Source of the DNA: Escherichia coli
GTDB lineage: Bacteria > Pseudomonadota > Gammaproteobacteria > Enterobacterales > Enterobacteriaceae
Assembly (NCBI RefSeq): GCF_003334335.1
Contig: NZ_QOWQ01000007.1
Direction: 5' to 3' (one strand)
DNA length: 64,000 nt
Shown here: one piece after another, positions 1 through 64,000 of the stretch
How the letters are laid out: every line of letters starts with the position of its first letter
Position numbering within the stretch: the stretch's first letter is position 1
Notes under the pieces: generated by a model
Seen by the model: the letters and a program-made list of their open reading frames with translations, nothing else
The model's database searches: none
Told to the model about the DNA's origin: nothing
Made by a program: the position numbers and the translations under genes

Positions 1-754
1 CGGAAATGGCTTCTTCTGGCGCTTCGGTTTCGGCGGTGATCCAGTTCCCGCCAGCACAAGAAAGGGCAATGTAGGGACTATCAGGATCGAGGATCTGGCT
101 GCATCCCCAACGAACGAATTCATCCACATAACGTGTGTAGTTGGTAAACAAGACGAACGGCTGAAAATGTTCAACTGGCGTACCGGTATAATGGCGCAAC
201 CGCGCGAGGGAAAAATCGACGCGGCGCGCATCAAAATGCGATAGCGGGGAGAATTCAGTTGGATGATAAATGCCGTCTGCAGTTTCATCGCCAATTTGCG
301 CCAGTTCTGTTGTCGGGAAGTAGCGAGTTAACCCAGCGCTCATTGAGCGATCAAGTGTCAATTCAGAGCCATCGATGACATAAGGATAGGGGATTTCATG
401 CTGCGAGGGTTGCACCGAGATATGCGCACCATAATCCTGATACAGCAACGTAAGTTGTTCATTGAGATACGAACGAAAGAGAGTAGGGCGAGTAATCGTG
501 GTGGTGTAGCTGCCTGCGTGAGTAAAACGACCAAATGCGCGCGTTTTGGGGGGATTGGTTGTGCTACCGTCCCAGGTTACGGTCAGTGATGGATAGACAA
601 AAAGACCTTGTTTGCGGGCGTTTTCATCAGGTAATTCGCCACTTGTAATATAGTTGCCAATGGCGTTGCGTAATGCGACTACAGATTGCTCATACAGCGC
701 GTCGAGTTTATCCAGTGCCTGAGCTGGGGTCAGACCGGAGCCCTTATTATTCAT
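1..754 (-). CDS. amn: AMP nucleosidase, 3' end cut by window edge (N-terminal ~251 codons present)
   Basis: Reverse complement of 691-754 reads ATG AAT AAT AAG GGC TCC GGT CTG ACC... = MNNKGSGLTPAQALDKLDALY; frame stays open to position 1; synteny with shiA. Confidence 0.85.
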   Translation of the reverse strand, partial: MNNKGSGLTPAQALDKLDALYEQSVVALRNAIGNYITSGELPDENARKQGLFVYPSLTVTWDGSTTNPPKTRAFGRFTHAGSYTTTITRPTLFRSYLNEQLTLLYQDYGAHISVQPSQHEIPYPYVIDGSELTLDRSMSAGLTRYFPTTELAQIGDETADGIYHPTEFSPLSHFDARRVDFSLARLRHYTGTPVEHFQPFVLFTNYTRYVDEFVRWGCSQILDPDSPYIALSCAGGNWITAETEAPEEAIS

Positions 755-855
755 GTGTGTCTCCTGTTCCATACAATTACCGCACGTCCGATAGTATGTC
801 ACAGGAATGTGAAACAAAAGTGTAAGGCGAAGATCGGATGATCTTCGCCAGACTA

Positions 856-2172
856 TCAAGCGCGTTGATTGTCTTTCATCAACAAAGCGGTCATTGCGGA
901 AATCAGACATCCAGCCAGCAAATAAATGGCGACGCTATGCCAGTTCCCGGCAAAGTAAGTGATGAGTGCAGCGGCAATAAAAGGTGTAAATCCACCGCCA
1001 ACCACACTGGCGACCTGATAACCGACTCCAGCACCACTATAGCGATAACTGGCACCAAACATTTCGGTAAACATCGGTTGTTGCACACACACCACCATGT
1101 CATGCGCAATGTTTGCCAGCATTATGGAGAAGAAAACTATCCAGAAAATAGATTGTGCTTCAAGCGCCATAAAGAAAGGAAATGTGCTCAACGTTCCGAT
1201 TAACGCACCTGTGATATAAACCCTGCGGCGACCAAAACGATCGGCAAGCCAGGCAAAACAGGGAATTGTCAAGCAGCTTAATCCACCTACCAGCAAACCA
1301 ATATTGAGGAAAAGTTCGCGCGGTAACCCCATATTCTGGGTTGAATAATTAAGTGCAAAGGCAGTAACGATGTACATCGTCAGCAATTCGCACAGTCGTA
1401 GCGCAATAATCTTCAGGAAAGCACCGGGATGTCGTAACAGCGCTTCGATAACCGGGATGCGTTTTTTCGCGGCAGCTTGATAATGTTGCTGTTGTTCAAA
1501 TTCCGCGGACTCCTCCATGCCATTGCGCACCCACAATGCTCCCAGTACCAGTACGATGCTAAACAGGAAAGGAATGCGCCAGCCCCAGCTTAAAAACTGT
1601 TCGTCAGTCGTCATCATACTGATCAATGAAACCAGTCCGGTTGAAAGCAGTAAACCTACACCGTAGCCAACTTGTACACCGCTACTGTAAAAGGCTTTTT
1701 TATTTTTCGGTGCACTTTCAACGGAAAGCAACGCCGCGCCTCCCCATTCGCCGCCGACGGCAAATCCCTGAATGGCACGCAGTGTCACCAGCAAAATAGG
1801 TGCCCACCACCCAATGGTCGAGAATGAAGGAAGAATACCAATCAAGGCTGTCGCGATGCCCATCATCCAGACGGTCAGCATTAACATGCGCTTACGTCCC
1901 AGTCGGTCGCCAAAGTGACCGAAAATGACACCGCCGAGCGGACGGAAAAGGAATCCGACGCCAAAGGTGGCAAATGCGGCGAGCGTTCCCATCGCCGGGC
2001 TTACTTGCGGGAAAAACTCGCGATTAAACACCAGTGCGGCGGTGATGCCATAGAGTAAAAAATCATACCAGTCGACGACGGCACCAGCGAAGCTGCCTAA
2101 CGCAGCTCGTCGGGCGCGACTTAACGAAAGCGTCCCTTCATCGGGACGAGTGGAGATGAGCGTGGAGTCCAT
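856..2172 (-). CDS. shiA: shikimate/dehydroshikimate MFS transporter
   Basis: 438-aa ORF with multi-TM MFS features, recognised as ShiA; synteny amn-shiA-yeeL. Confidence 0.9.
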   Translation of the reverse strand: MDSTLISTRPDEGTLSLSRARRAALGSFAGAVVDWYDFLLYGITAALVFNREFFPQVSPAMGTLAAFATFGVGFLFRPLGGVIFGHFGDRLGRKRMLMLTVWMMGIATALIGILPSFSTIGWWAPILLVTLRAIQGFAVGGEWGGAALLSVESAPKNKKAFYSSGVQVGYGVGLLLSTGLVSLISMMTTDEQFLSWGWRIPFLFSIVLVLGALWVRNGMEESAEFEQQQHYQAAAKKRIPVIEALLRHPGAFLKIIALRLCELLTMYIVTAFALNYSTQNMGLPRELFLNIGLLVGGLSCLTIPCFAWLADRFGRRRVYITGALIGTLSTFPFFMALEAQSIFWIVFFSIMLANIAHDMVVCVQQPMFTEMFGASYRYSGAGVGYQVASVVGGGFTPFIAAALITYFAGNWHSVAIYLLAGCLISAMTALLMKDNQRA

Positions 2173-2486
2173 AATGATCCTGTTTGTACTGTCTTTTTAT
2201 AATTAGTATGGAAAAGGTAACTCACATTGCCGTCGATCTATAAACGAACCTTATGAGACTACCTCGACAGAGCGCATCTGCAAATGTTTTTATGGCTGAT
2301 TAGCGGCAACATGAAAAATTCGCTGGAAGATGAAAGCGCAGGAGTTGCTGGTGTTGTTTAAGGATTAAGCAGAGGACCCACAGGTTAGAGATATGAAACA
2401 TAAAAGTCCGCATATGCACAAAATGGCACCCTGATGAGTCTGATAGACTGCATTGTATTATAACCAGTAGGGAGGCGAGGTTAGGT

Positions 2487-3539
2487 ATGTTTTTAGCATC
2501 ATTGTTGAGACGTATTGCATTTAGTTACTACGATTATAAAGCTTATAATTTCAATATTGAAAAAACAGACTTTGTTGTCATCCATATTCCCGACCAGATT
2601 GGCGATGCTATGGCCATCTTTCCTGTTATTCGGGCGCTTGAATTGCATAAAATTAAGCATCTTTTAATTGTTACGTCGACAATTAATTTAGAAGTGTTTA
2701 ATGCACTTAAACTTGAAAAGACTAAATTAACATTAGTCACAATGACTATGCAGGATCACGCAACATTAAAAGAAATAAAAGATTTAGCAAAGAACATAAC
2801 ACAGCAATACGGTACGCCGGATCTTTGTATAGAGGCGATGCGTAAAAAGAACCTGAAAACGATGATATTTATCAGTCAGTTGAAAGCAAAAACGAATTTT
2901 CAGGTTGTTGGTTTAACCATGAAGTGCTACTCCTCTTTGTGCAAGAACGCGTCCCGGATGGATCAGAATCTCCGGGCTCCCGTACCCATGACATGGGCAT
3001 TTATGATGCGTGAGGCGGGTTTTCCAGCAGTCAGGCCAATATATGAATTGCCACTAAGTGAGGATGTACTCGATGAGGTGCGCGAGGAAATGCGATCGTT
3101 AGGATCTTACATTGCGCTTAATTTAGAAGGTAGCTCGCAGGAACGTACATTTTCATTATCGATTGCAGAAAATCTAATAGCAAAAATTCAAAGTGAAACA
3201 GATATACCAATAGTGATCGTTCATGGACCAAAAGGGGAAGATAAAGCCAGGGTATTAGTGGATTGTTATAATAATGTCTACCGTTTATCCTTATCACCCT
3301 CGATTAAACGTTCAGCAGCAATCATAAAAGATGCTTATATCGCAATAACTCCTGACACCTCAATATTACATATGGCAAGTGCCTATAATACTCCCGTTGT
3401 TGCAATTTATGCTGATTACAAAACGCGATGGCCCGCAATGGCCGATGTTTCGGAGTCAGTCGTCGTTGGGCAAAAAATTGACAATATAAGTCTGGATGAA
3501 TTCGCAAAGGCATTAAAAAGTGTTTTGGCGAGAATATGA
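2487..3539 (+). CDS. yeeL: family-9 glycosyltransferase (heptosyltransferase-like), apparently intact
   Basis: 350-aa ORF; C-terminal motif ITPDTSILHMASAYNTPVVAIYAD resembles GT9 nucleotide-sugar binding region; GGAGG upstream of ATG; position between shiA and yeeJ; AT-rich. Confidence 0.7.
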   Translation: MFLASLLRRIAFSYYDYKAYNFNIEKTDFVVIHIPDQIGDAMAIFPVIRALELHKIKHLLIVTSTINLEVFNALKLEKTKLTLVTMTMQDHATLKEIKDLAKNITQQYGTPDLCIEAMRKKNLKTMIFISQLKAKTNFQVVGLTMKCYSSLCKNASRMDQNLRAPVPMTWAFMMREAGFPAVRPIYELPLSEDVLDEVREEMRSLGSYIALNLEGSSQERTFSLSIAENLIAKIQSETDIPIVIVHGPKGEDKARVLVDCYNNVYRLSLSPSIKRSAAIIKDAYIAITPDTSILHMASAYNTPVVAIYADYKTRWPAMADVSESVVVGQKIDNISLDEFAKALKSVLARI

Positions 3540-3755
3540 GACAGTACTTATGCATAGTAATGCCGATCTGTTATGAACGGTGGTGTCATCAATACTCTGA
3601 GGCTGGTCAATCATCACAGAAAACCAGCCTTTGGATCAAAGCTGTACTCACCGGATACGATCATAGTCACATCGAACGCGATTCTTGCGGTGCAGCAGTT
3701 TTATTTATTCATTTTCTGTGAGAGAAGGGCAAGCTCTATAGAGGGAATGTAAAAA

Positions 3756-3779
3756 AGAGTGCTCCGAATGGAGCACTCT
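3756..3779 (-). terminator. hairpin terminator at the convergent yeeL/yeeJ 3' ends
   Basis: agagtgctcc-gaat-ggagcactct inverted repeat; T-run follows on minus strand immediately downstream of yeeJ stop. Confidence 0.6.
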
Positions 3780-3800
3780 TTAAGAAATTATAACGGAAAA

Positions 3801-11783
<7,983 letters not shown>

Positions 11784-12096
11784 GCTTACCTTCCCTGAAC
11801 GAGCTAACATAAATGCGCCCTTTCTAGCACAGCGAAAAAATGTAAATCCTGATAGCAATATGATTGAAAATTAATAACTTTTCGTTAGGCAGTTTTGAGT
11901 GTGAGTTGCAAGAGGGGAGACTACTGAATAACTCAAGTTTTATAATCGAGGGGAAAATGGTGATGGCGTTCATAGCAAAACGCCCTCAACCATAAAGGTC
12001 GAGGGCGCTTAAGATGTTAAAAACCCGCTATCCGTTAAAAAACAATGTTCAACTAAGGTCAGTGACATTGCGCTAAAAAAGCGAATTTTTAGAATT

Positions 12097-12172
12097 TGGC
12101 TCCTCTGACTGGACTCGAACCAGTGACATACGGATTAACAGTCCGCCGTTCTACCGACTGAACTACAGAGGA
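12097..12172 (-). tRNA. asnT: tRNA-Asn (GUU)
   Basis: Reverse complement matches the tRNA-Asn sequence (TCCTCTGTAGTTCAGTCGGTAGAACGGCGGACTGTTAATCCG...CCA). Confidence 0.95.
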
Positions 12173-12272
12173 ATCGTGTGAACGGGGCGCATATTACTTA
12201 GCGGTACCTTGTCTGTCAACACTAAATTTCATAAGTCATTTCAATTGGTTAATTAATCTGCAAAGTTGTTAA

Positions 12273-13070
12273 TTAATGAACATTCGTCGCCGAAAACGAG
12301 TCTGTATCATTAGTGCGATGCAGTCTCTGCAAAGGATCTTGTTGATAAAATTGGCAGAAACGTTGCCACAATGAAGGGAAACGAGGAGCAAAAAGTTCTG
12401 GGGCGCTAAAGAAATATTCAGAAAGTACGGCAAAACATTCAGCAGGATCACTGGCAGCATAAGCATCAATGCTCGCCGCATTCTCGCCAACCAATTCGAT
12501 TTCTTCCTGAATGTTGTTCATTGCAGCATGAAGATCGTGTTCCCAGCCAGCAACCTCACGCAACGGAATAAAGGGAACTCCGCTGGCGCGATCGCCGTTA
12601 CGGGTGTCCAGCTTATGAGCGACTTCATGAATAATCAGGTTAAAACCAGAAGCATCAAAAGAATCTTGTATATCCAACCAGTTCAAAACGATAGGCCCTT
12701 GCTGCCAGCTCTGACCTGACTGAACAATACGTTGGTTATGCACCAGACCGATATCGTCTTCCCATTCATCATCGACCACAAATGGCGCAGGATAAATTAA
12801 GACTTCATGAAAACCATCCAGCCATTCCAGTCCTAACTCCAGAACGGGTAGGCAAAATAGAAGTGCTATCCGGCAGCTTCTTAATGAATCCAGTTCAAAG
12901 CCCTGTAAAGGAACAAGCCGCTTTTGCTGTAAAAAACGTTCGGCAAGAGTGACTAATTTGCTTTGTTCCTGTTCCGTCAGACACGTTAAAAGGGGGATCG
13001 ATAGTGCTTCCTGCCAGGGAAGGGCAGTTTGATGTGCTGATTCTTGTACTTTCCAGGGCCACTTAATCAT
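12273..13070 (-). CDS. mtfA: Mlc titration factor A (zinc metallopeptidase-like)
   Basis: ORF track 12273..13109; start trimmed to internal ATG ([11 protein letters not shown]...) giving 265 aa; HEVAH zinc-binding motif present. Confidence 0.85.
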
Positions 13071-13163
13071 CGTTTTGCTCGCAAACTCGTCACTTGAACA
13101 AAATTGCACGGACAGGGACTGTTAAAATGCCAAATTTCCTGGCATCATGGCAACCATCTGAAC

Positions 13164-13253
13164 GGAGAGATGCCGGAGCGGCTGAACGGACCGGTCTCGA
13201 AAACCGGAGTAGGGGCAACTCTACCGGGGGTTCAAATCCCCCTCTCTCCGCCA
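13164..13253 (+). tRNA. serU: tRNA-Ser (CGA)
   Basis: GGAGAGATGCCGGAGCGGCTGAACGGACCGGTCTCGAAAACCGG...CTCTCCGCCA, 90 nt with long variable arm. Confidence 0.95.
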
Positions 13254-13822
13254 CTTTATCAATGACTTATCTCCCGACTTCCCGCCTTGCTTTTCCTAAA
13301 CAGAACAATCGTAGAATATTCTTGAAGGGTTAGATCGTCACTGTTTTCTGTTCGATACTGTGACATTCAGCACTTGATCCGCTATGGATCTGACAGGAAG
13401 CTTTCGAGCGAAAATGTGCAGTTATTCAGTCGTTTTCTTATCGGTCACCATTATTCTTTTAGACATTCATCCTATGAAACTGCCGCAAAGTTGGTGGTGG
13501 GAACTGAAGTTGCGTAGAGAAGGGGTCAATAATTGAGTCAAAAAAGGAACGCGGCCGTCAGATTAAAGCCGCGGGACAAAGTCCATAATTTCCAAGAGTT
13601 GTTGAATTTCCCAGCTTTTTTGAAAGCCTTTGTATCATACTAACAAGTAAAAAAGGTTTAAATACCAAAATTAACCTGTATTTTTGATAAGTCTTACCAT
13701 TGTACGATTTACACAGTTTCTGCTCCTCCTTGTTGATAGTGGAAAGGGTGCATTGTGCACTTGCGTAAACATTTATGACGCGTTGATGTCCATGGTTCAC
13801 ATTTCCTTGTCAGGGGATCGAC

Positions 13823-14353
13823 TTATTTGCGGCGAGGCATCATTCGTAACAGAGTATTATCTTTCTGAATGTAGTGATGAAAGAGTGCTGCGCCAGCGTG
13901 AGCTGCGATTAAAAAGTAACCTATATTCGCCCAGGTTTCGTGAATATTTTTTATCAGTGCTTTAATTTCGCTGTTTGGGGTAACAAAGGGAGACACATTG
14001 AAACCAAGGAAACTCCACGATTTTCCACTGTAAGCCATCAAAGCAATCCCCAGCAGAGGAAGTGCAAGGAAGGTTATATAAAGCATGATGTGCATTAGCG
14101 AAGCCGCTTTCATTTGCCAGGCAGGTGGCGGTGGTACAATAGAAGGATCACTATAACGGTGTTTTATAATCAGGCGTGAAAACATTAACACCCAAACGAA
14201 TATACCCGCATTGTAATGTGTTTCTCGCATCAGCAGATAAGTACTACTACCTTTAGGAAACCAGCCACGGAGTTCCATCGCGGCATAGGTTATTGCAACG
14301 AAAAGCAGCGTTATCCAATGTAAATAAATTTGAGTTTTTGAGAATCGGTTCAT
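13823..14353 (-). CDS. yodB: cytochrome b561 family inner-membrane protein
   Basis: ORF track 13823..14383; start trimmed to MNRFSKTQIYLHW (176 aa); His-rich TM helices. Confidence 0.8.
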   Translation of the reverse strand: MNRFSKTQIYLHWITLLFVAITYAAMELRGWFPKGSSTYLLMRETHYNAGIFVWVLMFSRLIIKHRYSDPSIVPPPPAWQMKAASLMHIMLYITFLALPLLGIALMAYSGKSWSFLGFNVSPFVTPNSEIKALIKNIHETWANIGYFLIAAHAGAALFHHYIQKDNTLLRMMPRRK

Positions 14354-14695
14354 TTTTGTAGCTCCTGTAATTTTTACAGTCAAGCTATCCCACGAACCTT
14401 AAAAATTCCTTATACAGATGTGGTTTTAAGAATTTGTTATTTAAAAAATTGATAGTGCACATTGTAACCAGCCAATATAAGCAATGGCGTGAGCACAGGT
14501 ATCTTTCTCAGTTGGCCGTATTGTGTATGGAATCCGTTATTGGTTAACTCAATGCGGGTTAGCTTATTAATATACAGACACGTCATAGTGATGAGCATGT
14601 CTGTAGCTAGCTTGCGTTCAGTGGCGTTTGTGGATGGACCAGTGGCAGTTATGATGACTTACTAAAGCGGCATCGAGGCGTTATCATGAGAATAC

Positions 14696-15346
14696 TCAAT
14701 GAGACATCATTTCCTCGACCACTTCTTCGCTACTCAACTGATATGGATAATACGTTGGCCAGTTTTCCATTTCATTTAATAAAGATTGCTGTGAATCATT
14801 ACCCATAAAAATGTGAAAATGAGATGATTTTCGTGGTGCAATTATATGATCGCTAAATTGTATATATTTAGGGGCTTTGCTTTCAGGATCTTTACATTCG
14901 AATAAGTAACGAACGCCTTTCTTGCCTGATTTATAGGTGAGTATTTTGTATCCATCGTACTCATATTTACAGGATGTTGTTTCATTATTTCTATGGAATT
15001 CAACAATGCCGTCCTCAATGCCAATCATCTCAATATCTGTTGCATAACCTTTGTGATAATAATCTTTAATTTCAGCAAATGTTTTAGTTTTATCTGCATC
15101 CGCTTTCTTCTGAAAGACGGGGTCAAGTTTGCCACTTTGCAGTAAAGGATAAACGGATTGCCAGACTCCATCCCAGTCACTGAGCGTTCGGTTTTGTACA
15201 TTGGCATCATCAAAAACACCATTAGCAGCTTTTTGTTCGACCTCTGTTAAGGGTTTGCCGTGTGAGTGATGACCATGCGAAAAGGCAGGAGCGCTAACAA
15301 TAAAGACACCTAAAGCAACAGCCAGTTTGTGAAGACGAATCGCCAA
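14696..15346 (-). CDS. zinT: periplasmic zinc/cadmium-binding protein
   Basis: ORF track 14696..15367; likely TTG start at 15346 after GGAGGA (gives 216 aa); signal peptide then HGHHSHG metal-binding motif. Confidence 0.85.
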
Positions 15347-15520
15347 AACAGTTTCCTCCAGAGTCATTGTATATGATGTGTAATGTTATATTGTAACATG
15401 TGACAAAATGCAATAACTCTTAGGAGATGAGAGCATAGTTTTCTCAGGTATACTTATCTATCTTATTGAAATAAAATGAATTATGTTGATAATTTGAGGT
15501 TGATGACAAACGAAACATAA

Positions 15521-15572
15521 CCTGATGTGATCTGCGTAGGCCGGATAGGGCGCTCGCGCCGCATCCGGCAGG
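15521..15572. repeat. REP (repetitive extragenic palindromic) element
   Basis: gtaggccggataagg...gcgccgcatccggc palindromic REP consensus between zinT and msrQ. Confidence 0.7.
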
Positions 15573-15602
15573 GATAACGCGTACTTTGTCGGCAATATGA
15601 AG

Positions 15603-16238
15603 TTATACAGATAATTTGTTGTGAACCTGCTTGCGTAACCGGTTAAAAAGGGAACGCAACTTCTTATACCGTAAGGCTAAAAGCAGTACAGCCAGCCCAG
15701 CGTAGATGAGCGGCTGCGGTGAAATAATCTTCACTGACCACAGATAATGTATTGGGGCCAGGATCGCGACAAGATAGACGAAATTATGCAACTGTTGCCA
15801 GTGCTTGCCGAGTTTTCGCTGCATCGCCTGGGTTGAAGTAAACGCTAAAGCAAGCAAAATAACCCAGCTGATAATACCTAACGTTAAATAAGGCCGGGTA
15901 ATTAACTCCTTACCTAATAACGCCAGATTATTCACGCCCAGCTCCAGCAATGCGTAACTGGTTAAATGCAGTGTCGCCCAGGCAAAGCTCCATAAGCCTA
16001 ACAGGCGGCGAGTGCGTATCAATAACGGCTGTTTTACGTAGCGTGCCAGAGGTGTGATTAACAAGGTCGCCAGCAAAAATTTCAGTGCAGTGCGACCGGT
16101 AAAATGCTGAATATCTTTCACCGGATCGGCACCCAGTCCACCGTGATTGATCGCCCAGACCAGCCAGAGAAACGGCAACAATCCGGCAAGATGCAGGCTA
16201 ACTTTCAGCCATGTCACCTGTTTTGCTGTCAGACGCAT
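15603..16238 (-). CDS. msrQ: methionine sulfoxide reductase haem-binding membrane subunit
   Basis: 211-aa multi-TM ORF immediately downstream of msrP, stop/start adjacent. Confidence 0.9.
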
Positions 16239-17249
<1,011 letters not shown>

Positions 17250-17351
17250 TCACACTTTTTTGTCGTTAGCCAGCAAGAGCCGTTTACTGTTAATCTGTTA
17301 GGGAGTGTCCTCCCTAACAGTAGCAGAGATCTGCTTTTACATATTTATGCA

Positions 17352-17765
17352 TTAACTGCCACGATAGGTTGAATACCCATATTGGCTAAGTAATAAAGGC
17401 ACATGATAATGCTCGTTCACTTTATTAATATGAAATTCAACGGGGATCTCAGGGAAGAAACTTTCAAGATTTTGTTTCTTGAAATAGTCCCCGGTTTTAA
17501 ATACGACACGGTAATCGCCCGTAGTTGCAGTTTGCTCGGGCCACAGTGCCTTAATTCGTCCATCCTTATCTGTTTTGGCGGTATTAAGTTGTAACCAGCC
17601 GTTGTCCGCTTTCTTTTCAAGAGTGACTGTCACGTCGGCAGCGGGTTTTCCTGTTTGCTGGTTCAAAATGTGCACGCTAAGAATGTTTTGTTGTGCAGCA
17701 TAGACCAAAGAAGGTAATGAAAATGCTGCCGTTGCTACCGAGAGTACTAAATAACGCTTTAACAT
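17352..17765 (-). CDS. hiuH: 5-hydroxyisourate hydrolase (transthyretin-like periplasmic protein)
   Basis: 137-aa ORF with signal peptide and C-terminal YRGS motif. Confidence 0.9.
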
Positions 17766-17897
17766 GTTTATATCCTTGTCATGTGAATGAGTTTTGAGGA
17801 TAGCGAAAAAGCGGCCAGGGTAACCTTACAGCAGCATTACAATTTTGTAATGAACCAGGCTGTTTCTATAACATATGATTTATGGCATATTATTTTC

Positions 17898-18569
17898 ATG
17901 AAGATTTTACTTATTGAAGATAATCAAAGGACCCAGGAGTGGGTAACGCAGGGGCTTTCCGAAGCGGGTTATGTCATTGATGCCGTTTCTGATGGCAGAG
18001 ATGGGCTTTATCTTGCGCTGAAGGATGATTATGCATTGATAATTCTGGATATTATGCTTCCGGGTATGGATGGCTGGCAGATCTTACAAACGTTAAGAAC
18101 AGCAAAGCAAACCCCTGTTATTTGCCTTACTGCAAGGGATTCTGTCGATGACAGAGTCAGAGGGCTGGACAGTGGAGCAAATGATTATCTGGTAAAACCT
18201 TTTTCATTTTCTGAGTTGCTGGCAAGGGTTCGGGCACAATTAAGGCAACATCACGCTTTGAATTCAACATTAGAAATCAGTGGTTTAAGAATGGACTCTG
18301 TTAGTCAAAGTGTGAGCAGGGACAATATCAGTATTACACTGACGCGCAAGGAGTTTCAGTTACTTTGGCTACTGGCCTCCAGAGCTGGCGAAATTATACC
18401 CAGAACGGTTATTGCGAGTGAAATTTGGGGAATCAACTTTGATAGTGATACCAATACGGTGGATGTCGCCATTCGCAGGCTCCGCGCAAAAGTTGATGAT
18501 CCTTTTCCTGAAAAGCTAATCGCCACAATCCGGGGGATGGGCTATTCATTCGTAGCGGTAAAAAAATAA
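17898..18569 (+). CDS. hprR: two-component response regulator (OmpR family)
   Basis: ORF track 17787..18569; start trimmed to MKILLIEDNQ (223 aa); receiver plus winged-helix domains; TAATG overlap with hprS. Confidence 0.85.
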   Translation: MKILLIEDNQRTQEWVTQGLSEAGYVIDAVSDGRDGLYLALKDDYALIILDIMLPGMDGWQILQTLRTAKQTPVICLTARDSVDDRVRGLDSGANDYLVKPFSFSELLARVRAQLRQHHALNSTLEISGLRMDSVSQSVSRDNISITLTRKEFQLLWLLASRAGEIIPRTVIASEIWGINFDSDTNTVDVAIRRLRAKVDDPFPEKLIATIRGMGYSFVAVKK

Positions 18570-19927
18570 TGAAAAGATTATCTATAACCGTCCGTTTAAC
18601 CTTGCTTTTTATATTGCTGCTGTCTGTTGCTGGCGCTGGAATTGTATGGACTCTCTATAATGGCCTGGCAAGTGAGTTGAAATGGCGCGATGATACAACA
18701 CTCATTAACCGGACAGCGCAGATCAAGCAGTTGTTAATTGATGGGGTAAATCCAGATACGTTACCTGTGTACTTTAACCGGATGATGGATGTTAGTCAGG
18801 ATATCTTGATCATTCATGGTGATGGCATCAATAAAATTGTTAACCGGACGAATGTCAGTGATGACATGTTAAATAACATACCTGCTAGTGAGACAATCAG
18901 CGCAGCTGGCATTTACAGAAGCATTATTAATGATACAGAGATAGATGCTTTACGAATTAATATTGATGAAGTTTCGCCATCATTAACGGTTACTGTGGCT
19001 AAATTGGCTTCAGCCAGACATAACATGCTTGAACAGTATAAAATTAATAGCATTATAATTTGCATTGTCGCCATTGTACTTTGCTCAGTATTAAGTCCGC
19101 TGTTAATCAGAACGGGATTACGAGAGATCAAAAAGTTGAGTGGTGTAACGGAAGCGCTGAATTATAACGATAGCCGGGAGCCTGTTGAGGTTAGCGCATT
19201 ACCGAGAGAACTAAAACCTCTTGGGCAGGCGTTGAATAAAATGCATCAAGCCTTAGTCAAAGATTTTGAACGCCTAAGTCAATTTGCTGACGATCTCGCT
19301 CATGAACTTAGAACGCCCATTAATGCATTACTGGGTCAGAATCAGGTTACGCTCAGTCAAACCAGAAGTATCGCTGAATATCAAAAAACAATTGCCGGTA
19401 ACATTGAAGAGCTGGAAAATATTTCGCGGTTAACAGAGAACATACTGTTTCTTGCCCGGGCAGATAAAAACAATGTTTTGGTGAAACTGGACTCGCTTTC
19501 TCTCAATAAGGAAGTCGAAAATTTGTTGGATTATCTTGAATACCTTTCAGACGAGAAAGAGATTTGCTTTAAGGTCGAGTGCAATCAGCAAATCTTTGCG
19601 GATAAAATTTTACTGCAACGAATGTTATCGAATCTTATTGTTAATGCCATTAGATATTCACCAGAAAAATCGCGTATTCATATAACCAGTTTTCTTGATA
19701 CCAACGGCTATCTTAATATTGATGTCGCCAGTCCTGGAACGAAAATTCATGAGCCTGAAAAACTCTTCCGTAGATTTTGGCGGGGAGATAATTCGCGTCA
19801 TTCCGTAGGTCAGGGACTTGGTCTTTCTTTAATCAAAGCGATTGCCGAATTACATGGGGGAAGTGCTACGTATCACTATCTCAATAAGCATAATGTGTTC
19901 CGGATTATGTTACCGCAAAGAAATTAA
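18569..19927 (+). CDS. hprS: two-component sensor histidine kinase
   Basis: 452-aa ORF with two TM segments, H-box (LAHELRTPIN) and ATPase motifs. Confidence 0.9.
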   Translation: MKRLSITVRLTLLFILLLSVAGAGIVWTLYNGLASELKWRDDTTLINRTAQIKQLLIDGVNPDTLPVYFNRMMDVSQDILIIHGDGINKIVNRTNVSDDMLNNIPASETISAAGIYRSIINDTEIDALRINIDEVSPSLTVTVAKLASARHNMLEQYKINSIIICIVAIVLCSVLSPLLIRTGLREIKKLSGVTEALNYNDSREPVEVSALPRELKPLGQALNKMHQALVKDFERLSQFADDLAHELRTPINALLGQNQVTLSQTRSIAEYQKTIAGNIEELENISRLTENILFLARADKNNVLVKLDSLSLNKEVENLLDYLEYLSDEKEICFKVECNQQIFADKILLQRMLSNLIVNAIRYSPEKSRIHITSFLDTNGYLNIDVASPGTKIHEPEKLFRRFWRGDNSRHSVGQGLGLSLIKAIAELHGGSATYHYLNKHNVFRIMLPQRN

Positions 19928-19958
19928 CATAGGGCTTCAGTACGCCATAAATCAACCA

Positions 19959-19999
19959 TGAAAAAACGCAGCCACGTCGTGAGTATTAACGTGGCTGCG
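19959..19999 (-). terminator. hairpin terminator between convergent hprS and hchA
   Basis: cgcagccacg...cgtggctgcg inverted repeat with T-run on the minus strand. Confidence 0.5.
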
Positions 20000-20034
20000 A
20001 TTGATTATGCGCTTACATTCATACGTAACAGGGA

Positions 20035-20886
20035 TTAACCCGCATAAGCTGCCAGCATTTCCTGCGCCGCCAGTTTACCCAACGCATTCGCTGCGAAAGG
20101 ACTGTCGCCGGTGAGAACTTTACGGTCCTTATGTACTCGCCCGGCGATGTCGTCATTAATAATGTTCATGCCCATTTTCTTCAGCTCTTCGCCGAAGTAC
20201 CAGGTGAGATGACCCGGCATATAGCCTATCTCTGGCGTTTGTTTGTCTGCGGCGTCTGGGAATGCGCAAATGGAATAACCATTCAGTGGGTTATCGCCGT
20301 GGCGAAGCGCCAGAAAAGCCGCCGGGCCGTGGCAAAGGGAGATAACAAAACGGTCATTTTTGATTGCCCACTGTAAAGCAGCAGCCACGTCCTGGCTTTC
20401 TGGTAGACCAATAAGTGCGCCATGACCACCAGGAACAAAGATTGCTGCATATTCGCTATCAGCGTTGAGGCTGGCGACAACATCCGCGAGTTTCTTCGGA
20501 TTGCGGAACAACGATTTATGCTGCTCAAAGAATGGCATTACTTTTTCATCTTTGTGCGGCATAGCCCAGTATTCAAACTTGGTCATCAGACCGGAAATGG
20601 TCGCCACTTCGAATTCGAAACCTGCAGCATGGAGATGATACAACGGCAGCAACGTTTCAATCGGATGGTTACCGGTCGAGAACAGTTTTCCGTTATCGGT
20701 CGGCAAATAACGTTCGTCCGCGGCGATCACCAGAATTTTATGTTTACCGCGATACGGTTTTGGATAGTCCACGCCATCAAGATCAGAGACAGGACTGGTA
20801 TATTGGCTAAGCGAATATTCTGAAGGGAAGAATGCATTATCTTCAGCAATATCGACCTGCGGATTTTTACTTGTTTGAACAGTCAT
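20035..20886 (-). CDS. hchA: glyoxalase III / Hsp31 chaperone (DJ-1/PfpI family)
   Basis: 283-aa ORF recognised as HchA; synteny. Confidence 0.9.
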   Translation of the reverse strand: MTVQTSKNPQVDIAEDNAFFPSEYSLSQYTSPVSDLDGVDYPKPYRGKHKILVIAADERYLPTDNGKLFSTGNHPIETLLPLYHLHAAGFEFEVATISGLMTKFEYWAMPHKDEKVMPFFEQHKSLFRNPKKLADVVASLNADSEYAAIFVPGGHGALIGLPESQDVAAALQWAIKNDRFVISLCHGPAAFLALRHGDNPLNGYSICAFPDAADKQTPEIGYMPGHLTWYFGEELKKMGMNIINDDIAGRVHKDRKVLTGDSPFAANALGKLAAQEMLAAYAG

Positions 20887-21396
20887 AGTGTATTCCTTAT
20901 TGTTGCTTAGTTAGGGTAGTCACTATATTTGCGACTGAGCTGGTCGCTATTTTTAACCAGGCTGGAAAATTGAGTCAATATATCGAAAGCGGTAGTCGGC
21001 GGGTGTAAGTATGTAATGATGATGCTGCACTGGTGTTGAATATTATTCACGCCAAATTTTCCTTATTGAGCAACGTCGTCGCAAGTGGCCTCAATGATTT
21101 TAGACCATTATCAGAGGTACGGGGCGGCGGGGAGAGATTTAGTGATGTGGAATATTGTGGTGCTGATGAATATTTATATCCCGGATTGGTAGAGAAAAAG
21201 CTTATTTCATGCACTATTTTTGCAAATATTTCTATATGGGAGGCGGTTTTGTTGCAGATTAATTCATAAAGAAATGCATTTGGGTCTTGGCTGGAAGAGT
21301 CGCTGGTAGATGTTATTGTGCCAGCAGGGGCAGGGTAAGGTGCTGTATCGATATGCTTTGGCAATTGCGCGTGCCGCAGAGGGAGATAAAATGCCA

Positions 21397-21435
21397 ATAA
21401 AAAAGCCTGAGTTCGATGAGGGACGAACTCAGGCT
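21397..21435 (-). terminator. intrinsic terminator downstream of yedS
   Basis: agcctgagttcg...cgaactcaggct hairpin followed by T-run on the minus strand. Confidence 0.6.
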
Positions 21436-21477
21436 AGTGTTAAGTTTTACAGTAACACGCCGCGGCGCGTTGGCTGA

Positions 21478-22536
21478 TTAGAACTGGTAGACGATACCAA
21501 ATGCGAGTTGGTCGTCGGTGTTCAGTCCATGAGCGAGAACATAATCACTCTTATCAAGCAGGTTGATCTGATAAGCGGTATATACGTTCATGTTCTTATT
21601 GAAGTAATACCAGGTACCGATTTCAATGTAGTTCAGACGATCAGAATCTTTGTAACCTGCTACGTCCAGTGCTTTAGAATAGGAGTAACCGATGGATGGA
21701 CGCAGACCGAAGTCGAACTGATATTGCAGAACAGCTTCGAAGTTTTGTGTTTTGTTCACAACATCACCGTCGTCGGAATTCATGTTGTGAGATTCACCGT
21801 ACATCACAGCAGCATAGACGTTGTTGGCATCATATTTTGTTGACAGTGCCCAAACTTCTGCTTTTTCACCTTTACTATCACTAGACTGGAAATCAGTACG
21901 ATCAGAGTTTGCGTAAGCACCAGCAAATGAGAAACCGTCAATAGTGTAAGTTACAGATAAACCATGGCCATCGCCATTTGCTTTGTAGTTGCCTGTACCT
22001 TCATTTTTACCCTGATATTGCAGAGCAAAATTTAGACCTTCAACCATGCCAAAGAAATCTGTGTTACGATAGGTTGCAACACCGTTGGTACGGTTGGTCA
22101 TGAACAGGTCAGTACCAGCCCATGAATCACCGCCCCACTCAACAAACATATCAGTAAATGCTTCTGCATCATACGCGACACCGACATTACGACCATAGTC
22201 GAATGAACCAAAATCTTTGTAACTCAAACCAGCATAAGCCAAACGAGTTTGGTCAGGGTTGTCTCTGTTTGATGCTTCCAGGTCTAGTTCAAACTGACCG
22301 TAACCAGTCAATTCAGGGTTGATCTGAGTTTCACCTTTCACGCCTACACGGGCATAAGAGGTATCTTGAGAATTATCGCCTTTTTCACCATTTTCACGGT
22401 CGGTCAGAATGCGCTCACCAACCATCTTGCCGTACAAATCCAGTTTATTGCCATTTTTATTATAAATTTCAGCCGCATTTGCTGCGCCAGCAACTAATAA
22501 CGCCGGGACCAGCATTGCCAGAACTTTTCTTTTCAT
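21478..22536 (-). CDS. yedS: outer-membrane general porin (OmpC/OmpF family), intact
   Basis: ORF track 21478..22566; start trimmed to MKRKVLAMLVPALLVAGAANA signal peptide; porin N-terminus AEIYNKNGNKLDLYGK and C-terminal ...AFGIVYQF. Confidence 0.85.
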   Translation of the reverse strand: MKRKVLAMLVPALLVAGAANAAEIYNKNGNKLDLYGKMVGERILTDRENGEKGDNSQDTSYARVGVKGETQINPELTGYGQFELDLEASNRDNPDQTRLAYAGLSYKDFGSFDYGRNVGVAYDAEAFTDMFVEWGGDSWAGTDLFMTNRTNGVATYRNTDFFGMVEGLNFALQYQGKNEGTGNYKANGDGHGLSVTYTIDGFSFAGAYANSDRTDFQSSDSKGEKAEVWALSTKYDANNVYAAVMYGESHNMNSDDGDVVNKTQNFEAVLQYQFDFGLRPSIGYSYSKALDVAGYKDSDRLNYIEIGTWYYFNKNMNVYTAYQINLLDKSDYVLAHGLNTDDQLAFGIVYQF

Positions 22537-22845
22537 TATGTATTCCCTTGTGATTATAATCTTCATGAATATATCAATAAGTGCCGTTATCCAAAAAAAA
22601 GCACATTTGGATACTATTCTATGAAGTTCATTTTATTTTAAGGATTACATGTAACAAATGTATTTAAAAGATTTCAAAATGTTTCTAATCTATTTAATAT
22701 AATTCGGAATTATGAATTCTAAATATAAATATTCATGAAAATTATAAATGTATATCAATATGTTATGAGTTGAGCGGAAACATAGGGGGTATCAATGATT
22801 GTTGCGCCAAACGACTGGTGTGATCAGGCGCACATTAATGAAGGC

Positions 22846-22878
22846 ATAAAAAAAAGCCGGCATCATGCCGGCCCAAAA
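22846..22878. terminator. bidirectional hairpin terminator in yedS-yedR intergenic region
   Basis: aaaaaaaa-gccggcatcatgccggc-ccaaaaaa: perfect palindrome flanked by A-run and, on the other strand, T-run. Confidence 0.5.
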
Positions 22879-23102
22879 AATATAAACAAGACGATAAAAG
22901 GCTAATAACGGAAGCATCATGACACAGAATAATAAAAAGGTATAATTGTAATCAGTGCTAATATATTGATTAAATGAATTAATAAAGCCGATATCAAAGA
23001 TAAATAAAATCGCTCAAAACGATTTTTCCTGTATTCACTGCCGTTGCGCAAAATTTATCTATTTGTTCAAAAAATGATTGAGTCTTGACTGGCTCATCCA
23101 AT

Positions 23103-23468
23103 GTGGAAAAATGTGACTTTTATCACATAATAGTACTAAGTCTGAATTTTCCGGGTTATCTCAAAATGGAATACGGTTCGACAAAGATGGAAGAGAGACT
23201 CTCTCGCAGCCCTGGTGGCAAACTGGCTTTGTGGGCTTTTTATACATGGTGTGGCTATTTCGTCTGGGCAATGGCGCGTTACATCTGGGTGATGAGCCGG
23301 ATCCCCGATGCTCCCGTGTCGGGATTTGAAAGCGATTTAGGCTCTACCGCGGGAAAGTGGTTAGGGGCACTGGTCGGATTTTTATTTATGGCTCTGGTCG
23401 GGGCATTGTTAGGCAGCATTGCCTGGTACACCCGACCTCGTCCCGCACGTAGCAGACGCTATGAATAA
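23103..23468 (+). CDS. yedR: small inner-membrane protein
   Basis: ORF track 23085..23468; two predicted TM helices; GTG at 23103 would give 121 aa, exact start uncertain. Confidence 0.65.
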   Translation: MEKCDFYHIIVLSLNFPGYLKMEYGSTKMEERLSRSPGGKLALWAFYTWCGYFVWAMARYIWVMSRIPDAPVSGFESDLGSTAGKWLGALVGFLFMALVGALLGSIAWYTRPRPARSRRYE

Positions 23469-23507
23469 AAACTGCTAAGGTGGCGACTCTTTGGCAACGG
23501 AGCGCGT

Positions 23508-24203
23508 ATGGACTTACAACACTGGCAGGCACAGTTCGAAAACTGGTTGAAAAACCATCATCAGCACCAGGACGCGGCCCATGACGTGTGTCATTTTCGC
23601 CGCGTCTGGGCTACGGCACAGAAGCTGGCGGCAGATGACGACGTCGATATGCTGGTGATTTTAACCGCCTGTTATTTTCACGATATTGTGAGCCTGGCGA
23701 AAAATCATCCGCAAAGGCAGCGTTCTTCAATCCTGGCAGCAGAAGAGACGCGTCGCCTGCTCCGTGAAGAGTTCGTGCAATTTCCGGCGGAGAAAATTGA
23801 GGCCGTTTGTCATGCCATTGCCGCTCACAGTTTCAGCGCGCAAATCGCCCCCTTAACAACGGAAGCTAAAATCGTCCAGGATGCGGATCGGCTGGAAGCC
23901 CTGGGGGCGATTGGCCTGGCGCGCGTGTTTGCCGTTTCAGGGGCATTGGGCGTGGCGCTGTTTGATGGTGAAGATCCGTTCGCACAGCATCGCCCGCTTG
24001 ATGATAAACGCTACGCCCTGGATCATTTCCAGACTAAGTTGCTGAAGCTACCGCAAACCATGCAAACCGCAAGAGGCAAGCAGCTGGCGCAGCACAACGC
24101 GCATTTTTTAGTCGAGTTTATGGCGAAGCTCAGTGCCGAACTGGCGGGGGAGAATGAAGGTGTCGATCACAAGGTGATAGATGCGTTTTCACCCGCGGGA
24201 TAA
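23508..24203 (+). CDS. yedJ: HD-domain phosphohydrolase
   Basis: 231-aa ORF with HD motif (CYFHDIV). Confidence 0.85.
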
Positions 24204-24269
24204 GCGCGTGGCCCTAAATGGCTGTAATTATGTTAACCTGTCGGCCATCTCAGATGGCCGGTTAAATCT

Positions 24270-25688
24270 ATGCAGGAAAATATATCAGTAACCGATTCAT
24301 ACAGCACCGGGAATGCCGCACAGGCAATGCTGGAGAAACTGCTGCAAATTTATGATGTTAAAACGCTGGTGGCGCAGCTTAATGGTGTGGGTGAGAATCA
24401 CTGGAGCGCGGCAATTTTAAAACGTGCGCTGGCGAATGACTCGGCATGGCACCGTTTAAGTGAGAAAGAGTTCGCCCATCTGCAAACGTTGTTACCCAAA
24501 CCACCGGCACATCATCCGCATTATGCGTTTCGCTTTATCGATCTATTTGCCGGAATTGGCGGCATCCGTCGCGGTTTTGAATCGATTGGCGGACAGTGCG
24601 TGTTTACCAGCGAATGGAACAAACATGCGGTACGCACTTATAAAGCCAACCATTATTGCGATCCGGCGACGCATCATTTTAATGAAGATATCCGCGACAT
24701 CACCCTCAGCCATAAAGAAGGCGTGAGTGATGAGGCGGCGGCGGAACATATTCGTCAACACATTCCTGAACACGATGTTTTACTGGCCGGTTTCCCTTGT
24801 CAGCCATTTTCGCTGGCTGGCGTATCGAAAAAGAACTCGCTCGGGCGGGCGCACGGTTTTGCCTGCGATACCCAGGGCACGCTGTTTTTTGATGTGGTAC
24901 GCATTATCGACGCGCGTCGTCCGGCGGTGTTTGTGCTCGAAAACGTCAAAAACCTGAAAAGTCACGACCAGGGTAAAACGTTCCGCATCATCATGCAGAC
25001 GCTGGACGAACTGGGCTATGACGTGGCTGATGCAGAAGATAATGGGCCAGACGATCCGAAAATCATCGACGGCAAACATTTTCTGCCGCAGCACCGTGAA
25101 CGCATCGTGCTGGTGGGTTTTCGTCGCGATCTGAATCTGAAAGTCGATTTTACCCTGCGTGATATCAGCGAATGTTTCCCTGCGCAGCGAGTGACGCTGG
25201 CGCAGCTGTTGGACCCGATGGTCGAGGCGAAATATATCCTGACGCCGGTGCTGTGGAAGTACCTCTATCGATATGCGAAAAAACATCAGGCGCGCGGTAA
25301 CGGCTTCGGTTATGGAATGGTTTATCCGAACAATCCGCAAAGCGTCACGCGTACGCTGTCTGCGCGTTATTACAAAGATGGCGCGGAAATTTTAATCGAT
25401 CGCGGCTGGGATATGGCCAAAGGTGAGAAAGACTTTGACGATCCGCAGAATCAGCAACATCGTCCACGTCGGTTAACGCCTCGGGAATGCGCGCGCTTAA
25501 TGGGTTTTGAAGCGCCGGGAGAAGCGAAATTCCGCATTCCGGTTTCGGACACTCAGGCCTATCGCCAGTTCGGTAACTCGGTGGTCGTGCCGGTCTTTGC
25601 CGCGGTGGCAAAACTGCTTGAGCCAAAAATCAAACAGGCGGTGGCGTTGCGTCAGCAAGAGGCACAACATGGCCGACGTTCACGATAA
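24270..25688 (+). CDS. dcm: DNA-cytosine C5 methyltransferase (CCWGG)
   Basis: 472-aa ORF with motif I FAGIGG and PCQ catalytic motif (GFPCQPFS). Confidence 0.95.
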
Positions 25689-26139
25689 GGCCACTCGCAG
25701 CAAAAATATGCGCGCGATTGCCACGCGTGATACGGCGATAGAGAAGCGCCTCGCCAGTCTGTTAACCGGGCAGGGCCTGGCATTTCGCGTTCAGGACGCC
25801 AGTCTGCCCGGACGTCCGGATTTTGTCGTTGATGAATATCGTTGCGTGATATTTACCCATGGCTGCTTCTGGCATCATCATCACTGCTATCTGTTTAAAG
25901 TGCCTGCGACTCGAACCGAGTTCTGGCTGGAGAAGATAGGTAAAAATGTTGAACGCGATCGCCGCGATATCAGTCGTTTGCAGGAACTCGGCTGGCGCGT
26001 ACTGATTGTCTGGGAGTGTGCATTACGTGGGCGCGAGAAGCTGACGGATGAAGCGCTTACCGAGCGTCTGGAAGAGTGGATCTGCAGCGAAGGTGCCAGC
26101 GCGCAGATCGACACGCAGGGGATTCATTTACTCGCTTGA
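25669..26139 (+). CDS. vsr: very-short-patch repair endonuclease
   Basis: ATG at 25669 inside ORF 25507..26139 gives 156 aa ([17 protein letters not shown]...); overlaps dcm 3' end by 20 nt. Confidence 0.9.
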
Positions 26140-27048
26140 TGCGTCCTGAATAACTGGCGCAACTACGGGTTTTGCCGGGAAGAGATATTTTCCCAACGTG
26201 ACCAGTACCACCGCGAAGACAATTACGCCGAGCGCCAGCCATTCAATCTTCGACAGCGTCTCTCCGCCCAGTCCCGTACCCAGCAAGACCGCGACCACCG
26301 GGTTAACGTAGGCGTAGCTGGTGGCGAGAGCCGGACTGACATTACGGATTAAATACATATAAGCGTTGATGGCGATAATCGAACCAAACAGCGCCAGATA
26401 GCCGACCGCAAGGAAGCCTGAAAGGGAAGGGAGCGCCGTCAGTTTTTCACCTGCAATCATCGACGCGATCATTAACACCACGCCTGCCGCCAGCATCTCA
26501 ATCGCACCCGCCATCATCCCTACAGGTAAGGTAATGCGCGAGCCATAAACCGAGCCAAACGCCCAGCTAATCGAGCCGATTAAAATCAGAATCGCGCCCC
26601 ACGGATTGCCGCTTAAATTTCCACCGCTATTGAGCATGATGATTCCGGCAAGCCCAATGGCGATACCCACCCATTCCAGTTTGCGCGTTTTAATGCCAAA
26701 CAGGCGGCTGAAGCACAGGGTAAAGAGGGGCACGGTTGCAACCACAACGGCGGCGATGCCGGAAGGAACATTTTGATGCTCGGCAACCGTCACCATGCCA
26801 TTACCGACAGCCAGCAATAACAGGCCAATCAGCGCGGCATTGAGCAGCGGACGTAGCGGGGGGAGCTTGTGTCCGCGCAGTAGCAAAAATGCCATCAATA
26901 AAATACCGGCTGCCAGGAATCGAACGCCTGCCATCATTAACGGAGGCCAGCTTTCCACGCCAATCCGAATGACAAAATAGGTTGAGCCCCAAATGATATA
27001 CAACGCAAACAGCGCGCCAAAAAGCGGTAACAACTGGCGGAAACGCAT
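26128..27048 (-). CDS. yedA: EamA/DMT-family transporter
   Basis: 306-aa ORF with 10 predicted TM segments. Confidence 0.85.
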   Translation of the reverse strand: MRFRQLLPLFGALFALYIIWGSTYFVIRIGVESWPPLMMAGVRFLAAGILLMAFLLLRGHKLPPLRPLLNAALIGLLLLAVGNGMVTVAEHQNVPSGIAAVVVATVPLFTLCFSRLFGIKTRKLEWVGIAIGLAGIIMLNSGGNLSGNPWGAILILIGSISWAFGSVYGSRITLPVGMMAGAIEMLAAGVVLMIASMIAGEKLTALPSLSGFLAVGYLALFGSIIAINAYMYLIRNVSPALATSYAYVNPVVAVLLGTGLGGETLSKIEWLALGVIVFAVVLVTLGKYLFPAKPVVAPVIQDASSE

Positions 27049-27220
27049 AATCCCTCACGGTGGAAATAAAAAGGTGGTTCATAGTAAACGTGAAAATCAT
27101 TCTGCTGGCGAGAGATATAATTGCACTTGATTGTTAAAAAAATGTTGACCTGTGAAGCAAGTATCAGAGCTGCCGTTTTTGCTTCATACTTACACCCTTC
27201 AACAATAAAAATGAGAGGGA

Positions 27221-28138
27221 ATGCTTTTGGCCGGGAGTAGTTTACTGACGTTGCTCGATGATATCGCCACACTACTGGACGATATCTCCGTGATGGGCAA
27301 ACTGGCGGCGAAGAAAACCGCCGGTGTATTAGGGGATGACTTATCGCTCAATGCGCAACAAGTTTCAGGCGTGCGGGCCAACCGGGAACTTCCCGTGGTC
27401 TGGGGCGTGGCGAAAGGATCGCTGATTAATAAAGTGATTCTGGTGCCGCTGGCGCTGATCATCAGTGCGTTTATCCCGTGGGCGATTACGCCTCTGTTGA
27501 TGATTGGTGGCGCGTTTCTCTGCTTTGAAGGAGTAGAGAAAGTGCTGCATATGCTGGAGGCGCGTAAACATAAAGAAGATCCGGCGCAGAGCCAGCAGCG
27601 TCTGGAGAAGCTGGCGGCGCAGGATCCGCTGAAGTTTGAAAAGGACAAAATAAAAGGGGCGATTCGTACCGATTTTATATTGTCTGCCGAAATCGTCGCC
27701 ATCACGCTGGGGATTGTGGCCGAAGCGCCGTTGCTTAATCAGGTGCTGGTGCTTTCAGGCATCGCGCTGGTAGTGACCGTGGGCGTCTACGGTCTGGTAG
27801 GGGTTATCGTTAAGATTGATGACCTGGGGTATTGGCTGGCGGAAAAATCCAGCGCGCTGATGCAGGCATTAGGTAAAGGGTTATTGATCATTGCGCCCTG
27901 GTTGATGAAGGCGTTATCGATTGTCGGCACGCTGGCGATGTTCCTCGTCGGCGGTGGGATTGTGGTACATGGAATTGCGCCGCTGCATCACGCCATTGAA
28001 CATTTCGCCGGGCAGCAAAGTGCAGTGGTGGCGATGATATTACCGACTGTTTTAAATCTGATTCTTGGATTTATCATCGGCGGCATCGTGGTGCTGGGAG
28101 TGAAAGCCGTAGCGAAAATACGCGGTCAGGCACATTAA
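27221..28138 (+). CDS. yedI: DUF808 inner-membrane protein
   Basis: 305-aa ORF; synteny. Confidence 0.8.
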
Positions 28139-28216
28139 TACTCGCACAGGCTATTATGCAAAATTCGCCATCTTCAACTAAGGTGAACAAGTTTCACTCG
28201 AAAAAAGGAGGCGAGT

Positions 28217-28399
28217 ATGAGCTTTATGGTTAGTGAGGAAGTTACGGTTAAAGAGGGCGGCCCGCGGATGATTGTCACCGGATACTCCAGCGGTATGGTT
28301 GAGTGTCGTTGGTATGACGGTTACGGGGTCAAGCGGGAAGCTTTTCATGAAACCGAGCTTGTTCCGGGGGAGGGGAGTCGTTCTGCGGAAGAAGTTTGA
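28217..28399 (+). CDS. yodC: small protein YodC
   Basis: 60-aa ORF with AAGGAGG Shine-Dalgarno 7 nt upstream. Confidence 0.75.
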   Translation: MSFMVSEEVTVKEGGPRMIVTGYSSGMVECRWYDGYGVKREAFHETELVPGEGSRSAEEV

Positions 28400-28420
28400 A
28401 AGGGTATCATTAACACCCGA

Positions 28421-28600
28421 CCGGATGTGGCGCACACGTCGCATCCGGTCGGGTGTGCCAGTGTCTGCACTGAATTGCCTGATGCGACGCTATCGCGTCT
28501 TATCATGCCTACGTTATAAAACTATCGATGTCTGTCGCGTCTTATCATGCCACCATTATAAAATTATCGCTGTTTTGCGGTACGCTATCGCCAGGTTATG
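28421..28600. repeat. palindromic hairpin plus degenerate REP-like direct repeats
   Basis: cccgaccggatg...catccggtcggg palindrome, then two copies of gcgtcttatcatgcc(N)ttataaaa(c/t)tatcg. Confidence 0.6.
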
Positions 28601-28636
28601 CCAGAATCATAAAAAAGCAGGTTGGGAGTCGTCAGG

Positions 28637-31161
<2,525 letters not shown>

Positions 31162-31340
31162 TTACCAGGATGATTCTCAAAACAGCACAAATAATCAAAG
31201 ATGATTTTTTCGGGAGCGATCCCGTTGACGCCAGAGCCACCAAGGGGTGACGCACGTCACATTTCTATTCATAAGTAGCGTTAATCATTCATATCGCGAA
31301 TATTTTCTTGTCAGCGAAAAAAATTGCGGATAAGGTGATG

Positions 31341-31427
31341 AACACATCAGATTTCCTGGTGTAACGAATTTTTTAAGTGCTTCTTGCTTAAGCAAGTTTC
31401 ATCCCGACCCCCTCAGGGTCGGGATTT
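31341..31427 (+). ncRNA. dsrA: DsrA small regulatory RNA (Hfq-dependent; rpoS activator / hns repressor)
   Basis: Matches the DsrA sequence AACACATCAGATTTCCTGGTGTAACGAATTTTTTAAGTGCTTCTTGCTTAAGCAAGTTTCATCCCGACCCCCTCAGGGTCGGGATTT incl. terminator hairpin and U-tract. Confidence 0.95.
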
Positions 31428-31440
31428 TTTTATTGTGCAT

Positions 31441-31668
31441 TCAACGATTCACTTCAGAGACGCTGAAGTCATGAATATCCAGTTCGAAGGCATCCGCCAA
31501 TTCACGCCATGTATGATATTCACGTCCATCGACGCTAACGTGTTCAGAATCGTTCTGGCTGCGATGAACTTCGCTTTCGCTAATTTCATTGATCGCCGCC
31601 AGCAGGGCATCGACATCGACGCTGACCTCACGTTTTGCGGTATCGCTGTACTCTTTTGCGGTTTTCAT
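31441..31668 (-). CDS. yodD: small stress-induced protein YodD
   Basis: ORF track 31441..31683; start trimmed to MKTAKEYSDTAKREV (75 aa). Confidence 0.8.
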   Translation of the reverse strand: MKTAKEYSDTAKREVSVDVDALLAAINEISESEVHRSQNDSEHVSVDGREYHTWRELADAFELDIHDFSVSEVNR

Positions 31669-31740
31669 CATCTTTCCTCGCAACCGTTACTCTGTTGTTG
31701 CCGCCAGTCGTTAAGTCCGCCTGGCATCTCTTAAGTATAG

Positions 31741-32019
<279 letters not shown>

Positions 32020-32062
32020 TCTTATTCAGCCTGACTGGTGGGAAACCACCAGTCAGAATGTG

Positions 32063-32686
32063 TTAGCGCATGTTGACAAAAATACCATTAGTCACATTAT
32101 CCGTCAGTCGGACGACATGGTAGATAACCTGTTTATTATGCGTTTTGATCTTACGTTTAATATTACCTTTATGCGATGAAACGGTCTTGGCTTTGATATT
32201 CATTTGGTCAGAGATTTGAATCGTTCCCTGACCTGCCATCCACATTCGCAACATACTCGATTCGGTTCGGCTCAATGATAACGTCGGCATATTTAAAAAA
32301 GAGGTTATCGTTGTCTCTTTTTTCAGAATATCGCCAAGGATATCGTCGAGAGATTCCGGTTTAATCGATTTAGAACTTATCAATAAATTTTTTCTGACCA
32401 ATAGATATTCATCAAAATGAACATTGGCAATTGCCATAAAAACGATAAATAACGTATTGGGATGTTGATTAATGATGTGCTTGATGTGCTGACTGTTAGA
32501 AGCATCATGGATGAAACAGTCCTCATTAATAAACACCACTGAAGGGCGCTGTGAATCACAAGCTATGGCAAGGTCATCAACGGTTTCAATGTCGTTGATT
32601 TCTCTTTTTTTAACCCCTCTACTCAACAGATACCCGGTTAAACCTAGTCGGGTGTAACTACATAAATCCATAATAATCGTTGACAT
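32063..32686 (-). CDS. rcsA: LuxR-family transcriptional co-regulator of capsule synthesis
   Basis: 207-aa ORF with C-terminal LuxR-type HTH; AT-rich gene. Confidence 0.9.
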
Positions 32687-32936
32687 GGCATACCCTCACT
32701 CAATGCGTAACGATAATTCCCCTTACCTGAATATTTCATCATGACTAAACGGAACAACATGGGTCACCTAATGCGCCACTCTCGCGATTTTTCAGGCGGA
32801 CTTACTATCCCGTAAAGTGTTGTATAATTTGCCTGGAATTGTCTTAAAGTAAAGTAAATGTTGCGATATGTGAGTGAGCTTAAAACAAATATTTCGCCGC
32901 AGGAGTATCCTGGAAGATGTTCGTAGGTATTATTTT

Positions 32937-32950
32937 TCGGATAATCCTTA
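32937..32950 (-). promoter_or_regulatory. candidate RcsAB box upstream of rcsA
   Basis: Minus-strand TAAGGATTATCCGA resembles RcsAB-box consensus TaAGaatatTCctA; position relative to the promoter not verified. Confidence 0.35.
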
Positions 32951-32975
32951 GGATAACATGATAAACGTTACGGAA

Positions 32976-33761
32976 TTATATTAATGGCAATTCACTAATA
33001 ATATCAGCCAGCAAATTAAACATCTCACTGAATAAATGTTCGCAAAAAGGTGCAATTAACGGCATTAATGCCGCCATTAAAGAGATACCGACAGTCAGAG
33101 TTAATGGAAATCCAATAACAAAAATGGATAATTGCGGGGCCATACGATTAAGTAAACCTAATGCCAGATTCAGTGTCAGCAGCAGAGTAATGAGCGGTAA
33201 CGCCAGCATTAGCCCGTTAAGGAAAATCAAACTCCCTGCTTTGGTGAGTGCCAGAAACGCATTGCTGTTCAACGGTTCGCCACCAATTGGCAGGGTGTGA
33301 AAGGTATCGACCAGCAGTGAAATCAACCATAAATGACCGTTAAATGTCAGGAACAGCAATAACGCCAGCATATCCATGATACGGGCTAGAACGGGCATAT
33401 TGAGATGGCTGGCCGGATCGACAAACGTCGCAAATGACAGCCCCATTTGCAGACCGATAATTTCGCCAGCGGTTCGCACAGCGGCAAAGGCAAATTGCAT
33501 GGTGAAACCAAGCGCAATGCCGATCAGGATCTGCTGCACGGCCAGCCACAGAGCAAAGAACGAAAAAACAGGAACATCGTTGGCAGGTAATGATGGGGCA
33601 ATAGCGAACGTGATCATCATTGCCAGACCCAGTTTTACCCGTTTCGGCACGCTGCGTTCGCTCAGAATTGGCGCGGTAGAAATGAGCGCCAGCACGCGCA
33701 GTAACGGCCAGAAGTACAGACTTAGCCAGGAAAGCCATTGATCGCTTGTCACCTGCATCAT
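32976..33761 (-). CDS. fliR: flagellar export apparatus protein FliR
   Basis: 261-aa multi-TM ORF at end of fliLMNOPQR operon. Confidence 0.95.
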
Positions 33762-33769
33762 TGTACGGG

Positions 33770-34039
33770 CTACCCGATGATATACGGCAGGTTAGTGAAC
33801 AAGGTGCGGACGTAATCCAGCAACAGATTGAGCATCCACGGTCCGGCAATAATAATGGCAATAAATACGGCGATGATTTTTGGAATAAACGACAGCGTCA
33901 TTTCGTTGATCTGCGTGGCGGCCTGCAAAATACTGATGATAAGGCCCGTGACCAGCGCCACCAGCAACAGCGGGGCAGCCAGTGCCAGCGCGACTTTCAT
34001 CGCTTCAGTCCCCATCATCATGACCGATTCAGGTGTCAT
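33770..34039 (-). CDS. fliQ: flagellar export apparatus protein FliQ
   Basis: 89-aa two-TM ORF. Confidence 0.95.
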
Positions 34040-34048
34040 TTTGCCTCT

Positions 34049-34786
34049 CTAGCTGTAAAAGCTCTGCGCCAGCGAACCGACCAGCAATTGCCAGCCATCC
34101 ACCAGTACAAACAGCATCAGTTTAAAGGGCAGAGCAATGGTGGCGGGGGGGACCATCATCATCCCCAATGCCATCAACACGCTGGCAATCACCAGGTCGA
34201 TAATCAAAAAAGGGATGAAAATCGTGAAGCCTATCTGAAATGCGGTTTTCAACTCGCTGGTCACGTAGGCCGGGAGCAAAATGCGCATCGGCACGGCTTC
34301 AGGTCCCTGCAACGGGCCAGTATTCGCCAGTCTGGCAAACAACCCTAAATCCGCCTCACGGGTCTGACGCAGCATAAACTCACGCAGCGGCTGCGCCCCT
34401 TTTTCCAGCGCCTCCTGCATTGATATTTTCTCTTCGCTGAATGGCTGGTACGCATCGACATAAATTTTGTCGATCACCGGCGACATAATAAAAAAGGTCA
34501 AAAACAGCGCCAACCCCAGCAATACCTGGTTAGGTGGCGCGGAGGGTGTTCCCAGCGCGTTACGCAATAAACCAAAAACAATAATGATGCGGGTGAAACT
34601 GGTCATCATCAGTAAAATTGCCGGAATAAACGTCAACGAGGTGATGAACACCAGCGTCTGCACCGGGAGCGACCAGCTTTGTCCACCGCCAGGCAGCGGC
34701 TGGCTGGTGATACCCGGCAGTTGCGCGAAGGCGAGGGGCGTAATCAGCCAGAGAAGGACAGGGGCGACAGACAACAAACGACGCAT
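34049..34786 (-). CDS. fliP: flagellar export apparatus protein FliP
   Basis: 245-aa ORF with signal peptide and TM segments. Confidence 0.95.
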
Positions 34787-35154
34787 CAGGATCTCCCGCT
34801 ACGCTTAAGCAAGTTTTTCATGACCGACTGAAAATCGGGCTGCGGTATCTCTTCCGTTGGTGCTGAAGGGGGAAGTTTATGCAGCAGATTGATTTGCCCT
34901 GCGGTAACGCCGAGCACCAGCCGTGCATCTTCCACATCGACCACCACAACCCGTTCACGCGCGCCCAGCGAAGCACTGGCGCTAATTTTCAGACCGTTAA
35001 CGCCAGTGCGTTTAGGGACAAATCCCAACCGTTTTACCAGCCAGGCAGCAGCGAGGATCAGGGCAATAATGGCGATGAGTGCGCCGCTCACCTGCAGCAG
35101 TGGCGCAGCAGAAACCGGCGCGGAAGATTGCACAGTAGCGTGGTTATTCATCAC
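34786..35154 (-). CDS. fliO: flagellar protein FliO
   Basis: 122-aa single-TM ORF between fliN and fliP. Confidence 0.9.
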
Positions 35155-35567
35155 TAACGGCTCAGGCGGCGCATTCGCTCAGACGGAGTAATGATATCGG
35201 TGATCCGCACGCCATATTTATCGGCAACGACCACCACTTCGCCCTGGGCAATTAAATAACCGTTGATCAGAATATCCAGTGGTTCGCCCGCCAGACCGTC
35301 CAGCGCCACGACGGACCCTTGCGTCAGACGCAACAGCTCTTTGATGGTCATCCGCGTACGGCCCAGCTCGACGGTCAGCTTGACCGGAATATCCATAATC
35401 AGGTCGATATCCTGCAACGTTCCGCTGACATCACCACCGCCAAATTGCTGGAACACCGCGTCGGCAGCGCTTTTGCTGCTGGTTGATTTTTGTTCGCTCA
35501 AAGCTTCAGCCCACAGATCGTCCATTGCGCCGTTGTTGTCATCGGCCGGATTATTCATGTCACTCAT
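35154..35567 (-). CDS. fliN: flagellar motor switch protein FliN
   Basis: 137-aa ORF recognised as FliN. Confidence 0.95.
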   Translation of the reverse strand: MSDMNNPADDNNGAMDDLWAEALSEQKSTSSKSAADAVFQQFGGGDVSGTLQDIDLIMDIPVKLTVELGRTRMTIKELLRLTQGSVVALDGLAGEPLDILINGYLIAQGEVVVVADKYGVRITDIITPSERMRRLSR

Positions 35568-36568
35568 TTGGGCTGTTCCTCGTTCAGAGAATTTAAAATC
35601 GGGTTAATCAAATGTTCTATCCGTAACGCATACTGACCGTTGAGGGTGCCGTACTGACTGGTCAGTACCGGAACGCCGTCAACATGAGCGATGATGCGAT
35701 CGGGTTTTTCTATCGGCAGGACGTCGCCGGGTTTCAGTTTTAAAATCTGCGACAGGCGTAGCGAGATATCGGCAAAGTTGGCGACCAACTCCAGCTGTGA
35801 ATGCTGCACCTGGCGCACCAGGTTATCGCGCCAGTTCTGATCTTCATTACGCGAGTTTTCCAGCGGCGGGTTAACCAACAATTCCCGTAGCGGCTCAATC
35901 ATGCTGAATGGCAGACAGATATTAAATTCGCCGGTCAGGTTGCCAATCTCCACATGGAACGGCGTGTTAACCACAATGTCGTTCGGCGAGGTGGTGATAT
36001 TGGTAAATTTCACCTGCATTTCCGAACGCACGTACTCAACTTCCAGCGGATTAATCGCCTTCCAGGCGTCGCTATAGCCTTCAAGCGCCAGCTTTAACAT
36101 GCGGTTGATGACGCGCTGTTCGGTATGGGTAAACTCGCGACCTTCCACTTTGGTCGGGAAGCGTCCATCGCCGCCAAACAGGTTATCCACGGCGATAAAC
36201 ACCAGACTCGGTGAAAACACCACCAGCCCTGTGCCGCGCAGCGGTTTCAGATGGATAAGGTTCAGGTTGGTCGGCACCGGCAGGTTGCGGGCAAATTCAT
36301 GGTACGGCTGAATGCGGATGGCCCCGACGGTTATATCCGGGCTACGACGCAGCAGGTTGAACAGCCCCATACGAAAATGGCGGGCAAAGCGCTCATTAAT
36401 GATTTCCAGCGCCTGCAAACGTTCGCGCACAACCCGTCGTTGGGTATTCGGATCGTACGGACGAATGTCACTTTCGCCGCTAACACTGGCTGTCGGTTCG
36501 TCTTTGACTTCGCTGTCACCATTCAACAGCGCATCAATTTCAGCTTGAGAAAGAATACTATCGCCCAT
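35564..36568 (-). CDS. fliM: flagellar motor switch protein FliM
   Basis: ORF track 35564..36670; start trimmed to MGDSILSQAEIDALL (334 aa). Confidence 0.95.
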   Translation of the reverse strand: MGDSILSQAEIDALLNGDSEVKDEPTASVSGESDIRPYDPNTQRRVVRERLQALEIINERFARHFRMGLFNLLRRSPDITVGAIRIQPYHEFARNLPVPTNLNLIHLKPLRGTGLVVFSPSLVFIAVDNLFGGDGRFPTKVEGREFTHTEQRVINRMLKLALEGYSDAWKAINPLEVEYVRSEMQVKFTNITTSPNDIVVNTPFHVEIGNLTGEFNICLPFSMIEPLRELLVNPPLENSRNEDQNWRDNLVRQVQHSQLELVANFADISLRLSQILKLKPGDVLPIEKPDRIIAHVDGVPVLTSQYGTLNGQYALRIEHLINPILNSLNEEQPK

Positions 36569-36572
36569 GTCG

Positions 36573-37037
36573 TTATCGCAGAATAAAAGCGGTATACAGC
36601 ACGTCGGTGACATCCTGTTTCGGTTGCCCGGCAACAAGCGGGGTGGAAAGCGTGGTTTTAATCTCGGCAATCAGGTTTTTCTTGCCTTCTTCTGTCGCCA
36701 GTACGGCAGCATCCTGACGCGAAAACAGTAACAGCAAACGGCTACGGACTTCCGGCAAATACTCACTCAGCCGCGAGCGTGTAGCTTCATCTTTCAGGCG
36801 CAGGGTTATGCCGATATACAGCACGCGATCCGCATCGCCCAGATTGACCGTAAAGGTATCCAGCGCATAGAAGACCGGGGAGGGCACGACGCGTTGCTGC
36901 GCTTTGTCGTCAGCGGCAACCTGATGCGAATGCCAGTAGCTGTAACCTGCGCTGGCACAGGCCGCGAGGGTAATGAATACCAGAATCGGGATCCAAAGCG
37001 ATCGCTTGCTTTTCTTGCTTATCGCGTAATCAGTCAT
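36573..37037 (-). CDS. fliL: flagellar basal-body-associated protein FliL
   Basis: 154-aa single-TM ORF, first gene of fliL operon. Confidence 0.95.
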
Positions 37038-37141
37038 GTGTTGCGGTCTTCCTGTGTCGCTACTGCTTATCGGCTAATTATCCTGCGTCTTGAGCGCAAC
37101 AAAGCGGGGAAAAGACGCGGATTACGGTGCTACCTCTGACG
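37038..37141 (-). promoter_or_regulatory. fliL operon class-2 (FlhDC-dependent) promoter region
   Basis: Intergenic region immediately upstream of fliL; placement by established operon structure, no motif verified. Confidence 0.4.
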
Positions 37142-38269
37142 TTAGGCGAAAATATCAACGCCGCTGTTGCCTGTTACGCGCCCTTGTAAAGAGACGGGAA
37201 CCGGAAGCGTATCGTCGTCTTCCCCCGCCAGAGGTTCATGGTTTGCTGTGCGTTGGCTTTGCTGTTGCTGGGAAGCGGCCTGCTGCTGACCACTAAAGCT
37301 TTCGCCACTGATGTTGCTTTGCCCTAACTGAATGCCACTTTCGGCCAGCTGCGTTCGCAGTACCGGAAGCGCTGCTTCCAGGGCGGCGCGTACGTGTTGA
37401 TGCGGTGAAACCATCTGGATTTGCGCCTGGTTATCATCCACTTTGAGGGAGATTTGCACTTCACCTAAATCCTGCGGGTGCAGACGCAACTCTGCACTTT
37501 GTTGCCCCTGGCGGGTGAACAGCGAAATATGCTGGCTTAATGATTGTTGCCATTCGTGAGAACCCAGCGGTGCACTCAACACAGGCGCGGCGACGGTGGG
37601 CAGTGGCTGTGTCTGGTGTGGAGTGATTAGCGGGCTGGCGGCAGCGGTCACCGGTGAAGGTGTGCTGATGACTTCCGCTTTACTCTGGGCTTCTGCTACC
37701 AGCGGTGTTAATGGCTGAGCTGGCGTGCCGGGGGCATCATCAGGCTGTGCTGTTGTGAGTTGCGCAGAAGTCAGTTTTGTGAAGAGCGTTGGTTTCTCTG
37801 CCGGTAACACGGTTGACGGCACATCAGTCACTTTGGGCGTATTGTCAAAACCCGGCAACATCGCAAAAAGGGCGCTCAGGCTTGCGGTGACGTCTTCATT
37901 CAGATCATCCGCTTTTTCGTCTTTTGCCGTATTGTTGCCAGCCACCGCAGCCAACGTCATCGTTTGAGCGGTGGTTAATGGTGTTGATGTGGATTGTTCG
38001 TCGTTGATGACAGGCGGTGTTTCATCCACAGGGATCAGTAAATCCGCTTGTTGCGCATCGGCAAGAATCTCGCTGACCAGCGGCTCGCCTTTTGTCGTGG
38101 GCTTATCTGTTGCCACCAGCAACTGGGGGGCCGCTTTGTCGGTAGTTGTCTCGCCTGCTAATGCTTCGCTCAACAACGCGAGAAAATCTTGTGCAGCATC
38201 GCTGGCTTTGCCGCCAGGCAATGTGGTGGTGTCAACGTCGGCGGTAATTAAGGGCGCTAAGCGAATCAT
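37142..38269 (-). CDS. fliK: flagellar hook-length control protein FliK
   Basis: 375-aa Pro/Gln-rich ORF. Confidence 0.95.
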
Positions 38270-38709
38270 TCAGGTTTCCTCATGGCGGCGCGCTGGGCGA
38301 ACTCATCCATCTTTTTCTGATCGAGGCGGTTTTCTGCAAGCAGTGCCGCCGTGGATTGCCGTTCCTGCAGTGTCTGCCAGGCCTGCAAACGTTGTTTCTT
38401 TTCTCGCCAGCTGTTCAGGGCAATGTCAACTTTCTGCGTCCACTGATTAAGTTGCTGGCGATGCTGAGTAATGGCTTTTTCCAGCGTCTGGATAAACTGC
38501 TGATAGTTGATCCAGCGGTTGCTGGTCATCCCGGCACTCATATCGCTGTTGAGGTTATTGCGATATTCATTCTGATAATCGATCAGCATTTTGAGCTGTT
38601 CTTCCGCCTGCTGACACCCGCGACGCATTTCACCCAGCAGGCGCGCGGCATCCTCTACCTCTTTTTCTGCCAGATCTTTCAGGGTCGCCAGCGCGCCATG
38701 TTCTGCCAT
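38266..38709 (-). CDS. fliJ: flagellar export chaperone FliJ
   Basis: 147-aa coiled-coil ORF. Confidence 0.95.
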
Positions 38710-38727
38710 CTGCCGTTATCTCCTGGG

Positions 38728-40100
38728 TTATGACACTGTCGGGAAAATACGCTCCAGCCCCTGGAGAGACGCTTCCCAGTCCGCGCGTTCAAAAATGCCT
38801 TGTTGCAAATAGCCCTCCAGCTGCGGCCACAGGGCGATGGCTTTGTCGAGCATCGGATCGCTGCCTTTGGCATACGCGCCGACGCTAACCAGATCGCGGT
38901 TACGCTGAAAACTCGACAACAGCTGTTTGAAGGTGCGCACTCGCGCGTAATGTTGCTCACTGATCAACGCCGTCATTGCGCGGCTGATCGACGCTTCAAT
39001 ATCGATAGCCGGATAGTGCCCGGCTTCCGCCAGTCGGCGAGACAGCACAATGTGACCGTCGAGGATTGCCCGCGCAGAGTCGGCAATGGGGTCCTGCTGG
39101 TCATCGCCTTCAGTGAGCACGGTATAAAATGCAGTAATCGATCCGCCGCCGCTAATGCCATTTCCGGCACGCTCGACCAGTGCCGGTAATTTGGCAAACA
39201 CCGACGGTGGATAACCTTTAGTGGCAGGTGGTTCGCCAATCGCCAGCGCAATTTCACGCTGGGCCATCGCGTAGCGGGTGAGGGAGTCCATAATCAGCAA
39301 CACATGCTGACCACGATCGCGAAAATCTTCGGCAATTCGCGTGGCATAGGCGGCACCTTGCATTCGCAGAAGCGGAGAGACATCCGCCGGAGCGGCAATC
39401 ACCACGGAGCGTGCACGTCCCTCGGCACCGAGGATATTCTCAATAAAATCTTTTACTTCGCGCCCACGTTCACCAATCAAACCCACGACAATGACATCGG
39501 CGCGGGTGTAACGGGCCATCATCCCCAGCAGCACACTTTTACCAACGCCAGACCCGGCAAACAGCCCCATACGCTGCCCACGCCCAACGGTAAGCAGGGC
39601 ATTGATTGGGCGCACGCCGGTGTCCAGCACATGTTCAATCGGTGTACGTTGCAACGGGTTAAATGGCGGGGTAATCAGCGCACCGGTTTCCGTCGTATCG
39701 GGGGAGGGCAGGCCATCGAGCGGCTTACCGCTGCCGTCCAGAACGCGACCTAATAACGCCGGACCGAGCGGCAACTGCTTGCCGCTTTGCAGTCCTTCAG
39801 CCGAAATGTTTTTGGCATAAACCCGCGCGCCGGGCAGGACACCTTCGACTTCCTCCAGCGGCATTAAAAACAGCCGTTGACCGTTAAAGCCAACGACTTC
39901 GCTTTCTACTTCGTGCGTTTCAGTGCCGTTCTGGCGTTCAATGACACAGGTTGCGCCGAGCGGCAATTGTAATCCGGTGGCTTCCAGCACCAGCCCGGTA
40001 GCGCGGGTTAATCGCCCATAGCGACGTACCGCAGGCAACTGCGCCATTTTGGCTTCAAAGTTATCCAGCGTGGTTAGCCAGCGAGTCAGGCGCGTGGTCA

Positions 40101-40101
<1 letters not shown>
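38728..40101 (-). CDS. fliI: flagellum-specific ATPase FliI
   Basis: 457-aa ORF with Walker A GSGVGKS. Confidence 0.95.
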
Positions 40102-43426
<3,325 letters not shown>

Positions 43427-43640
43427 CGCGCACCTCGTGGCTGATTATGGACGGCGTTATTGGCAAAGTGGAACAAGACTCACTCCCGGGTCAGCAAACT
43501 CGAAAAATTGACGCTGCCATTATTTGTGCTTTCGTTTTTTTCTATCCGCCAATAAACCCGTTTTTTTGTTGCTATTTAGCGCCTTTGTCTTATTGACTTA
43601 CTGGTAGGCTTTGCTACCAGAAATTATCCAGGAGACGAAA
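43427..43640. promoter_or_regulatory. divergent fliF / fliE class-2 promoter region
   Basis: Intergenic region between divergently transcribed fliF and fliE; no motif verified. Confidence 0.4.
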
Positions 43641-43955
43641 ATGTCAGCGATACAGGGGATTGAAGGGGTTATCAGCCAGTTACAGGCTACGGCGATGAGT
43701 GCGCGTGCGCAGGATTCACTGCCGCAACCGACCATTAGTTTTGCCGGGCAGCTGCACGCCGCGCTCGATCGCATTAGCGATACACAAACAGCTGCCCGCA
43801 CGCAGGCAGAAAAATTCACCCTCGGTGAACCCGGCGTGGCGTTAAACGATGTGATGACCGATATGCAAAAAGCCTCAGTTTCTATGCAAATGGGGATTCA
43901 GGTGCGTAATAAGCTGGTGGCGGCGTATCAGGAAGTGATGTCCATGCAGGTGTAG
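43641..43955 (+). CDS. fliE: flagellar hook-basal body protein FliE
   Basis: ORF track 43611..43955; start trimmed to [10 protein letters not shown] (104 aa). Confidence 0.9.
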
Positions 43956-44347
43956 GTTTTGTAACCTGTTGTTAATTACATCCCATCTGCCCGCGTGGGG
44001 CATGGATGGGGCAAACTCACCCTATTTCTGGTTTAAAATGGATACCTGATCCTGAAAGTTTTCTGCCATCCACGATCCGTATACGCGATAAACCCTCTGA
44101 TCATCAGAGGCCTCATTTGATACACATCACCACGTCGGATGTTGTTACGACCGCAGACGCAACAGTAACGTTTGAATAATTTAATCTTTGTTGATGTTTT
44201 TATTCATATTCCGGGCTAGGGAAATAATCAGGCGTAATTGTGTCACTGGAATAGAGGTTTCTTGTGGCGCATGTGGAAGGAGCGTCTACTTTGTCTAATA
44301 GAGATTTCTTATGACGCAGTATTATTGATCAATAGTCTCCTGGCTTA

Positions 44348-45016
44348 TCAAACCGGTTGAATTAACTCCGCTCCCTGGTTTTTGATATTACCCACCGCGC
44401 GCGATACCGGGTGCCAGGAGAACTGGTTTGCTGGCACACAGCCACTGGCCGCGATTTCTGAGGCTTCTTTACCGCCAATGTCTTGCCGCATCCATTCCCG
44501 CGCAGCTTCTGGCGACAGTACCAGTGGGCGGCGGTCATGAATGTCTACCAGACCCTGGTCTGCTGCAGCAGTGACAATTAAAAATCCTTCGGCTTCGTCA
44601 CCGCGCTCAAACGGTGTGCTACCTATCGCGGCCATAAAAACAGGTTGTCCATCAGCGCGATAGATAAAATAAGGCTGTTTTTTGTCGCCTTCTTTTTTCC
44701 ACTCAAACCAGCCATCGGCAAAACAGATTGCCCGACCATGTTGCCAGAGCGGTTTAAACATGCGACTGGTGGCCGCAGTTTCTACGCGGGCGTTAATCAG
44801 CGGCGGTTTATCCCACCATCCGGGAGCATATCCCCAGAAAACCGGATCCAGATGAAGGTGTTCATCACGTTCACTGAGCAGAAGAACTTTGGTTCCCGGC
44901 GCGACGTTGTATCTGCCAATGGGTTCGGGATCGTAGGGAATATCGCGTTCAATATCTTCCGCGAGAAGCGCAAGGTAATCTTCACGCGTTTGGGATTGGG
45001 CAAAGCGTCCACACAT
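44348..45016 (-). CDS. yedK: SOS-response-associated peptidase (abasic-site DNA-protein crosslink protein)
   Basis: 222-aa ORF beginning MCGRF (catalytic Cys2). Confidence 0.9.
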   Translation of the reverse strand: MCGRFAQSQTREDYLALLAEDIERDIPYDPEPIGRYNVAPGTKVLLLSERDEHLHLDPVFWGYAPGWWDKPPLINARVETAATSRMFKPLWQHGRAICFADGWFEWKKEGDKKQPYFIYRADGQPVFMAAIGSTPFERGDEAEGFLIVTAAADQGLVDIHDRRPLVLSPEAAREWMRQDIGGKEASEIAASGCVPANQFSWHPVSRAVGNIKNQGAELIQPV

Positions 45017-45122
45017 AGAAACCTCCTGAGATCATACTGAAAAGAATAGGAGAGGGGGCGGGTAAAATCTATGTGTCAGAGGCAACGATGTTCCCGCTGT
45101 GGGCCACAGCGGGAATGAGGGA

Positions 45123-45356
45123 TTACTTCTGAATTAAATAACGAATGGTCGGCCCGTCTTGCTGAATATCCAGCACCGTATAGCCGTGATTACGCGCATC
45201 CAGTGGAATATTATTGATCGACTGTGGACAGTCGCTCACCACTTCCAGGATTTCCCCTTTTTTTAACTGCGGCATCGCCTCAAGAGTTGCGACTGCCGGA
45301 TAAGGGCAGGGTTCACCCACCATATCAAGGCGGTAATCAGGAACGATATTTTTCAT
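45123..45356 (-). CDS. yedF: TusA-like sulfur-carrier protein
   Basis: 77-aa ORF with CPYP motif (GEPCPYPAV). Confidence 0.9.
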   Translation of the reverse strand: MKNIVPDYRLDMVGEPCPYPAVATLEAMPQLKKGEILEVVSDCPQSINNIPLDARNHGYTVLDIQQDGPTIRYLIQK

Positions 45357-46558
45357 GCGATCTCCTTAGCAGTCTGCGGTGCCGCACGGCGGAAGAAGCG
45401 TTTTTCCCAGCCGATAATCAACATCAGCGCAGTAAACAACAGCAAATATGTCACCAGCAGGCCACCCATCGGGCCAAAGGTTTTCAGCAGGTTGATTTTG
45501 TCCCAGTCGGTGGCCAGCGCCGGAGCGAAATCATCCCAGTAATACGCCAGAATCGTTGAGCCGATCACGTTGCCCAGACCGACCCACCAGTAGTGCACCT
45601 GGCCTTCTACCGCGCGGTACATCCAGCCGGTTTCGCAGCCGCCTGCCAGCACGATGCCAAAACCAAACAGTAAACCACCAATTACCGCGTTTGGTCCCGC
45701 CCACATGATTTTGGGTTCAACGCCTAACTGTACGTAACTGAAGATCCCGATGGCACTCACCGCCATACCAATAATGATTGCTTTCGCCATATGGGTACGT
45801 CCGGTGATCCACATATCGCGGAACGCTGAAGTAAAGCAGATTTGCGCACGTTCAATCAGTAAACCAAAGCCGACGCCAAACAGCATTGCCAGCCCCAGTT
45901 TGGGTTGGTTCATCGCCGTGAGCAGCGCCCAGCCCAGCATGCCGAAAAAGACCAGCATCCCGAGACGAAAACGACGCCGCGCCTGATCCGGTTTTTGCGT
46001 CAGCGGTGAGGCGGCAGAAACTTTCTGCATTTTCACGGGAATACGGAAGATGGGCAGCAGGGTAAAGCGCGCGCCAAACCATGAACCAATGGCAGTGGCG
46101 ATGGCAAAGAACCAGGCATGCAGCGAGAACTGAGGAATGCCGGTAAAGAACGCCGCCAGGTTACAGCCCATTGCTAGACGCGCGCCAAAACCGGCGATAA
46201 TGCCGCCAATAATGGCCTGCATAATGCGGATACGGCTGCGCGGCATGCGTAGTTTGACATTGTTGGCCCACAGTGCTGCGGCAAAGCAGCCGCCAAACAT
46301 GCCGAGGATCATCATCCCGTCGATGCGGGTTAATGGCGATCCTTCCAGATGGATAATTTTAAAATAACCCCACTCTTCAGCATGGACGCCAAACAGCTGC
46401 AGGAGCTGACCGCCCCAACGGGTAAATTCACCCGTGACAGCCCAAAAGGTGCCAGTAATGCCAAAATAGTAAGTGGAGAGAATACCCGCCGCGATGACCG
46501 CAGGGATGGGTGCCCAGAATTTAATCAACCAGGCGTGTTTGAATTGCTGCCATGACAT
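45353..46558 (-). CDS. yedE: YeeE/YedE-family membrane transporter (thiosulfate/selenium-related)
   Basis: 401-aa multi-TM ORF overlapping yedF start. Confidence 0.85.
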   Translation of the reverse strand: MSWQQFKHAWLIKFWAPIPAVIAAGILSTYYFGITGTFWAVTGEFTRWGGQLLQLFGVHAEEWGYFKIIHLEGSPLTRIDGMMILGMFGGCFAAALWANNVKLRMPRSRIRIMQAIIGGIIAGFGARLAMGCNLAAFFTGIPQFSLHAWFFAIATAIGSWFGARFTLLPIFRIPVKMQKVSAASPLTQKPDQARRRFRLGMLVFFGMLGWALLTAMNQPKLGLAMLFGVGFGLLIERAQICFTSAFRDMWITGRTHMAKAIIIGMAVSAIGIFSYVQLGVEPKIMWAGPNAVIGGLLFGFGIVLAGGCETGWMYRAVEGQVHYWWVGLGNVIGSTILAYYWDDFAPALATDWDKINLLKTFGPMGGLLVTYLLLFTALMLIIGWEKRFFRRAAPQTAKEIA

Positions 46559-46744
46559 GAATGTAGCCTCTGAACTCAGAAGGTTTGAAACAAGAATCGC
46601 GAATCATACATCATGCAAATTTATTTTCGGGGTAATAATTCACAAAAATAATAGTTAGATCAAATTTCTCTCTGAACCTTGAAAGGCTGGCGACATCAGG
46701 GCTTTAATGCCACAATCCTCTTTTCTTCTCATGCAGGACGAATG

Positions 46745-47158
46745 ATGAAAAAACTCGCAATTGCAGGCGCGCTCATGTTGCTGGCGGGCTGTGCCGAAGT
46801 CGAAAACTATAACAATGTCGTGAAAACCCCCGCGCCGGACTGGCTGGCGGGCTACTGGCAGACCAAAGGGCCGCAACGTGCGCTGGTCAGCCCGGAAGCG
46901 ATAGGCAGCCTGATTGTCACTAAAGAGGGCGATACCCTGGATTGCCGTCAGTGGCAGCGGGTGATTGCCGTGCCGGGTAAGTTGACATTGATGTCTGATG
47001 ATCTCACTAACGTTACCGTAAAACGTGAGCTGTACGAGGTTGAGCGTGACGGTAACACCATTGAGTACGATGGTATGACGATGGAGCGTGTGGATCGCCC
47101 GACGGCAGAGTGTGCCGCCGCGCTGGATAAAGCGCCGTTACCGACGCCACTGCCGTAA
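46745..47158 (+). CDS. yedD: lipoprotein YedD
   Basis: ORF track 46679..47158; start trimmed to MKKLAIAGALMLLAGC (lipobox LAGC). Confidence 0.8.
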   Translation: MKKLAIAGALMLLAGCAEVENYNNVVKTPAPDWLAGYWQTKGPQRALVSPEAIGSLIVTKEGDTLDCRQWQRVIAVPGKLTLMSDDLTNVTVKRELYEVERDGNTIEYDGMTMERVDRPTAECAAALDKAPLPTPLP

Positions 47159-47191
47159 TGAAATCTCCCCGGCTTGCCGCCGGGGATGAAT

Positions 47192-48679
47192 TTAAATCAC
47201 CTCTTCGATAACCCACACGCTGACGCTGCCGCCGTTGCAAAAGAAGGTCGCTTCACCGTTTTCGTCGGTTACTACGCTCTCTTGCCGGTTCCCCAGAAAA
47301 TCACGCCAGGTTTTATTGCCGTAATTCTCTCCCAGATTAATGGTTTTTTCGCCATCATCCCCGTTCGACATGACCACCACGCAGCCGGGATATTCGTCAG
47401 TGCCACTGCGGCTAAAGGCAATGCAGTTCGGATGGTCGAAAAATAATGTCTGTACACCGTGGGCGAAACGCTGACGGGCGAGAATTAACTCATCAAGCTG
47501 TTCGATTATTGGCATATCTATCGGATAGGTTTGCCCGTCACCGCCGACATCTTCGTAATGCGCACCGTAGAGGTCCGGATAGAATACCGAAGGAACGCCA
47601 TTTTCCCGCAACAAAATTAAGGCATATGCCAGCGGTTTAAACCACGGTTCGACCGGCGCTTCGAGGGCTTGCAACGGTTGGGTGTCGTGATTGGCAACGA
47701 GCGTCACGGCGTGGAAAGGATCGGCTTCCACTAATGTACCCGTGAAAATCTGCGTCATGTCGTAGTCACGCCCCATGCGCGATGCTTCATGGAATTTCAT
47801 CTGCAGCGGCGCATCGAACAGCATGGTTTTGCCTTCCACCTGATCAATATACGTTTGCAGTTTATCGACTTCATGCGACCAGTACTCCGCCACAATAAAC
47901 AGCGGCTTTGGCGCAACTTCCTGTACGTGTTCGATCCACTCTTTATAAAACCACGCCGGAATATGTTTGACCGCATCAAGACGAAAACCGTCGCATTGCG
48001 TTTGTTCCATCACCCAGCGCGCCCAGTATTTAATCTCTTCCGTCACGGCATGATTGCGAAAATCGATATTCTCGCCCATCAGATAATCGAAATTACCTAA
48101 TTCATCATCAACCTGATCGTTCCAGCCTTCGCCGGTGTAGTCGTTAACAATTTTAAATATGCCATCTTCATCAGGGTTTTCGATATGGTCGATACCGCTA
48201 AAACATTTGAAATCCCAGATAAACTGTGAGTATTGCCCGGCACGGGCGGGGAAGGTGTAACGCGTCCAGCCTTCGCACTCAATGATTTCTTCATCAATTT
48301 GCGTACGGTCGTCAGCATTTACACGCTGCACGCGAATAGCTTCTTTTTCATCCGCGCCCATTTTGTGGTTGACTACCACGTCCAACAGCACCGCAATGTC
48401 ATTACGTTTCAGGGCGTCAATGGCGGCCAGCAGTTGTGCTTTATCGCCATATTTAGTAGGGATGCTGCCTTTCTGATCAAACTCACCTAAATCAAATAAA
48501 TCATAGGAGTCGTAGCCGACCGAATACCCGCCCGATGCGCCTTTATAGGCGGGCGGCAACCAGACCATATTGATACCAATATCATTAAAACCGTCGGCGC
48601 GCTCGGCCAGTTCAGGCCAGAGCTTACCGCCTTCCGGGTAATACCAGTGAAAACATTGTAACAGCGTGGGATTACGCAT
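47192..48679 (-). CDS. amyA: cytoplasmic alpha-amylase
   Basis: 495-aa GH13 ORF, no signal peptide. Confidence 0.9.
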
Positions 48680-48756
48680 TCTTCGACTCCATTCAAGGGG
48701 AACATTAGAAGCGTAGCCGTAATCGGATTATTCGCGAGCCATCGACTCGTTCAGAT

Positions 48757-49122
48757 TCAAAAGAGGTTATCCTGCGGAGCCAGCACAAAGCCGCCCTGAT
48801 CGCCATAGGCACTTAACACCGATTTTTGCACCGATGACTGACCGACCAGTTTCGCCAGTTCATCCATCCGAATCTGTAATAACTGCTTTACCTTGCTTTC
48901 GTTGTCGAGAATCAGGCGCAGCATCGGGCGGAGCTGCTCCTGCATCGTGGTGGACGGGTCAATCTCTTCAGTCAGATGTGCAATCTCCTGCACCGCATTC
49001 ACATACGCCATCTCGCTGGCGATGAGTTCGTCCCATTGTTCTTCTGTTGCCAGGCGTAACATGAGCTGGCTTTTTTCGACGAGTTGTTGCCAGGCGAAAT
49101 ACAAATGCGGTGCGTGGTTCAT
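48757..49122 (-). CDS. fliT: flagellar export chaperone / anti-FlhDC factor FliT
   Basis: 121-aa ORF, last gene of fliDST. Confidence 0.9.
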
Positions 49123-49532
49123 CAGACTGGGTCCTGAATCAAAGAAGGGGAGAGTAACGACTCTTTCCAGGCATCGGCAATATTGCGCATTAATGCTTCC
49201 ACTTCTTCGACTGCGGAGACATCGTTGCGTAAATTGGCTTGCAGCAAGCGCCTGACCATATAGCTATAAAGAGCAATCAAGTTTTGGGTTAGTTCGTCTT
49301 TGCTCTCTTCATCAAGACTCACCCGCAGTCCGTTCTCAATGATGTTGATCGCTTTTGACAAAGAGACGCCTTTGCCTTGCTGATTGTTGTCCTGCATAAA
49401 CAGGCGCGCTCTAACCAGTGCGCTCAGCACTCCATCAAATAGCATGGTGACCAGCTGCTGCTGGCTGGCGCTCATTACGGCGCTTTCGACGCCAATTTGT
49501 GCATAGGCCTGGGTGCCTTTTGCTGCGTACAT
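49122..49532 (-). CDS. fliS: flagellin-specific chaperone FliS
   Basis: 136-aa ORF. Confidence 0.95.
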
Positions 49533-49556
49533 GACCTGTCTCCCGATGAATAATGA

Positions 49557-50963
49557 TTACTTGGAATTACTGTTGTTTTCGAACTGCTGCGTTAAGTAGC
49601 TGCTGGTGCTGTTTAACGAGGTCATTAAAACGTCCAGTTGGGTAAATTGTTCTTTGTAGCGCGCGACCTGCGCATCAATGCGATCGCTGGCGGCGTTGTA
49701 GTCTTTAGTTAACTTATTCAGGGTTTTACTAACGCCATCGGTAGCGGCTTTAATAATGCCCGTTGTCGAAAGCCAACTGGTCAGGTTGCTGCCGATGGTG
49801 GTTGTGATGCCGGTTTTTTTACCATCGCCAACAATCAATGCACCTACGCCGCTGGCATCTTTTTTCAGTGCAGCGGTGAGTTTGTCGGCATCCAGTTCCA
49901 GTTTGCCATCGCTGGGATCGGTCGTGATACCAATCTGTGCCAGCGTTTTATAGTTGGAAGAACTGACGGTATTACTCAGCATCGATTTCAACTGCGTCTG
50001 AATCGTCCGCAGCGTGGAGTCGCCGAGCAGTGCGCCATTGCTAGAACTCTGGCTATCAGCTCCCGCATCTACGGCGGTGTATTTGGTCAGGCTGCTGAAG
50101 GTATCTATTAGCGAGTTATAGGCATTCACCCAGTCTTTAATCGCTGTTTGCGCTTTGGAGGTGTCCTGAGTGATGGTTAGCGTCTGGTTGCCCGTGGTGA
50201 CATCGTTCAGGTTCAGGGTGATGTTTTCCAGCGCGTCGCTGATGGTGTTGCTGCTGTTCTCGATGGCGACGTTGTTGACCGTCAGCTGCGCATTTTGGGC
50301 GGCGACCGAAACCTCCATGCCGTTGCTGCTGGCACTGGCGTCATAGCCCATAAAACTTTGTAGCGCATCATCACCACTGACCGAGAGCGTCATCGCATTA
50401 TCATGGCCGGTGTCATTAGATGTGACTGACAGACGATATTCACCGTTACCCACGTTAATGATGCTTGCGCTTACGCCTGCTTTTGCGTTGTTGATAGCAT
50501 CACGGATCCCGCTTAATGACGAGTTAGCTGCGCTGATATCAATGGTAATCGGATCTTTGTCGCCGCCTTGTTGAATGGTGAGTTTACTGTCGCTGGTGGC
50601 AATCGCCGTTTTCGTATCGTCTCTGGTGGTGCGTGTGGTCAGGGTTTGCGCCTGCGCCAGATGGGTGACGCTGATGGTGTATTTCCCGGCGATGGCGTTA
50701 CCCGCAGTGGTGGCACTGAACGCGGTGGTGCTGCTGGTGGTGCTGGTGGCGGAAAAAAGATCGGTTTTAGACAATGCAGTATTGGCGGTCTGGAAAGTCG
50801 TCAGCGCGCTTTTCAGCGTACCGTAGGCGCTAAGTTTAGCGGTAAACGACGATTGCTGATTTGAAATAGGGGTTAGCGTCGCTTTTTGCGCGGCGGTGAG
50901 GCTATCGAGGATTGAACTTAAATCCAGACCTGACCCGACTCCCAGCGATGAAATACTTGCCAT
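49557..50963 (-). CDS. fliD: flagellar filament cap protein FliD
   Basis: 468-aa ORF. Confidence 0.95.
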   Translation of the reverse strand: MASISSLGVGSGLDLSSILDSLTAAQKATLTPISNQQSSFTAKLSAYGTLKSALTTFQTANTALSKTDLFSATSTTSSTTAFSATTAGNAIAGKYTISVTHLAQAQTLTTRTTRDDTKTAIATSDSKLTIQQGGDKDPITIDISAANSSLSGIRDAINNAKAGVSASIINVGNGEYRLSVTSNDTGHDNAMTLSVSGDDALQSFMGYDASASSNGMEVSVAAQNAQLTVNNVAIENSSNTISDALENITLNLNDVTTGNQTLTITQDTSKAQTAIKDWVNAYNSLIDTFSSLTKYTAVDAGADSQSSSNGALLGDSTLRTIQTQLKSMLSNTVSSSNYKTLAQIGITTDPSDGKLELDADKLTAALKKDASGVGALIVGDGKKTGITTTIGSNLTSWLSTTGIIKAATDGVSKTLNKLTKDYNAASDRIDAQVARYKEQFTQLDVLMTSLNSTSSYLTQQFENNSNSK

Positions 50964-51006
50964 GCGATTTCCTTTTATCTTTCGACACGTAAAACGAATA
51001 CCGGGG

Positions 51007-51033
51007 TTATCGGCCTGAATTGCGCAAAGTTTA
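51007..51033 (-). promoter_or_regulatory. sigma-28 (FliA) promoter of fliDST
   Basis: Minus strand reads TAAACTTT-N11-GCCGATAA, a near-perfect match to the sigma-28 consensus TAAAGTTT-N11-GCCGATAA. Confidence 0.8.
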
Positions 51034-51125
51034 CGTTTAATTGTTTTTTTTAATAGCGGGAATAAGGGGCAGAGAAAAGAGTATTTCGGCGACTAACAAA
51101 AAATGGCTGTTTGTGAAAAAAATTC

Positions 51126-51152
51126 TAAAGGTTGTTTTACGACAGACGATAA
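51126..51152 (+). promoter_or_regulatory. sigma-28 (FliA) promoter of fliC
   Basis: TAAAGGTT-N11-GACGATAA about 75 nt upstream of fliC ATG. Confidence 0.8.
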
Positions 51153-51228
51153 CAGGGTTGACGGCGATTGAGCCGACGGGTGGAAACCCAATACGTAATC
51201 AACGACTTGCAATATAGGATAACGAATC

Positions 51229-52875
51229 ATGGCACAAGTCATTAATACCAACAGCCTCTCGCTGATCACTCAAAATAATATCAACAAGAACCAGTCTGCG
51301 CTGTCGAGTTCTATCGAGCGTCTGTCTTCTGGCTTGCGTATTAACAGCGCGAAGGATGACGCAGCGGGTCAGGCGATTGCTAACCGTTTTACTTCTAACA
51401 TTAAAGGCCTGACTCAGGCTGCACGTAACGCCAACGACGGTATTTCTGTTGCGCAGACCACCGAAGGCGCGCTGTCCGAAATCAACAACAACTTACAGCG
51501 TATTCGTGAACTGACGGTTCAGGCGACGACCGGAACTAACTCCACCTCTGACCTGGACTCCATTCAGGACGAAATCAAATCCCGTCTCGATGAAATTGAC
51601 CGCGTATCCGGCCAGACCCAGTTCAACGGCGTGAACGTACTGTCTAAAGATGGCTCGATGAAAATTCAGGTCGGCGCGAACGATGGCGAAACAATTACTA
51701 TTGATCTGAAGAAAATTGACTCTGATACGCTGGGGCTGAATGGGTTTAATGTGAACGGCAAGGGGGAAACGGCTAATACGGCAGCAACCCTGAAAGATAT
51801 GTCTGGATTCACAGCTGCGGCGGCACCAGGGGGAACTGTTGGTGTAACTCAATATACTGACAAATCGGCTGTAGCAAGTAGCGTAGATATTCTAAATGCT
51901 GTTGCTGGCACAGATGGAAATAAAGTTACAACTAGCGCCGATGTTGGTTTTGGTACACCAGCCGCTGCTGTAACCTATACCTACAATAAAGACACTAATT
52001 CATATTCCGCCGCTTCTGATGATATTTCCAGCGCTAACCTGGCTGCTTTCCTCAATCCTCAGGCCGGAGATACGACTAAAGCTACAGTTACAATTGGTGG
52101 CAAAGATCAAGATGTAAACATCGATAAATCCGGTAATTTAACTGCTGCTGATGATGGCGCAGTACTTTATATGGATGCTACCGGTAACTTAACTAAAAAT
52201 AATGCTGCTGGTGATACACAAGCTACTTTGGCTAAACTTGCTACTGCTACTGGTGCTAAAGCCGCGACCATCCAAACTGATAAAGGAACATTCACCAGTG
52301 ACGGTACAGCGTTTGATGGTACATCAATGTCCATTGATGCCAATACATTTGCAAATGCAGTAAAAAATGACACTTATACTGCCACTGTAGGTGCTAAGAC
52401 TTATAGCGTAACAACTGGTTCTGCTGCTGCAGACACCGCTTATATGAGCAATGGGGTTCTCAGTGATACTCCGCCAACTTACTATGCACAAGCTGATGGA
52501 AGTATCACAACTACTGAGGATGCGGCTGCCGGTAAACTGGTCTACAAAGGTTCCGATGGTAAGTTAACAACGGATACGACTAGCAAAGCAGAATCAACAT
52601 CAGATCCGCTGGCAGCTCTTGACGACGCTATCAGCCAGATCGACAAATTCCGCTCCTCCCTCGGTGCCGTTCAAAACCGTCTGGATTCTGCGGTGACCAA
52701 CCTGAACAACACCACTACCAACCTGTCTGAAGCGCAGTCCCGTATTCAGGACGCCGACTATGCGACCGAAGTGTCCAACATGTCGAAAGCGCAGATCATT
52801 CAGCAGGCCGGTAACTCCGTGCTGGCAAAAGCCAACCAGGTACCGCAGCAGGTTCTGTCTCTGCTGCAGGGTTAA
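51229..52875 (+). CDS. fliC: flagellin (filament protein; H antigen)
   Basis: 548-aa ORF with N-terminus [54 protein letters not shown] and C-terminus ...[12 protein letters not shown]; variable Thr/Ala/Gly-rich centre. Confidence 0.95.
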
Positions 52876-52917
52876 TCGTCGTAAACTGATTAACTGAGAC
52901 TGACGGCAACGCCAAAT

Positions 52918-53017
52918 TGCCTGATGCGCTGCGCTTATCAGGCCTACAAGGTGAACTGCAATTTATTGAATTTGCACATTTTTGTAGGCCAGATAAGGCG
53001 TTTACGCCGCATCCGGC
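52918..53017. repeat. BIME: two inverted REP elements in fliC 3' region
   Basis: gcctgatgcgctgcgcttatcaggcctac and gtaggccagataaggcgtttacgccgcatccggc. Confidence 0.75.
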
Positions 53018-53049
53018 AACATAAAGCGCAATTTGTCAGCAACATGCTT

Positions 53050-53072
53050 CCCCGCCACCGGCGGGGTTTTTT
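53050..53072 (+). terminator. intrinsic terminator downstream of fliC
   Basis: ccccgcc-acc-ggcgggg hairpin followed by TTTTTT. Confidence 0.8.
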
Positions 53073-53133
53073 CTGTCCGCAATTTACCGGTAACCCCCAA
53101 ATAACCCCTCATTTCACCCACTAATCGTCCGAT

Positions 53134-53169
53134 TAAAAACCCTGCAGAAACGGATAATCATGCCGATAA
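53134..53169 (+). promoter_or_regulatory. fliA promoter region (sigma-28-type -10 GCCGATAA)
   Basis: GCCGATAA at 53162-53169, 26 nt upstream of fliA GTG start; -35 match is weak. Confidence 0.5.
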
Positions 53170-53194
53170 CTCATATAACGCAGGGCTGTTTATC

Positions 53195-53914
53195 GTGAAT
53201 TCACTCTATACCGCTGAAGGTGTAATGGATAAACACTCGCTGTGGCAGCGTTATGTCCCGCTGGTGCGTCACGAAGCATTGCGCCTGCAGGTTCGACTGC
53301 CCGCGAGCGTGGAACTTGACGATCTGCTACAGGCGGGCGGCATTGGGTTACTTAATGCCGTCGAACGCTATGACGCCCTACAAGGAACGGCATTTACAAC
53401 TTACGCAGTGCAGCGTATCCGTGGCGCTATGCTGGATGAACTTCGCAGCCGTGACTGGGTGCCGCGCAGCGTGCGACGTAACGCGCGTGAAGTGGCACAG
53501 GCAATAGGGCAACTGGAGCAGGAACTTGGCCGCAACGCCACGGAAACTGAGGTAGCGGAACGTTTAGGGATCAATATTGCCGATTATCGCCAAATGTTGC
53601 TCGACACCAATAACAGCCAGCTCTTCTCCTACGATGAGTGGCGCGAAGAGCACGGCGATAGCATCGAACTGGTTACTGATGATCATCAGCGAGAAAACCC
53701 GCTACAACAACTGCTGGACAGTAATCTGCGCCAGCGGGTGATGGAAGCCATCGAAACGTTGCCGGAGCGCGAAAAACTGGTATTAACCCTCTATTACCAG
53801 GAAGAGCTGAATCTCAAAGAGATTGGCGCGGTGCTGGAGGTCGGGGAATCGCGGGTCAGTCAGTTACACAGCCAGGCCATTAAACGGTTACGCACTAAAC
53901 TGGGTAAGTTATAA
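53195..53914 (+). CDS. fliA: flagellar sigma factor sigma-28
   Basis: 239-aa ORF with GTG start; MNSLYTAEGVMDKHSLWQRYV... Confidence 0.95.
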   Translation: MNSLYTAEGVMDKHSLWQRYVPLVRHEALRLQVRLPASVELDDLLQAGGIGLLNAVERYDALQGTAFTTYAVQRIRGAMLDELRSRDWVPRSVRRNAREVAQAIGQLEQELGRNATETEVAERLGINIADYRQMLLDTNNSQLFSYDEWREEHGDSIELVTDDHQRENPLQQLLDSNLRQRVMEAIETLPEREKLVLTLYYQEELNLKEIGAVLEVGESRVSQLHSQAIKRLRTKLGKL

Positions 53915-53959
53915 CGTCAGTAAATGCCGCACTTTAACTTTGACTACCAGGAGTTCTTA

Positions 53960-54511
53960 ATGATGGTGCAGCACCTGAAAAGACGGCCATTAAGCCGCTA
54001 TCTTAAAGACTTTAAACACAGCCAGACCCATTGCGCGCATTGCCGTAAATTACTCGATCGCATTACCTTAGTTCGCGACGGCAAAATAGTGAATAAAATC
54101 GAGATTTCCCGCCTGGACACGCTGCTTGATGAAAAGGGCTGGCAAACGGAACAAAAATCATGGGCGGCATTGTGCCGATTTTGCGGTGATTTACATTGCA
54201 AAACGCAGAGTGATTTTTTCGATATTATCGGCTTTAAGCAATTTCTTTTTGAGCAAACTGAAATGAGCCCAGGTACGGTGCGTGAATATGTCGTTCGTTT
54301 GCGCCGTTTGGGGAATCATCTACACGAGCAAAATATTTCCCTCGATCAGCTGCAGGACGGTTTCCTTGATGAAATCCTCGCCCCGTGGCTGCCCACCACC
54401 AGCACCAACAATTACCGCATCGCGTTACGGAAGTATCAACACTATCAGCGCCAAACCTGTACCGGACTTGTGCAGAAATCCTCCAGCCTGCCTGCTTCTG
54501 ATATATATTAA
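53960..54511 (+). CDS. fliZ: regulator FliZ
   Basis: ORF track 53924..54511; start trimmed to MMVQHLKRRPL (183 aa). Confidence 0.85.
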   Translation: MMVQHLKRRPLSRYLKDFKHSQTHCAHCRKLLDRITLVRDGKIVNKIEISRLDTLLDEKGWQTEQKSWAALCRFCGDLHCKTQSDFFDIIGFKQFLFEQTEMSPGTVREYVVRLRRLGNHLHEQNISLDQLQDGFLDEILAPWLPTTSTNNYRIALRKYQHYQRQTCTGLVQKSSSLPASDIY

Positions 54512-54598
54512 ATAAGAATAAGATGTAGCGGAGTTGTTTTTGTGTTTACAAACAATGGCTCTACACTGCAAACAGACATAACAACATTCGGGGTGAAT

Positions 54599-56490
<1,892 letters not shown>

Positions 56491-56504
56491 CTCCGGGAAC
56501 GCTC

Positions 56505-57173
56505 ATGCAAGAAAGTATACAACTGGTTATTGATTCCTTGCCGTTCCTGCTGAAAGGGGCTGGGTATACGCTGCAACTCAGTATCGGCGGCATGTTTTTT
56601 GGCTTACTGCTCGGGTTTATTCTCGCGCTGATGCGCCTGTCGCCAATCTGGCCCGTGCGCTGGCTGGCGCGTTTTTATATCTCTATTTTTCGTGGTACAC
56701 CGCTCATCGCACAACTGTTTATGATCTATTACGGCCTGCCGCAGTTTGGTATCGAATTAGATCCCATTCCGTCAGCAATGATTGGTCTGTCGCTCAACAC
56801 TGCCGCCTATGCTGCCGAAACGCTGCGCGCCGCCATTTCTTCTATTGATAAAGGTCAGTGGGAAGCAGCTGCCAGTATTGGTATGACGCCATGGCAGACT
56901 ATGCGTCGCGCGATTTTGCCACAGGCGGCGCGGGTGGCGTTGCCGCCGCTGTCGAACAGCTTTATCAGCCTGGTAAAAGATACGTCGCTGGCCGCGACAA
57001 TTCAGGTGCCGGAGCTGTTCCGTCAGGCGCAGTTGATTACCTCGCGCACGCTGGAGGTGTTCACCATGTACCTGGCGGCTTCGCTCATCTACTGGATCAT
57101 GGCGACAGTATTATCGACGTTGCAGAACCATTTTGAGAATCAACTTAATCGCCAGGAGAGAGAACCAAAATGA
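56505..57173 (+). CDS. tcyL: L-cystine ABC transporter permease
   Basis: 222-aa polar-amino-acid ABC permease ORF. Confidence 0.9.
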   Translation: MQESIQLVIDSLPFLLKGAGYTLQLSIGGMFFGLLLGFILALMRLSPIWPVRWLARFYISIFRGTPLIAQLFMIYYGLPQFGIELDPIPSAMIGLSLNTAAYAAETLRAAISSIDKGQWEAAASIGMTPWQTMRRAILPQAARVALPPLSNSFISLVKDTSLAATIQVPELFRQAQLITSRTLEVFTMYLAASLIYWIMATVLSTLQNHFENQLNRQEREPK

Positions 57174-57922
57174 GTGCCATTGAAGTTAAGAACCTGGTGA
57201 AAAAATTTCACGGTCAGACGGTGCTGCACGGTATCGACCTTGAGGTAAAGCCTGGCGAAGTGGTGGCAATTATCGGTCCGAGTGGTTCCGGCAAAACCAC
57301 GTTGCTACGCAGCATAAATCTGCTGGAACAACCGGAAGCGGGAACTATCACCGTTGGCGATATCACTATTGATACTGCACGTTCATTAAGTCAGCAAAAA
57401 TCGCTGATTCGCCAGTTGCGTCAGCACGTCGGGTTTGTCTTCCAGAACTTTAATTTGTTTCCGCATCGTACGGTACTGGAAAACATTATTGAAGGGCCGG
57501 TGATCGTCAAAGGCGAACCGAAAGAAGAGGCCACGGAGCGCGCTCGCGAGCTGTTGGCGAAAGTTGGGCTGGCCGGTAAAGAAACCAGCTATCCACGTCG
57601 TTTGTCTGGCGGTCAACAGCAACGTGTTGCGATTGCACGTGCGCTGGCAATGCGTCCTGAGGTGATTTTGTTTGACGAGCCAACGTCGGCGCTGGATCCA
57701 GAGCTGGTGGGCGAAGTCCTGAACACCATCCGTCAGCTGGCGCAGGAAAAGCGCACGATGGTGATTGTGACGCACGAAATGAGCTTTGCCCGGGATGTTG
57801 CGGACCGGGCGATTTTTATGGACCAGGGGCGGATAGTCGAGCAGGGGGCAGCAAAAGCGTTATTTGCCGATCCCCAGCAGCCTCGCACCCGCCAGTTCCT
57901 CGAGAAGTTTCTGCTGCAATAA
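57170..57922 (+). CDS. tcyN: L-cystine ABC transporter ATP-binding protein
   Basis: 250-aa ORF with Walker A GPSGSGKTT and signature LSGGQQQR. Confidence 0.9.
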   Translation: MSAIEVKNLVKKFHGQTVLHGIDLEVKPGEVVAIIGPSGSGKTTLLRSINLLEQPEAGTITVGDITIDTARSLSQQKSLIRQLRQHVGFVFQNFNLFPHRTVLENIIEGPVIVKGEPKEEATERARELLAKVGLAGKETSYPRRLSGGQQQRVAIARALAMRPEVILFDEPTSALDPELVGEVLNTIRQLAQEKRTMVIVTHEMSFARDVADRAIFMDQGRIVEQGAAKALFADPQQPRTRQFLEKFLLQ

Positions 57923-58151
57923 TAAGAAAAAATCAGCCCCGACGATTCACCTGTCGGGGCGGGACGCCATTTCAAGCGTGATAAAACTGCTTAACAAATC
58001 AGCATAACTCATTAATAACATAAGAGAATGCGATGGCTTGCAAAAGTAATTCATTGCCTGAATAATATAAATTATATATAAATCTTATTTATGTGATAGT
58101 TTGAATTATCATTATAAATGATACTCACTCTCAGGGGCGTTGCGGTTTACT

Positions 58152-58874
58152 ATGCAGGATACGGATTTTTTCAGCTGGCGTCGCACGATGCTGTTGCGTT
58201 TTCAGAGGATGGAGGCCGCAGAAGAGGTCTACCATGAAATAGAGCTTCAGGCTCAGCAGCTAGAGTACGATTACTATTCGTTATGTGTTCGCCACCCGGT
58301 ACCATTCACGCGACCTAAAGTGGCTTTCTACACCAATTACCCTGAGGCGTGGGTTAGTTATTATCAGGCAAAAAACTTTCTCGCAATTGATCCGGTGCTG
58401 AACCCTGAAAACTTTAGTCAGGGCCATTTAATGTGGAATGATGACTTATTCAGCGAAGCACAGCCGTTATGGGAAGCCGCGCGCGCACATGGTTTACGCC
58501 GCGGTGTCACTCAGTATTTAATGCTGCCAAACCGGGCGCTGGGCTTTTTGTCCTTTTCCCGTAGCAGCGCGCGCGAAATACCCATTCTTAGTGATGAACT
58601 GCAATTAAAAATGCAGTTACTGGTGCGCGAAAGTCTGATGGCTCTGATGCGTTTAAATGATGAAATAGTGATGACGCCAGAGATGAATTTCAGCAAGCGC
58701 GAAAAAGAAATTTTGAAATGGACGGCGGAAGGGAAGACATCAGCAGAGATAGCGATGATTTTGTCAATCTCTGAGAATACGGTCAATTTCCACCAGAAAA
58801 ACATGCAGAAAAAAATTAATGCACCAAATAAGACCCAGGTTGCCTGTTACGCGGCCGCTACTGGCTTAATTTGA
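58152..58874 (+). CDS. sdiA: LuxR-family acyl-homoserine-lactone receptor
   Basis: ORF track 58140..58874; start trimmed to MQDTDFFSWRRTML (240 aa); C-terminal LuxR HTH. Confidence 0.9.
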   Translation: MQDTDFFSWRRTMLLRFQRMEAAEEVYHEIELQAQQLEYDYYSLCVRHPVPFTRPKVAFYTNYPEAWVSYYQAKNFLAIDPVLNPENFSQGHLMWNDDLFSEAQPLWEAARAHGLRRGVTQYLMLPNRALGFLSFSRSSAREIPILSDELQLKMQLLVRESLMALMRLNDEIVMTPEMNFSKREKEILKWTAEGKTSAEIAMILSISENTVNFHQKNMQKKINAPNKTQVACYAAATGLI

Positions 58875-58902
58875 TCTCTTTTCTGTCCTGCGTGCCAGAT
58901 GC

Positions 58903-58938
58903 AAAAACCGGCTGAAAGGCACGCTATCAGCCGGTTTT
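58903..58938. terminator. bidirectional terminator between convergent sdiA and yecF
   Basis: aaaaa-ccggctga...tcagccgg-tttt hairpin with A-run and T-run flanks. Confidence 0.65.
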
Positions 58939-58941
58939 ATA

Positions 58942-59166
58942 TTACTGACGGTAGGCTTGTTTAATTTGCTTAACCGTTTTGGAAAATACTGCAGCCTGGG
59001 TTTCGTCTTCGATCAGCGCAAGCTGTTTTTCCATCTTTAACATCACGCGGCCCGCGTCAGCTTGTCCCATCGCCTGTAGCATCAGCGTCAGCATTGCTTT
59101 CAGGCAGGAGACTTCATTTGCCAGTTCTTGATTATTCTCGGCAGTAGAAAAATCAGGCGTACTCAT
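58942..59166 (-). CDS. yecF: small protein YecF (DUF2594)
   Basis: 74-aa ORF; synteny. Confidence 0.8.
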
Positions 59167-59624
59167 TTATTTTCCTCGTCATGTTGCAATGAAAATTTGC
59201 GGTGAAAAATGTTAAGGCGGCGGAGTATACCATAAGCTTTGCTAAAAATAGCAGTGGTTGTTTTTTGAGCGTGATATCGGCAGTGCTATAAAATACGTTA
59301 ATATAATGACCAATAAATATTTTTATCATGAATGTTTTTTGCCCGTATTGTTCGGGTTAATTAATGTTACATATTCAGCGGGCTGATTTTCATTTTTGCT
59401 GAATAAAGTCAATTTTTGTCACATTTCATCGTAGGGCTTACTGTGAAACGATCCGGTAAGCCGTTGGTGACGGGCGTGACCATAACTGTGGACAATCGAA
59501 TTGACAAAAACGAGAGAAAAATCGAATACCCACCATTTTTAACGTTTCAAAGTTGCAATAAAAACCGCTAATATACGAATGACTAACTATCAGTAGCGTT
59601 ATCCCTATTTCTGGAGATATTCCT

Positions 59625-60281
59625 TTGATCAACGTTCTACTTGTTGATGACCACGAACTGGTGCGCGCAGGGATACGACGCATTCTGGAAGATATAAAGG
59701 GTATAAAAGTCGTCGGTGAGGCATCGTGCGGTGAAGACGCCGTTAAGTGGTGCCGGACAAATGCCGTTGACGTGGTGCTAATGGACATGAGTATGCCGGG
59801 CATTGGCGGTCTTGAGGCGACGCGTAAAATCGCGCGTTCCACAGCTGATGTCAAAATCATCATGCTTACCGTCCATACAGAAAACCCTTTACCAGCGAAA
59901 GTCATGCAGGCCGGTGCTGCGGGCTACCTCAGCAAAGGCGCGGCTCCGCAGGAAGTCGTGAGTGCGATTCGTTCTGTCTATTCAGGGCAGCGTTACATTG
60001 CTTCTGACATCGCTCAACAAATGGCGTTAAGCCAGATCGAACCAGAAAAAACAGAAAGCCCATTTGCCAGTTTGTCTGAACGTGAATTGCAGATTATGCT
60101 GATGATCACCAAGGGCCAGAAGGTCAATGAGATCTCAGAACAGCTCAATCTCAGTCCGAAAACGGTGAACAGCTACCGCTATCGTATGTTCAGTAAACTA
60201 AACATTCATGGCGATGTTGAGCTGACTCACCTGGCAATTCGCCATGGTCTGTGTAATGCGGAGACATTATCAAGTCAGTGA
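59625..60281 (+). CDS. uvrY: response regulator UvrY (BarA/UvrY two-component system)
   Basis: 218-aa ORF with TTG start after GGAG; receiver plus LuxR HTH; 4-nt overlap with uvrC. Confidence 0.9.
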
Positions 60282-62110
60282 GTGATCAGTTTGACGCAAA
60301 AGCGTTTTTAAAAACCGTAACCAGCCAGCCAGGCGTTTATCGCATGTACGATGCTGGTGGTACGGTTATCTATGTCGGCAAAGCGAAAGACCTGAAAAAA
60401 CGGCTTTCCAGCTATTTCCGTAGCAACCTCGCTTCGCGCAAAACCGAAGCGCTGGTCGCCCAGATCCAGCAAATTGATGTAACGGTTACTCACACAGAAA
60501 CCGAAGCGCTGTTGCTGGAACACAACTACATCAAACTCTATCAGCCGCGTTACAACGTTTTGCTACGCGATGATAAATCATATCCTTTTATCTTCCTGAG
60601 TGGTGATACCCACCCGCGTCTGGCGATGCATCGTGGTGCGAAGCATGCCAAAGGTGAATATTTCGGCCCGTTCCCGAATGGCTATGCCGTACGTGAAACA
60701 CTGGCGCTACTACAAAAGATTTTCCCCATTCGCCAGTGCGAAAATAGTGTTTATCGCAATCGCTCGCGTCCGTGTCTGCAATACCAGATAGGGCGCTGTC
60801 TGGGACCGTGCGTTGAAGGACTGGTGAGTGAAGAAGAATACGCTCAGCAGGTCGAGTATGTGCGCCTGTTTTTGTCTGGCAAAGATGATCAGGTGCTTAC
60901 GCAACTCATTAGTCGTATGGAAACTGCCAGCCAGAATCTGGAGTTTGAAGAAGCTGCACGTATTCGCGACCAAATTCAGGCGGTGCGACGCGTCACCGAA
61001 AAACAATTCGTTTCCAATACCGGCGACGACCTCGACGTTATTGGTGTGGCGTTCGATGCGGGCATGGCTTGTGTCCACGTATTGTTCATTCGTCAGGGCA
61101 AAGTGCTCGGCAGCCGCAGCTATTTCCCGAAAGTGCCTGGCGGTACGGAACTGAGCGAGGTGGTAGAAACCTTCGTAGGCCAGTTCTATTTACAAGGCAG
61201 CCAGATGCGCACCTTACCGGGTGAGATCCTGCTCGATTTTAATCTTAGCGATAAAACGCTGCTCGCCGATTCCCTTTCAGAACTGGCGGGACGCAAGATT
61301 AATGTTCAAACCAAACCTCGCGGCGATAGGGCGCGTTATCTGAAACTCGCGCGCACCAATGCGGCGACGGCCTTAACCAGCAAACTTTCGCAGCAATCTA
61401 CCGTTCACCAGCGACTGACCGCGCTTGCCAGCGTGTTGAAATTGCCGGAAGTGAAGCGGATGGAGTGCTTTGACATCAGCCATACCATGGGCGAACAAAC
61501 CGTCGCTTCCTGTGTGGTGTTTGATGCTAACGGCCCGCTGCGTGCGGAGTATCGGCGCTATAACATTACAGGCATCACGCCGGGCGATGATTATGCGGCG
61601 ATGAATCAGGTGCTGCGTCGGCGTTATGGTAAAGCCATTGACGACAGTAAGATCCCGGATGTGATCCTTATCGACGGCGGCAAAGGCCAGCTTGCGCAGG
61701 CGAAAAATGTCTTCGCCGAACTGGATGTCTCATGGGATAAAAATCATCCGCTGCTACTTGGCGTTGCCAAAGGAGCAGATCGTAAGGCTGGACTGGAAAC
61801 GCTGTTCTTTGAGCCGGAAGGTGAGGGATTTAGTTTGCCGCCAGATTCACCCGCGCTGCATGTTATCCAGCATATTCGCGATGAATCACATGATCACGCG
61901 ATTGGCGGGCACCGTAAAAAACGGGCGAAGGTCAAAAATACCAGTTCCCTGGAAACCATTGAAGGCGTCGGGCCAAAACGTCGGCAAATGTTGTTGAAAT
62001 ATATGGGCGGTTTGCAAGGTTTACGTAACGCCAGCGTCGAGGAAATTGCAAAAGTGCCGGGTATTTCGCAAGGTCTGGCAGAAAAGATCTTCTGGTCGTT
62101 GAAACATTGA
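60278..62110 (+). CDS. uvrC: excinuclease ABC subunit C
   Basis: 610-aa ORF with GIY-YIG N-terminus ([24 protein letters not shown]). Confidence 0.95.
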
Positions 62111-62166
62111 TGTCTCTGTAGCAACATAGGGGTAATCTTACTGACAACAGATAGTTACCCGTCATT

Positions 62167-62715
62167 ATGCAATTTAATATCCCTACGTTGCTTACACTGT
62201 TCCGTGTCATCCTTATCCCATTCTTTGTATTGGTCTTTTATCTGCCTGTCACCTGGTCGCCGTTTGCCGCCGCGCTCATTTTCTGCGTCGCGGCGGTGAC
62301 TGACTGGTTCGATGGTTTTCTGGCACGCCGCTGGAACCAGAGTACCCGGTTTGGTGCTTTCCTTGACCCTGTGGCAGATAAAGTTCTCGTGGCTATCGCC
62401 ATGGTGCTGGTAACCGAGCATTATCACAGCTGGTGGGTGACATTACCGGCGGCAACGATGATCGCCCGTGAAATTATTATTTCTGCGCTACGCGAATGGA
62501 TGGCGGAGTTGGGTAAACGCAGTAGCGTGGCCGTCTCCTGGATTGGGAAAGTGAAAACCACTGCCCAGATGGTGGCGTTGGCATGGCTGCTGTGGCGTCC
62601 GAACATTTGGGTTGAGTACGCCGGTATTGCACTTTTCTTTGTGGCTGCGGTACTGACTCTGTGGTCAATGTTGCAATATTTGAGCGCTGCGCGTGCAGAT
62701 TTGCTTGATCAGTGA
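62167..62715 (+). CDS. pgsA: CDP-diacylglycerol--glycerol-3-phosphate 3-phosphatidyltransferase
   Basis: 182-aa multi-TM ORF with CDP-alcohol phosphatidyltransferase motif ([10 protein letters not shown]). Confidence 0.9.
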
Positions 62716-62866
62716 TCGTTTCGGCGCAATTTTCAGCAAACGATCAAAAGTGGTGAAAAATATCGTTGACTCATCGCGCCAGGTAAGTAGAATGCAACGC
62801 ATCGAACGGCGGCACTGATTGCCAGACGATAATAAAATCAAGTGATTAACTGATTGCTTGATGAAT

Positions 62867-62951
<85 letters not shown>

Positions 62952-62996
62952 ACATCGGCCTCAAGCGGATGTCTGGCTGAAAGGCCTGAAGAATTT

Positions 62997-63070
62997 GGCG
63001 CGTTAACAAAGCGGTTATGTAGCGGATTGCAAATCCGTCTAGTCCGGTTCGACTCCGGAACGCGCCTCCA
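62997..63070 (+). tRNA. cysT: tRNA-Cys (GCA)
   Basis: GGCGCGTTAACAAAGCGGTTATGTAGCGGATTGCAAATCCGTCTAGTCCGGTTCGACTCCGGAACGCGCCTCCA. Confidence 0.95.
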
Positions 63071-63082
63071 CTTTCTTCCCGA

Positions 63083-63169
63083 GCCCGGATGGTGGAATCG
63101 GTAGACACAAGGGATTTAAAATCCCTCGGCGTTCGCGCTGTGCGGGTTCAAGTCCCGCTCCGGGTACCA
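63083..63169 (+). tRNA. leuZ: tRNA-Leu (UAA)
   Basis: GCCCGGATGGTGGAATCGGTAGACACAAGGGATTTAAAATCCCTCGGCG...GGGTACCA, 87 nt with long variable arm. Confidence 0.95.
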
Positions 63170-63237
63170 TGGGAAAGATAAGAATAAAATCAAAGCAATA
63201 AGCAGTGTCGTGAAACCACCTTCGGGTGGTTTTTTTG
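63170..63237 (+). ncRNA. 3' external transcribed spacer of the glyW-cysT-leuZ transcript (3'ETS-leuZ sRNA sponge) with terminator
   Basis: Segment between leuZ CCA end and the accacc-ttcg-ggtggt + TTTTTTT terminator (63215-63237); function by analogy with the described 3'ETS-leuZ. Confidence 0.5.
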
Positions 63238-64000
63238 TTCTTGTGTTTTTGTATGTGGCGGTAACGTGGCGATGGTATGGCGATATGTAGGAGCAAGAGT
63301 AAAGCAGGCTCAGTAGCAATTGCCTTTGCTGTCATAACTGCGCTTTTACTACTCTCGGTGTTATCCACAGTTTGTTGGTGTGGATTGCTTTCAATGATGC
63401 TGAAAAGAAAAGCCCGCAGTTTTTACGCTACGGGCTTTGTTTTTCTTTGTGACTTGCGTGTGAGGGTGCTACTTTCGGCCTTACCCTGGCAACCGATTGA
63501 CGGGGGATTGCTCCCCCGTCGCGGTTTCTTACGGTTTACACTGCAAGAACGCCGCAAATTCTGACCACATGATGTTAAGTCTGAACTCACACGGTGAACG
63601 GTGTATCATCCAGACGGTCAACAACATGGTTAAGCATAAAATGCTCACGATGATCGTTTTTTGCGGCATAGCGCTTGCTCCTTTTTCAAAGAGGCGCTAA
63701 CCTTCCACTTGTCACGGTTAGATGGTCAGGGCCTCGGGTTAAACAATATGTTTGACTCGGGGCCTTTCCACATCCGGCCTTCAGGTAATCCTTCCAGCCG
63801 TCAGCCGAAAGGCACCCGCGCGTAATGTACAGTTTTTGACTGGGAGGCGCAATCGCCCAGGGGGAGGCTGAGTTGATCCCTTCCCCGGTGGCATGATTTG
63901 AAAGCGTCTGCGGGGACGACTCCCATAAGCGCTAACTTAAGGGTTGTGGTATTACGCCTGATATGATTTAACGTGCCGATGAATTACTCTCACGATAACT

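Follow-up and report, generated by a model that had tools for sequence, protein, structure and literature searches.

A hok/sok locus at the leuZ end of a likely P2-like prophage in Escherichia coli, beside an ogr-like gene cut by IS186

The 740 bp that follow the leuZ terminator in this Escherichia coli contig appear empty, and very likely represent the right-hand terminus of a leuZ-integrated P2-like prophage, carrying a hok/sok locus next to an ogr-like gene that has been cut by IS186. The window, which is the whole 64,000-nt stretch of DNA analysed, breaks off within this insertion sequence, and the interval of interest spans positions 63238-63978. The interval is neither a leader nor an orphan spacer, and resolves into four ordinary parts: an att boundary with its adjoining arm, hok/sok, a truncated ogr and an IS186 end. 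All of these elements are already catalogued, and elements of the same kind are already annotated in public genomes.

An earlier interpretation, made from the letters and a list of open reading frames (the sequence-only reading), had found no long ORF in the interval and had left open a long 5′ leader, an sRNA locus or a remnant of strain-specific DNA. The lack of a long forward ORF was borne out by the ORF listing: the plus strand of 63238-63978 holds only ORFs of 26-95 aa, the longest being 63277..63564 (95 aa) and 63497..63700 (67 aa). An NCBIfam search with these two and with a minus-strand ORF of 55 aa gave no noteworthy match. A conserved protein-coding gene inside the interval had been named as evidence against that reading, and hok, encoded on the minus strand, is such a gene. 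Overlooked at that stage were this minus-strand 46-aa gene, the likely prophage nature of the whole interval and the IS186 terminal repeat at 63924; minus-strand genes shorter than 50 aa and IS ends at window edges are easily overlooked by eye.

The leuZ boundary, the ogr remnant and IS186

The genes for tRNA-Gly, tRNA-Cys and tRNA-Leu(UAA) lie at 62867-63169, downstream of pgsA. Alignment with E. coli K-12 MG1655 revealed that the window is identical to K-12 from leuZ through the terminator to 63238 and unrelated beyond this position, where K-12 runs on into yecA. Because homology to K-12 stops at 63238, all DNA after it is inserted, very likely prophage, DNA. The elements that frame the hok/sok locus are as follows.

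63115..63238, plus strand: att repeat, made up of leuZ from its anticodon loop to its 3′ end, the 3′ETS-leuZ spacer RNA region and the terminator
63239..63400, strand not applicable: prophage arm, flanked by the att repeat and the hok terminator and specific to leuZ-integrating phages
63801..63923, minus strand: codons 61-100 and the stop codon of an ogr/Delta-like late-gene activator gene, left as a 3′ remnant
63924..64000, plus strand: left end of IS186 (IS186/IS421 family, IS4 superfamily), with the terminal repeat CATAAGCGCTAACTTAAGGGTTG and the insL ATG at 63979

The att repeat forms the left boundary of the inserted DNA, just outside the 63238-63978 interval, and in the K-12 annotation 3′ETS-leuZ (b4759) directly follows leuZ. 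A megablast search of 5,426 complete E. coli genomes matched 63238-63924 in 8 of them, at 98.5% identity, and the first 172 bp of the inserted DNA were found in 10. The suggestion of a remnant of strain-specific DNA was therefore right in substance: homology to K-12 ends at 63238, and a P2-like prophage end occupies this site in 10 of the 5,426 genomes.

The genome of EC2 provides the full context. There, the order pgsA-glyW-cysT-leuZ is followed on the opposite strand by genes annotated as "Hok/Gef family protein", "ogr/Delta-like zinc finger protein" and "late control D", and these by genes for tail, baseplate, lysis, capsid, terminase, replication and integrase, beyond which lies yecA. The EC2 copy is a complete P2-like prophage of ~38 kb integrated in leuZ, with all the hallmarks of such a prophage present (ogr/Delta activator beside D, tail, capsid, replication, tyrosine integrase and att repeat). 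Both of its ends carry a repeat of ~124 bp that begins in the leuZ anticodon loop and takes in the terminator, with the far copy located between int and yecA; the phage therefore integrates in leuZ and regenerates the 3′ half of the tRNA. Since the att repeat includes the region of the 3′ETS-leuZ regulatory RNA, lysogens carry a second, displaced copy of that region. The part visible in the window consists only of the att repeat, the arm, hok/sok and the last 40 ogr codons before IS186 and the window end, and we infer the rest of the prophage in this genome from EC2. Other att sites show the same arrangement: the hok-ogr pair also ends P2-like prophages located downstream of serS and of ihfA, as well as phages Chuche and PhiR44_2.

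The ogr remnant is identical in 40 of 40 residues to the C-terminus of the 100-aa EC2 protein WP_032149160.1, of which residues 1-64, the zinc-finger part, match NCBIfam Ogr NF007241 (E 3.3e-14) and PHROG 603. IS186 splits the gene after codon 60. Window and EC2 diverge at 63924/63925, the IS186 junction being ambiguous by one base, and the remaining 76-77 nt of the window match the left end of K-12 IS186A without a difference, the insL ATG included. The sequence ATG AAT TAC TCT CAC GAT at 63979, noted earlier as a possible gene start, is thus a genuine one, namely the start codon of the IS186 transposase gene insL, as aligned with K-12 insL1; thousands of E. coli copies are annotated as IS4-like IS421-family transposase. 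The uninterrupted site in EC2 reads GGGGACGACTCCCC, and the upstream DNA there runs on into ogr without an IS.

IS186 prefers targets of the GGGG-N6/7-CCCC type. The IS186 insertion in ogr lies in a GGGG-N6-CCCC type site, and the three junctions compared share GGCGGGGA-N4-YCCC in their flanks. The terminal repeat and the insL start are identical to those of K-12 IS186A, IS186B and IS186C, whereas the target differs from those of the K-12 insertions in being a prophage ogr-like gene. The IS186/ogr junction occurs in none of the 5,426 complete E. coli genomes, and no gene record was found for the chimeric ORF at the junction.

The toxin gene, its antisense RNA and the mRNA fold

The hok/sok locus lies between the arm and the IS186 end, with its promoter reaching into the ogr remnant. 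Its elements, most of them predicted, are listed below.

63669..63529, minus strand: hok toxin gene, 46 aa, MPQKTIIVSILCLTMLLTVWMIHRSPCEFRLNIMWSEFAAFLQCKP, with the Shine-Dalgarno (SD) sequence AAGGAG at 63683-63678
63824..63852, minus strand: putative hok promoter, −35 TTGCGC (63852-63847), 17-nt spacer, −10 TACATT (63829-63824)
63401..63817, minus strand: predicted full-length hok mRNA, ~417 nt, from 63817 to ~63401
63803..63817, minus strand: 5′-terminal element (tac-like), GGGUGCCUUUCGGCU, with two mutually exclusive predicted pairing partners
63464..63480, minus strand: 3′ complementary element (fbi-like), GGCCGAAAGUAGCACCC, predicted to pair with the mRNA 5′ end
63498..63521, minus strand: conserved hairpin in the 3′-UTR of hok, cgggggattgctcccccg, −19.7 kcal/mol, z −5.0
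63401..63438, minus strand: hok intrinsic terminator, stem 63438-63409 followed by a U-run
~63713..63773, plus strand: predicted Sok antisense RNA, ~60 nt, complementary to hok mRNA from about +45 to +105
63675-63703, plus strand: putative sok promoter, −35 TTGCTC (63675-63680), 17-nt spacer, −10 TAACCT (63698-63703)

The 46-aa peptide matches Pfam PF01848 Hok/gef (E 2.3e-6) and PHROG 251 ("MokW-like host killing"; E 4.6e-19). Its scores against two NCBIfam models fall under the cut-offs, with 37.9 bits against a curated cut-off of 89 for HokA NF007290 (E 1.3e-9) and 27.3 bits against 73 for NF007279. Judged by its sequence, the peptide belongs to Hok but is not HokA. It is identical to RefSeq WP_001135720.1, annotated as "Hok/Gef family protein", in EC2 and MSB1_4I.

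A set of 18 homologs of the locus, with 74-98% DNA identity, was collected. They occur in P2-like phages and prophages whose att sites lie elsewhere (downstream of serS or ihfA), in Stx-converting phages, where the gene lies beside lom, and at other chromosomal sites. The 46-aa ORF is intact in 17 of the 18. The conserved Hok residues M1, C, T, C-E and E are present in the window peptide, which has all those listed in a recent survey of Hok proteins except the Leu before Cys-Glu (bioRxiv 10.1101/2025.08.07.668861). This Leu is replaced by Pro, and the resulting SPCE variant is common to an entire clade of Hok peptides. In R1 Hok, substitution of Ala for the same Leu did not abolish toxicity (bioRxiv 10.1101/2025.08.07.668861). 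The exact 46-aa window peptide is predicted to be toxic.

A consensus promoter scan gave nothing at threshold, and the promoters came instead from comparison of the homologs. The pattern TTGCnn-N17-TAnATT-N6-G is kept in 18 of 18, while the spacer and the upstream sequences are unrelated between genomic contexts. On this good comparative evidence, the conserved block would be the hok promoter, with +1 at 63817. It sits within the 3′ coding end of the ogr-like gene, whose stop codon follows the hok +1 by 14 nt.

Two checks proposed in the sequence-only reading, an Rfam search and a covariance analysis, were run, and both bear on the hok transcript. The Rfam search returned RF01794 on the minus strand at 63817..63659 with 47.9 bits (E 2.6e-9 in a 1.3-kb search), over the full model (1-157) and under the gathering score of 59. 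The start of this match at 63817 and the invariant G 6 nt past the −10 box set the 5′ end of the mRNA, and the terminator sets its 3′ end; both ends are predictions. Other Rfam matches, to Thr_leader (63403-63496 and 63334-63444) and to sroD (63153-63236), were dismissed as chance, lying far under their gathering scores and on terminator hairpins.

Two hairpins pointed out earlier proved real, and both belong to the predicted hok mRNA. The agcccg...cgggct hairpin with its T-run is the terminator-like site 63438..63409 on the minus strand, with a folding energy of −21.5 kcal/mol (z −5.1) on that strand and −19.4 kcal/mol (z −4.1) on the plus strand; as it is stable on both strands, the terminator is bidirectional. 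It is common to the P2-type homologs, and the Stx-phage homologs carry other terminators. The hairpin cgggggattgctcccccg is located at 63498-63521; across the 18 homologs, pairing is kept in 99.4% of its cells and compensatory changes affect 4 of its 9 pairs, which together with its stability makes it more than chance.

The minimum free energy fold of the full-length hok RNA has −174.4 kcal/mol (z −7.7), and in it a helix of 15 bp between the 5′ and 3′ ends (−24.9 kcal/mol) closes the molecule. The 5′ element can also pair with an internal leader segment at 63771-63759 (−21.8, or about −22, kcal/mol), and the two partners are found in nearly all homologs. RNAalifold, applied to the 18 homologs, favours this alternative internal 5′ hairpin and not the 5′-3′ helix. 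In the closed fold both the SD at 63683-63678 and the hok start codon are paired, with helices 7-9 paired at 79-99%.

The hok RNA fold covaries across the 18 homologs, including the hairpin cgggggattgctcccccg. When the closed fold was projected on the homologs, 87% of cells were paired, compared with 33-44% in slid controls, a percent-paired measure on which the structure is favoured by having been derived from the window's own sequence; 18 pairs had changed on both sides, and the covariation score exceeded those of all 500 shuffles. For the 5′-3′ helix, 94% of helix cells pair across the 18 homologs, compared with at most 51% in slid controls. Because the 5′ end is invariant, the changes in this helix are one-sided and none is compensatory, and the evidence for this modelled helix consists of its energy, its pairing conservation and the slid-partner controls. 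In several phage homologs, sequence homology ends right after the 3′ complementary block.

The idea of an sRNA locus held in part: an antisense RNA, Sok, does appear to be encoded here, as the antidote of a toxin gene and not as a free-standing sRNA. The candidate Sok aligns with annotated K-12 sokC over a common core, GGCCTCGGGTT...ACTCGGGGC, followed by a U-run. Its fold (−30 kcal/mol, z −5.8) has the shape of sokC, with an unpaired 5′ tail ahead of a long hairpin. All 18 homologs keep the sok promoter blocks unchanged (on the hok strand, AGGTTAGCGCCTC and CAAGCGC). We therefore predict an antisense Sok with its own promoter, 5′ tail and terminator hairpin opposite the hok leader.

A mok frame overlapping hok was looked for and not found in the window, where gaps of 59 and 19 nt separate the ends of the leader ORFs from the hok AUG. 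Across the 18 homologs no canonical mok frame is conserved; only some have a leader ORF that runs into hok, and its frame and length are variable. The authors of the Hok survey call Mok prediction unreliable (bioRxiv 10.1101/2025.08.07.668861). Of the features that define the R1 and K-12 loci, an overlapping mok is the only one missing here, and the coupling step of R1 is therefore not transferable to the window copy as it stands.

Relation to known systems and alternative readings

Like R1 hok/sok and K-12 hokA-E (for example hokC/mokC/sokC), the window locus encodes a small PF01848 membrane toxin. It resembles hokC/sokC in having a predicted antisense RNA opposite the leader, with the hairpin core of annotated sokC, and it resembles R1 and K-12 hok in its long structured mRNA, for which a 5′-3′ terminal helix, an alternative 5′ hairpin and an SD sequestered in the closed fold are all predicted. 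It differs from these loci in the length of the toxin (46 aa versus 50-52), in the Pro in place of Leu before Cys-Glu, and in scoring below the RF01794 and NCBIfam HokA cut-offs. In K-12, mokC overlaps hokC, whereas the window copy has no overlapping mok.

Cluster 82 of the Hok survey, with its sister cluster 72, corresponds to PHROG 251 (bioRxiv 10.1101/2025.08.07.668861). The cluster-82 homolog 82_1289, which is the EDL933 homolog, is 80% identical to the window peptide and of equal length, and shares with it SPCE and the end ...AAFLQCKP. It belongs to the 42 of 45 tested homologs reported as toxic; 72_1589 and 72_1621 of the sister group, which were also tested, are likewise not among the 3 non-toxic ones. 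A search of the supplementary text consulted, which may be truncated, did not recover the exact window peptide. The survey reports that hok is enriched in prophages, and the occurrence of cluster 82 relatives in prophages and phages is consistent with this. It contains no analysis of Sok, mok or mRNA structure, and the position by ogr and att in P2-like phages is unmentioned in it (bioRxiv 10.1101/2025.08.07.668861).

A functional precedent is offered by hokW-sokW of the Stx2 prophage Sp5, a type I toxin-antitoxin system whose Sok disappears on induction and whose Hok helps the phage to be released (PMC8621323). Like the window locus, it is a hok module in a temperate phage; unlike it, HokW has 51 aa and is encoded at a different locus in a lambdoid, not a P2-like, phage. 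The possibility that the window locus is the published hokW was rejected on the same length of 51 aa, and since in VT2-Sakai/Sp5 the window locus has its relative in another gene, of 46 aa, beside lom.

Could the hok/sok locus be a decayed, non-functional relic in a prophage crippled by IS186, its toxin neither made nor controlled? We consider this improbable. The absence of a mok frame overlapping hok in the window copy, the change from Leu to Pro at a position conserved in >80% of Hok peptides, the scores under the Rfam (47.9 versus 59 bits) and NCBIfam (37.9 versus 89) cut-offs and the disruption of the neighbouring ogr gene by IS186 all agree with decay. The chromosomal hok loci of K-12 have reportedly been inactivated by IS elements, and K-12 IS186A ends 19 bp from the hokC stop codon. 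Against this, all recognisable elements of the window locus are intact and conserved, including both promoters, the SD, the ORF, the terminator, the 5′-3′ pairing and the Sok hairpin. On the upstream side, IS186 stops 72 bp short of the hok −35 box and leaves the transcript untouched, and the hok/sok module is therefore intact. As for the substitution by Pro, the SPCE variant is clade-wide, its 80%-identical member 82_1289 was reported toxic in the survey, and R1 Hok tolerated Ala at the same position. We thus favour an intact hok/sok locus at the prophage end.

The arm at 63239-63400 is probably a recombination arm, and no feature is annotated in it in any of the 10 carrier genomes among the 5,426. 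It contains phased GTGGCG repeats at ~63256-63282, which look like protein-binding sites, and an inverted repeat, ATCCACA-N9-TGTGGAT, at 63363-63385. In comparison with the 77%-identical KY174/Bongo variant, the GTGGCG block is 91% conserved, versus 74% for the remaining arm. A weak candidate for a small hydrophobic ORF was also noted in the arm, on the plus strand from the ATG at 63277.

We strongly doubt that this ORF makes the arm, in addition, the gene of an unannotated small hydrophobic plus-strand protein (from the ATG at 63277, with ~45-57 conserved codons) converging on hok and using the same bidirectional terminator. The frame is open in both divergent versions of the arm, and its 29 changed codons comprise 12 synonymous and 17 non-synonymous changes, compared with 4-8 synonymous of 28-29 in the five other frames, with the non-synonymous changes preserving a hydrophobic core, GSVAIAFAVITALLLLSVLSTVCWCGLL. 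However, this comparison involves only two effectively independent sequences, and the counts by codon position (11/8/16) do not reach significance. The frame has a weak ribosome-binding site, a search for a promoter-like site found none, and the frame reads through the terminator and stops at a different point in each arm version. The ORF is annotated in no genome, no phage homolog or protein family was found for it, and among 5.8 billion proteins only the identical sequence was recovered. The best-conserved part of the arm is formed by the GTGGCG repeats, with their resemblance to protein-binding sites. We accordingly keep to the reading of the arm as a probable recombination arm.

Finally, the earlier proposal that the interval serves the gene starting at 63979 as a long 5′ leader or regulatory region, a role that its position immediately upstream on the same strand and its richness in structure might suit, has practically no chance of being correct, as that gene is the IS186 transposase gene insL with its own terminal repeat from 63924, the sequence from this point on is identical to K-12 IS186A at an unrelated locus, and the DNA upstream of the repeat, which is therefore unrelated to insL, continues in EC2 into ogr without an IS.

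Proposed mode of action and significance

For the hok/sok locus at the prophage end, we propose a mode of action modelled on the plasmid R1 paradigm. The conserved promoter would drive a hok mRNA of ~417 nt, the first 15 nt of which are predicted to pair with the 3′ end, so that the molecule would be closed, with the ribosome-binding site and start codon of the 46-aa Hok buried; in the alternative fold, the first 15 nt would instead pair with the internal leader segment. In analogy to R1, the closed full-length mRNA would be inert and long-lived, until slow trimming from the 3′ end removed the 3′ partner and allowed the 5′ end to refold. The refolded RNA would then either pair with the short-lived Sok and be degraded or, if Sok were exhausted, be translated. 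Loss of the prophage, or a stop in transcription caused by induction or by infection with another phage, would thus lead to production of Hok and death of the cell. By the same analogy, killing by Hok would stabilise the prophage, and may exclude other phages or assist lysis.

As to the Hok group as a whole, we raise a tentative possibility that is on balance not the expected outcome: the 46-aa prophage-end group (clusters 82 and 72) may control its toxin without mok, with Sok and refolding acting on the hok ribosome-binding site, and the arm (from 63277 onward, plus strand) might encode a second small membrane peptide converging on hok.

Beyond the correct annotation of the 740 bp after the leuZ terminator, the finding matters little. 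Two points may be of use to specialists: this Hok group is without a recognisable mok frame, and in P2-like phages its hok/sok consistently has ogr on one side and the attachment site on the other, independent of where the phage integrates.

Att repeat and 3'ETS-leuZ

The phage attachment site includes a small RNA of the host:
63170-63236, directly 3' of leuZ: region identical to the K-12 small regulatory RNA 3'ETS-leuZ (b4759)
This stretch falls within the att repeat of about 124 bp (63115-63238), which is duplicated upon integration of the P2-like phage. Lysogens such as EC2, an E. coli strain with a complete P2-like prophage in leuZ, therefore have a second, displaced leuZ 3' half and 3'ETS, adjoining int and yecA. 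In JNEC-KY174, which carries a variant arm 77% identical to that of the window, a single base separates the terminator copy beside hok from its K-12 counterpart, a difference that suggests a phage origin for this copy.

Repeats and a small ORF in the att arm

Beyond the att repeat, the arm holds two sets of repeats and a short reading frame:
63256-63282: phased direct repeats GTGGCG-N5-GTGGCG-N6-TGGCG, nearly invariant across both phage variants
63363-63385: inverted repeat ATCCACA-N9-TGTGGAT
63277-63410, plus strand (listed as 63277..63564): small hydrophobic ORF, beginning MAICRSKSKAGSVAIAFAVITALLLLSVLSTVCWCGLLSMMLKRK
The direct and inverted repeats are candidate att-arm binding sites for integrase or an excision factor. 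The ORF is also open in the 77%-identical variant, with synonymous changes exceeding those of every other frame. Its ribosome-binding site is weak, its frame continues through the terminator, and no homologs of it were found.

Neighbors and relatives of the hok locus

In the phage clade of the window, the Ogr-like protein comprises 100 aa, compared with 83-87 aa in other P2-type relatives. At 63801-63852 (minus strand), the C-terminal extension of this protein shares its DNA with the hok promoter and with the initial 14-17 nt of the hok mRNA. The regulator gene of phage Chuche stops earlier, leaving 45 nt before the hok +1. The IS186 of the window (63924-64000) lies inside ogr, with 107 bp between it and the downstream hok +1. 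In K-12 (15387-17010), 19 bp separate the end of IS186A from the stop codon of hokC. Both elements adjoin a hok locus, on the 3' side in K-12 but on the 5' side in the window, and the preference of IS186 for GC-rich targets may be enough to account for this repeated adjacency.

Between leuZ and ogr, the variant leuZ-integrated P2-like prophage of JNEC-KY174 (1660-2560) and Bongo has a tandem pair of hok/sok loci, one of the MSQK... group and the other of the MPQK... group, each with its own conserved promoter and 5' and 3' elements. A 46-aa hok locus of the window's family is also found in Stx-converting phages (L005, L007, L008 and L009), between lom and a hypothetical gene, for example:
VT2-Sakai (L007), 44539-44906: Stx-phage hok locus
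This 46-aa locus of Stx-converting phages lacks annotation in several records and is distinct from the published hokW, which encodes 51 aa. In Stx2_4151, the hok ORF is frameshifted, giving 44 aa.

A conserved AUG/GUG pair in the hok leader

The hok leader contains two overlapping potential start codons:
63773-63771 and 63771-63769, minus strand (hok mRNA +45 and +47): AUG/GUG pair after GAAGG, kept in nearly all 18 homologs
The region complementary to Sok has this pair at its 3' edge. Across the 18 homologs compared, the ORFs it opens range from 7 to 77 codons, with a shifting frame. Since the pair is located in the 5' hairpin, its conservation may be structural rather than coding.
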